Source: Alphaproteobacteria bacterium
GTDB lineage: Bacteria > Pseudomonadota > Alphaproteobacteria > SHVV01
NCBI GenBank assembly: GCA_965261735.1
Contig: OZ253470.1
Coordinates: forward strand, 1,088,001 to 1,152,000
Length of the DNA: 64,000 nt
Reading direction: 5' to 3'
A model generated the notes under the pieces. It searched no databases. It was given only the letters and a program-made list of their open reading frames with translations, and was not told the origin of the DNA. Both the position numbers and the translations under genes were made by a program. Below are positions 1 through 64,000 of the stretch, piece by piece; positions within the stretch are counted from its first letter, which is position 1, and every line of letters starts with the position of its first letter.

Positions 1-600
1 CTCCTGGCGCGAGGCCGCCTGCGGCACGGTCTCCTTCCACGACGCCGAGGGCAAGCGCCTGAAGACCCTCTATCTCGGCCCCATGCCGGAGAGCGGCAAG
101 CTCACGCTGAAGGCGCAGCTTGCAAGCGAAGTCGCACACATCAGGCGAGCACGCCCCGAGATCGGGATCGTCGCTATCGCCGATGGCGCCGCCGACAACT
201 GGACCTTCCTGGAGACCCTGTCGCCCGAAACCGAGGTGATCGACTTCTGGCATGCTTGCGAACATCTGCAAACCGCGTCCGACCATGCCGTGGCGCCCGG
301 CTGGTTCGAGAAGTACCGCGAGATCCTCCGTCACGATCCCCGTGGCGTCGCCAAGGTGATCCGGGCGCTGCGCCACCTTCGCGATGCCGCCGCTGCGCCG
401 GACCGGGCCGAGACCGAGCGGGAACTCGCCTTCTTCCGCAAGCATCGCCATCGCATGCGCTACCACGCCCTGAAGGAAGAGGGCATCGCCATCGGCTCAG
501 GCGTGGTCGAGGCTGCCAACAAGATCCCTGGTGACACAGCGCATGAAGCGCTCCGGCATGCGCTGGCGGATCGTCGGCGGACAGGCTGTTCTGACCTTGC
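1..600 (+). pseudogene. ISKra4/ISLre2 (UPF0236)-like DDE transposase, partial; frameshifted near 527 and truncated at 600
   Basis: Motifs IADGAADNW, IDFWHACEHL and GSGVVEAANK. After removing one C near 527 it continues LVTQRMKRSGMRW, then joins IS1595 sequence. Confidence 0.8.
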
Positions 601-705
601 TCGGCATCGCGGGCGACACCTCTGCTCCAACCTATGCCGAGCTTTACTCGGGAGAGTGGCGGCACCCTACATGTAGCGGTCATGGGCGTTAACCGGATAG
701 GCAAG
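597..705 (+). mobile_element. Right-end remnant (109 bp) of the ISSod11-like IS1595 element
   Basis: Matches the 3' end of the full copies, including the TIR ...GTTAACCGGATAGGCAAG. The junction shares TTGC microhomology. Confidence 0.9.
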
Positions 706-791
706 AATCATGCCTCTGCGCATGTTGGCGCGCGTCTGCCGCCGAAGGTCAGCTTTATATTAATATTAAAGGCGAGTCTTGGATTCTGGAA

Positions 792-2109
792 ATGGAGCGG
801 CCCCTCACCGAAGTCGGCGACTGGTCCGAGGAGATGTCCTTCACCAGCAAGGACGGGAGCGAGGGCATCTGCGAAATGCATGTGTCGCCGCTCTTCGACG
901 ACAATGGGCACATCACGGCGTGGGTCGGGGTCAATCGCGACATCACCGACCGCAAGCAAATGATGGAACAACTCACCCAGGCGCGCAAAAATGGACGCTC
1001 TCGGGCGCCTGACCGGCGGGGTCGCGCACGACTTCAACAACCTGCTCACCGTCATCGACGGATTCTCCAAGATGGCGCTGCGCAAGACGAGCGATGTAGA
1101 GCGCGTCGAGAGTTGCCTCGGCGAAGTCATCAAGGCGTCGGAGAAGGCGGCGCGCTTGACCAGTCAGCTCCTCGCGTTCAGCCGCAAACAGGTGCTCGAG
1201 CCCAGGGTCGTCAACCTCGAGGCCCTGGTTCGCGAGCTCGAGAGCCTGCTCGAGCCGCTCTTGGGAGAGACGATCAACCTTAGGATCAAGATCTCGGACG
1301 AGGACATTTGGGTCGAGGTCGATCCGAGCCAGCTCTCTCAAGCGATCATGAATCTAGCCATCAACTCGCGCGACGCGATGCCGCGCGGCGGCCTCCTGCT
1401 GATCGAGGTTGACTCGAGCGAGGTCGATGAGGCGCGCGCGGAAACGGCCGGTGTCATACCCGGCACCTATGCCTCGGTCACGGTCAAGGACGGCGGCGTG
1501 GGAATGGACGAGGCCACGCTGAAGAACATTTTCGAGCCGTTCTTTACGACCAAGGAACCGGGGCGCGGGACCGGGCTCGGGCTGTCTATGGTGTACGGCA
1601 TGGTCAAGCAATCGAGGGGATTCCTCGACATCGAAAGTGCGCCCGGACGGGGCACCGCAGCCGCCATCTACCTGCGCCGCGTCGATCGCCAACCCGAGAT
1701 CGGCGAAGAAGGTCCCGCGCTCGACCCCGGCAGCGGCAACGCCGAAACCATCCTCATCGTCGAGGACGAGGACGCAGTCCGCGAGCTCGCGAAAATGACG
1801 CTCGAGGAGATGGGCTACGACGTTCTCACCGCCTGCAATGGCGGCGACGCCATCGAGATCCACAAGGCCTACACAGGCCGCATCGACCTACTCCTCACCG
1901 ACATCGTCATGCCGGGCTGGGGCGGCCCCGAGGTCGCCCGCTCGGTGACGGAGGATCGCCCCGATACCAAGGTCATCTACATGTCGGGCTATCCGTCGCG
2001 CGGCCGATTGCATCGTTACGAGATAGGCCCGGAAGTGCCCTTCGTTCAAAAGCCCTTCGACCCCACGAACTTGGGTCGCATGGTGCGCCAGCTCCTCCTC
2101 GACGGATGA
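792..2109 (+). CDS. PAS-histidine kinase-receiver hybrid sensor (CckA-like architecture); 5' truncated, 1-nt frameshift in the A run near 986-990
   Basis: PAC motif (GVNRDITDRK), H-box GGVAHDFNNLL, N-box NLAINSRDAM, G-boxes FEPFFTTK/GTGLGLS and a C-terminal receiver (LLLTDIVMPG). Confidence 0.85.
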
Positions 2110-2194
2110 AGCCGGGTCGTCGAATCGGGGGCGGGCTTGGTCGGGCGCCGGGCGCCGCCGCGGCCCCTGGCCCCCGCCCTTAGGCAGCCACGAG

Positions 2195-2593
2195 ATGAGC
2201 GCCGTCGAAGATCTGAAGATTCTGGTGGTCGAGGACAACCTCCAGGCGCGCACCATGATCCGTATGATCTGCAAGGAGCTCGGCATCAACCAGGTCTTCA
2301 CCGCCAACGACGGCAAGGAAGCACTCGACTTTCTCGGCGCTTGCGACGACCTCGTTGACATCATCATTTGCGACTGGAACATGCCGCGGCTCACCGGTCT
2401 CGAGCTCTTGCATCAGGTCCGGACGGCCGATCCCGACATGCCCTTCCTCATGCTCACGGGGCTCGCCGACATGGACTCCGTCGTCGCCGCCAGGGAGGGC
2501 GGCGTGAGCGGCTATCTGCGCAAGCCCTTCTCGCCCGAGCAGCTCGAGGCCAAGTTGCGCTTCCTCGCCGAGGGGATCGGGGCCGCGGCCTAA
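2195..2593 (+). CDS. Single-domain CheY-like response regulator
   Basis: ILVVEDN, IICDWNMP, MLTG and YLRKPF receiver motifs. Confidence 0.9.
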   Translation: MSAVEDLKILVVEDNLQARTMIRMICKELGINQVFTANDGKEALDFLGACDDLVDIIICDWNMPRLTGLELLHQVRTADPDMPFLMLTGLADMDSVVAAREGGVSGYLRKPFSPEQLEAKLRFLAEGIGAAA

Positions 2594-3708
2594 GCCGCAA
2601 GCGCCTCCAGGGCTGGCGTGTAGGTCTCGCCAAGATCGCGGGCGACGGCCTCATACGTGATCCGCCCGCGGCATACGTTCAGGCCGTTGCGCAGGTGCGC
2701 GTCCTCCTTCAGGGCCTGCTCGTATCCCTTGTCGGCGAGCGCGAGCACAAAGGGCAGAGTGGCGTTGTTGAGCGCCTGCGTCGCCGTGCGGGCCGCCGCT
2801 CCGGGCATATTGGTCACGCAGTAGTGGACGACGCCATCGACGATATAGGTCGGATCATCGTGGGTCGTAGGCCGGCTGGTCTCTGAGCAGCCGCCCTGGT
2901 CGATCGACACGTCGACGAACACCGAACCCCGCTTCATCGACTTCACCATGTGCTGGGTGATGACCTTGGGCGCGCTGGCCCCCGGCACGAGTACGGCACC
3001 GATCACGAGATCGGCGAGCAGGAGGTGGTGCTCGAGGGAGTCGACGGTGGAATAGATCGTGTTCAGCGTGGGGCCAAACTGCATGTCGAGCTCGTAGAGC
3101 CGATCGAGCGACTGGTCGATGACCGTCACGCGCGCTTCCATACCCATCGCCATGCGAGCGGCGTTGGTGCCGACGACGCCACCACCGAGGATCACGACGT
3201 CGGCCGCAGGCACGCCGGGAACGCCGCCGAGCAGCATGCCCCGGCCGCCCTGCAGCATCTCCAGGCAGTGGGCGCCGACATGGATCGACATGCGCCCCGC
3301 CACTTCGCTCATCGGCGCCAGCAGCGGCAAGCCTCCCCTCGAATCGGTGACCGTCTCGTAGGCGATGGCAATGGCTCCGGATTCGCGCAAGCCGCGCGCC
3401 TGCACGGGGTCCGGCGCCAAATGCAGGTAGGTGAAGAGGACTTGCCCCTCGCGCAGCATCTTGCATTCGTCGGGGCTCGGCTCCTTGACCTTCGTGATCA
3501 TGTCCGCGGCGCCGAAAATGACGTCTGGCGTCATCGCAATCTCGGCGCCCGCCTTGACGTAGGAATCGTCGTGAAAGCCGATCGCGGCGCCGCAGGCGTG
3601 CTGCACCACGACGCGGTGACCGTGGTGCACGGCCTCACGCACACTGGCCGGGGTCATGCCCACCCGGCTTTCGTGCGCCTTGGTTTCTCTCGGAACGCCG
3701 ATCAGCAT
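2590..3708 (-). CDS. ald: Alanine dehydrogenase
   Basis: MLIGVPRETK start, KVKEP, FTYLHLA, PMSEVAGR, GGGVVG, DVSIDQGGC and HYCVTNMPG. Confidence 0.96.
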   Translation of the reverse strand: MLIGVPRETKAHESRVGMTPASVREAVHHGHRVVVQHACGAAIGFHDDSYVKAGAEIAMTPDVIFGAADMITKVKEPSPDECKMLREGQVLFTYLHLAPDPVQARGLRESGAIAIAYETVTDSRGGLPLLAPMSEVAGRMSIHVGAHCLEMLQGGRGMLLGGVPGVPAADVVILGGGVVGTNAARMAMGMEARVTVIDQSLDRLYELDMQFGPTLNTIYSTVDSLEHHLLLADLVIGAVLVPGASAPKVITQHMVKSMKRGSVFVDVSIDQGGCSETSRPTTHDDPTYIVDGVVHYCVTNMPGAAARTATQALNNATLPFVLALADKGYEQALKEDAHLRNGLNVCRGRITYEAVARDLGETYTPALEALAA

Positions 3709-3748
3709 GTGTGCTTCTCCGTTGCGCCAGAGCGGGTGCCCGCCGGGC

Positions 3749-5089
3749 TCAGGCGATCTCCCTCAAGACCGCGCCGATCGTCTCGAAGAGACGCCCGATC
3801 TCCTCGGCCTCGATGATGAGCGGGGGCGATACTGCGATGGTGTCGCCGGTGGTACGGATCAGGACGCCCTGGTCGAAGCAGCGGGCGAACGCCTCGACGG
3901 CGCGCGCCGTCGGCTGGCCCGGGCGCGGCGCCAGCTCGATGCCCGCGACCATTCCGATATTGCGGACGTCGATGACGTGGGGGGCGCCGGCGAGGCTGTG
4001 GGCGGCTTCCTCGAACACCGGCTCGAGCGCGCTCGCGCGGGCGAACAGACCCTCTTCCGCGTAGACGTCGAGCGCGGCCAGACCGGCCGCGCAGGCGAGC
4101 GGGTGGCCCGAATAGGTGTAGCCGTGAAAGAGCTCGATGGCGCCATCGGCGGCGGCCGCCGTGACGGCGTCGTAAATGCCCGCCCGCGCCGCAACGGCTC
4201 CCATCGGCACCGTCGCGTTGGTGAGCCCCTTGGCACAGGTGAGGATATCGGGAACGACACCGAAACGCTCGGCCGCAAAGCTCGCGCCGAGGCGGCCGAA
4301 CCCGGTGATCACCTCATCGAAGATCAGCAGGATGCCATGGCGGTCGCAAATCTCGCGAAGTCGCTCGAGGTATCCCTTGGGCGGCACCAGCACACCGGTC
4401 GACCCGGCTATGGGCTCGACGATGACCGCGGCGATCGTGGAGGCGTCGTGCAGCACGACCAGGTGCTCGAGGTCGTCGGCCAGGTGCGCACCCCATGCCG
4501 GCTCGCCGCGGGAGAAGGCGTTCTCTTCCAGATTGTGCGTGTGGCTCAGGTGATCGACGCCGTTCAAGAGCGGGCCGAAGGCCTTGCGGTTGGCGGCAAT
4601 TCCGCCGACCGAGATGCCCCCGAAGCCGACCCCGTGATAGCCGCGCTCGCGGCCGATGAGCCGCCGCCGCGAGCTGTCGCCGCGCGCCACGTGGTAGGCG
4701 AGGGCGATCTTCAGGGCGGTATCGACGGCTTCCGAGCCCGAGTTGGTGAAGAACACATGGTCGAGGTCGCCCGGGAGAACGGTGGCGAGGCGGGATGCGA
4801 GCTCGAAGGCGCCGGGGTGGCCCAACTGGAAGGCCGGGGCGTAGTCGAGCTGCCCGACCTGCGCGCGCACAGCGTCGACGATTCGTTCCCGGCAATGGCC
4901 CGCATTGACGCACCACAACCCCGCCGTGCCATCCAAGATCTGGCGCCCGTCGGCGCTCGTGAAGTACATGCCCTTGGCCGCGACGAGGAGGCGTGGCGCC
5001 GCCTTGAACGCCCGATTCGCGGTGAACGGCATCCAATAGGCTTCGAGGTTGTTGGTGGCGGCGTGAGCCATTTCGGCCCCGCTGGTCAT
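3749..5089 (-). CDS. Class III PLP aminotransferase, beta-alanine/omega-amino acid:pyruvate transaminase type
   Basis: YWMPFTANR, DGTAGLWC, NSGSEAVDTALK, YHGVGFGG, FDEVITGFGR and AKGLT. GGAGG RBS upstream. Confidence 0.92.
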   Translation of the reverse strand: MTSGAEMAHAATNNLEAYWMPFTANRAFKAAPRLLVAAKGMYFTSADGRQILDGTAGLWCVNAGHCRERIVDAVRAQVGQLDYAPAFQLGHPGAFELASRLATVLPGDLDHVFFTNSGSEAVDTALKIALAYHVARGDSSRRRLIGRERGYHGVGFGGISVGGIAANRKAFGPLLNGVDHLSHTHNLEENAFSRGEPAWGAHLADDLEHLVVLHDASTIAAVIVEPIAGSTGVLVPPKGYLERLREICDRHGILLIFDEVITGFGRLGASFAAERFGVVPDILTCAKGLTNATVPMGAVAARAGIYDAVTAAAADGAIELFHGYTYSGHPLACAAGLAALDVYAEEGLFARASALEPVFEEAAHSLAGAPHVIDVRNIGMVAGIELAPRPGQPTARAVEAFARCFDQGVLIRTTGDTIAVSPPLIIEAEEIGRLFETIGAVLREIA

Positions 5090-5987
5090 CTCGCCCCTCC
5101 GTGATCCTCAGGCAAGGCGCGACCCTATCAGAATTCGCCACCGCGCGGCAGCGCGCCGGCGGGCTAGGACGACGGTTCGGCGAAATAAAGCGTGACCGGG
5201 CCTTCGACGCCCTTGAGGTCGAACGCGCCGCCCTCCTCGAAGCGCACGTTCTGGCCGGCGCAGAGTTCGCGCACGACGTTGGAGGTCATGACCCGCCCCG
5301 CTTGGCCCTTGTCGCAGATTCGCGCCGCGAGCTGGACCGTGGTGCCGAAGAGGTCATCGTCTTCCTTGATCGGCGTTCCCGAATTGATGCCGATTCGCAC
5401 GTTGACGGGGAGCTCGGGATGGGCCGAGTTGTGGGCCGCGAGGCCGGCTTGCATCTCGAGGGATCCGGTCACGGCGTTCGCGGTGGAGTCGAATCGGGCC
5501 ATGATGCCATCGCCCGTGTGCTTTACCTCGAAGCCGTTGTGGCGCTTTAGCACGGCCCTCACAATCTGATTGTGGGTGCGGACGACCTCCTGGGCTCCGG
5601 CGTCACCGCGCTCCTGCGTCATCGCCGTCGAGCCGACGAGATCGGTGAACATGACAGCGACCAGATCACTGCCCGATCCGGCCTCGGCGGCCGGCTTCTT
5701 CCAGACCTCCAGCGCGCGCTCGAGCTCCGCCGCCGCGTCCCCGCCACCGTCTGCTAGGTGTGTGGTCAGGGCCGTGCCCCCGGCGCGAAACATCTCGGCG
5801 TATTTGGGCTCTAGCAGGTACTCCTCGTAGCGCTTGCTAAAGGTCTTGGCCATCTCGGGCTTGGAGCCCAGAACGGCGACGCACTTACCGAGAAGTTCCG
5901 CGAACTGGCGCTTGCCGAGCCGACCTTCGCGCGCACAGGCCTCGGCGGCGCCAGCGAGGAACAGGTGGCACCCGAACTTGTTGAAAC

Positions 5988-7092
5988 CTTGCCTATCCGG
6001 TTAACGCCCATGACCGCTACATGTAGGGTGCCACCACTCTCCCGAGTAAAGCTCGGCATAGGTTGGAGCAGAGGTGTCGCCCGCGATGCCGAGCAATGAG
6101 CGGAAGGCGTTGAACGGGTAGAACCGCCTGTTGAAGCGGAAGGTGAACTCGTTGAGGTAGGCTTGTAGGTGCTGGTGGCTAACGCCGTGGTGGATACCGA
6201 TCAGCCACGTCTTCAGGTTGGCGAAAACCAGATGGATGATCGGCAGGTATTGCTCGGCAACCTCTGGATCACCACACTCGGCAACAGCGAAGTGCTCATA
6301 GCCGCGCTTCCCGAGGCCAGCATAGCCGCTCCAATCGTCAGTAACGATCAGCGATCGCGGCGCGACGGTGCTCTCGACGAACCCACAGAGCGACTCGGCG
6401 CTACGGTCGAGCACGACGGCGAGCCGAACGCGTCCGGCATAGCGTCCGTCTTTCCGGTTGTCGAGCTTGGTGCCCGGCTTTCGATGACGCACCTCGATGG
6501 CACAGGAGACGGGAACCTTGTGGTGAACACCACGGCCTTCCCCACGCGTTCGCCCGCCAACCCAGGTTTCGTCCACCTCAACATGGTTCTTGGGCTGTCC
6601 ACCGATCCTGTCTTGGTTGGGCCGCACCATGCCCGAGCGGAGCTTGTGGAGAATTTGAAAGGCCGTCTCGTAGCGCGAAAGACCAAGTTGCCGCTGAAAC
6701 TGCACGGCGGACATGCCGGGCGTCTGACTGGCGACCAGATAAGCGGCCCAGAACCAGACGTTCAGCGGAGTGTGGCTACGCTCCATCACTGTTCCCACCG
6801 TCAGCCCGGTGTTCTGGCGGCACTTGCGGCAGCGCAGGACGCCAGGGCGGTTTTCAAAGTGGAACGGCTCTCCCGCCGTGCCGCAGTGCGGGCAGGCAAA
6901 GCCGTCTCCCCAGCGGGCTTTCTCCAGGTAGGCGGCGCAGGCCGCATCATCGGGGAAAAGTCGCTGGAACTCGGGTAGCGAATGCGGGAATGGGAGATCG
7001 GCGCGGTCGAGAACATCCATGGCGCGCTCCCCTATATCCGGGTTGCGCCCATTCTAGCCCTAGTGGGTGTGGGTGTAAACCGGATAGGCAAG
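5988..7092 (-). mobile_element. IS1595 family, ISSod11-like, 1105 bp (copy A)
   Basis: TIRs CTTGCCTATCCGGTT. 8-bp TSD GTTGAAAC at 5980-5987 and 7093-7100. Confidence 0.97.
6001..7020 (-). CDS. IS1595 family transposase
   Basis: Zn ribbon CPHC...CRKC, VEVDETWVGG, VTDDWSGY, IHLVFANLK and YLNEFTFRFNRR. Confidence 0.96.
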   Translation of the reverse strand: MDVLDRADLPFPHSLPEFQRLFPDDAACAAYLEKARWGDGFACPHCGTAGEPFHFENRPGVLRCRKCRQNTGLTVGTVMERSHTPLNVWFWAAYLVASQTPGMSAVQFQRQLGLSRYETAFQILHKLRSGMVRPNQDRIGGQPKNHVEVDETWVGGRTRGEGRGVHHKVPVSCAIEVRHRKPGTKLDNRKDGRYAGRVRLAVVLDRSAESLCGFVESTVAPRSLIVTDDWSGYAGLGKRGYEHFAVAECGDPEVAEQYLPIIHLVFANLKTWLIGIHHGVSHQHLQAYLNEFTFRFNRRFYPFNAFRSLLGIAGDTSAPTYAELYSGEWWHPTCSGHGR

Positions 7093-7584
7093 GTTGAAAC
7101 TATCGAGCTTGAAGCCGTCGGTCGCGAGTCCGGCAATCGCCTCCTCGAGGAATTTCATCATAGAAACTCGCGAATCGCGAAACTCATCCTCAGTGGCCGC
7201 GGTGGTCTCGTCCTCCTCCTCATCGTCGTCCATGTCGTCGTAGGGATTGTCGGCTTCGGCGCCACCGTCGCCGTCGAGCTTTATCTCGATCGTGTCGGCG
7301 AGACTCTGGCTCGCCTCAGGTTGCGCGGCGGCCGCCTCTGCCTGAGGCGGCTCCGGCGGCTTTCCCTCGGAAGCGTTGAGGATGGCAAACTCGGAGGGCT
7401 TGATGAAGATCTTGCCGAGCGTGTAGGCGCAGGCCACGAACGACACGGCAAATACGATCCCATTAAGGATAACCGGGTTCATGTCGTCCTGCGGCGCGGC
7501 TCAAGGCGACGACTTGACCTCGTACGGCGTGTCATGATGGCAGCGCCGCTCCGTCTCCCGGGCACGCCCTCTTGCGGCGTCGCC

Positions 7585-7947
7585 TCAAAGCGTGAACCGG
7601 GTGTACATAAACGTCGTGGCCGCGGCGAAGCCAAAGCTCACGACGGCGATAACGACCACCTTGTAGAAGAGGACCGCCCCGGGGCGGGCCAACACGCGCG
7701 GCGGGCCCGGCGCCTTCTTCGATCCGCGACGCGACCGGCGTACCGGCCGCTCGTCCTCCTCCTCATCGCCATCATCGTCGAAGACGGACCCGCCGACGCC
7801 GCTCGGCCCGCCATATCCCGAGTCATCCCCGTCGTCATCGTCGGCGCTGAAGCGCGGCTCACCTCCGCCTCCACCTCCGCCGCCGCTGCCGCCGCTACCA
7901 GCCTTCTGACTGTCGTAGACGACCTCGCCTTCGACACGGTAGCGCAT
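7585..7947 (-). CDS. Hypothetical protein: Gly/Asp-rich low-complexity region with C-terminal TM helix
   Basis: Open frame with GC3-biased codons and hydrophobic C-terminus VLFYKVVVIAVVSFGFAAAT. Start uncertain. Confidence 0.55.
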   Translation of the reverse strand: MRYRVEGEVVYDSQKAGSGGSGGGGGGGGEPRFSADDDDGDDSGYGGPSGVGGSVFDDDGDEEEDERPVRRSRRGSKKAPGPPRVLARPGAVLFYKVVVIAVVSFGFAAATTFMYTRFTL

Positions 7948-8006
7948 CCGGCGTCGCGGGTGGGGTTTGGGGCGCTGGGCACGCCTCGCGAGCGCGTGCC
8001 GCTCCG

Positions 8007-8951
8007 TCACGCTACGCGGTGCAGCAGCGCCTCGTTGCGCTCCTGGCGCCGGCAATTCTCGACCGCAATGCCGAGGCTCCGCTCCAGCGTCTCGGGGGTG
8101 AGCCAGGCGACATGGGGCATGAGCACCACGTTATCGAGAGCGAACAGTGGATTGTCGGGCTCCAGGGGCTCGCGGGCAAAGACGTCGAGCCCCGCGGCTC
8201 CGAGCCGCCGTTCGCCGAGCCCGGCGACAAGGGCGGCCTCGTCGACGAGCCCACCGCGCGCGGTATTGATCAGGATGGCGCCCGGCTTCATCCGGGCGAT
8301 AGCGGCACCATCGATGAGGTTCTCGGTCTCGGGCGTCAGGGGCAGGTGTAGCGATACGATATCGGCTTCGGCCAGGAGGTCCTCCAGGGGCCGCCATTCG
8401 GCGCCGGCCCGTGTCTCCCTCGACCTCGAATGATAGAGGACACGGGCGCCCAGACCTTCCAGCATGGGCGTGAGCGCCTTGCCCACCGCCCCGTAGCCCA
8501 CCAGCCCGACGGTGCGCCCACCCATCTCGCCGAGCTCATCGAACAGGGCAGCATCCATGGCCCAGCCGGCCCCGGCGCGGCACGCGCGGTCGTAGAGCGG
8601 CAGCCGGCGCAAGGCCGCTAGCATGAGCAGGAGCGCACTCTCGGCCACGGCACGGCTGTTGGTGCCCGGCATGTTGGCTACCTGTATGCCGCGCCCCCGC
8701 GCCGCCTCCAAGTCGATCGTGTTGACACCAACGCCGATCTTCTGGATAAGGCGCAGGCGCGGCGAGCGTTCGATCACCTCGGCCGTGGCCGGTCGCAGCA
8801 CGTGAAACAACACCTCGGCCTTCGCCATCAGCTCCAGGAATCGCCGTTCATCGAGCTCCGCACACGGCGTGATATTGAGCCCCTCGGTCGAGAGCTCGTC
8901 GAGCCGACTGCGAAGGCCCGGACTGGCATCGTATTGAAGGACGACTTCCAT
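8007..8951 (-). CDS. D-isomer specific 2-hydroxyacid dehydrogenase
   Basis: GVGVNTID, GLVGYGAVG, LHLPLT, INTARG, LDVFAREP and PHVAW. Confidence 0.92.
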   Translation of the reverse strand: MEVVLQYDASPGLRSRLDELSTEGLNITPCAELDERRFLELMAKAEVLFHVLRPATAEVIERSPRLRLIQKIGVGVNTIDLEAARGRGIQVANMPGTNSRAVAESALLLMLAALRRLPLYDRACRAGAGWAMDAALFDELGEMGGRTVGLVGYGAVGKALTPMLEGLGARVLYHSRSRETRAGAEWRPLEDLLAEADIVSLHLPLTPETENLIDGAAIARMKPGAILINTARGGLVDEAALVAGLGERRLGAAGLDVFAREPLEPDNPLFALDNVVLMPHVAWLTPETLERSLGIAVENCRRQERNEALLHRVA

Positions 8952-9025
8952 CGATTGGACGTGCCGGCGCGCCGCGTTGATCGAGGGGGTGGCATATTAC
9001 CATGGGCCGGCGCGGGGGATAGCCG

Positions 9026-10045
9026 GTGAGCCGCGCCTGCGACCCCCGGGCGCGGCGCGATCTCGAAGCGGCGTTGCGGCGCATGGACCTGATCGCGGAC
9101 GACGAGCACCCCTGCTTCACGGCGCTGCCGGGGGGCGTGTCCTCCGATATATGGCGGGTCGAACTGCGGGCCGGCCCGGCTTGCATCAAGCGGGCATTGG
9201 CGCGGCTGCGGGTCGCGGGCGAATGGCGCGCGCCCATCGAGCGCGGCCGCTTCGAGGTCGCCTGGATCGAAACGGTGGCCGCCATCGAACCTACGGCCGT
9301 ACCGCCGATTCTCGGCCAGGACGCCGAGGCAGGGCTGTTCGTCATGGCCTACCTCGACCCGGCCGAGTACCCGCTGTGGAAGGCCCAGCTCCGCGGCGGC
9401 ATTGCCGACGGCGCCACGGCGGCCGCCGTCGGTGCCCGTCTCGGCCGGATTCATGCCGCGACCGCCGGCGACGCGGCCGTCGCCGCGCGCTTCGACACGC
9501 TGCACATCTTCCACCCCATCCGGCTCGAGCCCTACCTGCTGGCGACGGCGCGCGCCCATCCGGACCGCGCCCGCGGACTTCGGGGCTTGGCCGAACGGAC
9601 CGCGCGCACCCAGCGCGCACTGGTCCACGGCGATGTCAGCCCCAAGAACATCCTGATCGGCCCCAAGGGACCGGTGTTTCTCGATTCGGAGTGTGCCTGG
9701 TACGGCGACCCCGCCTTCGACCTCGCCTTCTGCCTCAACCACCTGCTCCTCAAGTGCCTGTGGAATCCAGCCGCACGCGACGGATTCCTGTCCTGTTTCA
9801 ATGCGCTGGCGGGCGCCTATCTCGGGACGGTTGACTGGGAGGCTGGTAGCGAGCTGGAGGCGCGCGCCGCGACTCTCCTGCCGGCGCTGCTGCTGGCCCG
9901 CGTCGACGGCAAGTCTCCGGTCGAATACCTGACGGAGGAGGCCGACAAGGCGCGCGTTCGGCGCGCAGCTCGGGCCCTGCTCGAAGCGCCGGTGAGCCGG
10001 CTCGCGGACGTGCGCGCGGCCTGGCACGACGAGCTCGAGCGATGA
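9026..10045 (+). CDS. APH/choline kinase-like phosphotransferase (MtnK-related fold)
   Basis: GGVSSDIW loop, CIKRAL, HGDVSPKNILI and LDSECAWYGDPAFD. Confidence 0.85.
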   Translation: MSRACDPRARRDLEAALRRMDLIADDEHPCFTALPGGVSSDIWRVELRAGPACIKRALARLRVAGEWRAPIERGRFEVAWIETVAAIEPTAVPPILGQDAEAGLFVMAYLDPAEYPLWKAQLRGGIADGATAAAVGARLGRIHAATAGDAAVAARFDTLHIFHPIRLEPYLLATARAHPDRARGLRGLAERTARTQRALVHGDVSPKNILIGPKGPVFLDSECAWYGDPAFDLAFCLNHLLLKCLWNPAARDGFLSCFNALAGAYLGTVDWEAGSELEARAATLLPALLLARVDGKSPVEYLTEEADKARVRRAARALLEAPVSRLADVRAAWHDELER

Positions 10046-11322
10046 GCGAGAGCGCGATCACGTCCGTGCTCGGCCGCCGGGTATGGGATTCCCGCGGCCA
10101 CCCAACTGTAGAGGCCGAGGTACGGCTCGCGGGCGGCGCCGTGGGTCGCGCCATCGCGCCGGCCGGCGCCTCGACTGGCGCCGGCGAGGCATACGACTTG
10201 CGCGACGGCGGCGACACCCACGGGGGCCGCGGCGTGGGCCGGGCGCTGGCCGGCCTCAACGGTGAGATCGCGGCGGCGCTGGGCGGCCTCGACGCCGCCG
10301 ATCAGGCAGGCATCGATCGCTCGTTGATCGCCCTCGACGGAAGCCCCGACAAGCGCCGCCTCGGCGGCAACGCGCTCGTCGCCGTGTCGATGGCCACCGC
10401 TCACGCTGCCGCCGCGGCGGCTGGTGTGCCACTGTGGCGCTATTTGGCAAGTGCCGGCGAGGTTGCGCTGCCGCTGCCTGAAGTCCAAATCTTCGGCGGC
10501 GGCGTCCATGCCGGCAGGCGCATCGATATCCAGGACGTTATGGTGGTTGCGCCGACGGCAAAGAGCTTCGATCAAGCGCTCGAGTGGACCGCAGAAGTCT
10601 ATCGCGCCGCGGGGCGCATTATGTCCGAGCGCGGGCTGCTGGCTGGCGCGGCCGACGAGGGCGGCTACTGGCCCGCCTTCGCGACCAACGAAGCGGCCGT
10701 CGAAACGACCGTTCGCGCGATCGAGAGGGCCGGGTTCGTGCCTGGCGCGGACGTCGCCATCGCGCTCGACATCGCCGGGTCGAGCTTTGGCAGCCGCGGC
10801 CATTACCGCCTTGCGCGCGAGGAGCGCGATCTCGACACCGACGGCCTGTGCGAGATGCTGATGGCCTGGCTCGGGCGCTATCCCATCGTCTCACTCGAGG
10901 ATCCGTTGGCCGAGGACGACGAGGCCGGATTTCGCAGGCTCACTGAGGCCGTCGGCGATCGCGTCCAGATCGTCGGCGACGATCTCTTGGCAACCGATGC
11001 CGCGCGGGTCGCCGCCGCCGCGGCCGCCGGGACGTGCAATACGCTGCTCGTGAAGCCCAACCAGGCGGGCACCCTGAGCGAGGCCCGCGCGGCGCTGGAA
11101 GCCGCACGCGCCGCGGGCTTTGCCGCCATCGCCTCGGCCCGCTCCGGTGACAGCGAGGACACGACCATCGTCCACCTGGCGGTCGGCTGGGGCGTCGCCC
11201 AGCTCAAGGTCGGCGCGTTCGCGCGCTCCGAACGCATGGCCAAGTGGAACGAGGGCCTGCGGATCGCGGATGAGCTCGGGGCCGGTGCACGCCTCGCCCG
11301 GCCTTTCGCCAGGGACGCTTAG
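10042..11322 (+). CDS. eno: Enolase-family protein with an atypical active site (probable paralog)
   Basis: DSRGHPTVE, GASTG, LGGNAL, DEGG, EDPL, VGDDL, KPNQ and RSERMAKWN. SHRSG is replaced by SARSG. ATGA overlap with the kinase gene. Confidence 0.85.
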   Translation: MSESAITSVLGRRVWDSRGHPTVEAEVRLAGGAVGRAIAPAGASTGAGEAYDLRDGGDTHGGRGVGRALAGLNGEIAAALGGLDAADQAGIDRSLIALDGSPDKRRLGGNALVAVSMATAHAAAAAAGVPLWRYLASAGEVALPLPEVQIFGGGVHAGRRIDIQDVMVVAPTAKSFDQALEWTAEVYRAAGRIMSERGLLAGAADEGGYWPAFATNEAAVETTVRAIERAGFVPGADVAIALDIAGSSFGSRGHYRLAREERDLDTDGLCEMLMAWLGRYPIVSLEDPLAEDDEAGFRRLTEAVGDRVQIVGDDLLATDAARVAAAAAAGTCNTLLVKPNQAGTLSEARAALEAARAAGFAAIASARSGDSEDTTIVHLAVGWGVAQLKVGAFARSERMAKWNEGLRIADELGAGARLARPFARDA

Positions 11323-11407
11323 GCGGCGGCTGCGTGCAAAGCCGCCCCGTAGGCGGTATATTTTCTCGCAATCAGGCCGCGTGGCCGCTCACGAGGACGC
11401 TTGCGCC

Positions 11408-13555
11408 GTGGAACGCTCGTTCAAGAAAGAGGTCGCGCTGCTGCGGCTCGGCGCGGGCGAGGTCTTCCGCGGCGAAGGCATCCTTGCCGTCACCAAAGCC
11501 CTGCTGGAATCGGGCGTGAGCTACGTCGGCGGCTACCAGGGCGCGCCCGTGTCGCACCTGATGGACGTGCTGGCCGATGCCGGCGACATCCTCGACGAGC
11601 TCGGTGTGCACTTCGAGGCCTGCGGCAGCGAGGCCAGCGCCGCCGCCATGCTCGGCGCGTCGATCAACTACCCCTTGCGCGGCGCCGTGACGTGGAAGTC
11701 GACGGTCGGCACCAACGTCGCCTCGGACGCACTTTCCAACCTCGCTTCGGCGGGCGTCAAGGGCGGCACGGTCATCGTCATCGGCGAGGACTATGGCGAG
11801 GGCGCCAGCATCATCCAGGAGCGCAGCCACGCCTTCGCCATGAAGTCGCAGATGTGGCTCGTCGACCCGCGCCCCAACCTGCCGAGCATCGTCGACATGG
11901 TCGAGCGCAGCTTCGAGCTGTCGGAGGCGAGCAATACGCCGGTCATGCTGGAGCTACGGATTCGCGCCTGTCACCTGCACGGAAGCTTCACCTGCAAGGA
12001 CAATCTGCCGCCCCAGTTCTCGCGCCGCCACGTGATCGAGAACCCGGACTTCGACTACGGCCGCATCTGCCTGCCGCCCTCGACCTATGCCCAGGAGAAG
12101 CACAAGATCGAGGTGCGCATGCCGGCGGCGGAGAAATTCATCCGCGAGCACAGCCTCAACGAGGTGTTTCCCGGGCGCCACGAGGACGTCGGCATCATCA
12201 CTCAGGGCGGCATGTACAACGCCGTGGCTCGCAGCCTCGCCGATCTCGGCCTGGCGGACAATTTCGGCAACGCGGACGTGCCGATCTACGTGCTCAACGT
12301 CACCTATCCGCTGCTGGCAGACGAGATCTCGGCCTTTTGCGTCGGTAAGAAAGCGGTGCTGGTGGTCGAGGAGGGTCAGCCCGCCTACCTCGAGCAGGCC
12401 ATCAACGCGATCCTGCGCAAGGCGGACCTCAACACATCGGTGGTCGGCAAGGACGTGCTGCCGATGGCGGGGGAGTACACCGGCGAGGTGGTGCTGAGCG
12501 GCTTGGCGCGGTTTATCGAGGGCAGCGTGCCCGCAGGCATCGACCTCGCCTCGACGGGCGCCGCCTTCGCCGAACTCCTCGCGCCCAAGCAGCAGGCCTC
12601 CGCACTCCTCGGCGAGCCCGCGCCGGCGCGGCCCCCGGGCTTCTGCGTCGGCTGCCCGGAGCGGCCCGTGTTCAGCGCGCTCAAGCTCGCCGAGCGCGAG
12701 GTCGGGCCGGTGCATCTCGCGGCCGATATCGGGTGCCACACTTTTTCGACCCTGCCGCCCTTCAACGTCGGCAACACGGTGATGGGCTACGGCCTCGGAC
12801 TGGCCAGCGCCGCCGGCGTCGCGCCGGCCATGGGACGGCGCGTGGTCAGCGTCATGGGCGATGGCGGTTTCTGGCACAACGGGCTCACCTCGGGCGTCGT
12901 CAGCGCCCAGTACAACAAGGACGATTCGGTGCTGCTCTTGTTCAAGAACGGCTACTCCTCGGCGACGGGAGCCCAGCACGTGCCGTCAACCGGCACCAAC
13001 GCCAAGGGCGAAGCCACCGACATGGACATCGAGGCGGCGCTGCGCGGCCTCGGCGTGCGCTGGATCAAGACGCTCGACACCTACGGCGTGGGACGCATGA
13101 AACGCGCGCTCACCGAGGCGCTGACGAGCAAGATCGGCGGCCTCAAGGTGATCATTGCCGACGGCGAATGCCAGCTCGCCGTGCAGCGCCGGGCAAGGCC
13201 GGAGCGCGCGCGCAAGCTCGCGGCCGGCAAGCGCGTGGTGCGCACGCGCTTCGGCATCGACGACGACGTGTGCACCGGCGACCATTCCTGCATTCGCCTC
13301 TCCGGCTGCCCCTCGCTGACGCTAAAGCCCAACCCCGACCCGCTGCGTGATGACCCGATCGCGCATGTCGACAATGAGTGCGTCGGCTGCGGCGTGTGCG
13401 GCGAGGTGGCGCACGCGGCCGTCCTGTGCCCATCCTTCTTCCGCGCCGAGATCATCCACAATCCCGGCTTCCGGGATCGCGTCCTCGACGGAGTGCGACG
13501 GCGCGTGATCGGGTGGTTCCTGGGTTCCCGCTCGCGCGCAGCGGAAGCCGTGTGA
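11408..13555 (+). CDS. iorA: Indolepyruvate ferredoxin oxidoreductase alpha subunit
   Basis: GYQGAPVS, RPPGFCVGCPER, DIGCH, TPP motif GDGGFWHNG and C-terminal ferredoxin CTGDHSC...CVGCGVC. Confidence 0.9.
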   Translation: MERSFKKEVALLRLGAGEVFRGEGILAVTKALLESGVSYVGGYQGAPVSHLMDVLADAGDILDELGVHFEACGSEASAAAMLGASINYPLRGAVTWKSTVGTNVASDALSNLASAGVKGGTVIVIGEDYGEGASIIQERSHAFAMKSQMWLVDPRPNLPSIVDMVERSFELSEASNTPVMLELRIRACHLHGSFTCKDNLPPQFSRRHVIENPDFDYGRICLPPSTYAQEKHKIEVRMPAAEKFIREHSLNEVFPGRHEDVGIITQGGMYNAVARSLADLGLADNFGNADVPIYVLNVTYPLLADEISAFCVGKKAVLVVEEGQPAYLEQAINAILRKADLNTSVVGKDVLPMAGEYTGEVVLSGLARFIEGSVPAGIDLASTGAAFAELLAPKQQASALLGEPAPARPPGFCVGCPERPVFSALKLAEREVGPVHLAADIGCHTFSTLPPFNVGNTVMGYGLGLASAAGVAPAMGRRVVSVMGDGGFWHNGLTSGVVSAQYNKDDSVLLLFKNGYSSATGAQHVPSTGTNAKGEATDMDIEAALRGLGVRWIKTLDTYGVGRMKRALTEALTSKIGGLKVIIADGECQLAVQRRARPERARKLAAGKRVVRTRFGIDDDVCTGDHSCIRLSGCPSLTLKPNPDPLRDDPIAHVDNECVGCGVCGEVAHAAVLCPSFFRAEIIHNPGFRDRVLDGVRRRVIGWFLGSRSRAAEAV

Positions 13556-15093
13556 GCGAGAGCGCCGAGCGGCCGATCACGCTGCTCATTGCCGCGCTCG
13601 GCGGCGAAGGTGGCGGCGTCCTCAGCCAGTGGATCACCGCGGCCGCCACAGCCACGGGGTACCCGGTGCAAAGCACATCGATCCCCGGCGTTTCGCAGCG
13701 CACCGGCGCCACGACCTACTATCTCGAGCTGCTGCCGCACGAGCTCGATCCTGGGCACGCCGCACCCGTGTTCGCCTTGACGCCCAACCCCGGCGGCGTC
13801 GACGTGGTCATCGCCTCGGAGCTGGTCGAGGCGGTGCGTGCCCTGCAAAACGGCTTCGTCAGTACCGGCCGCACGACGCTGATCGCCTCGACCCACCGGG
13901 TCTACGCGATCGGCGAGCGCAGCACCGGCGGTGACGGCCGCTACGACCCCGAGCGCTTCTACGTCGCGGCGCGCGAGATGACGCGCCGCGCCGTGCTCTT
14001 CGACATGGCCGCGGCGAGGGGCGAGGCCGGCAGCGTCATCAGCGCCGTCATGCTGGGCGCGCTGGCCGGCGCCGACGCCCTGCCGATCGCGCGCGCCACG
14101 TTCGAGCAGGTGATCCGCGATGCGGGGATCGCGGTCGAGCCCAACCTCGCGGGCTTCGCAGCGGGCCATGCGTTGGCCGAGGCTGCGGGCGAGCTTGTGC
14201 CGCCCGCAGCCTCGGACAAGCGCGGCGCGCCCACCGGGCCGGCACTGACAACCCTGGTTCGGCGCGCCGAACAGAGCTTTCCCGAGGCCCTGTGGCCGGT
14301 GCTCAGGGAAGCGCTCGCCCGGCTTATCGACTACCAGGACGCCGCCTACGCCGATGAATACCTGGCGCGGCTCGAGACGATTCGCACCGCCGACCGCGCG
14401 CCGTGGACGCTGACGCGCGAGACCGCGCGCCTGCTGGCCGTGTGGATGAGCTACGAGGACGTGATCCGGGTCGCCGACCTCAAGACGCGGAGGGCGCGGT
14501 TCGAGCGCGTCGCCGCGGAGGTCGGCGCCAAGGCGGGCGAGCCAGTGCGCATCGCCGAGTTCCTCAAGCCCGGCATCGAGGAGCTGTGCTCGATCCTGCC
14601 GCCGCGGCTCGCCCGGCCGCTGCTCGCCTGGGCGGAGCGGCGCAACCTGCTCGACCGGCTCAACATCGGCCTGCACGTGCGCACGAGCACGATCAGCGGC
14701 TTCCTGCTGATGCGCCTGCTCGCGCGCCTGCGCCGCTTGCGCCGGTTCAGCCATCGCATGTTCGAGGAACGGGCCTCGATCGAGCGCTGGCTCGCGGCCG
14801 TCGCCGACTCGGCACGGCATGACCTCGACCTCGCGCTTGAAGTTGCCGCCTGTGCGCGGCTCGTGAAGGGCTACGGACAGACCCACCGACGCGGGCGTGC
14901 GAATTTCCTTCGCCTGCTCGATGTCGCCCGGGCCGCGGGCCTCGGAGCGCGCGATCCCGGGGCGCTGGCAGCGGCGCTGCGCCGCGCCCGCGAGGCGGCG
15001 CTCGCCGACCCCGAGGGACCCTCCTTCGCCGAAGCGCTGGCCGAGCACGAGACGGCCCCAGAAGCACACGTCCGCCGGGCTGCAGGGGAGTAG
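13552..15093 (+). CDS. iorB: Indolepyruvate oxidoreductase beta subunit with C-terminal extension
   Basis: ALGGEGGGVL, GVSQRTGAT, MSYEDVIRVADLK and LVKGYG. GTGA overlap with iorA. Confidence 0.88.
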   Translation: MSESAERPITLLIAALGGEGGGVLSQWITAAATATGYPVQSTSIPGVSQRTGATTYYLELLPHELDPGHAAPVFALTPNPGGVDVVIASELVEAVRALQNGFVSTGRTTLIASTHRVYAIGERSTGGDGRYDPERFYVAAREMTRRAVLFDMAAARGEAGSVISAVMLGALAGADALPIARATFEQVIRDAGIAVEPNLAGFAAGHALAEAAGELVPPAASDKRGAPTGPALTTLVRRAEQSFPEALWPVLREALARLIDYQDAAYADEYLARLETIRTADRAPWTLTRETARLLAVWMSYEDVIRVADLKTRRARFERVAAEVGAKAGEPVRIAEFLKPGIEELCSILPPRLARPLLAWAERRNLLDRLNIGLHVRTSTISGFLLMRLLARLRRLRRFSHRMFEERASIERWLAAVADSARHDLDLALEVAACARLVKGYGQTHRRGRANFLRLLDVARAAGLGARDPGALAAALRRAREAALADPEGPSFAEALAEHETAPEAHVRRAAGE

Positions 15094-15191
15094 GCCGCGC
15101 TTTCCAGTGGGCGCGGGGTGTTCTTCCAGTGGGGCTCTCCGAAAAGGTGTAGTGTGAGCCGCACCCACAACCCTCGTGCGAGGGGCTAGCG

Positions 15192-16354
15192 ATGAAGCTG
15201 TTCACGATCGGCGCCAGCGTTTCGCAGGGCTTTATGTCGCTCGCGGCGGCGCGCACCGACCTCTGTTTCTCGACGCTGATCGCCGAGAACCTTGGATTGC
15301 AGCCGGGTAGCGAGGACTACCGGTATCCCGACTGGCCCGAGGGCGGGCTCCCCGCCAACATCGAGCGGATCATGCGTCGGCTCGGGCGCAAGTATGGCGC
15401 CGACATCAAGGGGCTCGAGTGGCCCTTCGCCTTCAAGACCATCAACGATGTCCTCGACGAGTCGGAGGACTTCTATGAGCGCGGGGCCGGCCGGGAAACG
15501 GAGCCCTACCCGGGCGGTGCGACGTTTTTCCATAACGTGGCTGTGCGCGGCTTCGATGTTGCTGACGCCTGGAAGCTGACCCCGCTCATCTGTCGCCAGC
15601 AAAACGACCTGGCCAACGCCACGAATGGCGACGACAACCTCTTCGGGGCGGCCAATGCCTCGCTCTATCGCACCGCGCTGCGCGTGCTGAACCCGTCCGG
15701 CGACGCCGCGAACGACGACTGCTCTCAGCTCGAATGGCTCAAGCGCCATGCCGAGCGCGAGGGCGTCGAGAACCTGATTCTATGGCTCGGCTCCAACAAC
15801 GCCCTGGAAACGGTGCTCGCACTCAAGATCCGCCAGACCCTGAACGACCCCAACCGGCGGCCCGTCGACATGAGCCACGTCGAACGAGCGGCGGCCGACT
15901 GGAACCTGTGGCACCCCGAGGACTTCGAGGCCGAGTATCGGGCGCTTCTCGACCGCGTCGATGCCACCATGAGTGGACAGAACGCGGCGCCGCAATGGAA
16001 GGTATTCGTCGCCACCGTTCCCGCCGTCACGATGGCGCCGCTCGCCAAGGGAGTCGGCGATCGCTTCCACGTGACCCGCACGATCGACGGAACGGCGCGC
16101 CGGTATACCTACTTCAAGTACTACACGTACTTTCCGTTCGAGGAGGATTTCGCCCACGACACCGGTACCCACCTCACGGGCCAGGAGGCGGTCCATATCG
16201 ACGACGTCATTCATGCCTACAACCGGGCGATCCGCGCCGCCGTCGCCGAGAAGAACGCGGCGCACGGGTCCGAGCGCTACCACATCGTCGATGCCGCGAC
16301 CCATCTGGACGATCTGGCATGGAAAGAGAAACGACGGGTTTCCACGGTACGTAT
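15192..16354 (+). pseudogene. SGNH/GDSL-like hypothetical protein truncated by IS1595
   Basis: N-terminal IGASVSQGF and WLGSNN blocks. Probable extra A near 16324 (WKRNDGFPRY otherwise). Cut by the IS at 16355. Confidence 0.6.
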
Positions 16355-17459
16355 CTTGTCTATCCGGTTAACGCCCATGACCGCTACATGTAGGGTGCCG
16401 CCACTCTCCCGAGTAAAGCTCGGCATAGGTTGGAGCAGAGGTGTCGCCCGCGATGCCGAGCAATGAGCGGAAGGCGTTGAACGGGTAGAACCGCCTGTTG
16501 AAGCGGAAGGTGAACTCGTTGAGGTAGGCTTGTAGGTGCTGGTGGCTAACGCCGTGGTGGATACCGATCAGCCACGTCTTCAGGTTGGCGAAAACCAGAT
16601 GGATGATCGGCAGGTATTGCTCGGCAACCTCTGGATCACCACACTCGGCAACAGCGAAGTGCTCATAGCCGCGCTTCCCGAGGCCAGCATAGCCGCTCCA
16701 ATCGTCAGTAACGATCAGCGATCGCGGCGCGACGGTGCTCTCGACGAACCCACAGAGCGACTCGGCGCTACGGTCGAGCACGACGGCGAGCCGAACGCGT
16801 CCGGCATAGCGTCCGTCTTTCCGGTTGTCGAGCTTGGTGCCCGGCTTTCGATGACGCACCTCGATGGCACAGGAGACGGGAACCTTGTGGTGAACACCAC
16901 GGCCTTCCCCACGCGTTCGCCCGCCAACCCAGGTTTCGTCCACCTCAACATGGTTCTTGGGCTGTCCACCGATCCTGTCTTGGTTGGGCCGCACCATGCC
17001 CGAGCGGAGCTTGTGGAGAATTTGAAAGGCCGTCTCGTAGCGCGAAAGACCAAGTTGCCGCTGAAACTGCACGGCGGACATGCCGGGCGTCTGACTGGCG
17101 ACCAGATAAGCGGCCCAGAACCAGACGTTCAGCGGAGTGTGGCTACGCTCCATCACTGTTCCCACCGTCAGCCCGGTGTTCTGGCGGCACTTGCGGCAGC
17201 GCAGGACGCCAGGGCGGTTTTCAAAGTGGAACGGCTCTCCCGCCGTGCCGCAGTGCGGGCAGGCAAAGCCGTCTCCCCAGCGGGCTTTCTCCAGGTAGGC
17301 GGCGCAGGCCGCATCATCGGGGAAAAGTCGCTGGAACTCGGGTAGCGAATGCGGGAATGGGAGATCGGCGCGGTCGAGAACATCCATGGCGCGCTCCCCT
17401 ATATCCGGGTTGCGCCCATTCTAGCCCTAGTGGGTGTGGGTGTAAACCGGATAGGCAAG
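16355..17459 (-). mobile_element. IS1595 ISSod11-like copy B, no TSD
   Basis: 1105 bp, near-identical to copy A. Flanks GTACGTAT and GATCATTC differ. One TIR has a substitution (CTTGTC). Confidence 0.96.
16368..17387 (-). CDS. IS1595 family transposase
   Basis: 339 aa, near-identical to 6001-7020. Confidence 0.96.
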   Translation of the reverse strand: MDVLDRADLPFPHSLPEFQRLFPDDAACAAYLEKARWGDGFACPHCGTAGEPFHFENRPGVLRCRKCRQNTGLTVGTVMERSHTPLNVWFWAAYLVASQTPGMSAVQFQRQLGLSRYETAFQILHKLRSGMVRPNQDRIGGQPKNHVEVDETWVGGRTRGEGRGVHHKVPVSCAIEVRHRKPGTKLDNRKDGRYAGRVRLAVVLDRSAESLCGFVESTVAPRSLIVTDDWSGYAGLGKRGYEHFAVAECGDPEVAEQYLPIIHLVFANLKTWLIGIHHGVSHQHLQAYLNEFTFRFNRRFYPFNAFRSLLGIAGDTSAPTYAELYSGEWRHPTCSGHGR

Positions 17460-17698
17460 GATCATTCGTCGCACGACGCCGATCGCGATCATGGGCAATG
17501 CGGCGAGCGCCATCGCGCTCGATTCGAGGATCAACCCGAGTCCGGCGAACAGGGGAACCAGGCCCGCGTACATCGGGTGGCGCACGAAGGCATAGGGGCC
17601 TTTATCGATCACGTGCTGCTTCCGATCCGGACAGGCCCGACCAGGAGCGTTCCATAGACGACGGCGCCAGCCACCAGTCGGACGAGCAACCGAACCAT
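17460..17698 (-). pseudogene. Isoprenylcysteine carboxyl methyltransferase (ICMT/PEMT) family remnant
   Basis: VIDKGPYAFVRHPMYAG motif. Internally deleted or frameshifted and cut by the IS. Confidence 0.75.
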
Positions 17699-17751
17699 CG
17701 TCAAGGCCGATCGTACCCGATAGCTTGCCTGGGCCTCGCAGACGGTCAGGC

Positions 17752-19446
17752 CTAGAACAACCCGACGATGCGGCCGTCGGCGTCGACGCTGATGGCGTTG
17801 GCGGCGGGGGTGCGGGGCAGGCCCGGCATAGTCATGACGTCGCCGCACACCGCGACCACGAACTCGGCGCCGCCGGCGAGACGGAGCTCGCGAATCGCGA
17901 CCTCGTGGCCGCTCGGGGCGCCCTTGAGCGCGGGGTCGGTCGAGAAGCTGTATTGGGTCTTGGCCATGCACACGGGGAAGGTGCCGTAGCTTGCCTGGAG
18001 CTCGGCGAAGCGGTCGCGCACCCGCTTGTCGGCCGTGATGTCTTCGGCCCCGTAGATCTGTTGCGCCACGGTACGGGCCTTGTCCCACAGCGGCATGTCG
18101 TCGGGGTAGAGGAGCTTGAACGCGGCCGCGCCGCGCTCGACGGCATCGAGTACGGCCTCGGCGAGCGCTTCCGCGCCTTGGCCGCCAACGGCCCAATGAT
18201 CCGCGACCACGACCGGTACGCCATGCTCGGCGCCAAGTTCGGTGAGCAGCGCAAGCTCGGCTTTGGTATCGGCGCCGAAGCGGTTGACGCAGACCACCAC
18301 CGGCACGCCAAAGCGGCGCAGATTGGCGATGTGGCGGGCGAGGTTGGCGGCCCCGGCACGCAGGGCGTCAAGGTCCTCGCGCGCGAGTTCGTCGCGCGCG
18401 GCACCGCCGTGCATTTTGAGCGCCCGCACGGTGGCCACGAGCACGGCGCAATCCGGGCTGAGCCCCGCTTTTCGGCACTTCAGGTCGAAGAACTTCTCGG
18501 CCCCGAGATCGGCGCCGAAGCCCGCTTCGGTCACCACGTAGTCGGCGAGCTTGAGCGCGGCCTTCGTGGCCACGACCGAGTTGCAGCCGTGGGCGATGTT
18601 GGCGAAGGGCCCGCCGTGCACGAACACCGGGTTGTTCTCCAGCGTCTGTACGAGGTTGGGCTTGAGGGCGTCTTTGAGCAGTGCCGACATCGCGCCTGCG
18701 ACCTCGAGGTCGCGCGCGGTCACCGCCTCGCGCGCCCGCGAGTAGCCGATGACGATGTTGCCGAGGCGCCGGTCGAGATCGGCGAGATTATTGGCGAGGC
18801 ACAGGATCGCCATGATCTCGGAGGCCACGGTGATGTCGAAGCCGTCCTCGCGGGGAAAGCCGTTGGCGACGCCGCCGAGCCCGACGGTGATCTGCCGGAG
18901 CGCGCGGTCGTTCATGTCGAGCGCCCGGCGCCAGGCGATGCGGCGCGGGTCGATGTCGAGCGCGTTGCCCCAGTAGACGTGGTTGTCGATCGCCGCAGCG
19001 AGCAGGTTGTTCGCGGCGCCCATGGCGTGGATATCGCCGGTGAAGTGGAGGTTGATGTCCTCCATCGGCACGACCTGCGCGTAGCCGCCGCCGGCGGCAC
19101 CGCCCTTGACGCCAAAACACGGGCCGAGCGAAGGCTCGCGCAGGCAGCTCATCGCCTTTTTGCCGAACCGGTTGAGGGCATCGCCGAGGCCGATGGTCGC
19201 GGTCGTCTTGCCCTCGCCGGCCGGCGTCGGCGTGATCGCGGTGACCAGGATCAGCTTGCCCTCGGGCGCCTCGCCGAGGCCCGCCAGATAGTCGAGCGAC
19301 AGCTTCGCCTTGTGGTGGCCGTAGGGCTCCAGCGCCGATGCCGGAATACCGAGCCTGTCGGCGCCGACCTCGAGGATCGGCCGCATCGACGCCGCTTGCG
19401 CGATGTCGATGTCGCTCTTGGGATTCGTGTACTGGCTTGCGGGCAC
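17752..19446 (-). CDS. fhs: Formate-tetrahydrofolate ligase
   Basis: [41 protein letters not shown] and [14 protein letters not shown]. Confidence 0.96.
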
Positions 19447-19674
19447 GGGGCGCTCCCCTATTGCCGAGGTTGGCGAGAACTCTGGCGGGACGGTGGTGGT
19501 GTGCCGGAGTTGGCTCGGGACAGTAACAAGGCGCGGCGCGCGCTCGCAACCGGCACCGGCTCGGCGCGGTGTCGTGCCCGGCGATAGCACTGTGTCGCGC
19601 ACCGCCCCCTCTGCTACCATGGCGGTGAGCGTAGGGCGCGCGCGCCTAGGGGCCGAGCGGAAGGGCGAGACAGC

Positions 19675-20454
19675 ATGGCGGACGTGGTACTGGTGGAAAC
19701 CGAGGGGCCGATCGCGACGGTAATCCTCAACCGGCCGGACAAGCTCAACGCCATGAATCTCGAATCCTGGCGCCGGGTGGCCGAGGTCATGGGCGAGGTT
19801 TCTAAGCGCGACGAGCTCCGCTGCGTCGTCATGCGCGGCGCCGGCGACAAGGCGTTCGCGGCCGGCGCCGACATCTCCGAGTTCGAGAACGAGCGCAAGG
19901 GCGCCGCCAAGGGCAAGGCCTACGGGGCCGTCGTCGAGGCCGCGTTCACGGTGATCGCCGCATGCCGCCACCCCACCGTCGCGCTGATCAAGGGTGCCTG
20001 CATCGGCGGCGGGCTCGAGATCGCGGCGCGCTGCGACATCCGTATCTGCGGCGAATCGAGCACCTTCGGCATCCCCAGCAACCGCCTGGGCCTGGTCATC
20101 GCCTATCCCGAGCTCGAAGGGTTGATCAGCCTGGTGGGCCGCGGCAACGCCAACGAGATCGTGCTGACGGGCGCGATCTTCGGCGCTGCGGACGCCCGTG
20201 CCATGGGCCTCGTCAACCGCGTCGTCGCCGACGAGGCGGTCGCGGAGGAGGCCTACCGCGTCGCCGGCGGCATCGCCGAGCGCGCGCCCTTCAGCAACCG
20301 CTGGCACAAGAAGGCGATGCGCCGGCTCGCCGATCCGACGCCGCTCAGCGAGGCCGAGCGCGACGACGCCTTCGCCTGCTACGACAGCGAGGACTTCCGC
20401 GCCGGTTTCGAGGCGTTCCGCAACAGGACCAAGCCGGTCTTCACCGGGCGCTAG
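19675..20454 (+). CDS. Enoyl-CoA hydratase/isomerase
   Basis: [16 protein letters not shown] and GACIGGGLE. Confidence 0.92.
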
Positions 20455-20480
20455 GCCCTGCGTGCGCAAGTCCGCGGTTA

Positions 20481-20580
20481 ACCCCCGCCCAACCCTCCCC
20501 CATTAAAGGGGAGTGCCAACAGGTGCGCGTCGCGCCATAATACCCCCTCCCCTGGTGGGAGGGGGTAGGGGGAGTTGGAC
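20481..20580. repeat. GC-rich bipartite palindromic intergenic repeat (REP/CIR-like), copy 1
   Basis: Shares CCCCTCCCCTGGTGGGAGGGGGTAGGGGGAG and a similar left half with 29651-29743. Confidence 0.75.
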
Positions 20581-20618
20581 GGACAAGGAGTCCCCTTCCT
20601 GTGCAACCAGGTACTAGC

Positions 20619-21830
20619 ATGGCCGAGGAAGCGACGGGGCCGCTCGCCGGGGTCCGGGTGGCCGAGCTGTGCCACCACCTCGCGGGACCGACCTGCGGCG
20701 TCATGCTGGCCGACATGGGCGCCGAGGTCATCAAGGTCGAGCGCCTTCCAGGCGGCGACGATTCGCGGCGTTCGGTACCGCCGACGATCGACGGCGAATC
20801 GGCCGCCTTCCTGATGATCAACCGCAACAAGCGCGGTATCGCCGTCGACCTCAAGACCGAGGGCGGGCTCGAGGTCGTGCGCCGCCTGATCCGCACGTCC
20901 GACATCGTGACCGAGAACTTCCGCCGCGGCGTCATGGAGAATCTCGGCCTCGGCTTCGAGGCCCTCAGGGCCGAGCACCCGGAGCTCGTCTTCTGCTCGA
21001 TCTCGGGCTTCGGCCGCACCGGCCCCTACGCCGAGCGCCGCGGCTTCGACCTCATCGCGCAGGGCATGAGCGGCCTGATGAGCATCACCGGCGAGGCGCC
21101 GGGCCGCCCGCCGGTGAAGATCGGCGCGCCGGTCACCGACATCACCGCGGGCTTCCTCGCCTCCATAGGCATCCTCGCGGCTTACACCCACAGGTTGCGC
21201 ACCGGCCGCGGCCAGCTCGTCGATACCTCCCTGTTCGAGGCCGGCATCATCCACACCTTCTGGCAATCGGCGATCCAGTTCGCCACCGGCGTGCCGCCCA
21301 CCGCCATGGGCTCGGCCCATCCGCTCAATGCGCCCTACCAGGCGTTCGAGGCCGCCGACGGCTGGATCAACGTCGGCGGCGCCAACCAGCCGCAGTGGCT
21401 CAAGGTGATCGACGTGCTCGGCGCGCCCGAGCTCAACGACGACCCGCGCTTCGGTGACAACGAGAGCCGCATGAACAACCTGGCCGCGCTGCAGGAGGCG
21501 CTGGCCCCCCTGTTCCGCCAGCGCACCCGGGCCGAGTGGCTCACCCGCTTCGATGCCGCCGGCGTCGCCGCCGGGCCGATCCTCGACATCGCCGAAATGC
21601 ACGCGGACGCGCAGGCGCTGGCCCGCGGCATGGTGGTTGAGACCGAGCACGCGCGCCTCGGCCCGGTCAAGACCCTCGGCCCGCCGATCAAGTTCTCGGA
21701 GACCCCACCCAGCGTCCGCCGCCCGGCCCCGGTGTACGGCCAGCACACCCGCGAGGTCCTGGCCGAGCTCGGCTACACCCGCACCGAGATCGACGCCCTC
21801 GTCGCCGAGGGCACGATCGCCGAGGGCTAG
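20619..21830 (+). CDS. CoA-transferase family III (CaiB/BaiF)
   Basis: LADMGAEVIKVE, NRNKRG, ENFRRG, SISGFG and GFDLIAQGMSG. Confidence 0.93.
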   Translation: MAEEATGPLAGVRVAELCHHLAGPTCGVMLADMGAEVIKVERLPGGDDSRRSVPPTIDGESAAFLMINRNKRGIAVDLKTEGGLEVVRRLIRTSDIVTENFRRGVMENLGLGFEALRAEHPELVFCSISGFGRTGPYAERRGFDLIAQGMSGLMSITGEAPGRPPVKIGAPVTDITAGFLASIGILAAYTHRLRTGRGQLVDTSLFEAGIIHTFWQSAIQFATGVPPTAMGSAHPLNAPYQAFEAADGWINVGGANQPQWLKVIDVLGAPELNDDPRFGDNESRMNNLAALQEALAPLFRQRTRAEWLTRFDAAGVAAGPILDIAEMHADAQALARGMVVETEHARLGPVKTLGPPIKFSETPPSVRRPAPVYGQHTREVLAELGYTRTEIDALVAEGTIAEG

Positions 21831-21919
21831 TTCCGGAGCTGTCTCTGCGCCCCGTCAGAGGTCCGGGCTCATGCGGCGGCAGGCTCGGCATGAGGAACTT
21901 GGTCGGGCCCATGGCGAAC

Positions 21920-21947
21920 CTCACCCTGAGCTTGTCGAGGGGTGAGC
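21920..21947. repeat. Short palindromic REP-like element CCTCACCCTGAGCTTGTCGAGGGGTGAG
   Basis: Imperfect hairpin between convergent genes. Only one copy in the window. Confidence 0.45.
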
Positions 21948-22003
21948 GGAACCATGCTCGCGCCAATCACCCGAGCGTCCGGTGGGCGCCCACAGCCGGT
22001 GAG

Positions 22004-22855
22004 TCAGACCGGGCGGTCGCCCTTGACCTGGGTTCGGTGCATGATGCGTTGGGCGGCGGGATCGAAGGGGTCGCGGCGGTGGATGACGCAGCGGTTGTCC
22101 CAAAGCACGAGGTCGCCGGCGCGCCACTGATGCGCCCACACGAACTCGGGCTTCGTGGACCCGGCCCACAGCGTATCGAGTAGCGCTTCGCTGTCGGCGA
22201 GCTCCAGGCCCTCGATATAGCCGTTGCGCCGGCGCCCCAAATAGAGCGCCTTGCGGCCGGTCTCGGGGTGGGTGCGCACGATGGGATGGACGGCGCCCGG
22301 CGCGCTCAGCGCATCGGCCGGCGCCGTCGCGCCCCGGCGCAGGGCACCGACGCTGGTGTAGCTCGAATCATGCTTGGCCCCACGGCCCTCTATGCGCGCC
22401 CGCAAGGGCTGAGGGAGCCGCTCGAAGGCTGCGCACATGTTGGCGAAGTAGGTATCGCCGCCCGCGGCCGGCACTTTGAGCGCGTACAGCAGGCTCGCCA
22501 TCGGCGGCTCGGCGTCGTAGCTCATGTCGGTGTGCCACTCGGCCTCGCCGGCGCCGAGGTCGCCGATCGGCTTGCCGTCGACGACCACGTTGGAGATGAC
22601 CCACACGGGCAGGTCGCGCCCGCCGGCCTTGTCCCTGTTCTCCGACGCCGGCGCCGATTCGAGGTCGCCAAAGTGACGGCTGAAGCGGATGAGATCGTCG
22701 TCCGCGAGCGATTGTGCGCGGAATAGGAGAACACCGTGCGCGAGCCAGGCCGCGCGGATGGCGGCGACGCTCGCCTCATCGAGCCCACGGGCGAGGTCGA
22801 TGACTTGGATCTCGGCGCCGAGGGCCGCCGATAAGGGGCGCACTTCGAGGGGCAT
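22004..22855 (-). CDS. TauD/TfdA family 2-oxoglutarate/Fe(II) dioxygenase
   Basis: WHTDMSY, GGDTYFA, HPIVRTHP, WDNRCVIHR and RIMHR. Confidence 0.92.
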   Translation of the reverse strand: MPLEVRPLSAALGAEIQVIDLARGLDEASVAAIRAAWLAHGVLLFRAQSLADDDLIRFSRHFGDLESAPASENRDKAGGRDLPVWVISNVVVDGKPIGDLGAGEAEWHTDMSYDAEPPMASLLYALKVPAAGGDTYFANMCAAFERLPQPLRARIEGRGAKHDSSYTSVGALRRGATAPADALSAPGAVHPIVRTHPETGRKALYLGRRRNGYIEGLELADSEALLDTLWAGSTKPEFVWAHQWRAGDLVLWDNRCVIHRRDPFDPAAQRIMHRTQVKGDRPV

Positions 22856-23012
22856 GGCCGGCTCCCTTGAACGGCGGTCGCGTGACCCGCTGGTTCGTAA
22901 CACATAATTGATGGTGTCATGTGAAAAGTGGTTTGAACCAGCGGGGTCCAGAGCACATCTAAGCGTCAAAGCATGCGTTTTCGCGGCGTCGGCCGCGACA
23001 AGGAGTCATCAT

Positions 23013-23315
23013 ATGTTTCGTGCGTTTTTGCTGGCCACCTTCCTCGCAGTGGGGGCGGGCGGCCCGGCCTCGGCCGCACCCGAGGATTGCATGGGGTTCT
23101 TGGAGCTCGAGGACTACCTCGACCGGGCGTTCGCCGAAGCCCGCATCGAATCGGGCCTCCTGGAGAACGGCAACCCCGTGTACCTGTTCGTCTCGCGGGC
23201 CGGCTCGTGGACGTTGGTCGAATCGGTGCCCGACGGGCAAGCCTGCGTTCACGCCTCCGGCACCCATTGGCAGCCGCGGCGCGGCGCGGACACCGCCCGG
23301 CGCTCGGCGACCTAG
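23013..23315 (+). CDS. Small secreted hypothetical protein
   Basis: AGGAG RBS, signal peptide (…PASA), two Cys and GSWTLV. Confidence 0.7.
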   Translation: MFRAFLLATFLAVGAGGPASAAPEDCMGFLELEDYLDRAFAEARIESGLLENGNPVYLFVSRAGSWTLVESVPDGQACVHASGTHWQPRRGADTARRSAT

Positions 23316-23348
23316 GGGCGACTGGCGGCGCCCGCTGCCGAGCCTCCC

Positions 23349-23969
23349 TCAGACGATCGGCACCATGATGTGCTGGCGGTAGCCCTCGCGTTCGGTGAGC
23401 CGGGCATGCCAGGCCGCGAGGCGCGGCATCGGTGGGCGCTCGAGCTCCATGTTGAACCAGCGATAGACCCAGGACGCGAGGGGGATGTCGCCCATGGTGA
23501 GCGCCGCGCCGCCGATGAAATCGCGGTCCTCGAGATGGGCGTCGAGAATAGCCAGACACCCCACCGTCTCGCGATGCGCCCGGGCTAGGGCCTCGTTGTC
23601 GCGCTCCTTCGGAGACTGGCGCACCAGGCCTCGAAACAACGGGCGAAACGAGGCGAGCAGCGCGTTCTGCTGCCAGTCCATCCAGCGGTCGGCCTCGGCG
23701 CGCTCGCGCAGGTCGATGGGATAGAGGCTTCCGCGGCCGTAACGGGCCGCGAGATACCGGACGCAGGCATTGGATTCCCAGAGCACGAAGCCGTCGTCGT
23801 CGATCGTCGGCACCACGCCATTGGGATTGAGGGCGAGGTAGTCGGGCTGGTCGTTGCCGCCGAAGGTGCCGGCGATGTCGATGCGCTCGAAGGCGAGGCC
23901 GAGCTCGGCCGCGGTCCACAGCACCTTCTGCACGTTGCTCGAGGCGGCGAAGCCCCAGATCTTCAGCAT
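23349..23969 (-). CDS. Glutathione S-transferase (GstB-like)
   Basis: SSNVQKVLW, LNPNGVVP, LWESNA and DRWMDWQ. Confidence 0.93.
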   Translation of the reverse strand: MLKIWGFAASSNVQKVLWTAAELGLAFERIDIAGTFGGNDQPDYLALNPNGVVPTIDDDGFVLWESNACVRYLAARYGRGSLYPIDLRERAEADRWMDWQQNALLASFRPLFRGLVRQSPKERDNEALARAHRETVGCLAILDAHLEDRDFIGGAALTMGDIPLASWVYRWFNMELERPPMPRLAAWHARLTEREGYRQHIMVPIV

Positions 23970-24045
23970 CCCGGCCTCCCCTCGCTTCCTCCCGGTGGCC
24001 CGATTCTATGCGTTATCGAGGCCGAGGGTCCACCGGCTCAAGTCG

Positions 24046-24642
24046 TTACGATGGGGAGGCGCGCTCCTGGCCGGGCAGACGCGCAAGCTGCAACAGCGCG
24101 ATCGCGTGCAGGATGATCCAGAGGGGGACGATGAAGGTCGGGATCAGGCTGAGCGGCAGCGCGGTCATGACGTCGGAGGTCACCTCGCCGGCGAATATGC
24201 CGATGGCCGAGCTGCCGGTGACCACGGCGGTCGTGATGGCGCCGACAAAATCCAGCAGGCCGGCCACGTTGAGCCACGGGACCCGGCGCCGCCAACCGGC
24301 GCGGCCGGATAGGATCGCGAGCGCAACGAACGGCGCCGCCACCCCGACCGCGAAATCGCCGAAGCCGGCCGGGAAGGCGAAGAGTGCCGGCAGCAATCCG
24401 TGGGCGTAGAGAACGACGAACATGATGCCGACCACGCGCCAGCTTTGCAGCATGGTCAGAAGCCCCAGGTCGAGGCCGAGCACATAGTCGTGGAAGCGGA
24501 CCGAGCCGAGGTAGGTCAGCGCGAAGAGGACCAGCGGACCCACCAGCGCGACCGGCAGCGCGAGCGGTGGCCGCGTTGGCGCCGGCGTGAAGGCGCCGAG
24601 CGCGGCGGCGGCCGCGGCCAGAATCAGCCATACGGCGAGCAC
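24046..24642 (-). CDS. Uncharacterised multi-pass membrane protein; true start may be 24776 with a frameshift
   Basis: About six hydrophobic segments. AG.GD, N..G..D and IPTFIVPL motifs shared with 39054-39541. Confidence 0.75.
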   Translation of the reverse strand: MLAVWLILAAAAAALGAFTPAPTRPPLALPVALVGPLVLFALTYLGSVRFHDYVLGLDLGLLTMLQSWRVVGIMFVVLYAHGLLPALFAFPAGFGDFAVGVAAPFVALAILSGRAGWRRRVPWLNVAGLLDFVGAITTAVVTGSSAIGIFAGEVTSDVMTALPLSLIPTFIVPLWIILHAIALLQLARLPGQERASPS

Positions 24643-24854
24643 GGCATAGGATCGCGCGCCCGGCCAACGCTGGACCGGGGGCGCACGTCTCCGCTGCGCG
24701 TCCCTGGTGGCTCGGGAGCAAGCGCCGAACCCGCCGTTTCCTCCCTTTTGTTCACGCTCGCGTGGGCGTCGCTCATAGGTCCCTACTCCTCGTCAGCATC
24801 CTACCGTCGATATTGTTGTAGATACACTCTTTGAGTGGCAGAACGCAAGATCTC

Positions 24855-24912
24855 GGAGGAAGCGTGCTTGGAGGAAGCGCGCTTGAAGGAGGCGCGCTTG
24901 GAGGAGGCGTGC
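24855..24912. repeat. Imperfect 15-bp tandem repeat (GGAGGAAGCGYGCTT), about 3.8 copies
   Basis: Directly visible in the intergenic region. Confidence 0.8.
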
Positions 24913-24991
24913 GCCTTCGCGTGCGCGGCCCGAGACAAAGCTATAGCGTCGAGCGGCCGGCTCGGATAACGGTGGAGGCACAAGTAGGCCT

Positions 24992-25720
24992 ATGGGGAAA
25001 GCGGTACTCTCTCTCGCTTTTGCGCTCGCGATAGCCGCTCCGGCCCTCGCCGATGAGGCCGACGAGGCCGACGAGCGCCGGCGCCTCGTCGCGGAGATCG
25101 CGGCGGAGGCGGCCAGCGTGCGCCCCTGGACCGGGCGCCAGAAGATCGATGCCCGCGTCCTCGACGTCCTCGCCACGGTGCCGCGCCATCTGTTCGTGCC
25201 GCCAGGGCAGCGCCGCTTCGCCTACGACAACCGGCCGCTCCCCATCGGCCATAGCCAAACGATCTCGCAGCCCCTGATCGTGGCGCTGATGACCGACTTG
25301 CTCGACTTGGAGCCCGGCGACTCGGTGCTCGAGGTCGGCACCGGCTCGGCCTACCAGGCGGCCGTACTGGCCGAGATGGGCGCCCAGGTCCACACCATCG
25401 AGATCATCGAGCCGCTCGGGCGTGAAGCGGCGGAGCGGCTGGCTCGCCTCGGATACGAAGGCGTTCAGACCCGGCTCGGCGACGGCTATTACGGGTGGCC
25501 CGCCGCGGCGCCTTTCGATGCCATCATCGTCACCGCCGCCGCGAGCCACATTCCACCGCCGCTCGTGCGCCAGCTCAAACCGGGCGGGCGCATGGTCATT
25601 CCGGTCGGCGGCAGCTTCCTGACCCAATACCTCATGCTCGTGGAGCGCACGGAGGCAGGTGCCGCCAAGCTGTGGCAGCTCCTCCCGGTGCGATTCGTTC
25701 CACTGACCGGCGGCCATTGA
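24992..25720 (+). CDS. pcm: Protein-L-isoaspartate O-methyltransferase with an N-terminal signal-like peptide
   Basis: VPRHLFVP, QTISQP, VLEVGTGSAYQAA, APFDAIIVTAA and VRFVPL. Confidence 0.93.
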   Translation: MGKAVLSLAFALAIAAPALADEADEADERRRLVAEIAAEAASVRPWTGRQKIDARVLDVLATVPRHLFVPPGQRRFAYDNRPLPIGHSQTISQPLIVALMTDLLDLEPGDSVLEVGTGSAYQAAVLAEMGAQVHTIEIIEPLGREAAERLARLGYEGVQTRLGDGYYGWPAAAPFDAIIVTAAASHIPPPLVRQLKPGGRMVIPVGGSFLTQYLMLVERTEAGAAKLWQLLPVRFVPLTGGH

Positions 25721-25722
25721 CC

Positions 25723-28143
25723 ATGCCCGTAGGCGTGGCCGTGTTCGTCCTCTCGGGCGCCGTCATCGGTTACGAAATCCTGTTGATGCGGCTGTTCTCG
25801 ATCAGCCTGTGGCACCATTTCGCCTACATGATCATCAGCCTGGCGCTGCTCGGGTTCGGCGCCAGCGGCACCTTCGTGGCGCTGGCGCGCGGCTGGTTGC
25901 TCGCCCGTTTCGACGGCGCCTTCGCGACCGCCGCGGCGCTCTTCGGCCTGACCGCCGTGGGCGGCTACGCCCTCGCCCAGCAGGTCCCATTCAACCCGTT
26001 GGAGGTGGTGTGGGATGCGCGCCAGCAGCTCTATCTGCTCGAGCTCTACCTGCTGCTGTCGATCCCCTTCTTCTGTGCCGCGACCGCCATCATCCTGGCG
26101 CTGGCGCGCTCGCCCGACGCCATTCATCTCATCTATCGCTTCGATCTCACGGGTGCCGGCGCTGGCGCGCTGGCGATCATCGCGGCCCTCTTCGTCCTAC
26201 CCGCGGCCCTGTGTCTCAAGCTCCTGGGGAGCGCGGGATTCGTCGCCGCCGCGCTGTCCTGCCTGGCGCGCGAGCGGCGCGGCCTGTGGCACACCGGCGT
26301 CCTGCTCGCGGCGGCCGCCGCACTCCCGGCGCTGTGGCCCGACGCCTCGGTGCGGCCGCGGCTCTCGCCGTTCAAGGAGCTGAGCCAGGCGTTGCGGGTG
26401 CCGGACGCCCGCGTGATTGCCGAACGCTCGAGCCCGCTCGGTCTCCTCAGCGTCGTCGAAAGCCCGACGGTCCCCTTCCGCCACGTCCCCGGCATGAGCC
26501 TGAGCGCCGACGCCGAGCCGCCGCCGCAGCTCGGGGTTTTCGTCGACGGCGGCGCGTTCACCCCCATCACGCGCTGGGACCGCGAGCGCGGGTCGCTCGC
26601 ACACCTCGATTTCCAATCCTCCGCCCTGCCCTACCATCTGGTCGAGCGCCCGCGGGTCCTGGTGCTAGGTGCGGGCGGCGGCGCCGACGTGCTGCTGGCG
26701 CTCTACCACGGTGCCGGCGCGATCGACGCGGTGGAGCTCAACCCGCAAGTGGTCGCGCTCGTCGCGCGCGACTTCGCCGACTACGCCGGGAACCCCTATG
26801 CCGCCCATGGCGTGCGCGTCCACACCGCCGAAGCGCGGCGTTTCGTGGCCAGGAGCGCCGAGAGCTACGACGTGATCCAGGTCGCGCTGCTCGACTCGTT
26901 CAACGCATCGGCGGCCGGCGTCCATGCGCTGAACGAATCCAACCTGTACACCGTCGAAGCACTCGAGGCCTTTCTCGCCCAGCTCGCGCCCGATGGCTAC
27001 CTGGCCATCACGCGCTGGATCAAGCTGCCGCCACGGGATGCGCTCAAGCTCTTCGCCACCGCCGTTGCCGCGCTCGAGGGGCGTGGCGTTGCGCGGCCTG
27101 CCGAGCGGCTGGCGTTGATCCGAAGCTGGAAGACTGCCACCCTGCTGGTCAAGAACGGATCCATGAGCGCCACGGATATCGCGTCAATCACACGATTTGC
27201 GGAGGCCCGCGGGTTCGACCTCGCCTACGCCCCCGGCATCCAACGTTCGCAGGTTAACCGCTACAACATCCTCGAGCGGCCCTACCTGTTCGACGGCGCG
27301 CGGGCGCTGCTGGGCGAGGACCGCGGCGCCTTCATCACCGACTACAAGTTCGACATCGCGCCGGCGACGGACGACCGGCCCTACTTCTTTCACTTCTTCA
27401 AGTGGCGCCCGGTGCCCGAGCTATTGGCGCTCGGCGGGCGCAGTGGGCTCCCCCTCGTGGAATGGGGCTACGTCGTCCTGATTGCGACGTTGGCGCAGGC
27501 GGCGCTCATCAGCGCCGGGCTCATCCTCCTGCCGCTCGCCGTCCGTCGGCGGCAGTCACCCGCCCGCGGGCGCGCCCGCGTGTTCGCCTACTTCCTGGCA
27601 CTCGGGCTCGGCTTCCTGTTCATCGAAATGGCGTTTATCCAGCGCATGACGCTGTTCCTCGGCCACCCGCTCTACGCGGTCGCCGTGGTCCTCGGTGCCT
27701 TCCTGGTGTTCGCCGGTCTGGGAAGCGGCTACGCGGCGCGCTTCGCCGAGCACGAGGCCGCGCGCGCCCGCCCGCCCATGGCGCTCGCCGCCGGCGCCGT
27801 CGCGCTCCTGGCCGTCCTCACACTCGTCCTGCTGCCGCCGCTATTCGACATCCTCCAGGCCGCACCGGCGAGCGCCCGCATCGCGGTCGCCATCGCGCTC
27901 ATAGCGCCCCTCGCCTTCTGTATGGGCCTGCCCTTCCCGCTCGGGCTCGCAAGGCTCGCGGCGTATGCCCCGGAATGGGTGCCCTGGGCCTGGGGCATCA
28001 ATGGCTGCGCCTCGGTATTGAGCGCGGTGCTGGCGACATTGCTCGCGATCCATTTCGGGTTCACGGTGGTCGTGGGGCTCGCCGCGCTGCTTTATGCGCT
28101 GGCCGCCGGCCTACCTCCGCGCGCGCCGCGCACCGCATCGTAG
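25723..28143 (+). CDS. Integral-membrane SAM-binding protein (spermidine synthase-like domain between TM bundles)
   Basis: N- and C-terminal TM clusters, VLVLGAGGG, AVELNP, ATDDRPYF and WAWGINGCASV. Confidence 0.85.
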   Translation: MPVGVAVFVLSGAVIGYEILLMRLFSISLWHHFAYMIISLALLGFGASGTFVALARGWLLARFDGAFATAAALFGLTAVGGYALAQQVPFNPLEVVWDARQQLYLLELYLLLSIPFFCAATAIILALARSPDAIHLIYRFDLTGAGAGALAIIAALFVLPAALCLKLLGSAGFVAAALSCLARERRGLWHTGVLLAAAAALPALWPDASVRPRLSPFKELSQALRVPDARVIAERSSPLGLLSVVESPTVPFRHVPGMSLSADAEPPPQLGVFVDGGAFTPITRWDRERGSLAHLDFQSSALPYHLVERPRVLVLGAGGGADVLLALYHGAGAIDAVELNPQVVALVARDFADYAGNPYAAHGVRVHTAEARRFVARSAESYDVIQVALLDSFNASAAGVHALNESNLYTVEALEAFLAQLAPDGYLAITRWIKLPPRDALKLFATAVAALEGRGVARPAERLALIRSWKTATLLVKNGSMSATDIASITRFAEARGFDLAYAPGIQRSQVNRYNILERPYLFDGARALLGEDRGAFITDYKFDIAPATDDRPYFFHFFKWRPVPELLALGGRSGLPLVEWGYVVLIATLAQAALISAGLILLPLAVRRRQSPARGRARVFAYFLALGLGFLFIEMAFIQRMTLFLGHPLYAVAVVLGAFLVFAGLGSGYAARFAEHEAARARPPMALAAGAVALLAVLTLVLLPPLFDILQAAPASARIAVAIALIAPLAFCMGLPFPLGLARLAAYAPEWVPWAWGINGCASVLSAVLATLLAIHFGFTVVVGLAALLYALAAGLPPRAPRTAS

Positions 28144-28239
28144 GAGCATAGCGCGCCGTTCTTGCCGGCCGCGCGACTCCGGCCCCATACTCCACCTAGC
28201 CACTCGCCTCGCCTGCAACGGCAACCAACGGGGAAATTC

Positions 28240-29646
28240 ATGTCCGACGATATCGCCTTCATGCCGGTCGCCCAACTGCTCGGCGCATTCCGGACCAAGA
28301 GTATCTCGCCGGTCGAAGCGGTCGAGGCGGCGCTGGGGCGGATCGGCGCCCACAACGGCGTGCTCAATGCGTTCTGCCATGTCGATGAGGACGGCGCGCG
28401 GGCAGCGGCGCGGGCCTCCCAAGCGCGCTGGATGAAGGGGGAGCCCCAGGGGCTGCTCGACGGCCTGCCACTGTCGGTCAAGGACTCGTTGATGGTTAAG
28501 GGCATGCCGGCTCGCTACGGCTCGAAGACGACGAGCGCGGATCCGGTCGCGGAGGATACCTCGACCGTGGCCAGCGCACGCCGCCACGGCGCCGTCATCC
28601 TCGGCAAGACGACGACCCCGGAATACGGCCTCGGCGCGGTGACCAACAGCCCGCTCACCGGAATCACACTCAATCCATGGGATACGGACAAGACCTCGGG
28701 AGGCTCCAGCGGCGGCGGCGCGGCGGCGGTCGCCGCCGGCATGGGCAACGCAGCGCTTGGCACCGACGCCGGCGGCTCGATCCGCATACCCGCGTCGCTC
28801 AATGGCTTGGTCGCATTGAAGTCGACCAACGGGCGCATCCCGCAATATCCGCTCACCTGGGTGCCGAGCCTGATGGCGCTCTCGGTGCTCACCCATACGG
28901 TGACCGATTCGGCGCTCATGCTGAACGTCCTCAGCGAGCCCGATCCGCGCGACGCGCCGGCGTTCCCCGCGGACGGCGTCGACTATCTCGAAGGCCTGGA
29001 CGATGGCATCGCGGGCCTGCGCATCGCCTTCAGCGCAACCCTCGGTTATGCCCCGCACGTCAACGCCGAGGTCGCCGAGCTAGCAGCCGCGGCGGCCAGG
29101 AGCTTCGTACAACTCGGCGCAACGGTAGTCGAGACCGATCCCGGCTTCGACAACCCCGGTGCGACCTTCCGCGCCATCCTGTTTCCGAGCTTCGCCCACT
29201 TCGCGCGGCGGTTCACGCCCGATCAGATGGAACTCCTGGGCCCCGCCGCGCGCGATACCGCGAAGGCCGGTGGCGACATGTCGATCGGCGATTACTTGGC
29301 GGCCGACAAGGCGCGCGCGGCGCTGGTGAGCCACATGCATCGCTTCCACCAGACCCATGACCTGCTGCTGACGCCGACCGTGGCGAGCGCCGCCTTCACC
29401 GCGGGGCGCTGGGGACCGGAGGAGTTCGAGGAGATGGGCGACATGCGCGCATGGGCGCCGTTCGGCAACCCCTTCAACCTTACAGGGCAGCCCGCCGCCA
29501 CCGTGCCCTGCGGCTTCAACGCCGAGGGCCTACCGGTGGGCTTGCAGATCGTTGGCGCCCGGTTCGCCGATGCACTGGTGCTGCGTGCGGCCCGCGCCTA
29601 CGAGCAGGCCCACCCTCAATGGGAGCGCCGCCCGCCCCTCGCGTGA
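28240..29646 (+). CDS. Amidase signature family enzyme
   Basis: SVKDS, GKTTTPE, GGSSGG and GTDAGGSIRIPAS. Confidence 0.93.
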   Translation: MSDDIAFMPVAQLLGAFRTKSISPVEAVEAALGRIGAHNGVLNAFCHVDEDGARAAARASQARWMKGEPQGLLDGLPLSVKDSLMVKGMPARYGSKTTSADPVAEDTSTVASARRHGAVILGKTTTPEYGLGAVTNSPLTGITLNPWDTDKTSGGSSGGGAAAVAAGMGNAALGTDAGGSIRIPASLNGLVALKSTNGRIPQYPLTWVPSLMALSVLTHTVTDSALMLNVLSEPDPRDAPAFPADGVDYLEGLDDGIAGLRIAFSATLGYAPHVNAEVAELAAAAARSFVQLGATVVETDPGFDNPGATFRAILFPSFAHFARRFTPDQMELLGPAARDTAKAGGDMSIGDYLAADKARAALVSHMHRFHQTHDLLLTPTVASAAFTAGRWGPEEFEEMGDMRAWAPFGNPFNLTGQPAATVPCGFNAEGLPVGLQIVGARFADALVLRAARAYEQAHPQWERRPPLA

Positions 29647-29650
29647 GGGC

Positions 29651-29743
29651 ACCCCCTCCCAACCTCCCCCATCGAGGGGGAGGGCCAAGAACTGGACATC
29701 GCGCCATGACTCCCCTCCCCTGGTGGGAGGGGGTAGGGGGAGG
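29651..29743. repeat. Palindromic intergenic repeat, copy 2, interrupted at its end by IS1595
   Basis: Similar to 20481-20580. Continues at 30849-30862. Confidence 0.75.
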
Positions 29744-30848
29744 CTTGCCTATCCGGTTAACGCCCATGACCGCTACATGTAGGGTGCCGCCACTCTCCCG
29801 AGTAAAGCTCGGCATAGGTTGGAGCAGAGGTGTCGCCCGCGATGCCGAGCAATGAGCGGAAGGCGTTGAACGGGTAGAACCGCCTGTTGAAGCGGAAGGT
29901 GAACTCGTTGAGGTAGGCTTGTAGGTGCTGGTGGCTAACGCCGTGGTGGATACCGATCAGCCACGTCTTCAGGTTGGCGAAAACCAGATGGATGATCGGC
30001 AGGTATTGCTCGGCAACCTCTGGATCACCACACTCGGCAACAGCGAAGTGCTCATAGCCGCGCTTACCGAGGCCAGCATAGCCGCTCCAATCGTCAGTAA
30101 CGATCAGCGATCGCGGCGCGACGGTGCTCTCGACGAACCCACAGAGCGACTCGGCGCTACGGTCGAGCACGACGGCGAGCCGAACGCGTCCGGCATAGCG
30201 TCCGTCTTTCCGGTTGTCGAGCTTGGTGCCCGGCTTTCGATGACGCACCTCGATGGCACAGGAGACGGGAACCTTGTGGTGAACACCACGGCCTTCCCCA
30301 CGCGTTCGCCCGCCAACCCAGGTTTCGTCCATCTCAACATGGTTCTTGGGCTGTCCACCGATCCTGTCTTGGTTGGGCCGCACCATGCCCGAGCGGAGCT
30401 TGTGGAGAATTTGAAAGGCCGTCTCGTAGCGCGAAAGACCAAGTTGCCGCTGAAACTGCACGGCGGACATGCCGGGCGTCTGACTGGCGACCAGATAAGC
30501 GGCCCAGAACCAGACGTTCAGCGGAGTGTGGCTACGCTCCATCACTGTTCCCACCGTCAGCCCGGTGTTCTGGCGGCACTTGCGGCAGCGCAGGACGCCA
30601 GGGCGGTTTTCAAAGTGGAACGGCTCTCCCGCCGTGCCGCAGTGCGGGCAGGCAAAGCCGTCTCCCCAGCGGGCTTTCTCCAGGTAGGCGGCGCAGGCCG
30701 CATCATCGGGGAAAAGTCGCTGGAACTCGGGTAGCGAATGCGGGAATGGGAGATCGGCGCGGTCGAGAACATCCATGGCGCGCTCCCCTATATCCGGGTT
30801 GCGCCCATTCTAGCCCTAGTGGGTGTGGGTGTAAACCGGATAGGCAAG
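29744..30848 (-). mobile_element. IS1595 ISSod11-like copy C
   Basis: 1105 bp with intact TIRs. TSD GGGGGAGG; the right copy has one extra G in the run. Confidence 0.96.
29757..30776 (-). CDS. IS1595 family transposase
   Basis: 339 aa, near-identical to the other copies. Confidence 0.96.
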   Translation of the reverse strand: MDVLDRADLPFPHSLPEFQRLFPDDAACAAYLEKARWGDGFACPHCGTAGEPFHFENRPGVLRCRKCRQNTGLTVGTVMERSHTPLNVWFWAAYLVASQTPGMSAVQFQRQLGLSRYETAFQILHKLRSGMVRPNQDRIGGQPKNHVEMDETWVGGRTRGEGRGVHHKVPVSCAIEVRHRKPGTKLDNRKDGRYAGRVRLAVVLDRSAESLCGFVESTVAPRSLIVTDDWSGYAGLGKRGYEHFAVAECGDPEVAEQYLPIIHLVFANLKTWLIGIHHGVSHQHLQAYLNEFTFRFNRRFYPFNAFRSLLGIAGDTSAPTYAELYSGEWRHPTCSGHGR

Positions 30849-30895
30849 GGGGGGAGGGGGACGAATAGTGAGTCACCTTCTCTTGCATCCAAGTA

Positions 30896-31564
30896 CTAGG
30901 TCACGGCACCGGCAGGGCGAGGCGCGGGTTGGGCCGCGGCGCCGGCGGCCGGCAGCGCCGCCAGGAGCTCGTCGCGATCGAGAACATCGGCGTACTTCTG
31001 CTCGATATCGAACAGGTTGGCCTCGTGCGGTGCGAGCGCCCGGTCGCCGACGCAGTCGCGCACGACGATGGGCCGGAAGCCGAACGACATGGCATCGACC
31101 ACGCTCGAGCGGATGCAGCCGCTGGTCGTGCAGCCGGCCATCACGACCGTATCGACGCGGCGCTCCACCAGCCACGCCGTGAGGTCGGTGCCGAAGAACG
31201 CCGAGGGCAGTCGCTTGCGCACGATCAGCTCGCCCGGCCGCCGCGCCAGTTCGGGGACGACCTGGCTGTAGGGGTGGTCCTCGGTGAGCGCGAGCAGACC
31301 GGGGACCTTGGCGCAAAAGACGTTGCGGTCGCTGCCGTCCTGGGCGAACACGTAGCGCGAGAAGGCGACCGGCCAGCTCGCGTCGCGCGCGGCCGCGAGG
31401 AGTGCCACCGTGCGCTCGACGGCGGGCCCGATGTTGCCGCCGCCGAAGACGTCCGGGTCATTGAAGCTGTTGAGAAAATCGACGATAAGCAGGGCCGGGC
31501 GCTGCCCCATGCCGATAGTGTTGCCGAAATTCTGCCGGCGATAGATCGAGGCGTCGTCGTTCAT
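30896..31564 (-). CDS. Isochorismatase-family cysteine hydrolase (N-carbamoylsarcosine amidase/maleamate amidohydrolase-like)
   Basis: ALLIVDF, KRLPSAFFGT and GCTTSGCIR (Asp-Lys-Cys triad). Confidence 0.9.
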   Translation of the reverse strand: MNDDASIYRRQNFGNTIGMGQRPALLIVDFLNSFNDPDVFGGGNIGPAVERTVALLAAARDASWPVAFSRYVFAQDGSDRNVFCAKVPGLLALTEDHPYSQVVPELARRPGELIVRKRLPSAFFGTDLTAWLVERRVDTVVMAGCTTSGCIRSSVVDAMSFGFRPIVVRDCVGDRALAPHEANLFDIEQKYADVLDRDELLAALPAAGAAAQPAPRPAGAVT

Positions 31565-31704
31565 GGCTCGCTCCCTCCGGCGGCTAACCTATGCGCAAGG
31601 TCCGGTGCCGACAAGGCCGCCGGCGGTGGTCGTGGCCACTGCGCCTATGGTATCTTCGCGCACCTCGAACGGCACTCGACAAAAGAACGTACAAGGAGGA
31701 TCGC

Positions 31705-32865
31705 ATGACCCTCGCGCGCACGACCCGGGACGATGCGACCGGTCTCGGCTTTGACACCACCCGCGCCCCTCTACGGCGCGCCCGCCACGTGCCGGGCTAC
31801 ATCTACGACTCGCCCGAGGTCTACGCGCTCGAAAAAGAGCACATGTTCATGAAAGACTGGCTGTGCGTTGCCCGCGCCGAGGAAATCCGGAACCCGGGCG
31901 ACTACATGACCTTACGGATCATGGACGAGCCCGTGATCGTCGCCCGCGATCAGGCCGGCACGCTCAACGCGTTTTCCAACGTCTGCGCCCACCGCGGCGT
32001 CGAGGTCGCGATCGGCGCCGGCAACACCAAGCAGTTCAGCTGCCCCTATCACGGCTGGAGCTACGACCTCACCGGCAAGCTCGTCGGTGCCGCCTATATG
32101 CAGGAGGCGCAGGGTTTCGATCCCGCGCAATGTCGCCTCAGCCCGATCCGGCTCGACGTCTGGCGCGGCAACGTCTTCGTCACCTTCGATTCGGGCGCGC
32201 CGCCACTCGACGAGTTCCTCGCCGACTTCGAGCGCGACTTCGGGATCTTGCGCCAGGAGGACACGCGCCTCGCTTACCGCCTCAATATCGATCTCGATTG
32301 CAACTGGAAATTCATCTACGAGAACTTCCTCGACGCCTATCACGTCCATACGCTCCACGGCAAAACCATCGGTACCGACTACGATGTTAGCGAAGAGGGC
32401 TTTCATCTGCGCGAGCAGGGCGGCTTCGCCTCGACCTACAGCACCCCGACCCAATCCCCCGACGGGCGCGCTCTGTTCGGCCTCATCCCGTGGCTCGCGG
32501 ACCGCGGCGAGCGCTTCGCCATGAACGGATTCATGGCGCCGAACGTGCTGATCTTCGCGCGCGCCGACAACAGCCGCGTCTACACTTCCTGGCCGATCGC
32601 GCCGGACAAGTGCCGGATCTCGACATGCCATCTCGTGCCGGAGTCGTTCTTCGAGCAGCCCGACTACGAGGAAAAGATCAAGGTCTACCGCGACTACAAC
32701 GTCGAGGTCCTCGAGGAAGACCGCTCGATGCTCGCATCGATGCAGAAGGCCATGGGCTCGCGCCGCTATGCGCCGGGCCCGATGTCAAAGCTGGAGGGCG
32801 GCATCTACCACGTGATCAACAACCACCTCGACCGCATCTTCGGTCCCGAGCAATTTCATAAATAA
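31705..32865 (+). CDS. Rieske non-heme iron oxygenase alpha subunit
   Basis: CAHRG...CPYHGW, NFLDAYHVHTLH and EEDR. AAGGAGG RBS. Confidence 0.93.
   Translation: MTLARTTRDDATGLGFDTTRAPLRRARHVPGYIYDSPEVYALEKEHMFMKDWLCVARAEEIRNPGDYMTLRIMDEPVIVARDQAGTLNAFSNVCAHRGVEVAIGAGNTKQFSCPYHGWSYDLTGKLVGAAYMQEAQGFDPAQCRLSPIRLDVWRGNVFVTFDSGAPPLDEFLADFERDFGILRQEDTRLAYRLNIDLDCNWKFIYENFLDAYHVHTLHGKTIGTDYDVSEEGFHLREQGGFASTYSTPTQSPDGRALFGLIPWLADRGERFAMNGFMAPNVLIFARADNSRVYTSWPIAPDKCRISTCHLVPESFFEQPDYEEKIKVYRDYNVEVLEEDRSMLASMQKAMGSRRYAPGPMSKLEGGIYHVINNHLDRIFGPEQFHK
32805..32852 (+). repeat. 48-bp direct repeat, left copy (Rieske gene 3' end)
   Basis: CTACCACGTGATCAACAACCACCTCGACCGCATCTTCGGTCCCGAGCA, repeated at 34554-34602. 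Confidence 0.92.
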
Positions 32866-32886
32866 TAACAGTTGATTACGCCGAAC

Positions 32887-33991
32887 CTTTCCTATCCGGT
32901 TTACACCCACACCCACTAGGGCTAGAATGGGCGCAACCCGGATATAGGGGAGCGCGCCATGGATGTTCTCGACCGCGCCGATCTCCCATTCCCGCATTCG
33001 CTACCCGAGTTCCAGCGACTTTTCCCCGATGATGCGGCCTGCGCCGCCTACCTGGAGAAAGCCCGCTGGGGAGACGGCTTTGCCTGCCCGCACTGCGGCA
33101 CGGCGGGAGAGCCGTTCCACTTTGAAAACCGCCCTGGCGTCCTGCGCTGCCGCAAGTGCCGCCAGAACACCGGGCTGACGGTGGGAACAGTGATGGAGCG
33201 TAGCCACACTCCGCTGAACGTCTGGTTCTGGGCCGCTTATCTGGTCGCCAGTCAGACGCCCGGCATGTCCGCCGTGCAGTTTCAGCGGCAACTTGGTCTT
33301 TCGCGCTACGAGACGGCCTTTCAAATTCTCCACAAGCTCCGCTCGGGCATGGTGCGGCCCAACCAAGACAGGATCGGTGGACAGCCCAAGAACCATGTTG
33401 AGGTGGACGAAACCTGGGTTGGCGGGCGAACGCGTGGGGAAGGCCGTGGTGTTCACCACAAGGTTCCCGTCTCCTGTGCCATCGAGGTGCGTCATCGAAA
33501 GCCGGGCACCAAGCTCGACAACCGGAAAGACGGACGCTATGCCGGACGCGTTCGGCTCGCCGTCGTGCTCGACCGTAGCGCCGAGTCGCTCTGTGGGTTC
33601 GTCGAGAGCACCGTCGCGCCGCGATCGCTGACCGTTACTGACGATTGGAGCGGCTATGCTGGCCTCGGTAAGCGCGGCTATGAGCACTTCGCTGTTGCCG
33701 AGCGTGGTGATCCAGAGGTTGCCGAGCAATACCTGCCGATCATCCATCTGGTTTTCGCCAACCTGAAGACGTGGCTGATCGGTATCCACCACGGCGTTAG
33801 CCACCAGCACCTACAAGCCTACCTCAACGAGTTCACCTTCCGCTTCAACAGGCCGTTCTACCCGTTCAACGCCTTCCGCTCATTGCTCGGCATCGCGGGC
33901 GACACCTCTGCTCCAACCTATGCCGAGCTTTACTCGGGAGAGTGGTGGCACCCTACATGTAGCGGTCATGGGCGTTAACCGGATAGGCAAG
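32887..33991 (+). mobile_element. IS1595 ISSod11-like copy D, no TSD
   Basis: 1105 bp. Left TIR CTTTCCTATC has one substitution. Flanks CGCCGAAC and GACTTAAG differ. Confidence 0.96.
32959..33978 (+). CDS. IS1595 family transposase
   Basis: 339 aa with a few private substitutions, e.g. FNRPF. Confidence 0.96.
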   Translation: MDVLDRADLPFPHSLPEFQRLFPDDAACAAYLEKARWGDGFACPHCGTAGEPFHFENRPGVLRCRKCRQNTGLTVGTVMERSHTPLNVWFWAAYLVASQTPGMSAVQFQRQLGLSRYETAFQILHKLRSGMVRPNQDRIGGQPKNHVEVDETWVGGRTRGEGRGVHHKVPVSCAIEVRHRKPGTKLDNRKDGRYAGRVRLAVVLDRSAESLCGFVESTVAPRSLTVTDDWSGYAGLGKRGYEHFAVAERGDPEVAEQYLPIIHLVFANLKTWLIGIHHGVSHQHLQAYLNEFTFRFNRPFYPFNAFRSLLGIAGDTSAPTYAELYSGEWWHPTCSGHGR

Positions 33992-34046
33992 GACTTAAGT
34001 TGGGCGATTTTCCACCCAATTTTCGCCCAACATTTTTTTCTTAGGG

Positions 34047-34553
34047 CTAGAAGGGCACACCCTGGCGTTGGATACGTCCTAACTGCCTGCGGATCGTCTC
34101 GGCTATTTTCTCTGCGCTCGGCGTAAGGTTCTCAACGTCGAGTTCCTCTTTCGCGATCTGCCTCGTGACCTCGGTGATTGGGAGATTGGGTGCACCAGCT
34201 CGTATCCCAACCGCCCGGGCACACCTTTTCGCAATGGTTTCCCTGGTTGCTGCCTTCTTCCAAAGATGCTCGATGGCCGCCCTTACGTTCGCTGGCAGCG
34301 CGCTAAGTTGCGATATAGGGTCCAGGGCGCCAACCCCAGCCACGTGGGCAGAGTCGGACCACAACGCGTTCGTGAGAGCAGCAATTTCGTTCGCTCTAAA
34401 CGCTACCTCCTCATACTCCCGCATGGCATATCCGGGCGCCAAGAAATCTGTCCACTGGTTGTCAACGACCGGTTGGGCACCGCCGGTCTTGCCTAGCAGA
34501 TATGGCGCGGTTTTCGTAGAGTAGGGGTAAACGGGCGCGGAACCGTTCGAGTC
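34047..34553 (-). pseudogene. Lower-GC hypothetical gene fragment, 5'-truncated
   Basis: The frame stays open upstream of 34442 up to the repeat boundary at 34553. Composition differs from the flanking genes. Confidence 0.5.
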
Positions 34554-34621
34554 CTACCACGTGGTCAACAACCACCTCGACCGCATCTTTCGGTCCCGAG
34601 CACGCGGCAGCGGCCGAGTAG
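34554..34621 (+). repeat. Right copy of the 48-bp repeat plus probable original Rieske C-terminus (PEHAAAAE*)
   Basis: One mismatch and one extra T relative to 32805-32852, followed by CGCGGCAGCGGCCGAGTAG. Confidence 0.88.
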
Positions 34622-34626
34622 GGATC

Positions 34627-35319
34627 CTAGGCGCGCGCGGTCGCGGTGGTCGGGACGCCGTCGTCGTCGGTTGCGCTGCCGGCCACGGCCTGGCGGCTGA
34701 TGTTCCACGCGAGGGTGATGCGCGGGCGCTGCCCGACATAGGGGTTGACGCAGTGCACGACCTCGGCCGGCCAGATCAACATGGTGCCGGCCGCCTGCGG
34801 CAGTATGAGCGGCGTCGTCATCACGCCCTTCTGCTCGCCGCAGCAGGCATCGAGGCGCGGATCGACGATGGTGAGCTTGCCGCTCACGGGATCGTCGGCA
34901 TCCGGATCGCCGGGGTCGAGGCAGTAGACAACGCTGGCGACCGAGCGGCGGTGGGCGTGGGGCGCCACGTAGTCGCCGGCGCGATAGACGTTGGCCCAGC
35001 TTAGATCGATGGCGGCCTGGGGGCTGCCCAGGGTCTGCTTGAACAGGGCGATGGCACGGGCGTTGATCAGGTCGGCCTCGGGGCACTTCCATTGGTCGAG
35101 ATGGTGCACCTTGCGCCCGCCGAGCGCCCGCGACTCCGGCCGGTCGTCACCCCACTTCAGCGCCTCGAGCTCGAGCACCTTGGCGATCAGGGCCGGATGG
35201 TACTCGCCGATATCGCCGAACGTCGTCCAGCGAATGCTCACGTCGAGAGGCCGGAGCTTCTGGCCCGGCGGCCACACCGCGATCCGGCGCGGGCCGAGAG
35301 TGACCACGTCCGTCGCCAC
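34627..35319 (-). CDS. Putative 2OG-Fe(II) oxygenase (TIGR02466-like)
   Basis: SWANVY...PHAH, SVVY, DPR, IWPAEVVHCVNP and RITLAWN. Confidence 0.8.
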   Translation of the reverse strand: MATDVVTLGPRRIAVWPPGQKLRPLDVSIRWTTFGDIGEYHPALIAKVLELEALKWGDDRPESRALGGRKVHHLDQWKCPEADLINARAIALFKQTLGSPQAAIDLSWANVYRAGDYVAPHAHRRSVASVVYCLDPGDPDADDPVSGKLTIVDPRLDACCGEQKGVMTTPLILPQAAGTMLIWPAEVVHCVNPYVGQRPRITLAWNISRQAVAGSATDDDGVPTTATARA

Positions 35320-35327
35320 GGAGAGCC

Positions 35328-35543
35328 CTATTGCTGACCGCTGCGCCGGGCCTCGCGCTCGGTCCGGCGGAACAGCTCGTCCCATTCCGCCTGGCGATTG
35401 GCGCGCTCGCGCGCGACACACTTGTCGAATTCCGCCGAGGTCGCCTTGATCCCGGCTTCCAGGCAGCGGCTCTCGTCGAGTGACCCGGCGGAACAGCCGG
35501 CGAGGGCGAGGGGCAAGACGATCGCGAGTGAACGAAAAAGCAT
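35328..35543 (-). CDS. Small lipoprotein
   Basis: AGGAG RBS, lipobox LAGC and two further Cys. Confidence 0.7.
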   Translation of the reverse strand: MLFRSLAIVLPLALAGCSAGSLDESRCLEAGIKATSAEFDKCVARERANRQAEWDELFRRTEREARRSGQQ

Positions 35544-35569
35544 GGAAACTCCTGCTTTGCCCCTCCGGC

Positions 35570-36703
35570 TCAGGTGTCGACGGCATTGCTGATGACCAGG
35601 CGCTGGACATCGCTGGTGCCCTCGTAAATCTGGCACACCCGGACATCGCGGTAAATCCGCTCGACGGGGAAGTCGGCGAGGTAACCGTAGCCACCGTGAA
35701 TCTGGATCGCGGCCGAGCACACGCGCTCGGCCATTTCGGATGCGAACAGCTTGGCCATGGACGCCTCCTTGAGGCACGGCGCGCCGGCATCGCGTAGTGT
35801 CGCGGCGTGGAGCACGAGCTGGCGCGCCGCCTCGATCTGGGTGGCCATGTCGGCGAGGCGAAACGCCACCGCCTGGTGTTTGAGGATCGCCTTGCCGAAG
35901 GCCTCGCGCTCCTTGGCGTAGTCGAGCGCCGCCGCGTACGCGGCGCGCGCCATGCCGATGGCCTGGGCGCCGATCCCGATGCGGCCGCCCTCGAGATGGG
36001 CGAGCGCGATGCGGTAACCCTCGCCGGGCTCGCCGAGCATCAAATCGGGCATGAGCTCCACATCCTCGAGCGCGATCTGGCACAGATCGGAGGCCCGCTG
36101 GCCGAGCTTGCTCTCGCGCCGGGCGACGCGATAGCCGTCGCTGTCGGTTGGGACGATGAACGCGCTGATGCCCTTCTTGCCGGCCGCCGCATCGGTCACG
36201 GCGAAGACGATGCCGACGTCGGCGTGGGCGCCCGAGGTGACGAACTGCTTGGTGCCGCTGAGGACATACTTGTTGCCGGCAGCACGCGCGACGGTGCGGA
36301 TGGCGGCGGCATCGGATCCGGCGCCGGGTTCGCTGAGGCAGAACGCGCCGAGTTTCTCCCCGCGCGCCAGGGGTTTGAGGAAACGCTCCCTCTGCTCGTC
36401 GGTTCCTTCCGCCAGCAGCGCCGTGCACACGGGCGAGTTGTTGACACCCATGATGGTCGAGCAGGCGCCGTCGCCGGCGGCGATCTCCTCCATCGTCAAC
36501 GCGTAGGTGACGAAGTCGGCGCCGGCGCCGCCCCATTCTTGCGGTACCAGCATGCCCATGAGACCGAGCTCGCCGAGCTTGGCCACGGCCTCGGCCGGGA
36601 AGCGCACCTCGCGATCCCACTCGGCCGCATGGGGCGCGAGCTCAGCCGTAGCGAAATCGCGCGCCATGTCGCGCGCAAGGCGCTGTTCCTCGCCCGGGAT
36701 CAT
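35570..36703 (-). CDS. Acyl-CoA dehydrogenase
   Basis: [35 protein letters not shown] and IYEGTS. Confidence 0.94.
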
Positions 36704-36788
36704 GCCGGGCTCACCAACCCGCTGTGTGAGAGGCGCCCATCCCGCTACCATACAACATCCGCGCCGCCGCTAACCTTGGAGAGGCCCG

Positions 36789-37598
36789 ATGAGCGAGACT
36801 TACGCCGGCTACGAGACCCTGCTGTTCGACCGCCCGGCGCCGCGCGTGCTGCGCATCACCATGAACCGGCCCGACCGCCTCAATGCGACGAGTTCGCGCA
36901 TGCACGGCGAGCTCGTCGAGGTATGGCGCGACGTCGACCGTGACGACAGCGTCAACGCGGCGATCCTGTGCGGGGCGGGGCGCGGCTTCTCGGCCGGCGG
37001 CGACCGCGAGTGGGTGGCCGAGCTGGCGCGCGACTTCGCGGTGCGGGCGCGTGCCTGGCGCGAGGCGCGCGACCTCGTCTACAACATCGTCAACTGCTCG
37101 AAGCCCATCGTCTCGGCGATCCACGGGCCAGCGGTCGGCGCGGGCCTCGCCGCCGGGCTCCTGGCCGACGTCTCGATCGTCGCGCGCGGCGCCCGGCTCA
37201 TCGACGGCCATACCAAGCTCGGCGTCGCCGCTGGCGATCACGCGGCGATTATCTGGCCCCTGCTGTGCGGCATGGCCAAGGCCAAGTACTACCTGCTGCT
37301 GTGCGACGAGCTCTCGGGCGCGGAAGCCGAGCGCATCGGGCTCGTTTCGCTGTGCGTCGATGACGAGGCGCTCCAGGACAAAGCGGTCGAGGTCGCGGGC
37401 CGCCTCGCCACCGGAGCCCCGGCCGCCATCCGCTGGACCAAATACGCGCTCAACAACTGGCTGCGCGCCGCAGGCCCCATCTTCGATACCTCGACCGCGC
37501 TCGAGTTCCTCAACTTCACCGGCCCCGACGTGCACGAGGGCCTCGCGGCGCTGGCCGAAAAGCGCGAACCGGCCTTCGATCCGGAGGGCGCGGCTTAG
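36789..37598 (+). CDS. Enoyl-CoA hydratase/isomerase family protein
   Basis: [21 protein letters not shown] and [13 protein letters not shown]. Confidence 0.92.
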
Positions 37599-37621
37599 CC
37601 CCTCAACCGGGGTCACCTGAA

Positions 37622-38900
37622 GTGGACGACGACGCGTTCCTAGCCTTCCGGCGGCAAACCTACGCGCAGCTGCGCCGGGCGTCGGACCGCGTGCGCAACG
37701 AGTTCATCCCCGACTTCGCCGCCCGAGGCGCACCGACCCGCGAGGCGTTCTACGCCATCAACCGCGGCTATTTCGTGGACGACGTGTTGCGCGGCCAGAT
37801 GGTCAGCGAGAGCGACGCCAAGAGCTTCGCGGCCGACGGCGCCAAGGACCCGTTCTACGTCACCGCGCTCGATGACCTCGGCGGTCCGCCGGCCGGGCGC
37901 GGCAACGCCGGCGGGTTCGAGACACTGCATCCGCGCTTCGCGGAAGCCGTCGTCGCCCGGACCTTCGCCGCGCTGGACGCAGCCGGGCCCTTCGAGGACG
38001 AGGAGGCTTTCCTGCGGGTGCTCACCCTCGTCGACTTCCTGCTGCAAGTCGCCCACTTCGCGAAGGACGGCAGCGGGCGCAGCGGCGAGGACCTGCTGGT
38101 GCTGCTCGGCGAGCGCCATGGCACGCCGCTGACGTTCTCGATCACCGGCTACCGCGGTGCGATCGAGGGTCCGGGGCGGCTCATGTCGCTGCGCCACGCC
38201 ACCCAGAAGATCGCCCAAGTCGAGATCTCGCGAAACTTCTTCGGCTCCCTTGGCTTGAGCCCGCCCGAGGCGACGCCGACCCATATCCGCGACCTGCTCG
38301 AGAGCCTAGTGCGCGTCGGTCGAGCCGCGGGTTCGGGTACCCGCCAGGCGCGCTTGACTTGGCCCGACGGCCTCGGCGGCACCATCGAGGAGATCTTCGC
38401 TCCGCTGGCGCCGGGCGACGACGGGGGCGACCCCGACCTGGCGCGTACCCATCCCTACCGGCTCTACGCGAGTTTCCTCGCCCGGGAGGCGATCTACCTA
38501 ACGCTGTGCCTGGCGGAGCCCGAACGGCTCACGCCGGGCCTGTGCGCGCGCTACCCCCTGTCGATGGCCTGCCGCGCGCGCGACCTCCGGGGTGCCCGGC
38601 GCCATGCGTACCTGGCGGTCCCGGCCCGGGCGGCCGAGGCTGCCGACGAGGCGGTGGCGCGGCTCGAGCTTGTGCGCCGTGGGAAGCTCGCGCACGAGGA
38701 TGCCGAGTTGGCGCGGCTACTCGAGCAGCTCGCGCACCCGGCTCCCCGCCTGGCCGACCTCATCGCCGCTGAGCGTGACTTCGCGCCGCTGGAGGCACTG
38801 CTCGGCCGCCTCCGCCTGTCGGTCACGCCGGCGGTGACGGCGGAAGAGGTGCGGCAAGCTGTTCTCCGCGATCTCAAGATCGTGCCGGAGTCCGGCACCG
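37622..38900 (+). CDS. Hypothetical protein with a degenerate Fic-like motif; 3' end uncertain
   Basis: Coding-like codon usage to about 38890 and motif HFAKDGSGRSG. The ORF reads through into the next gene. Confidence 0.55.
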
Positions 38901-39053
38901 GTTTTGCACAAGGCGCGACTATCGACGAGCGAGCAACCGAAGTCACTCGCGGCAATCCGGCCGCGCGCAGAATTCCAGCGGGCCAAATCCTGAAGTGTTC
39001 CGAACCGGCCCGCGCTTGCCGGCGCGCGGCGATGCGCGCTACAACGAGCGGCG

Positions 39054-39541
39054 ATGGACCAGGGTGCTATCTTCGGCCTGCAGTTCCTGCTGAGCCTGAT
39101 CGTCTACGCTCTGATCGCGAGGTGGTTCGTGGCGCCCTGGCTCGCGGCAAAGCCCGTCGAGCAGGCGCTGGTGCCGCTCATCCTGCCGCACGCGTTCCGC
39201 CACATCGGGCTCACGTTCCTCGTGCCGGGCGTCGTCGCCGCGCCCCTGCCGCCTGCGTTCGCCAACCCCGCCGCCTACGGCGACCTCACCACCGCCGTGC
39301 TCGCCATCGTGGCGCTTGTCGCCCTCCGTGGACGTTGGACGGTGGCACTACCGCTGGTGTGGCTGTTCAACCTCGTCGGCACCGTGGACTTGCTCTACGC
39401 CGTGATAGGGGCTTCACGGTCGATGCGCAGCAGAACATGGGCGCGACCTGGTACATCCCGACCTTCATCGTCCCCCTGCTGCTGGTGACCCACGTCATGG
39501 TCTTCGCCCGCCTCCTGCGCCCAAAGTCGGCCACGCCCTAA
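39054..39541 (+). CDS. Uncharacterised membrane protein (same family as 24046-24642); 1-nt frameshift in the G run at 39408-39411
   Basis: TM helices, AAYGD and FNLVGTVD. C-terminus WYIPTFIVPLLLVTH lies in the adjacent frame. Confidence 0.8.
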
Positions 39542-39653
39542 TCTTGATCTCGCAAGAGGGCGCGGCGGCGACCGCACGGCACCGAAAAGGCGTCGAGCGA
39601 CCTGGAATTCCGATTCCAACGTACCCATGTTTTTGGGGGATTACAAAGAAACG

Positions 39654-39682
39654 TTGACATTATCTAGTCCAGCCCCTATATT
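39654..39682 (+). promoter_or_regulatory. Sigma70-type promoter of the transposase, with the -35 box at the inner edge of the left TIR
   Basis: TTGACA-17 bp-TATATT, about 20 bp upstream of the transposase start. Confidence 0.75.
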
Positions 39683-39700
39683 CAGAGTGTCGGGGGGAGA

Positions 39701-40675
39701 GTGGAAATGGCGAAGAATGCACCCGGAAAAGCCCATCGCGAGGGACTCACCGTCGTCGAACTGATGGACATGTTCCCGACCGAGGAAGCAGCGACTAAGT
39801 GGTTTGAATCCATCATCTGGCCGGATGGTCGCCATTGCCCAAAATGCGGCTCGGTCCGTACCCGCGAAGCCTCTCACAAGTATATGCCTTATTGGTGCAC
39901 CGATTGCCGCTCCTACTTCTCGGTGAAGACGGGAACCGCCATGCAGGCATCGAAAATCCCGATGCGGAAATGGGCGATTGCCATTTACCTGTGCCTGACT
40001 TCGCTCAAGTCGGTTTCGTCCATGAAGCTGAAGCGTGACATCGGCGTTTCGCAGCCGTCGGCGTGGTTCATGATGCAGCGCATTCGGGAAGCCTGGGGCG
40101 GGGAAGGCGAAGGCCCGTTCGATGGTCCGGTCGAGTTTGACGAAAGTTATTTCGGCGGAAAGCGCAAGAACAAGTCGAACGCCCAACGGGTCGAAGCCAC
40201 CGGGCGTGGCCCTGTGGACATGACGGCGGTGGTTGGCGCGAAGGACCGGGCGACGAACAAGGTCAACGCCCGCGTAATCAAGGACATCGACAAGGATACC
40301 CTGCAAGACTTTGTGGCCAAGAATGCCGAGCCTCACACCGTGGTTTACACCGACGACGCAGCGGCTTACGAGGGCATCCCCAACCCGCATGAAAGCGTCA
40401 AGCATTCGGTCTCCGAGTACGTTGACGGAATGGCCCACACCAACGGCATCGAATCCTTCTGGTCGATGCTGAAGCGCGCCCACAAGGGAACCTTCCATAA
40501 GATCAGCCCGAAACATCTGCAACGCTACGTCTCCGAGTTTGCTGGCAAGCACAACATCCGCGACTCAGGAACGCTTGCCCAAATGCACGATACCGTCGCC
40601 CGTCTCATCGGGCGCAACCTTCTCTACCGCGACCTGGTCGCCAGCAACGGGCTTTCGAATGCGAGCCGGTCGTAA
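39701..40675 (+). CDS. IS1595 family transposase (distinct from the multicopy IS)
   Basis: CPKC...CTDC, VEFDESYFGG, VYTDD, HTNGIESFWSMLKR and RYVSEF. Confidence 0.95.
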   Translation: MEMAKNAPGKAHREGLTVVELMDMFPTEEAATKWFESIIWPDGRHCPKCGSVRTREASHKYMPYWCTDCRSYFSVKTGTAMQASKIPMRKWAIAIYLCLTSLKSVSSMKLKRDIGVSQPSAWFMMQRIREAWGGEGEGPFDGPVEFDESYFGGKRKNKSNAQRVEATGRGPVDMTAVVGAKDRATNKVNARVIKDIDKDTLQDFVAKNAEPHTVVYTDDAAAYEGIPNPHESVKHSVSEYVDGMAHTNGIESFWSMLKRAHKGTFHKISPKHLQRYVSEFAGKHNIRDSGTLAQMHDTVARLIGRNLLYRDLVASNGLSNASRS

Positions 40676-40768
40676 CGGATCGACACGGCGAAACAGCGCG
40701 CGCACCAGCGTCTCGGGCGTCGCGCCAACCAAATCCACCTTCGGATCAAGCTTCGGCATGTATTTCAT
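40565..40768 (-). CDS. Small 67-aa protein antisense-overlapping the transposase 3' end
   Basis: ATGA overlap with the MTase-HNH stop and GGAGG RBS. Sequence MKYMPKLDPKVDLVGATPETLVRALFRR... Confidence 0.55.
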   Translation of the reverse strand: MKYMPKLDPKVDLVGATPETLVRALFRRVDPLRPARIRKPVAGDQVAVEKVAPDETGDGIVHLGKRS

Positions 40769-42189
40769 GTTGCAGCCCTCCATTCAGCCATGGTCTTGCC
40801 GCCCTTGCTGCGATTACAGCCCGAGCAAAGTAGTTGCAGGTTGTCGGTGTGGTCGGTGCCGCCCTTTGACCGGGGCAGGATGTGGTCAACGTCCATCACC
40901 CGGAACGGGAAGTGAGTCTCGCAGCCGACACACACGCCTTCCTGTTCTCCGTAGAGGCGGTGGCGGTGCGTCCGGTAGTTCGGAAGCTTGCCTAGGTCAG
41001 TGCGCTTAGGCGCCTCCGTGAGCGCTGTAGCTCCACCCCAAGGCATTTTGCCGCGATCCTCGGCGATCCGTTCGTCTACCAGCTTGATCGCCAGCGGAGA
41101 CAGGTCGACACCCGCCCACTCCCGTTGGAGCCGATCCGCCGCAACAAGGGCCGTGGCGCAACCACAGAAGGGGTCCAGCACCATGTCGCCGGGGTCGGTA
41201 CTAGCGAGTATCACGCGCTCCAGCAATGCGAGGGGCTTTTGTGTCGGATATCCCGTGCGTTCCTTTGCCTGCGAATTTACGGGCGGAATGTCAGTCCAAA
41301 TATCCGGCGGAACTTGGCCGGGACTGGCGGCGAGGTAGCGTTTCAGTTCCGGCGTTCCGTTCGCGGTGAATTCGATCAGGCCCGCCTCGTGCAGCATATC
41401 GAGCCGCGCGAGGATACTTGTTTCGCCGCGGTAGCCGGGGATCAGGTTCGCCTCGATCCACGCCGCGTAATCGCCGATCTTCGGCACGCTCCAACAGCGC
41501 CCAATATCGGTCGGGTTCCAGCCGCGCCACGGTTTCCCGGCCTCGCCGTCGCTCGTCTTGGGGCCGGTCAAGTTGTCCCGGCGATATTGTCCCCGGTCAT
41601 CCACATGGCGGTATTTCGAGCGAACGTTGTCATCTGACAGGGGAACCCTCACCCCGCCGCGGCGGATGTCCGAGCCGTAGAGCAGCAGCCGATCCCCAGT
41701 ACGGCCAAACCGGCCCGCGTCATTGTGATTGCCGATCCGCTTCCAGACGATCTCGTTGCGGAACGCGGACACGCCGAACACGGCATCCATAAGTGTCCGA
41801 AGCCAATGCCCGGCGGCATCGTCGCAGTGGAGGTAGATCGAGCCCATGCCCTTGAGGATGCGGCGCATTTCCAACAGCCGGACGGCCATCATGATGAGGT
41901 AGGCTTGCATCGGCTTGCCGTGCGCTTGCCGCGCTGCTTCAATTACCGAGTGGGCGGCAGGGTGGCGATCCGCCAGTTCACCGTGTTCGTGGACATCAAC
42001 ATCGCTCAACGTCCAAGCGTCTTTGAATGCGGCGCCGGCGGCCTTACTACCTATCGGCGCCTCATAATTTCGGTTCGAGTTGAACGGCGGATCGAGATAG
42101 ATCAGATCCACGCACGCATCGTTCATGCCCCGCATGATTTCGAGATTGTCGCCGGTCCACACCGTCCCGCTGGCGAAGTTAGCGGCCAT
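40765..42189 (-). CDS. Beta-class N4/N6 DNA methyltransferase fused to a C-terminal Zn-HNH endonuclease
   Basis: Motif IV YLDPPF precedes YPTQKP and motif I LDPFCGCAT. C-terminus CVGC...VDHILPRSKGG...NLQLLCSGCNRSKG. Confidence 0.92.
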   Translation of the reverse strand: MAANFASGTVWTGDNLEIMRGMNDACVDLIYLDPPFNSNRNYEAPIGSKAAGAAFKDAWTLSDVDVHEHGELADRHPAAHSVIEAARQAHGKPMQAYLIMMAVRLLEMRRILKGMGSIYLHCDDAAGHWLRTLMDAVFGVSAFRNEIVWKRIGNHNDAGRFGRTGDRLLLYGSDIRRGGVRVPLSDDNVRSKYRHVDDRGQYRRDNLTGPKTSDGEAGKPWRGWNPTDIGRCWSVPKIGDYAAWIEANLIPGYRGETSILARLDMLHEAGLIEFTANGTPELKRYLAASPGQVPPDIWTDIPPVNSQAKERTGYPTQKPLALLERVILASTDPGDMVLDPFCGCATALVAADRLQREWAGVDLSPLAIKLVDERIAEDRGKMPWGGATALTEAPKRTDLGKLPNYRTHRHRLYGEQEGVCVGCETHFPFRVMDVDHILPRSKGGTDHTDNLQLLCSGCNRSKGGKTMAEWRAAT

Positions 42190-42754
42190 GGGGTGGACCA
42201 CTCCGAACAGTTGCCCAATAGGTATCGTCAATACTCCTGCCTATGATGAACCCATTCCTTATCGTTATAAACCCCCGATTCCAGATAACCTTCAATTCAC
42301 ACTTATACTCCCCAGGCTCTATAGTTATATTCTTTGATTGGTCGTTTATTGTTGCCTTTGGTTGTCCCGCTTCTTGAAAACATATAACAGCAATTCCAGG
42401 AAGTCCTGCGTCCAAATTCACACGCAGAGAAGGGGTGCCGCTCTCTACATTGATCGTCGGCCTTATCTTGTCCCCGACTAGCGATCCCCTCCCGCCCTCT
42501 CTAATGGTAGCAAACGCGCATAGGTTGTTGGCGGTTTCACGGTAAGCAAGTTTTTTTCTCCATCCCTTGACGGGATCGTTCGCTATGAAACACTTCAGAC
42601 CAACGCCACTTTCTCTTCTGTCGACCGTAAACGTCAAACTTATAGCGGGCTTCCCCCACCACATTTGGAATGCGGTCGGCAGAGTCACAAGGCCAATCCC
42701 AAAAGCGACGCCCGACAGGACCACGTCCGTCCATCCCAACCATTCTGGCACCAT
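42179..42754 (-). CDS. Low-GC hypothetical passenger protein with an N-terminal TM helix
   Basis: 191-aa ORF in AT-richer DNA with hydrophobic VVLSGVAFGIGLVTL. Stop overlaps the MTase start. Confidence 0.7.
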   Translation of the reverse strand: MVPEWLGWTDVVLSGVAFGIGLVTLPTAFQMWWGKPAISLTFTVDRRESGVGLKCFIANDPVKGWRKKLAYRETANNLCAFATIREGGRGSLVGDKIRPTINVESGTPSLRVNLDAGLPGIAVICFQEAGQPKATINDQSKNITIEPGEYKCELKVIWNRGFITIRNGFIIGRSIDDTYWATVRSGPPHGR

Positions 42755-42899
42755 CCCCCCATCATGCGGATTCCCCGTTCGGCGTCAACGTTTCTTTGTA
42801 ATCCCCTGTTTTTGAGGCGGCTTGGCCGCCGCCATTTTCATTTGACTTGCCGTCGACCCGGCGCAGGATGACGGTAAAGCATTGATGCGGGGGGAGCGT

Positions 42900-44327
42900 A
42901 TGTCCTTGGCCGGTTCAGCGACACTGAAGGAAGCAGCCACGCTAAGTGGATGCACGGACGAAGAGCTAGCGCGCTTTGGCGAGAGCCTGCGGGCGCTGTC
43001 GCTGCACCAGGCCACGCGGATCAACCCCTTTGCGTTCGCCGAAGCGGCCGGCCTCGCGTCGGAGACGGCTGTAGATATCTTCGTCCACGGCGCCAAACTC
43101 GGTCTGTTCGACCTCGAATGGGGCATGGTGTGCCCAATGTGCGGCGCCATCACCAACAGCGTCGCTCGGCTCGACAACGTCGAGGAAGATGTTCTGTTCT
43201 GCGCGCAGTGCGCCCGCGATGCGCCGTCGGTCCTGGACGACACGGTCGAGGTCACCTTCGCCTACAACCCGGGCGCCGAAACCTTCGACATGCACGGCGA
43301 CTTTCCGAGCTACCTCGAGTACCACACTTCCTCGAGCTATCCCTATCGCGAGGGCTGGCAGGGCTACCATAAGCGCCACACGGTGGCCGACATCAAGCTC
43401 GGCATCGGCGCGAGCGGCGCGCTGACACTACCGTTAGAAGCCGGGCAAACATACCGGCTGGTGTGCCTCGACACCCATTCGGGGGCGATGCTCGAGGTCG
43501 CGCAGGAAGGGCAGGCGGCGGACGGCGCGAAAGTCGAGGTGACACTCTCGGACGCCGGCTTTTCGCGGGATAGCCTAACTTTGCCCCCAGGCAAGTCGAC
43601 GCTCTCGCTCACCAACCTCACCGACCAGCCGGTATGGTGCTGGGTGGTGCGGCGCAACTTCGATGAAGCGATGGCGATCATGAAACAGATGCCGCCACCG
43701 TTCGGTCGGCGCCTCACCGGCAAGCACCTACTCAACAACCAGGCGTTTCGCGACACCTTCGCGTTGCACGAGCTGGCGCCCGACCTCAAGCTCAAGCTAC
43801 GCAGCATTACCCTACTGTTCACCGACCTCAAGGGCTCCACCGCGCTCTACGACCGCGAGGGCGACCTAGCCGCCTATCGGTTGGTGCAGGACCATTTCGT
43901 TGCGCTGAAGAGGGTCGTGCGCACCCACTCGGGCGCCATGATCAAGACGATGGGCGATGCCGTGATGGCCGCGTTCCCGGACGGCAGCGACGGGACCGCC
44001 GCGGCGATCTCCATGATGACGGCGATGCGGAACCTGGCCGGAGACATCCAAAGCAACGAAATCGGCCTCAAGGTCGGCCTCCACGCCGGGCCGGCACTGG
44101 CGATCAACTCCGGCACCAGCGTCGATTATTTCGGTCAGACCGTGAACATCGCCGCGCGCGTACAGAGCCTTGCCGACGCCGGCGACATCTGTGTCACGGG
44201 GGCGTTGAACGAAGAGGAAGCGATCCCGGCGTTGCTCACCGATGCCGGCTATACCGGCTACTCAGAGATGGCCAAGCTCAAGGGCGTATCGGCCGAAGAG
44301 AAGGTCTTCCGCTACCGCCCGGCCTAA
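42900..44327 (+). CDS. DUF5939-like domain plus class III adenylate/guanylate cyclase
   Basis: CPMC...CAQC N-domain, LLFTDLKGST, KTMGDAVMA and DYFGQTVNIAARV. Confidence 0.88.
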   Translation: MSLAGSATLKEAATLSGCTDEELARFGESLRALSLHQATRINPFAFAEAAGLASETAVDIFVHGAKLGLFDLEWGMVCPMCGAITNSVARLDNVEEDVLFCAQCARDAPSVLDDTVEVTFAYNPGAETFDMHGDFPSYLEYHTSSSYPYREGWQGYHKRHTVADIKLGIGASGALTLPLEAGQTYRLVCLDTHSGAMLEVAQEGQAADGAKVEVTLSDAGFSRDSLTLPPGKSTLSLTNLTDQPVWCWVVRRNFDEAMAIMKQMPPPFGRRLTGKHLLNNQAFRDTFALHELAPDLKLKLRSITLLFTDLKGSTALYDREGDLAAYRLVQDHFVALKRVVRTHSGAMIKTMGDAVMAAFPDGSDGTAAAISMMTAMRNLAGDIQSNEIGLKVGLHAGPALAINSGTSVDYFGQTVNIAARVQSLADAGDICVTGALNEEEAIPALLTDAGYTGYSEMAKLKGVSAEEKVFRYRPA

Positions 44328-44358
44328 ACCGCCATCGGTCGGGCCAACCCCGGACATC

Positions 44359-44523
44359 GGCTGTCGCAGCGCTGGCTGTCGCAGCGCTAGCGTGGCTGTT
44401 CAACGTCGTCGGCACCGCGGACCTGCTCCACGCCGTGTTCCGCGGCTTCATGGTCGATGCCCAGCAGACCATGGGCGCGGCCTGGTACATCCCGACCTTC
44501 ATCGTCCCCCTGCTTCTGGTAAC
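44359..44523 (+). pseudogene. Diverged remnant of the 39054 membrane-protein 3' end, preceded by a 15-bp tandem duplication
   Basis: WLFNVVGTADLL...WYIPTFIVPLLLVT matches 39357-39490. GGCTGTCGCAGCGCT x2 at 44359-44388. Confidence 0.8.
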
Positions 44524-44782
44524 GTGTATTTTTGCTGACATACATATGGCAGGCGGCAGGGAACCCAGCCCCGCGGGGGGTCGTATCGGTTTCATCGTTG
44601 CTATCCATTTATGGCCCTACATACTGATTGGGGCCGGTGCGTTCGTCGTCTACAAATTGGGCATTGGGCTTTGGAATAGGCGTCGGCGGTAGAGCGGTAA
44701 GGTGCGAACTCACTTCCCCATCCTGCGTCACCGACTTCTGCTGCTGGTCACCACCGGACTTCGCCGGCTCGCGCCCTCCCCC

Positions 44783-46411
44783 CTACCCCGCCGGTAGTTG
44801 GTAGTCCTTGTAGGTCTCGCGGAGCGTGGCTTTTTGGATCTTGCCGGTGGCGGTGAGGGGGAGCTCGTCGGTGAAAACGACGTCGTCGGGGATCCACCAC
44901 TTGGCGACCTTGCCCTGGAGGAAGGCGAGGATGTCGTCCTTGTTCGGGCTCTTGCCGTCGGCGGGCACGACGACCAGGAGCGGGCGCTCCTCCCACTTCG
45001 GGTGGTGGACGCCGATGACGGCGGCCTGCTTCACGTCGGGGTGGCCGAAAGCCAGGTTCTCAAGCGTGATCGAGCTGATCCACTCGCCGCCCGACTTGAT
45101 CACGTCCTTGGTGCGGTCGGTGATCTGCATGTAGCCGTGCTCATCGAGCGTGGAGACATCGCCCGTCGGCATCCAACCGTCCGCGTCGAGCACCTCCCCG
45201 CCTTCGCCCTTGAAGTAGCCGCTCGCCGCCCACGAGCCGCGCACCCACAGGTCGCCGAAGGTCTCGCCGTCGCGCGGCACCCCGGTGCCTTCCGAGTTGG
45301 TGATCTTGAGCTCGAGGCCGTACTGCACGCGGCCCTGCTTGTGCAGGATGCGCTGCTGCTCCTCGAACGGCATGGCGGCGATCTCGGGTGTCGTCGTCGC
45401 CATCGTCCCCAGCGGGCTCGTCTCCGTCATGCCCCAGATTTGCAGCACCGTGACGCCGTACTTCTCGCGCAGGATATCGATCATGTGGCGCGGCACCGCC
45501 GAGCCGCCGATGGTGACGCGGCCGAGCGATTCCATCGTGTGGCCCGAGCCCTCGAGGTAATCGAGCAACATGGTCCACACCGTCGGCACCGCGACCGAGA
45601 AGGTGACGCGCTCGGCATCGATCAGCTCGTGGATGCTGGCGCCGTCCATCTTGGTGCCGGGCAGCACCAGCGTGGCCCCGCACATCGGCGCCAGGTACGG
45701 CAGTGACCAGCCGTTGCCGTGATACATCGGCGCGATGGCGAGGATCACGTCGTTCGCCGACAGGCCCATGGCGCTGTTCTGGGCCGCCGCCATGGCGTGA
45801 ATGACCATCGAGCGGTGGCCGTAGAGCACGCCCTTGGGGTCGCCGGTGGTGCCCGAGGTGTAGCACAGCGAGGACGCGGTACGTTCGTCGAACACGGGCC
45901 ACTCGAAGTCCGCGCTCTCGGCCGCGAGCAGCGTCTCATAGCACAGCGCGTTCGCGAGCTTGGTGTCGGGCATGTGCGCCTCGTCGGTGAGGATCACGTA
46001 GGCCTGGACGGACGAAAGCTGCGGCGCCAACCTTTCTGCGAGCTCGACGAAGGAGAGGTCGAGGAACACGACCTTATCCTCAGCGTGGTTGATGATGTAG
46101 AGGATCTGCTCCTCGAACAGGCGCGGGTTGACGGTGTGCAGCACGGCGGCGATGCACGAGACCCCGTAGAACAGCTCGAAATGGCGGTAGCCGTTCCAGG
46201 CCAGGGTGCCGACGCGGTCGGCCTCGCCGATGCCCAGGCGATGAAGCGCGTTGGCGAGCTGCTTCGAGCGCGCTTCGGCCTCGCGATAGGTGTAGCGGTG
46301 GATCGGTCCCTCGACCGTGCGCGAGACGATCTCGCGGTTCGGGTGGTAGCGGGCCGCATAGGTGAGGAAGGACGAGATCAGCAGCTGCGTGTCCTGCATC
46401 AAAGCGAACAT
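44783..46411 (-). CDS. Acyl-CoA ligase (AlkK/DmdB-like medium-chain fatty acid-CoA ligase)
   Basis: [43 protein letters not shown] and TATGK. Confidence 0.92.
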
Positions 46412-46463
46412 GGGGCCTCCCTGGGTCTCCATCGATGTCGTCGTGCGGCGCCGTGCAGCGCGC

Positions 46464-47246
46464 CTATTGGCGGTAGGAGGGGTCCTCGCGATCGAGCAGC
46501 CGGAGCAGAGACGGCCATGCCGCTTCGCTCGTCTCGATCTGGCTCGATTGCTGGCTCGCCGTGTGTGCCTGCACCGCCGCGGACGGCAGCGCGAGTTTCG
46601 CCCCGCCCGACTGGGCGAGGAGCTGGGCCCGGCACGCCTGCTCGACCAGATAGGCGAGCTGGAAGGTGGCCGCCACCGTGGGGCCGAGAACGAGGGTGCC
46701 GTGGTTGCGCAGGATCAGCACCTTCTTGTCGCCGCGGGCGTCGGCCATGAGGCGCTCGCTCTCCTCGGCGTCGAGCGCGAAACCCTCGAAGTCGTGATAG
46801 GCGACGAGGTGCGAGATGCCGAGCGCGGTTTGATTGATCGGCAGCAGCCCCTCGGCCAGCGCCGAGACCGCGGCGCCGGCGTCGGTTTCGAGGTGCATGA
46901 CGCAGCCCACGGTGCGTGCCGGCGCATACCGGCGCTCATAGTCCTCGGTATACCAAGGCGTGTGCAGGGCCGGCGCGGCGGCGTTGAGGGGATAGTCGCT
47001 CGCACCCACGATGTTGCCCTCGAGGTCGGCCTTGACCAGCGAGGACGCGGTGATCTCGCTGAACAGCAGACCGAAGGGGTTGAGCAGGATGCATGGCGCG
47101 TCGGGGACCCGGGCCGAGAGGTGGCTGAAGATCAACTGATCCCAGCCGAAGCGGGCGACGAGGCGGTAGCAAGCGGCGAGGTCGACGCGGACGTCGCGTT
47201 CCGCATTGGACATCGTACGCGCCGTGTCCGGAGCAGCCATCGACAT
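46464..47246 (-). CDS. Class II aldolase/adducin family protein
   Basis: DLAACYRL, SHLSARVP, NPFGLLFSEITASSL and LRNHG. Confidence 0.9.
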   Translation of the reverse strand: MSMAAPDTARTMSNAERDVRVDLAACYRLVARFGWDQLIFSHLSARVPDAPCILLNPFGLLFSEITASSLVKADLEGNIVGASDYPLNAAAPALHTPWYTEDYERRYAPARTVGCVMHLETDAGAAVSALAEGLLPINQTALGISHLVAYHDFEGFALDAEESERLMADARGDKKVLILRNHGTLVLGPTVAATFQLAYLVEQACRAQLLAQSGGAKLALPSAAVQAHTASQQSSQIETSEAAWPSLLRLLDREDPSYRQ

Positions 47247-47315
47247 AGACGTCCTCCTTCGCGCTTCCAGCGGTGCTCGCCCCGAATAGGCCTGAAAATC
47301 GGCGCTACGCGACGC

Positions 47316-48323
47316 TTACACCAAGTACGGGCGCAACGCCTTCTCGGCTCCGGCGGCGGCCGCGAAATCGGGCTTGCGCGCGACGAAAAACTCGCATGGC
47401 GTGCCGTCCGGATCGACCACGAACAGGCTGTGCTTGGCGGCGTTGTCGATGCGCCTGTCGATGGCGACGCCGGCCTCCTCGAGCGCGGCTTCAGCCGCCC
47501 CCAGGTCGTTCTCGCCGGCGAGCTGGAAGCCGTAGTGGTGGACCCGTGGCGCGGCGCCCCCCTCCTGCTTGAACAGGGCGAGCGAACAGGCGTAGCCCGC
47601 GCGTGTGCCGGCGAAGCAGGTGAAGGCGCCGTCGGGAGCGGCGTACACCACCTCGAGGCCGGCGACGTCGCGGTAGAATTCGACCATCGACTCGTACTGG
47701 CCGGCCAGCAGCACGGAGTGGGTGATGCGCTGCGGGGCGATCAGGGCGCCCGCGACCCGGCCGATCTCGGGATTCACCGGATAATGGGAGTCGGTGCGAG
47801 CCGGCGCCGCGTTGGGCTCCCACGAGCCCGTGATCTGCGTGCCCACCCCGCGCTCGAAGACGCCGCGCCAGTCGCTGGTGGTGTCGGCGTAGAACTCGTG
47901 CAGATAGCCGTCGGGGTCGAAGAGGTAGACGCCGTTCGAAGCCGTATGGTCGACGCAGCGGTGGATGGCGACGCCCGAGGCGAGCGCGCGGTTGTAGGCC
48001 TCCACGAGCTCCTTCTCGTTCTCCATCTCCCAGCCGAAGTGGTTGATGCCGGGCTTGGCGGCGCGGCCGTCCGAGGGCAGCGGTTTGCCGTCGTTGCCGA
48101 GACGGGTCTCGGTGGTGGTCTGAACCACGGCGAGGTCGTGGTGCGTGTTGCCGTTCGAGAGAAAGCGCGACCTTCCCCCGTTGCCCTGGAAAACCTCATC
48201 GAAACCGGCGATTTTGTTGTAGAAGTGGAACGAGCGCTCGACGTCGCCGACGAAGATGTTGGCGTGGCCGAGGCGGCGCGGTGCGAACATGGCGGCGGGG
48301 TTTTCCTGCGGCTGAACGGTCAT
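47316..48323 (-). CDS. Two-domain VOC family protein (extradiol dioxygenase-like)
   Basis: RLGHAN, HHDLA, NHFGWE and YLFDPDG...EFY. Second domain HHYGF, DPDGTPCEF. Confidence 0.85.
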   Translation of the reverse strand: MTVQPQENPAAMFAPRRLGHANIFVGDVERSFHFYNKIAGFDEVFQGNGGRSRFLSNGNTHHDLAVVQTTTETRLGNDGKPLPSDGRAAKPGINHFGWEMENEKELVEAYNRALASGVAIHRCVDHTASNGVYLFDPDGYLHEFYADTTSDWRGVFERGVGTQITGSWEPNAAPARTDSHYPVNPEIGRVAGALIAPQRITHSVLLAGQYESMVEFYRDVAGLEVVYAAPDGAFTCFAGTRAGYACSLALFKQEGGAAPRVHHYGFQLAGENDLGAAEAALEEAGVAIDRRIDNAAKHSLFVVDPDGTPCEFFVARKPDFAAAAGAEKALRPYLV

Positions 48324-48371
48324 GGCATGGGCCTCCTGGGTTGCGCGCCCGCGGTCTCACGGGGGCGGTCG

Positions 48372-48412
48372 ATGGGCGCGGCAATGGGCGCGGCAATGGG
48401 CGCGGCAATGGG
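48372..48412. repeat. 12-bp tandem repeat ATGGGCGCGGCA, 3.4 copies
   Basis: Perfect units in the divergent promoter region. Confidence 0.85.
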
Positions 48413-48496
48413 TAATATAGCATAGGCTGGCGGCGCCTCTCACCATCTATCGGCCGGGCCCGGGTCGCACCAGCGCACGCAACCGAGGGAGAGACC

Positions 48497-49330
48497 ATGC
48501 GCGCTCGCTTTATCGACATCGACGGCGTCCGCACCCGCTATCTCTACGAGGGTGAGGGCAACGCGACCAAGCTGCTGCTGATCCACGCCGGCGGGGTATC
48601 CGCCGACACCTGGCTCAGGAACATCGACGTTCTCGGCCAGGACTTCGCCGTCTACGCGCCCGACAATCTCGGCCATGGCTTCACCGACGCGGTCGACCTC
48701 GGGCCGGACTTGCCCCAGGCGCGCTCGGTGGCCCATCTCGGCGGCTTCATGGACCGACTCGGGCTGGAGCGTTGCGCCGTCGGCGGCAGCTCGTACGGCT
48801 CCCTCGTCTCCGCACTGCTCTACCTCGAGCGTCCGACCCAGGTCGAAAAGCTCATCCTCATCGGCAGCAGCTCCACATTCGATACCGACGAGGACAACAA
48901 GGAGGCGATCAAGGGCGCCTTCGCCAATTCGGCGAAGGCCCTGGGGAGCCCGACGCCGGAGGTCTGCCGCAAGCGCCTCGCCAACGCCGTGTATGACCCG
49001 GCGTCGGTGCCCGACGAGCTCGTGTTCATGCAGCTCACCCAATACGCACAGCCCGACCGGCTGACGTATTACGAGCACGCCATGCGCAAGCGAATCGAGT
49101 GGCAGGGGCCGATGCCCTATCGCGTCGCCGAGCGCCTCGACGAGATCCGCGCGCCGACCCTCATCCTTACGGGCAAGCAGGACAAGCGCACGGACTGGCG
49201 CACCGCAGAGGAAGCGGCGAAGCGGATGCCCAATGCCGTGGCCCACAGCATCGACAAGTGCGGCCACCTCCCCTACCTCGAGTATCCCGACCTCTTCAAC
49301 CGGCTCGTTGCCGAGTTCCTGCGCAGCTAG
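48497..49330 (+). CDS. Alpha/beta hydrolase (BphD/MhpC-like C-C hydrolase candidate)
   Basis: LIHAGG, DNLGHG, GSSYG nucleophile elbow, GKQD and CGHLP. Confidence 0.88.
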   Translation: MRARFIDIDGVRTRYLYEGEGNATKLLLIHAGGVSADTWLRNIDVLGQDFAVYAPDNLGHGFTDAVDLGPDLPQARSVAHLGGFMDRLGLERCAVGGSSYGSLVSALLYLERPTQVEKLILIGSSSTFDTDEDNKEAIKGAFANSAKALGSPTPEVCRKRLANAVYDPASVPDELVFMQLTQYAQPDRLTYYEHAMRKRIEWQGPMPYRVAERLDEIRAPTLILTGKQDKRTDWRTAEEAAKRMPNAVAHSIDKCGHLPYLEYPDLFNRLVAEFLRS

Positions 49331-49686
49331 GGCACCATAACGCGTGGGGTTATTTCATGACGGATACCAAGCTCCCGGAGCCGATCGCCTTTACGATGAA
49401 CCTCGTTCCCGATGACGGTGTAACGGTTGACGAGGTGGCGGCGTTATTCGAGACCAGCATCGTCAATCTGGTCTTGCAGAAGAATCGCCCTTCCAGTTTC
49501 CCTAAGCCTAGGGCGCACTTCCTAGCCCGCTGAAAGGCTCGGTAAAGCCGGCCCTGCGAGCGCCGCGACAGCGTGCGCGCGCCTGCTCGGCGGAATAAAT
49601 CCGACTGGCCGGTGTCTATCAGAGTGAAAAGGGGCGGCGCGAGCCAACGCGCCCAAAGCCCTAGGTCAAGGGAGGACGACCCACGA

Positions 49687-49906
49687 GTGCACCGCACAAG
49701 CTTGCGTTAGCTTTGCTCACGACCACGCTTCTGGTCGGCTGTGCCGCCCAGACATGCCGGCATCCGTCAAGGTCATGGACACCTCGCTCGGCAACGTGTT
49801 GGTCGATGCGAAGGGCATGACGCTGTACGGCTGGGTCAAGGACACCAAATCCGGCGACGTCACCGGGGACGGTGTAGGCAAGGTGTGGCACGCCGCCAAA
49901 CCGTAA
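49687..49906 (+). pseudogene. COG4315 (Yx[FWY]xxD repeat) lipoprotein remnant, frameshifted and collapsed to one repeat
   Basis: GGAGG RBS and LVGC lipobox fragment. LGNVLVDAKGMTLY is fused directly to GWVKDTKSGDVTGDGVGKVWHAAKP*. Confidence 0.75.
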
Positions 49907-49965
49907 GCGCCCGCACAGCAGGCCGGTGGGGCCGGTGGGGCCGGCGGGGACACTCGGTCCTCGCC

Positions 49966-50354
49966 TCAATACTCCATGTCGGCGTGTTTCATCTGCACCA
50001 GTTGGCCGCTCGAAAGGGACATCATCAGTATCGCGATCAGCTCGCGCACGATGATCGTGTGCCGGTTGCCGCTGTCGCGCATTTCGCTCAGCAGGTCTTG
50101 GCGGACCTGCTTGACGCCGGTGACCTCGATCACGAGGTCGACCGGCTGATCGCCCCTAAGCAGCTCGATGAAGTTGGTCGTGGTTCTTACGCCGTGCTTG
50201 GAGGCAAGCTGCACTCCCGGCGCCTCAGCATTGAGATCCGCCAATCCCACGATCTCGACGAATTCCACGTCGATGAGCTGCTTGAGCAGAGGCGTGCCGG
50301 TTTGCCGGTTTCGCCCCCACCGATGACGGCAACCGTGATCTTGTTGTTGCGCAT
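49966..50354 (-). pseudogene. Small Rossmann-fold protein frameshifted by an 8-bp duplication
   Basis: Removing one GCCGGTTT restores MRNNKITVAVIGGGETGTPLLKQL...VIEVTG (126 aa). Confidence 0.82.
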
Positions 50355-50467
50355 GGATGAGCTGCCCCCGAGTAGATTAGTTAGTAATGACGGCTACTTG
50401 CTTATGATGGCCGCAATTCCTAGCACATTTTCGCCGCTGCGCGGGCCATCAAACCCCGATGCCGATG

Positions 50468-51622
50468 CTACGGTGCGCCGAACATGCGCTCGAGGTAGTA
50501 GCCGAAGACGTTGTGGATGGGCTTTTCGACGTGCGAGAGGGGCCCGGGCTCGAACCCGCGCGAGGCCATCGCCCGCTGTAGCGACTGGACCATCTCGCGG
50601 TCCTCCTCGATGGTCTCGATCGAGATCCGGCGGTAGCGTTCGATGACCTCCTCGAAATTGGGCCGTCCGAAGAACTCCTCGGGAAACAGGACGTAGATCG
50701 ACATGCGGTGGGTGGTCAGCGAGGTCGGCCAATAGACGAGGAACTCGACGTTGTCGACGTAAGCGAAGATCTGCATGTTGGGGGCGAGGAAACCGGCGGC
50801 CGCGAAGTCGTCGGGCTTGTCCTCGAGCCACGGCATCTTGGCGTCGGCGCCGAACCACAGTCCGTCGCCCCGCGTCGGCATGTCGTAGAAGCAGGTGTAG
50901 CCGCCCCTGCGGTTGAGGTCGAAGCGGACCGCCGCGGCCTCGAGCCCGCCCTTACCGAGCGTTGTCGCGTGGAGCGTGTTCACGTGGTAGTTGTCCATCG
51001 CGTTCTCGACGAACAGCTTCCAGTTGCAGTCCATGTCGAAGGTGATGGTCGTTGCGCGTCGGCAGCGCCCCATCCGGAAAACCCCGAAGTCTCGCTCGAA
51101 ATCGGCGACGAACTCGGATAAAGGCTCGGGCGCGCGGCTAAAGGTGATGAAGATCCAGCCGGCCCACTCATCGAGGCGCACCGGCGTGAGCCGACAGTTC
51201 GCGGGATCGAACGTCGCAGCCTGGTCCATGAAGGCGGCGCCAATCAGCTTGCCTTCGAGGTCGTAGGTCCAGCCGTGATAGGGGCACGTGAACTGCTGCG
51301 CCTGGCCGCGCCCCTGGGCCACCTCGACACCGCGATGGCGGCAGGTATTGAGGAACGCGCTGAGCGTGCCGTTGGTACCGCGCGCCACGATCACCGGCTC
51401 CTCCATGACGTGAAACGCCATGTAATCGCCCGGATTCGCGACCTCCTCGATGCGGCCGACGCAGAGCCAGTCCTGCATGAAGATTCTCTCCTTCTCCATG
51501 CGCATGACGTCGGGCGAGCTATAGATGTATCCGGGAAGATGGTACGCCTCGGCGAGCGGCGCGCGCGCACGCTCAAGACCGGCGCCGGGCGCGGGTTGCG
51601 TGAATTGCTCGGTCAATGCCAT
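50468..51622 (-). CDS. Rieske oxygenase alpha subunit
   Basis: CRHRG...CPYHGW, ENAMDNYHVNTLH and EEDR. Confidence 0.93.
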   Translation of the reverse strand: MALTEQFTQPAPGAGLERARAPLAEAYHLPGYIYSSPDVMRMEKERIFMQDWLCVGRIEEVANPGDYMAFHVMEEPVIVARGTNGTLSAFLNTCRHRGVEVAQGRGQAQQFTCPYHGWTYDLEGKLIGAAFMDQAATFDPANCRLTPVRLDEWAGWIFITFSRAPEPLSEFVADFERDFGVFRMGRCRRATTITFDMDCNWKLFVENAMDNYHVNTLHATTLGKGGLEAAAVRFDLNRRGGYTCFYDMPTRGDGLWFGADAKMPWLEDKPDDFAAAGFLAPNMQIFAYVDNVEFLVYWPTSLTTHRMSIYVLFPEEFFGRPNFEEVIERYRRISIETIEEDREMVQSLQRAMASRGFEPGPLSHVEKPIHNVFGYYLERMFGAP

Positions 51623-51665
51623 CGTGTGTCCTCCGCGCGCCGGGCGGGTACGGCTCAGCCGGCGC

Positions 51666-52814
51666 CTAGACAGCGCCGAACATGCGCGTCAGGTAGTAGT
51701 TCAGGAGGTTGTGGATGGGCTCCTCCACGGGCGACATCGGACCGGGCCGGAACAGGGTCGAGGTCATCGCCTTCTGCAACAGCGCCACCATCTCGCGGTC
51801 CTCGCCCAGCACCTCGGCCTCGGTCTCGCCATACAGCTCCATGCGCGCGTCGAACTCTGGGTGCGCGAAGGCCGCCTCCGGGAACAGCAGGTAGACGGTG
51901 AGCCGGACCCGGTCGACCCCGAGCGGCCAGTAGGTCATCATCTCGACATTGTCGGCATAGGCGAAGATCTGCATGTTGGGGGCGAGGAACCCGGCGCCGG
52001 AAAAGCTCTCCGGCCGGTCCGCGATCGCACGCATCTTCTCGCCGAACCATAGCTTGCCGCCGTCGAACTTGGGGGTGTGGTCATAGAACACACAGAAACC
52101 GCCGCGCCGGCGGAGATCGTAGATGAAGTCGGGCGTCGTGATGCCGCCGAGCGAGACTGGGTGAATGACGTTGACGTGGTAGTGGTCCATCGAGTTCTCG
52201 GCCATGAACTTCCAGTTGCAGTCGAGCTCCAGCTCGAACTTCTTGGCGAGGCGGACCTCCTGCTGCTGGAGAAACCCGAAGTCGCCCGCGAACGCCGAGA
52301 CGAAATCGGCCAGGGGCTCGGCCGCGGGATCGAAGGAAATGAAAACCCAGCCCTGCCAAACGTCGAGCCGCAGCGGGGTCAAGCCGCACGTTGCCGCATC
52401 GAACCCCTGCGCCGCGCCCATCAGCGGCGCGCCAACGAGGTTGCCGGCGAGGTCGTAGGTCCAGCCATGGTAGGGGCAGCTGAACTGCTCGGCGTTGCCT
52501 TGACCGGTCGCGACCTCGACACCGCGGTGGCGGCACACGTTGGCGAAGGCGCCGAGCCGGCCGGTGGCATCGCGGGCGATGACGATGGGCTCGTCCATGA
52601 TGCGCATGGCCATGTAGTCGCCGGGGTTCGCGAGCTCCTCGGCGCGGGCCACGCAGAGCCAGTCCTTCATGAAGATTTCGTCTTTCTCGCGCCGGTAGAT
52701 CTCGGGCGAGCTGTAAATGTAGCCGGGCACGTGGTGCGCGCGGTGGAGCGGCGCGCGCGCCGGCTCGAGGCCAGCACCGAGGTCGGCGGCCGCGATCGGC
52801 TCGGTCAGCGCCAT
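51666..52814 (-). CDS. Rieske oxygenase alpha subunit
   Basis: CRHRG...CPYHGW, ENSMDHYHVNVIH and GEDR. Confidence 0.93.
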   Translation of the reverse strand: MALTEPIAAADLGAGLEPARAPLHRAHHVPGYIYSSPEIYRREKDEIFMKDWLCVARAEELANPGDYMAMRIMDEPIVIARDATGRLGAFANVCRHRGVEVATGQGNAEQFSCPYHGWTYDLAGNLVGAPLMGAAQGFDAATCGLTPLRLDVWQGWVFISFDPAAEPLADFVSAFAGDFGFLQQQEVRLAKKFELELDCNWKFMAENSMDHYHVNVIHPVSLGGITTPDFIYDLRRRGGFCVFYDHTPKFDGGKLWFGEKMRAIADRPESFSGAGFLAPNMQIFAYADNVEMMTYWPLGVDRVRLTVYLLFPEAAFAHPEFDARMELYGETEAEVLGEDREMVALLQKAMTSTLFRPGPMSPVEEPIHNLLNYYLTRMFGAV

Positions 52815-52842
52815 TGGCTTATCTCCTTTGTGCCTCGACGGC

Positions 52843-53532
52843 TCACGCGCGATCGGCCGGGGTGCCCTTGCCCTCCGGCTTGTCGTCGCGCAGCCCGTAC
52901 CACTTGTAATCCGGATCGAAATCCGGGAACGCGAGCGTGAAGGTGTTGTTGACGACCGAGTAGTCCATGTAGCCGAGCCTGGCGAGGGGCGTAAACTTTG
53001 ACAGGTCGACGATACCGTCGGTCAGGACTTCGTCGCGTATATGGACACCGATCACCTTGCCGATGACCATGAAATTTGGCCACAACGGGTCCTCGGCCTC
53101 GAGCTCCACGGTCTGCAGATACACGCACTCGAGGTGGATCGGCGACGCCTTGACGCGCGGCGGTTTGACCAATTGCGAGGGCTCGAGCTCGAGGCCGGCA
53201 AGCGCCGCCTCGTCGACCGAGCGAGCCACATGCTCCGAGGTCACGTTCATTTGATCGCGCACCTCCCACGTCACCATGTTGGCGACGAACTCGCCGGTAT
53301 CCTCCGCGTTCTTCTGGGTATCGGTCACGCCGCCTTCGACGTGCTGATTGCCGGCACCGAACATGACTTGGCGTGGGTTGCTGGCAACTCCGTTGAAAAA
53401 GCTGAAGGGAGCGAGATTGAGGCCGCCGTCGCGGTCCAGGGTCGTAATCCACCCGATCGGGCGCGGCACGATGCAGCTCAGGTACGGGTCGTGCGGCAGG
53501 CCGTGTTGGTTGCTCTTGGTCTCGTAGAACAT
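52843..53532 (-). CDS. Flavin reductase-like FMN-binding protein (DIM6/NTAB)
   Basis: VPRPIGWITT, NLAPFSFFN, TGEFVAN and PLARLGY. Confidence 0.9.
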   Translation of the reverse strand: MFYETKSNQHGLPHDPYLSCIVPRPIGWITTLDRDGGLNLAPFSFFNGVASNPRQVMFGAGNQHVEGGVTDTQKNAEDTGEFVANMVTWEVRDQMNVTSEHVARSVDEAALAGLELEPSQLVKPPRVKASPIHLECVYLQTVELEAEDPLWPNFMVIGKVIGVHIRDEVLTDGIVDLSKFTPLARLGYMDYSVVNNTFTLAFPDFDPDYKWYGLRDDKPEGKGTPADRA

Positions 53533-53703
53533 GGGCACTACTCCTCGGGGCCTCGCCCCGACGTTCCTCACGGGAGGCTAGGCTGAAATCGCGGGGCGGT
53601 CCAGCGCGCGGCGCCTCGGCGGTTGGCCTTGCAAACACCCGTTGATCCGAACCGGCGCATGAGCCACAATCGCGCCCACCCACACGCCCCGCGAGGATTG
53701 TCC

Positions 53704-54849
53704 ATGGCGTCGAACGTGTCTCCACTACGGACCAAGAGTCGGTTTCACCCCAACGCCGAGCTCTCCTACACGCTGCCCGGTCACTATTACTATGACCGCG
53801 AGATCTACGAGCGCGAGAAGGAGGAGATCTGGTTCAAGACGTGGCAGTTCGTCGGCCTCGAGCGCGACATCATGGAGCCCGGCGCCTTCCTGACCGAGGA
53901 CGTCATCGACCAGAAGATCTTCGTCGTGCGCGGCAAGGACAAACGGCTGCGCGCCTTCTACAACGCCTGCATGCACCGCGGGCACACCCTGCTCGAGGGC
54001 ACGGGCAATGTGCGCATGATCACCTGTCCATTCCACGCTTGGACCTATGACTTCGAGGGTAAGCTGAAGGCAGCGGGCAACTCGGAGAACGTGGCCGGGT
54101 TCGACGTCGAGGACTTCTGCCTATCGGAAGTCCAGGTCGAGGCCTTCGCGCACATGGTGTTCGTCAACCTCGATACCGACGCGCCCTCGCTCGCGAGCCT
54201 CGCCGGCGACCTCGAGCGCGACCTCGAGGAGACGGTGCCCAACTTTGCCGACATGAAGCTCGGCCGGCGCGATTTGCGCGATCTCGACTGCAACTGGAAA
54301 TTCATTCCCGACCAGAACGAGTGCTACCACTGCCCGCATCTCCACGTCGGTGTCGGCTTCGGTAGCCTGCGCGACACGGTCTGGCTGACGACCGAATACG
54401 ACATGTGGGCGAAGAACGTCATCCACGCGAACCCGAAGGAGATCGAGGGCAACATCGTCCCCAGCGTGCGGCCGGAGGACAAATATCAGGAGACCAAGTT
54501 CATCTGGTTCATGTGGCCCAACCTGGTCCTCGTGTCCGATCGCGGCGCACCGAATATCAAGCTCATGCGGGTCGTGCCAAAAGGGCCGGAAAAGAGCCTG
54601 CTTTATATGGACAATCTGTGCCTCAACGTGCCGCCGACGGAGGACGACCTGTCAGGCATGAACTTCTACCGCGACGTGGTGCTGCCGCAGGACACCTCGG
54701 CGATGGAAAAGCAGCAGCTCGGCGTGCACGCCCGCGGTTACACGCAGGGTAGGCTCATGGTCGACAAGGAGCGCACGATCAAGAGCGAGCATGGCACGCA
54801 CCAGTTCGATAAGCTGGTCTGGGAGGCGCTCAACGGGCCCAACTACTAA
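53704..54849 (+). CDS. Rieske oxygenase alpha subunit, CntA/YeaW-like clade
   Basis: CMHRGH...CPFHAW, ECYHCPHLH and GY.QGRLM...SEHG C-terminus resembling CntA. Confidence 0.92.
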   Translation: MASNVSPLRTKSRFHPNAELSYTLPGHYYYDREIYEREKEEIWFKTWQFVGLERDIMEPGAFLTEDVIDQKIFVVRGKDKRLRAFYNACMHRGHTLLEGTGNVRMITCPFHAWTYDFEGKLKAAGNSENVAGFDVEDFCLSEVQVEAFAHMVFVNLDTDAPSLASLAGDLERDLEETVPNFADMKLGRRDLRDLDCNWKFIPDQNECYHCPHLHVGVGFGSLRDTVWLTTEYDMWAKNVIHANPKEIEGNIVPSVRPEDKYQETKFIWFMWPNLVLVSDRGAPNIKLMRVVPKGPEKSLLYMDNLCLNVPPTEDDLSGMNFYRDVVLPQDTSAMEKQQLGVHARGYTQGRLMVDKERTIKSEHGTHQFDKLVWEALNGPNY

Positions 54850-54935
54850 AGCATCGCGCCACGATCGGCGGACGTAAGGGACCGGGCTCGCCGCCAACAG
54901 CTAGCACATATTTGCAAGCGCAAAGGGAGGTTTCC

Positions 54936-56114
54936 ATGAAAGCGCAGTTTCGTTGGATAGCATCGGTATGTTTCGCGTTCGGCCTCGCGGCCGTGGGGTC
55001 GCTAGCCGCGTCCTCGGCGGCCACCGCCTTGGAGGCCAAGGGCGAGGTGCTCCGTATTCCGTTCATGCAGACGTTCAGTGGCGCGTACGCCACCTACGGC
55101 GATCTGATGTGGAGCGGCGCCCTGCTCGGCCAGGACATGATCAACAACGAGCTCGGCGGCATCAAGGGACGGCCGATCGAGATCTACCAGGCGGATGCTC
55201 CACTCGACGATGTCGCGTCCGCGGTCACCATGTATCGCAAGCTCGCGCGCAATCCCAACATCCCGATCATATTGGGCGTTAGCGCGACCTCGATCCTCGC
55301 CGCCGTCCACGACATGGCCGAGGAGTTCAAGGTCGTGCATTGGGCCTACGACTCGGGCGGCGTCTGGCGCCTGCCGGGGTTCAACAAGTGGGTGTTCCGG
55401 GATATCCCGATGACGCACACGGCGGTCCCCGTACTGATGCCCAAGATGCAGAAGAAGTTCAACATCAAGACGGCGGCGCTGTTCTACAACAACGACGACG
55501 AGGCATCCGTCGCCAACGCCCAGATCTACCGCGACGTCGCCAAGAAGCTGGGGATCGAGCTCATCGAGGGCAGCAACAAGATGGGCGAGCCCGACTGGAC
55601 GGCGCAGCTGACCAAGGCCAAGGGCGGCGGGGTCGACGCGTTCTTCCTCTCGCAGCAGGCCTTCGACGCCGGTCAGTCCGTTGCCACGGCGCGCGACATG
55701 GGTATGGATCTGCCGGCGCTCGCCGATCTCGCGGCGGGTGGCCCCGACTTTTTCAAGATGTCCAAAGGCCGGGTCGGCACCACGATCACCTGGTCCTTCT
55801 TCTCCAAGGATGACCCGCGCCCCTACGTCCAGAACATGTACAAGGCGTTCTGGAACAAGTTCAACCGCGAGCCCGACCCGTGGGAGCTCCTGGTGACGGA
55901 TGCGTCCATCATCATGATGAAGATCATGAACCGTGCGGACGACCTGTCGCGCGAATCGATCCGCAAGGCCTTCGCCGAAACTACCCAGATCGAGTCCATC
56001 CTCGGCACGATCGGCTGGAACGGATCGGGTGACGCCATCAACAACAACGTGATCATCGTCCGCTGGTCTGACGAGGGGACGATGGAGTTGGTGCCCGAGA
56101 GCTTCTGGAACTAA
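54936..56114 (+). CDS. ABC transporter substrate-binding protein (LivJ/Peripla_BP_6 type)
   Basis: Signal peptide, SGAYATYG, GGIKGRPI, WVFR and DWTAQLTK. Confidence 0.88.
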   Translation: MKAQFRWIASVCFAFGLAAVGSLAASSAATALEAKGEVLRIPFMQTFSGAYATYGDLMWSGALLGQDMINNELGGIKGRPIEIYQADAPLDDVASAVTMYRKLARNPNIPIILGVSATSILAAVHDMAEEFKVVHWAYDSGGVWRLPGFNKWVFRDIPMTHTAVPVLMPKMQKKFNIKTAALFYNNDDEASVANAQIYRDVAKKLGIELIEGSNKMGEPDWTAQLTKAKGGGVDAFFLSQQAFDAGQSVATARDMGMDLPALADLAAGGPDFFKMSKGRVGTTITWSFFSKDDPRPYVQNMYKAFWNKFNREPDPWELLVTDASIIMMKIMNRADDLSRESIRKAFAETTQIESILGTIGWNGSGDAINNNVIIVRWSDEGTMELVPESFWN

Positions 56115-56161
56115 GCGCTCGCAAGGACGACCGGCCGACTGGCCGTCCTTAGTGGTCGAGG

Positions 56162-56196
56162 AAGGGCCCTGTCCCAGGAATGGGGCGGGGCCCTTT
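56162..56196 (+). terminator. Stem-loop downstream of the SBP gene
   Basis: AAGGGCCCTGTCCCA...TGGGGCGGGGCCCTTT. Confidence 0.6.
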
Positions 56197-56241
56197 CACT
56201 AGGGCTGGGCGAAGGCGCCCGCACCAACGGGGTCGCAGCCG

Positions 56242-58557
56242 ATGAAATATGGGGTTAGCCAGCCGGTCACGCGCAAGGAAGACCAACGCCTGCTTACCGG
56301 CCAGGGCCGCTACACCGACGACCACGATCTCGAAGACCAGGCGATCGCTTACGTCCTGCGCTCGCCGCACGCCCACGCGGTAATCCGCGGCATCGACGCG
56401 CGCGCGGCGGGCACCGCACCCGGCGTGGTGTGCGTCCTCACCGGGGCCGACCTCGAAGCCGATGGCCTCGGCCTCCCGCCTTGCCTCCACCCTCCCGCGA
56501 ACCGCGACGGCAGCCACTGCACGGTACCGCCGCACGCGCTCCTGAAACGGGATCGAGTGCGTCACGTCGGTGATCCCGTAGCGCTCGTCGTCGCCGAGAC
56601 GCTCGATCAGGCGCGCGACGCCGCCGAGTTGATCGAGATCGACTACGAGCCGTTGCCCGTGGTCACCGACACCGCGAGAGCCATCGAGCCGGGTGCGCCG
56701 CAGCTCTGGGACTTCGCGCCCCGCAATATCAACATCGACTGGGAGGTCGGCGATGAGGCGGCCACCGATGCGGCCTTCGCCGCGGCCGCCCACGTCACCC
56801 GCCTCGACCTCGTCAACAACCGCGTCGTCGTCAACCCGATGGAGCCGCGCGCCGCGCTCGGAGCCTACGACGCGGAGGCCGGTTCTTACCTCCTCTACGT
56901 TCCGAGCCAGACCTCGCACATGGTGCGCGACATCCTCGCGCGCGACATTTTCGGCATCGCCCCCGACAAGGTGCGGGTCATCACCCCGGACGTGGGCGGC
57001 GGCTTCGGCATGAAGGTCTTCTTCGCCGAGTACGCGCTCGTGCTGTGGGCGGCCCGCAAGATCGGCCGGCCCGTCAAATGGACCTGCGAGCGCAGCCACG
57101 GCTTCCTGAGCGACAGCCAGGGGCGCGACCACGTCACCCACGCCGAGCTCGCCCTCGACTCGGACGGCAAGTTCCTAGCCGTACGGGCCGAGACGATCGC
57201 CAATATGGGCGGCTACCTGGCGACGTTCGGGCCCAACGTGCCGGCGAAGAAGGTGCAGCCGGCGGTCTACGACATTCGCGCCGCGTACGTGTCCGTCAAG
57301 ACCGTGTACACCAACACGGTGCCGGTCGACGCCTACCGCGGTGCCGGGCGGCCCGAGGCGACCTACGTCATCGAGCGCCTGATCGACGTGGCGGCGGGCG
57401 AGCTCGGCATCGCCCCGGGCGAGCTGAGGCGGCGCAACTACATTCCGCCCGAGGCCATGCCCTACACGACCGTCTTCGACATGACCTACGATAGCGGCGA
57501 GTTCGCGCGCAACATGGACGACGCCGTGGCCCTGGCCGACTGGCAGGGCTTCGCCGCCCGCCGCGACGAAACGCGCGCGGCAGGTAAGTTGCGCGGCATC
57601 GGTATGGCCTATTACGTCGACACCACGGGCGGCCCGGTCATCGACGCCGAGTATGCCGGGATCCGATTCGAGAGCGACGGCACCATGACCGTACTGTCGG
57701 GGTGCCAGGCCAGTGGGCAGGGCCACGAGACCGCGTATGCCCAGCTCGTGGTGGAGCGGCTCGGCGCGCCTTTCGACAAGGTCAACGTCCATCAGGGCGA
57801 CACCCTGGAGATCCCCAAGGGCTACGGCACGGGCGGGTCGCGCTCGCTGATGGACGGCGGCGGCGCGGTGCTGGCGGCGGCCGACGAGGTGATCGAGAAC
57901 GGCAAGCGGCTCGCGGCCAAGGATCTCGAGGTGGCGGCGGCCGACCTGGAGTTCGCCGATGGCCACTACCGGGTCGCCGGGACCGACCGGCGCATTGGCC
58001 TGTTCGACGTGGCCGCCCTGTGCCGCGCCGAGGACGGTGTTGAACTCTCGGGCGAGGGCATCTTCCGCCCGCAGGCGACCTCGTTCCCCAACGGCTGCCA
58101 CGTGTGCGAGGTCGAGATCGATCCCGACACCGGCGCCGTGGCCCTGATGGGCTACACCGTCGTCGATGATTTCGGCCGCGTCGTCAACCCGCTGCTCGTC
58201 GCCGGCCAAGTGCATGGCGGCGTCGTCCAGGGGGTGGGACAGGCGCTCGTCGAGCACACGGTGTATGACGACGACACCGGGCAGCTCCTGACCGGTACGT
58301 TCATGGATTACGGCATGCCGCGGGCCAGCGATCTCCCGCACTTCACCACTCAGTGGAACGAGATCCCGTGTCTCACCAACCCGCTCGGGGTCAAGGGCGC
58401 CGCCGAGGCGGGGACGGTCGGCGCGCTCCCGGCGGTCATCAATGCCATCGTCGACGCGCTCGCCGAGTTCGGCGTCACGCACGTCGACATGCCGGCCACG
58501 CCCGAGCACGTGTGGCAAACGCTGCGGTCGGCGGAACGCGCGCGGCCGGGGCGTTGA
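56242..58557 (+). CDS. Xanthine dehydrogenase family molybdopterin-binding subunit (form II CoxL-like)
   Basis: RKEDQRLLTG, DVGGGFGMK, AYRGAGRPE, GQGHET, GGSRS and KGAAEAG. Confidence 0.93.
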   Translation: MKYGVSQPVTRKEDQRLLTGQGRYTDDHDLEDQAIAYVLRSPHAHAVIRGIDARAAGTAPGVVCVLTGADLEADGLGLPPCLHPPANRDGSHCTVPPHALLKRDRVRHVGDPVALVVAETLDQARDAAELIEIDYEPLPVVTDTARAIEPGAPQLWDFAPRNINIDWEVGDEAATDAAFAAAAHVTRLDLVNNRVVVNPMEPRAALGAYDAEAGSYLLYVPSQTSHMVRDILARDIFGIAPDKVRVITPDVGGGFGMKVFFAEYALVLWAARKIGRPVKWTCERSHGFLSDSQGRDHVTHAELALDSDGKFLAVRAETIANMGGYLATFGPNVPAKKVQPAVYDIRAAYVSVKTVYTNTVPVDAYRGAGRPEATYVIERLIDVAAGELGIAPGELRRRNYIPPEAMPYTTVFDMTYDSGEFARNMDDAVALADWQGFAARRDETRAAGKLRGIGMAYYVDTTGGPVIDAEYAGIRFESDGTMTVLSGCQASGQGHETAYAQLVVERLGAPFDKVNVHQGDTLEIPKGYGTGGSRSLMDGGGAVLAAADEVIENGKRLAAKDLEVAAADLEFADGHYRVAGTDRRIGLFDVAALCRAEDGVELSGEGIFRPQATSFPNGCHVCEVEIDPDTGAVALMGYTVVDDFGRVVNPLLVAGQVHGGVVQGVGQALVEHTVYDDDTGQLLTGTFMDYGMPRASDLPHFTTQWNEIPCLTNPLGVKGAAEAGTVGALPAVINAIVDALAEFGVTHVDMPATPEHVWQTLRSAERARPGR

Positions 58558-58637
58558 CGCTGGCGGGTGAAGCCGTCAACATGGCTCGCGCGATCCCGTT
58601 TCCCAAGCGAACGATTTGAAGCACGAGTGAGGCGGCA

Positions 58638-59789
58638 ATGGCATCGAATGTGGCGACCCTGAAGACCAAGAGCCGGTTTCACCCTAACGCCGAGCTCTCC
58701 TACACGCTGCCCGCGACCTACTACTACGATCCCGAGATCTTTGAGCGCGAGCGCGAGGAGATCTGGTTCAAGACCTGGCAGTTCGCGGGTTTCATCGACG
58801 ACCTACGCGACGTGGGGAACTTCATCACCGCCGACATTCTCGACCAGAAAATCTTCGTTGTTCGCGCCAAGGGCGGCGAATTACGGGCCTACTACAACGT
58901 GTGCATGCACCGCGGCCACATCCTGCTCGAGGGCAAGGGCAACGTGCGCATGATCACGTGCCCGTTCCACGCCTGGACCTACGACCTCGAGGGCAGCCTC
59001 AAGGCGGCCGGCAACTCGGAGAACGTGGCCGGCTTCGATCACGACGACTTCTGCTTGCCCGAGATCCAGGTCGAGGAGCTCGCGCATATGGTGTTCGTCA
59101 ACCTCGATGCGAACGCAACGTCGCTGCGCAGCCAGGCGCCCGGGCTCGAGGAAGACTTTCTCGAGGTCGTGCCCGACCTCCCCGATATGCGGCTCGCGCG
59201 CCACAACTCGCGCGATCTCGATTGCAACTGGAAATTCGTCCTCGACCAGAACGAGTGCTACCACTGTCCCAGCCTGCACCCCGGTACCGGCTTTGGCAGC
59301 CGCGAGAGTACGATTTGGGAGTCGACCGAGCGCGGCATCTGGATGCGCCACACCGTGCGCGCCGACCCGGCGGAAATCGAGCGCGATCAGGGCAAGCTGC
59401 CCAGTGTGCAGGAAGACGACAAGATCAAGCACATGAGCTTCATCTGGTTTTTGTGGCCCAACATGGTCTTCCTCTCACACCGTGGAGCGCCCAATTTCAA
59501 GCTCCAAATCGCCACCCCCCTGGAGGACGAGCGGTGCCGCTTCACGGTCGACAATCTGTGCAAGAGCATCCCGCCGACGGAACGCGACCTGTCGGGCATG
59601 GACTTCTATTGGGACATCGTGGTGCCGCAGGACACCGGCTCGATGGACAGGCAGCAGCAAGGCGTGCACTCACGCGGCTACAAGCAGGGGCGCCTCGTGG
59701 TCGACAAGGAGCGTACGATCAAGAGCGAGCACGGCACGCACTTCTTCGACAATCTCGTGTGGCTCGCCCTCAACGGACCCAACTACTAA
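58638..59789 (+). CDS. Rieske oxygenase alpha subunit, close paralog of 53704-54849
   Basis: Shared N-terminus TKSRFHPNAELSYTLP, CMHRGH, ECYHCPSLH and shared ALNGPNY C-terminus. Confidence 0.92.
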   Translation: MASNVATLKTKSRFHPNAELSYTLPATYYYDPEIFEREREEIWFKTWQFAGFIDDLRDVGNFITADILDQKIFVVRAKGGELRAYYNVCMHRGHILLEGKGNVRMITCPFHAWTYDLEGSLKAAGNSENVAGFDHDDFCLPEIQVEELAHMVFVNLDANATSLRSQAPGLEEDFLEVVPDLPDMRLARHNSRDLDCNWKFVLDQNECYHCPSLHPGTGFGSRESTIWESTERGIWMRHTVRADPAEIERDQGKLPSVQEDDKIKHMSFIWFLWPNMVFLSHRGAPNFKLQIATPLEDERCRFTVDNLCKSIPPTERDLSGMDFYWDIVVPQDTGSMDRQQQGVHSRGYKQGRLVVDKERTIKSEHGTHFFDNLVWLALNGPNY

Positions 59790-59808
59790 CGCCCGACCCC
59801 GGGTTCGA

Positions 59809-60699
59809 TCAGCCGCCGAAGCGCGGCTCGAGCAAACCCGTCACGCCGGCATCGATGGCGAACAGGGCGCCGGCGTCGGGCTGGCGCGCCAGTTCCGCGT
59901 CGGTCATGCGGAAGCGGCTCGTGTTGACGTAGAGCACGTCGAGGTTGGGGCCGCCAAAGGTCACCGCCGTCGGCCGGCAGGTCGGCAGCTCGATCACGCG
60001 ATCGACGCCCCCCTCCGGGTTGTAGCGCACCACGTAGCCGGTGGTGCGCTCGGCCGACATGTCGAACTCGGCGTTCCACAGATAGCCCTGCGCATCGACC
60101 ATCGAGCCGTCGGGGATGCCTGGCCGCTCGGTAACGCTCGCGAACAGGCGCCGGTTGCTGATGGCGCCGGAGTCGGCGTCGAAATCGTAGGTGTAGAGCT
60201 CGCGGCGCATGCTGTCGCAGAAATACATGATGCTGTTGTCGGGGCTCCAGGTGATGCTGTTCGACAGGCAGAAGCCGCGGTCCATGATTCGCACCGAGCG
60301 GTCGGGATCGAAGCGGTAGAGGATGCCGGTAGGCTTATCCATGTCGACGTTGCCGCTGCCGACCCAGAAGCGCCCGCGCCGATCGCAGCGGCCGTCGTTG
60401 AGAAAATTGACGCCGGGCTCGGGCTCGGGATCGCACAGCGGCTCGAACGCGCCGCTCTCGGGCTCGAAAAAGGCGATGGACGTTCGGGTGGCGACGACGA
60501 ACCCGCCGCCCTCGCGCATCGCGAAGGCGCTGAACACCTCGGGCGTCGGCCATGTCGTGACCTCGCCACTGGCCGGGTCGAGCCGGTGCATACGGGGTGA
60601 CAGCAAGTCGATCCAGTAGAGCTTCTGTTCGCGCTCGCTCCAGGTCGGGATCTCTCCGATTCCGTCTTCGGTGTTGGCGACCACACGGTAGTCGGACAT
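59809..60699 (-). CDS. SMP-30/gluconolactonase family protein
   Basis: GEIPTW, LYWID, NDGRCD, SNSITWSPD, PDGSMVD and TFGG. Confidence 0.9.
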   Translation of the reverse strand: MSDYRVVANTEDGIGEIPTWSEREQKLYWIDLLSPRMHRLDPASGEVTTWPTPEVFSAFAMREGGGFVVATRTSIAFFEPESGAFEPLCDPEPEPGVNFLNDGRCDRRGRFWVGSGNVDMDKPTGILYRFDPDRSVRIMDRGFCLSNSITWSPDNSIMYFCDSMRRELYTYDFDADSGAISNRRLFASVTERPGIPDGSMVDAQGYLWNAEFDMSAERTTGYVVRYNPEGGVDRVIELPTCRPTAVTFGGPNLDVLYVNTSRFRMTDAELARQPDAGALFAIDAGVTGLLEPRFGG

Positions 60700-60743
60700 G
60701 CCTGTGCGCCCCGATGTTGAGGATATGTCGACCAAAGGAGAAC

Positions 60744-60773
60744 CCCCGAGCGGCCCGAAAGGGCTGCCCGGGG
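60744..60773 (-). terminator. Stem-loop downstream of the second SBP gene
   Basis: CCCCGAGCGGCCC-GAAA-GGGCTGCCCGGGG imperfect hairpin. Confidence 0.5.
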
Positions 60774-60819
60774 CTTTGTCAGGTGGCTAAAGCGCTTCTT
60801 CCGCGCCTAAATATCAGCT

Positions 60820-62016
60820 CTAGGATCCGGACTCTTCCCAGAAGCTCTCGGGCACGCTGACTAGCTTGCCGTCTTCCCACATGACGATGATGTTACCCTG
60901 GCGCATCGCATCGCCCGAGCCGTCCCACCCGATGGAGCCGCTCAGCGACTCGATCGCTTTGGTGGCGGAAAAGGCCTTGCGAATTCCCTCACGCGAGAGG
61001 TCGCCACCGGCATTCTTGATGATGTTGGCGGTGACCAGCACGCCGTCTATGCACAGCATCGACCACAGGGAGGGCTCCCTGTCGAAGCGCTTGCGGAAGG
61101 CCGCCTGCATGTCCTTCACGTAGGGCCGGGGGTCACCGGGGTCGTAGAGGCTGTAGAGATAGGTGCCGCCGCGGGTATCGGTCTTAGCGACCTTGCCCTT
61201 CGACATCTTCCAATAATCCGTTTGGCTGATCCCGAGACCGCCGAGGACCGGCTGGTTGAGGCCGGCGTCGCGCGCCTGTCCAATCCACTGCCCACCGTCG
61301 AACGCCTGCAGGACGCCGAAGAAGACATCGACGTTGGCGCCCTTCAACTTGGTGACCTGCGCCTTGAAGTCGGTGTCCCCGGTCTTACCGGTGGATTCCA
61401 CCAGCTCGATACCGAGCTTTTTCGCCTCGGCCCGCCAAATCTGGGCGTTGGCCACGACCGCCTCGTCGTCGTGCGTATACAGCAGCGCCGCCTTCTTGAT
61501 GTTGAAGCGCTTCTGCGCCTTGGGCAGGAACACGGGCACCGCGCTATGCGCCTGCGGCAACGAGCGGAACATCCATTGATTGAAATGGCCGAGGCGCCAG
61601 AAACCGGCCGATGAATAGGCGAAGACCGGAATCTTGTACTGTTCGGCGAGATCGTGGACCGCGACGACCAGCGACGTGCCGCCGACGTTGAGGATGATCG
61701 GCACGTCGGGATCGCGCGCCAGCTTCTTGAAGACGCTGACCCCGAAAGGCAAATCCTCGAACGGAGCATCGACCACGTAAGCCTTGACCGGCCGTCCATT
61801 GATGCCACCGGCCGCATTGACCATGTCCTCGCCGACCAGGGTGCCATCCCACATCATGTCGCCCCACGCGGCGGCAACGCCGGACATCGACACCATGAAC
61901 GGAATCCGCCAAGGCTTGCCCTTGGGATCGGCCGCCTCCGCCGGCGACGCCAAGACCATCGCAGCAGCGACGGCAACGCCTACCAGCAAAGACGTTAAAC
62001 GCTGAACTCCTGTCAT
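60820..62016 (-). CDS. ABC transporter substrate-binding protein, paralog of 54936-56114
   Basis: Signal peptide; shared RIPFM, KLAR.P, KFNIK-like, VANAQI, QAFD.GQ, IGW.GSGDA and VPESFW. Confidence 0.88.
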   Translation of the reverse strand: MTGVQRLTSLLVGVAVAAAMVLASPAEAADPKGKPWRIPFMVSMSGVAAAWGDMMWDGTLVGEDMVNAAGGINGRPVKAYVVDAPFEDLPFGVSVFKKLARDPDVPIILNVGGTSLVVAVHDLAEQYKIPVFAYSSAGFWRLGHFNQWMFRSLPQAHSAVPVFLPKAQKRFNIKKAALLYTHDDEAVVANAQIWRAEAKKLGIELVESTGKTGDTDFKAQVTKLKGANVDVFFGVLQAFDGGQWIGQARDAGLNQPVLGGLGISQTDYWKMSKGKVAKTDTRGGTYLYSLYDPGDPRPYVKDMQAAFRKRFDREPSLWSMLCIDGVLVTANIIKNAGGDLSREGIRKAFSATKAIESLSGSIGWDGSGDAMRQGNIIVMWEDGKLVSVPESFWEESGS

Positions 62017-62580
62017 GACTCTCCTCCCTGTCTCAAGCTAAGGCCTTGGCCGGCACAACAACGCCGCTCTTCCTAACCTTGCGATCAGTCTAGATCAATC
62101 TCGGGCCTATGGGAACCCGATCGGGGTGTACCCGCGGGGCCTTCGTAGTTCGCACCGTTGAGCGCCATCCACACGAGATTGTCGAAATGGTGGGTGCCGT
62201 GCTCGCTCTGCCACGAGCGCTCCGCATCGACCATGAGGCGACTCTGCGTGTAGCCGCGCGAGCGCACGCCCTGCTGCTGGCGTTCGATGGCGCTGATGTC
62301 TTGGGGCCAGACGACATTGCTGTAATTGTTCATTTGGCCGACGTCGTACGCGGTCGGCGGGTCGTTGAGGCAGAAATTGACGATGTGGCGGGTCGAATGG
62401 TCGGCGTCGTCGGCGAGAGCGTGCAGTATCTTGAAATTACTCGGCCCCTGGTGGGCGACGAAGATCAGGTTCGGCCACAGAAACCAGATGTAGACGTCAC
62501 GCAAGCCGCCCTCGCCGAAGTCGTAGGGCAGCTTCTCCTTGTTGCGCTCCATCATCTCGTAGTTGCCGCGAATGATGTGG

Positions 62581-63610
62581 CTTGCCTATCCGGTTAACGC
62601 CCATGGCCGCTACATGTAGGGTGCCACCACTCTCCCGAGTAAAGCTCGGCATAGGTTGGAGCAGAGGTGTCGCCCGCGATGCCGAGCAATGAGCGGAAGG
62701 CGTTGAACGGGTAGAACCGCCTGTTGAAGCGGAAGGTGAACTCGTTGAGGTAGGCTTGTAGGTGCTGGTGGCTAACGCCGTGGTGGATACCGATCAGCCA
62801 CGTCTTCAGGTTGGCGAAAACCAGATGGATGATCGGCAGGTATTGCTCGGCAACCTCTGGATCACCACACTCGGCAACAGCGAAGTGCTCATAGCCGCGC
62901 TTACCGAGGCCAGCATAGCCGCTCCAATCGTCAGTAACGATCAGCGATCGCGGCGCGACGGTGCTCTCGACGAACCCACAGAGCGACTCGGCGCTACGGT
63001 CGAGCACGACGGCGATGGCACAGGAGACGGGAACCTTGTGGTGAACACCACGGCCTTCCCCACGCGTTCGCCCGCCAACCCAGGTTTCGTCCACCTCAAC
63101 ATGGCTCTTGGGCTGTCCACCGATCCTGTCTTGGTTGGGCCGCACCATGCCCGAGCGGAGCTTGTGGAGAATTTGAAAGGCCGTCTCGTAGCGCGAAAGA
63201 CCAAGTTGCCGCTGAAACTGCACGGCGGACATGCCGGGCGTCTGACTGGCGACCAGATAAGCGGCCCAGAACCAGACGTTCAGCGGAGTGTGGCTACGCT
63301 CCATCACTGTTCCCACCGTCAGCCCGGTGTTCTGGCGGCACTTGCGGCAGCGCAGGACGCCAGGGCGGTTTTCAAAGTGGAACGGCTCTCCCGCCGTGCC
63401 GCAGTGCGGGCAGGCAAAGCCGTCTCCCCAGCGGGCTTTCTCCAGGTAGGCGGCGCAGGCCGCATCATCGGGGAAAAGTCGCTGGAACTCGGGTAGCGAA
63501 TGCGGGAATGGGAGATCGGCGCGGTCGAGAACATCCATGGCGCGCTCCCCTATATCCGGGTTGCGCCCATTCTAGCCCTAGTGGGTGTGGGTGTAAACCG
63601 GATAGGCAAG
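62581..63610 (-). mobile_element. IS1595 ISSod11-like copy E with a 75-bp internal deletion (1030 bp)
   Basis: Intact TIRs. TSD TGATGTGG at 62573-62580 and 63611-63618. Confidence 0.97.
62594..63538 (-). CDS. IS1595 transposase, in-frame 25-aa deletion variant
   Basis: 314 aa; lacks EVRHRKPGTKLDNRKDGRYAGRVRL. Confidence 0.9.
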   Translation of the reverse strand: MDVLDRADLPFPHSLPEFQRLFPDDAACAAYLEKARWGDGFACPHCGTAGEPFHFENRPGVLRCRKCRQNTGLTVGTVMERSHTPLNVWFWAAYLVASQTPGMSAVQFQRQLGLSRYETAFQILHKLRSGMVRPNQDRIGGQPKSHVEVDETWVGGRTRGEGRGVHHKVPVSCAIAVVLDRSAESLCGFVESTVAPRSLIVTDDWSGYAGLGKRGYEHFAVAECGDPEVAEQYLPIIHLVFANLKTWLIGIHHGVSHQHLQAYLNEFTFRFNRRFYPFNAFRSLLGIAGDTSAPTYAELYSGEWWHPTCSGHGR

Positions 63611-64000
63611 TGATGTGGGTCGTCCAGTACTCGTGCTCGATCGATTCCCAGCTCGTCTCGACGTAGCCGTTTCCCGAGCCCATGAGCTGCGGATGCAACG
63701 TCGGGCAGTGGTAGCACTCGAGCCCGTCGAGGATGAACTTCCAGTTGGCCTTGATATCGAAGCTCTCGCGACGCACGCAGGTCAGGGCATCGAAATCTGG
63801 GATCACCGTCCGGAGCTCGTCGAGGAGCCCGGCGGCGATATCGGCGAGCGGGGTAGCGTCCGGGTCGAAATTGACGAACACCATCGGTCCGAGTTCGGCA
63901 ACGCCGATCTCGGGAAGGCAGAAGTCTTCGTGCTCGAACCCGGCGACGTTCTCAGAGTTGCCCGCGGCCTTCAGGTTGCCCTCGAGATCGTACGTCCAGG

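Follow-up and report, generated by a model that had tools for sequence, protein, structure and literature searches.

The analysed window, a stretch of 64,000 nt corresponding to positions 1,088,001 to 1,152,000 of contig OZ253470.1, contains an intact IS1595-family transporter insertion sequence (IS) of 3,171 bp at 39636-42806 (all coordinates are positions in this window), whose features are collected in Table 1. As claimed in the original prediction, the element is bounded by perfect terminal inverted repeats (TIRs) of 23 bp, which are 100% complementary and are directly abutted by the two copies of an 8-bp target site duplication (TSD). A target duplication of this length is described for IS1595-family elements (PMC5704250), and a match in all eight positions would arise by chance in about 1 of 65,536 cases by simple arithmetic. 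No other long perfect inverted repeat exists within 39000-43500, and a genome-wide pattern search, as recommended with the original prediction, returned this pair and that of a sister element with 1-2 mismatches. A promoter-like site at 39654-39682 overlaps the inner end of the left TIR (11 of 12 positions) and a weak one at 42788-42761 points inward towards ORF3 (9 of 12 positions), both being consensus matches only.

Table 1. Features of the IS1595-family element and its flanking target site duplication (positions in the 64,000-nt window).
Feature	Position	Strand	Remarks
Left TSD copy, 8 bp, TGTTTTTG	39628..39635	.	identical to 42807-42814; abuts TIR
Left TIR, 23 bp	39636..39658	+	100% complementary to 42784-42806
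IS1595-family DDE transposase, 324 aa, N-terminal zinc ribbon	39701..40675	+	profile matches
Beta-class (Mod-like) amino-MTase with C-terminal HNH, single chain, 474 aa	40765..42189	-	Pfam, alignment, AF2 model
ORF3, predicted membrane-anchored protein, 191 aa	42179..42754	-	unannotated family
Right TIR, 23 bp	42784..42806	-	pairs with left TIR
Right TSD copy, TGTTTTTG	42807..42814	.	absent as second copy from empty-site contigs

The insertion target was an AT-rich site of 8 bp flanked by the genes for a membrane protein and a DUF5939-adenylate cyclase. The corresponding empty site was found in a 1871-nt contig present in the public runs X5 and X9 from two studies, which joins window position 39627 to 42807; its left part equals 39451-39627 (177 letters, 0 differences) and its right part 42807-43300 (494 letters, 2-3 differences). 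These contigs skip 3179 bases, i.e. the 3171 bp of the element plus one TSD copy, and keep a single TSD copy, whereas a contig from a third run, X1, represents the filled site by spanning from 42763 within the element into the right flank. The exact empty site therefore indicates that the insertion is real and polymorphic, and it is recent. The TIRs and the 8-bp TSD, the latter confirmed by the exact empty site, agree with membership in the IS1595 family, and the anatomy of the element and insertion as described here are practically certain.

The transposase matched PF12762 (1.4e-37, profile positions 3-149 of 153), the zinc ribbon profile PF12760 (3.1e-08) and NF033547 (7.5e-54, positions 1-215 of 215, above the cut-off of 75 bits), which identifies it as an ISXO2/IS1595-type DDE transposase with an N-terminal zinc ribbon, intact as originally proposed. 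Sister elements encode full-length relatives of 325-335 aa; L003 and L096, sister elements of the same IS lineage, carry other cargo or none. Siguier et al. reportedly defined the IS1595 family and its passenger genes in 2009. ISNwi1, the group referred to in the original prediction, is named in two papers of the literature searched, both of them unrelated genome reports. Both passenger genes of the present element lie between the TIRs, as in a transporter IS, and form a cargo unit which, read inward from the right end, consists of ORF3 followed by the gene for a protein with fused methyltransferase and HNH nuclease domains (MTase-HNH). The latter is convergent with the transposase gene, as stated in the original prediction.

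ORF3, which did not appear in the earlier description of the element, is located upstream of the MTase-HNH gene and overlaps its start by 11 nt, and the two genes probably form one operon. It gave no match in Pfam, NCBIfam, or PADLOC. A search at E<=0.001 yielded 162 representative proteins as its relatives, which with few exceptions are 170-210 aa long and align from end to end, and the motif LPTAFQMWWG is conserved. The GC content of ORF3 is 47-53% versus 56-65% in the remainder of the element, and ORF3 occurs together with an MTase-HNH gene only here, at none of 80 homologous loci.

The open frame of the MTase-HNH gene extends over 40765-42231 on the minus strand, with homologues starting at the ATG at 42189. 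The product matched PF01555 (1.2e-33, ORF residues 41-383), HNH_5 (PF14279; 5.5e-12) and HNH (PF01844; 2e-11). The motif DPPF (47-50 in ORF numbering) precedes DPFCGCA (353-359), placing motif IV before motif I with a variable recognition region between them, which is the order of the beta-class amino-MTases. The C-terminal part contains C434xxC437, D449-H450, N464, and C469xxC472-N473, thus the D-H pair, the Asn residues, and the two CxxC pairs of a beta-beta-alpha-metal (HNH) nuclease, so that both domain assignments of the original prediction were borne out. In 83 family members (numbered after the first row of alignment A2), D-P-P of motif IV, D-P-F-x-G of motif I, and the HNH columns C421, C424, D436-H437, N451, C456, and N460 are invariant, and F37 and C459 are conserved in at least 90%. 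The column entropy amounts to 2.0-2.4 bits at residues about 150-315 versus 0.5-0.9 bits at the motifs, and by this variability the central region resembles a domain for target recognition.

An AF2 model of MTase-HNH (pLDDT 91.6, pTM 0.87) gave EcoP15I Mod (PDB 4zcf, E 1.1e-16), the Mod-like MTase 6k0w, M.BceJIV, CcrM, and M.RsrI as its best PDB fold matches, with MboIIA also among the matches, and PADLOC MTase_III profiles matched the protein at 2e-31. The MTase is probably N6-adenine specific. A homodimer was predicted with a score of 0.75 versus 0.01 for the best control, with the MTase core as the interface, at least 96% of contacts shared between runs, and a partner pLDDT of at least 83; of the solved pairs, 20 of 30 come up to this mark, as does 1 of 23 single chains, and the pass may reflect no more than likeness to solved beta-class MTase dimers. 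EcoP15I Mod, the top match, is likewise of the beta class and has a central target-recognition domain, but Type III systems depend on a separate ATP-driven Res subunit, instead of which MTase-HNH has a small fused HNH domain. We found no Res helicase-nuclease inside or near the element and no Res-like or helicase family recurring around the 80 loci, which sets the protein apart from Type III systems.

In its proposed working principle, MTase-HNH equals MmeI and other Type IIG/IIL enzymes, which likewise combine methylase and nuclease in one polypeptide without a partner gene. The nuclease of MmeI is of the PD-(D/E)XK type and its MTase of the gamma class. In MmeI, the endonuclease is described as N-terminal, the MTase as central, and the recognition domain as C-terminal (PMC2582602), and this layout, shared by BpuSI, is not that of MTase-HNH, in which a beta-class MTase with an internal recognition region is followed by a C-terminal HNH. 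Among the solved structures searched, there was no chain with both MTase and HNH domains, and our literature search found no described single-chain enzyme of this kind; hence the layout looks unusual, as had been suspected.

The HNH part resembles those of IscB and Cas9 (NF040563, 1.7e-09; NF049971, 3.9e-12; both below the cut-offs) and finds McrA by sequence (6ghc, E 1.4e-4), which marks it as a predicted zinc-bound nuclease of the Cas9/McrA type. The original prediction had offered the alternative of an MTase paired with an McrA-like, modification-dependent nuclease. In this reading, the HNH would be a Type IV enzyme directed against foreign methylated DNA, and the MTase would have another specificity and an unrelated role. 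The McrA hit agrees with this, and according to PMC12707154 most of the characterised restriction enzymes that end in an HNH domain depend on modification (TagI, VcaM4I, and McrA), the zinc-bound C-terminal HNH being common to McrA and the SRA- or EVE-HNH Type IV enzymes. However, these enzymes possess an N-terminal reader of modified DNA (SRA, EVE, or the McrA N-domain), whereas the N-terminal part of MTase-HNH would write a modification: its 390 residues are wholly MTase with all catalytic motifs, and Pfam and NCBIfam profiles gave no SRA, EVE, PUA, or winged-helix match in the protein. Writing and cutting the same mark would also harm the host unless the two specificities differed, and nothing suggests that they do. 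With an intact MTase in place of a reader domain at the N-terminus, this alternative is in our view highly improbable.

The MTase-HNH family is large, with both catalytic centres conserved and the central region variable. In a sister clade (L083, L084, L088, L080, and L021) and in a Mesorhizobium pMLa protein, an Mrr_cat PD-(D/E)XK domain takes the C-terminal place of the HNH, and its D...QVK residues are invariant in 6 of 6 sequences, suggesting that the C-terminal nuclease is interchangeable (HNH or Mrr-type) between sister clades. This exchange bears on the view that MTase-HNH is an orphan, regulatory, or protective MTase, with the HNH serving as a DNA-binding or clamp module or being catalytically silent, and that the cargo shields the mobile DNA or the host from other restriction systems or alters expression. 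CcrM, a beta-class relative by sequence and fold, is an orphan MTase and carries a C-terminal DNA-binding segment; moreover, plasmids and phages often harbour relatives of the MTase part on its own, orphan MTases being usual there (462 matching plasmid and 250 phage records, all covering the MTase part only), and the MTase-HNH gene has no partner gene. Yet across the 83 sequences there is little or no variation in the D-H pair, both Asn residues, and the four zinc cysteines of the HNH, and the replacement of the HNH at the equivalent place by an unrelated nuclease fold with intact D...QVK residues is hard to explain unless DNA cutting is selected, which makes an orphan MTase unlikely.

The original prediction had been staked on an enrichment of homologues in IS1595 elements, and this enrichment was found. 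An IS1595 transposase lies within 6 kb at 14 of the 80 homologous loci (two of them 42-residue fragments only), compared with about 2% expected by arithmetic from about 1.5 IS1595 matches per Mb (10 of the genomes contain 23, 7, 12, 6, 3, 4, 5, 9, 2, and 0 matches, respectively). Within this genome, 4 of 5 MTase-HNH copies or fragments adjoin IS1595 transposases, which belong to four lineages, and in a class-wide sample a transposase was present within 1.5 kb at 2 of 9 loci. TIR-bounded elements with perfect 8-bp TSDs were recovered at L015, L018, and L045, and one with 7 of 8 matching positions at L053; at L045, the MTase-HNH gene stands alone between the TIRs in a unit of 1,539 bp. The MTase-HNH layout is thus a recurrent one on IS1595-type elements in many uncultured bacteria. 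At the other 66 of the 80 loci, no IS1595 transposase occurs within 6 kb and a search for TIR pairs found none, so that IS1595 is one vehicle of the gene and not a requirement.

Such recurrence would also be expected if MTase-HNH were an accessory factor of the transposon, which either makes the second-strand cut at the element ends or cleaves empty or donor sites, whose repair brings the element back, with methylation marking treated DNA. Precedents are TnsA, which makes the second-strand cut for Tn7, and TnpB/IscB of IS200/IS605 elements, which cut empty or donor sites that are then repaired with restoration of the element. The gene indeed recurs beside very different IS1595 lineages (25-100% transposase identity within this genome, 33-81% across phyla), a TIR-bounded unit with MTase-HNH only exists, and the sub-threshold likeness to the IscB and Cas9 HNH fits as well. 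These points are countered by the 66 homologues away from any IS1595 transposase, by the sister elements of the same lineage with other cargo or none, and by the fact that gene and transposase are not uniformly oriented (in tandem in L042, L018, L015, L064, and L020, but convergently in the present element, L057, and L053). The central region furthermore varies like a specificity domain, whereas the element ends are conserved, and we consider an accessory role quite improbable.

All-against-all clustering of flanking ORFs at the 80 loci revealed no recurrent neighbour except IS1595 transposases, and no Pfam family was met more than three times in the 78 + 78 longest flanking ORFs, most matches being to housekeeping enzymes. 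MTase and nuclease are united in one polypeptide with no separate partner gene. On the family tree, phyla are intermixed and the IS-adjacent members are scattered instead of forming one clade (at least four changes needed), which fits repeated capture and repeated loss alike; both features suggest that the family was spread horizontally. One intact and four decayed MTase-HNH copies are present in this genome, indicating that selection for keeping the gene is not strong. The solitary position of the gene among housekeeping genes at most loci, the mixed phyla, and the decayed copies would likewise suit a stand-alone selfish homing gene, whose HNH cuts alleles lacking the gene, whose MTase protects carriers, and which spreads by repair, with the IS being secondary. 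But the 80 loci share no conserved insertion site or flanking homology, and the visible boundaries are IS1595 TIRs with 8-bp duplications, which argue for transposition and not for homing, so that we rate homing as very unlikely.

Known IS1595 elements with comparable anatomy are tISCpe8 / MTnSag1 and ISNha5, which likewise combine an IS1595 DDE transposase, TIRs of about 25 bp, an 8-bp duplication, and internal passenger genes (PMC5704250, PMC11891212). As described there, these elements carry either a gene for lincosamide resistance together with a mobilisation function or a transcription regulator, instead of the methylase-nuclease fusion and the membrane protein of an unannotated family found here. 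IS220 also carries a methyltransferase but belongs to the IS1380 family, and its entry in PMC11891212 does not indicate a fused nuclease. Furuta, Abe and Kobayashi (2010) described restriction-modification (R-M) genes between inverted repeats with an 8-bp duplication, verified by an empty-site check, one unit holding a single-chain Type IIG gene, and raised mobilisation in trans as a non-autonomous unit (PMC2853133); L045 is a unit of this kind. The units of that account have no transposase and no assigned IS family, whereas the present element has an IS1595 transposase, and their enzymes are two-gene Type II or gamma-class Type IIG enzymes, in contrast to the beta-class MTase with C-terminal HNH.

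Because the motifs are conserved, the central region is variable, the nuclease is swapped in the sister clade, and a partner gene is absent, we favour MTase-HNH as an R-M-like enzyme, a function which we consider somewhat probable. The whole explanation, a self-contained R-M-like enzyme travelling as IS1595 cargo, appears on balance probable, by a modest measure. The protein would act as a homodimer held together by the MTase cores, with the central region reading a short DNA motif and the MTase methylating this motif on resident DNA with S-adenosylmethionine. The two HNH domains would nick or cut DNA carrying the unmethylated motif, be it phage or plasmid DNA entering the cell or a chromosome from which the gene has disappeared; an HNH with one active site may only nick. 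Since modification and cleavage reside in one gene, the gene could move alone, and IS1595 transposases would mobilise it either in cis or, as a unit of MTase-HNH alone between TIRs, in trans, while the gene would benefit the element by defence or addiction. As methylase and nuclease are lost together in a single chain, post-segregational killing of the classical kind is not assured.

A wider and rather doubtful reading is that Mod-like MTases with a swappable C-terminal nuclease (HNH or Mrr-type) constitute a large, unrecognised class of minimal one-gene R-M enzymes in a standing partnership with IS1595. The IS would carry the gene from genome to genome and from phylum to phylum, either in cis or within a cargo-only unit between TIRs, and the gene would make loss of the IS costly, as a protein-guided counterpart of the retention role of TnpB/IscB.

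Should the nuclease be inactive, the element would remain a new and well-documented, if ordinary, transporter IS. If MTase-HNH is active as proposed, it represents a new single-chain R-M layout, a Type III-Mod-like methylase with its own small nuclease, whose specificity domain varies naturally over hundreds of relatives, which may thus provide sequence-specific cutters or nickases of less than 500 residues. It would then also be a clear example of how a gene for defence or addiction spreads as the cargo of a simple IS, with the steps open to view: natural populations contain the site both filled and empty, autonomous forms exist beside cargo-only ones, and some copies have decayed. It would further help to explain how R-M genes are shared across phyla in uncultured, phage-exposed communities.

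The perfect 23-bp terminal inverted repeats (TIRs) and the 8-bp target-site duplication named in the original prediction were both recovered: an inverted-repeat search returned the two arms, and the same octamer abuts each of them (see the table). Three genes lie between the arms. They include the intact DDE transposase and the convergent cargo already described, the transposase matching PF12762 (IS1595 DDE domain, 1.4e-37), PF12760 (IS1595 zinc ribbon, 3.1e-08) and the whole profile of NCBIfam NF033547 (7.5e-54). The Pfam matches and the motif order also agree with the reading of the main cargo as a beta-order amino-methyltransferase (MTase) fused to a C-terminal CxxC-HNH-CxxC domain. Residues 41–383 of the fusion match PF01555 (1.2e-33) and residues 434–482 match HNH_5 (5.5e-12) and HNH (2e-11); DPPF precedes DPFCGCA, as in the beta class, and the C-terminal part reads CxxC ... 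DH ... N ... CxxCN. The G+C content is 56–65% in the element vs. 65–75% in the flanks, the ORF3 part being the lowest of the element at 47–53%.

Features of the IS1595 element in the window and of fusion-gene elements at other loci (positions at L loci refer to the respective locus)
Feature	Position	Strand	Size	Remarks
Left TIR	39636-39658		23 nt	100% complementary to right TIR; single long perfect inverted repeat in the region
Right TIR	42784-42806		23 nt	100% complementary to left TIR
Target-site duplication	39628-39635 and 42807-42814		8 bp	same octamer TGTTTTTG directly outside both arms
Transposase	39701-40675	+	324 aa	
Methylase-nuclease fusion	40765-42189	-	474 aa	open frame extends to 42231
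ORF3	42179-42754	-	191 aa	upstream of fusion, 11-nt overlap with fusion start
L018 element			2.83 kb	TIR-bounded, encloses fusion gene; perfect 8-bp duplication
L015 element	2643-7771		5.13 kb	TIR-bounded, encloses fusion gene and extra cargo; perfect T8 duplication
L053 element			3.72 kb	TIR-bounded, encloses fusion gene; duplication 7/8
L042 element			3.21 kb	TIR-bounded, encloses fusion gene; without duplication
L064 element			3.4 kb	TIR-bounded, encloses fusion gene
L045 unit	5857-7395		1,539 bp	fusion gene alone, 31-bp IS1595-type TIRs; perfect 8-bp duplication TTCATTTT

Window positions 39200–43300 were compared with the Logan contigs of four public sequencing runs. In runs X5 and X9, which come from different coded organisms and different studies, one 1871-nt contig passes from 39451–39627 (0 differences) directly into 42807–43300 (3 and 2 differences) and lacks exactly 3179 bases, the combined length of the element (3171 bp) and one octamer copy. 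The filled site is present in run X1, where a contig begins inside the element at 42763 and crosses its right end into the flank. Because the filled- and empty-site contigs are more than 99% like the window in the flanks, they stem from close relatives of the window's genome. The exact empty and filled sites fix the ends of the element and the duplication to the base, and the insertion is real and polymorphic. Homing of the fusion gene is another reading, and one that we hold highly improbable beside an element bounded by its own TIRs and a duplication. When window positions 38400–44000 were compared with 30 relatives of the genome, the sole match was the cyclase gene at 77%, these relatives being too diverged.

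Several further observations concern this region and the public runs. Contigs of RNA run X16 match only portions of the MTase-HNH gene and the transposase gene, with 90–99% likeness; they derive from relatives, and DNA carry-over is possible. The lack of X16 contigs over ORF3 and the flanks carries no weight. Run X20, labelled as a sponge metagenome (0.05 share), was rejected as habitat evidence. The summed contig depth in metagenome runs peaks sharply at 40433–40569 (a conserved part of the transposase) and 42077–42213 (the DPPF region of the MTase), with the larger peak at 5,500–8,700 and the flanks at about 10; the contributors to these peaks must include many related copies from other members of the sampled communities. 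The membrane-protein ORF to the left of the element contains, at its 3' end, a 138-bp stretch (39352–39489) with a second copy of 88% identity some 5 kb further right, past the cyclase gene (44385–44523); the ORFs at both places end in similar peptides.

The window's genome (5.03 Mb, one contig) carries one intact copy of the element and several relatives. Mapping the TIR genome-wide had been proposed as a way to sister elements with other cargo, and one such element was present at L003 (1501–3273). It measures 1.77 kb at 76% DNA identity, has its own TIR pair with 1–2 mismatches and contains a 196-aa membrane protein in place of MTase-HNH. A sister IS in a related genome (L096, 79% DNA identity) holds yet another small membrane-protein passenger. 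A protein search revealed four MTase-HNH gene fragments in the window's genome besides the intact gene. At L002 (about 4.32 Mb, 83% alike), an IS6-like element has removed all of the fusion except its last 95 residues, and L004 (about 0.45 Mb) contains a further piece of this fragment, again next to the IS6-like gene and also to an IS3-like insertion. Both loci have their ORFs in common over the first 1.45 kb, among them the IS6-like transposase gene (231 aa), and continue with one and the same 3' MTase-HNH fragment, which in L004 is additionally interrupted by the IS3-like element. This arrangement suggests an IS6-mediated duplication of a broken element.

The fusion gene is repeatedly linked to IS1595 transposases in other genomes as well, as the original prediction had anticipated for its homologues. 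By tblastn, a relative of the window's transposase was found within 6 kb in 14 of the best 80 loci, vs. about 2% expected for a random 13-kb stretch by arithmetic from ten of these genomes, which contain 23, 7, 12, 6, 3, 4, 5, 9, 2 and 0 IS1595 matches in 46.7 Mb together. In ten of the 14 loci the distance to the fusion gene is about 1 kb or less; two of the 14 matches are fragments of 42 residues only. In the window's own genome, such transposases adjoin four of the five MTase-HNH copies or fragments (tblastn), with identities of 100, 87, 52 and 25% to that of the window. Among 300 evenly sampled genomes from the class to which the window belongs, nine other genomes matched at E ≤ 1e-60, and two of the nine HNH-bearing loci have an IS1595 transposase within 1.5 kb. 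Complete TIR-bounded elements enclosing the gene are listed in the table; the unit at L045 resembles a non-autonomous element reduced to its cargo, and an IS1595 transposase fragment occupies the contig end about 1 kb downstream of it. A TIR motif scan of the IS-less loci recovered none beyond the known elements, total motif counts of 15 and 12 equalling the chance expectation of 15. The IS-adjacent members of the family are scattered across the 81-row family tree. The fusion might also be an accessory factor of transposition, which appears quite unlikely for a gene whose orientation relative to the transposase varies between elements.

Two of these elements showed additional features by eye. 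The L015 element sits inside an apparent IS5-like transposase gene, and its extra cargo comprises a 437-aa ORF with an HExxH-type motif, read as a putative protease, and two small ORFs. At L053 (7989–9872), the open frame of the transposase continues upstream for about 300 residues that look like the specificity subunit (HsdS) of a Type I system, which would fit an insertion of the element into such a gene.

Apart from the transposase, the fusion gene is solitary: clustering of all flank ORFs of the best 80 loci gave no other recurrent neighbour, the remaining clusters representing widespread enzyme families or ORFs that run antisense inside the fusion gene. Among the longest ORFs to the left and right of the gene (78 + 78), a selection that undercounts short genes such as transposases, each Pfam family occurred in at most three members; most matches were to housekeeping proteins, for example tRNA synthetases, Hsp70, ribonucleotide reductase and subunits of respiratory complexes. 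ORF3 was present in 0 of the 80 loci, had no match in Pfam, NCBIfam or PADLOC, fell only into 'hypothetical protein' clusters in Atlas and showed no similarity to the cargo of L003. It nevertheless belongs to a real family without annotation. At E ≤ 0.001 this family counts 162 representative proteins, almost all of them 170–210 aa long; they combine a membrane helix at the N terminus with a beta-rich body and share the conserved motif LPTAFQMWWG. A metagenome scan gave four ORF3 loci, three of them on contigs below 2 kb. At the single other locus with enough flank (L113, 204–755), a convergent IS1595 transposase of 37% identity lies 56 bp away, so that ORF3 may represent a second passenger that recurs in IS1595 elements; a search around L113 gave no TIR pair.

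The original finding is real and more general than the sequence of the window alone could tell. In a word-indexed protein search, 116 of the best 120 of 8000 scored matches contain both PF01555 and an HNH family, at 62–97% BLASTP identity to the fusion for the best 120, and the few named by their sources are called 'DNA methyltransferase' or 'hypothetical protein'. With one genome per species, GTDB encodes at least 588 relatives (588 of 600 candidate stretches). The best 80 of these, from MAGs, represent Chloroflexota, Poribacteria, Acidobacteriota, Latescibacterota, Pseudomonadota, Cyanobacteriota, Bacteroidota, Verrucomicrobiota and others, as well as one Nitrosopumilus archaeon; several of these lineages are typical of marine sponge microbiomes. 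The phyla are thoroughly intermixed in the family tree (81 rows). No record in the plasmid and phage collections contained the MTase-HNH fusion, the MTase part alone being matched.

Both catalytic centres are conserved in an 83-row alignment, in which the MTase motifs and the catalytic and zinc residues of the HNH domain are invariant or nearly so. Residues ~150–315 form the most variable part, in keeping with a target-recognition region. A confident AlphaFold model based on this alignment reached a pLDDT of 91.6 and a pTM of 0.87 (an earlier model from a 14-row alignment, with a pLDDT of 51.7, was discarded). It has a Mod-like fold, with EcoP15I Mod, 6k0w (a Mod-like MTase), M.BceJIV, CcrM, M.RsrI and MboIIA as the best PDB matches; no solved chain with both MTase and HNH parts was found in the PDB by sequence or by fold. 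A complex predictor scored the homodimer at 0.75 vs. 0.01 for the best control; of 30 solved pairs, 20 attained this mark, as did 1 of 23 single chains. At least 96% of contacts are common to the runs, with a partner pLDDT of at least 83 and the interface in the MTase core. The predicted homodimer is supported by these values, which may reflect mere likeness because dimers of beta-class MTases have already been solved.

L083, L084, L088, L080 and L021 form a clade of this MTase family in which a C-terminal Mrr_cat or PD-(D/E)XK domain replaces the HNH domain. Its D ... QVK core is invariant in all six aligned sequences, the sixth being L076, which has no Pfam nuclease match. The closest plasmid relative, a 574-aa protein of Mesorhizobium japonicum pMLa (L103, 3989–5713), has the same MTase plus Mrr_cat layout and is annotated as a methyltransferase only. 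Because two unrelated nuclease folds occupy one position, we argue that the C-terminal module was probably selected for DNA cutting. An orphan MTase with a silent or merely DNA-binding HNH domain is an unlikely alternative next to this swap and the conserved HNH residues. In the R-M-like mechanism we favor, the central region of the fusion would read a motif that the MTase would methylate, and the protein, working as a dimer, would cut or nick DNA without that methyl mark; methylation and cutting together would give the element defence or addiction value.

Passenger genes in IS1595 elements, as invoked in the original prediction, have precedents in the transporter ISs ISNha5 (PMC11891212), tISCpe8 and MTnSag1, the latter two with 25-bp TIRs and 8-bp repeats (PMC5704250), and a methyltransferase passenger is known from the IS1380 family (PMC11891212). 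Furuta et al. 2010 (PMC2853133) described R-M units between inverted repeats with 8-bp duplications, one of them a Type IIG gene, and raised their mobilisation in trans. HVO_A0006 (PMC4389544), an N-terminal Type IIG nuclease fragment, was rejected as a relevant case. In MmeI and comparable characterised single-chain enzymes, the nuclease is N-terminal (PMC2582602), whereas that of the fusion is C-terminal. The characterised restriction enzymes with a C-terminal HNH domain that the passages of PMC12707154 describe are modification-dependent and contain reader domains; a Type IV-like nuclease is an extremely improbable reading for our protein with its conserved MTase motifs. In the abstracts and passages searched, neither a beta-class MTase carrying a C-terminal HNH domain nor such a gene as IS1595 cargo is described; supplements may list such architectures. 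The element and its protein are variants of two known kinds, the transporter IS and the single-chain R-M-like enzyme, and do not constitute a new category. What makes them of interest is the predicted layout of the enzyme, how widely it occurs and how cleanly its spread can be traced in nature.
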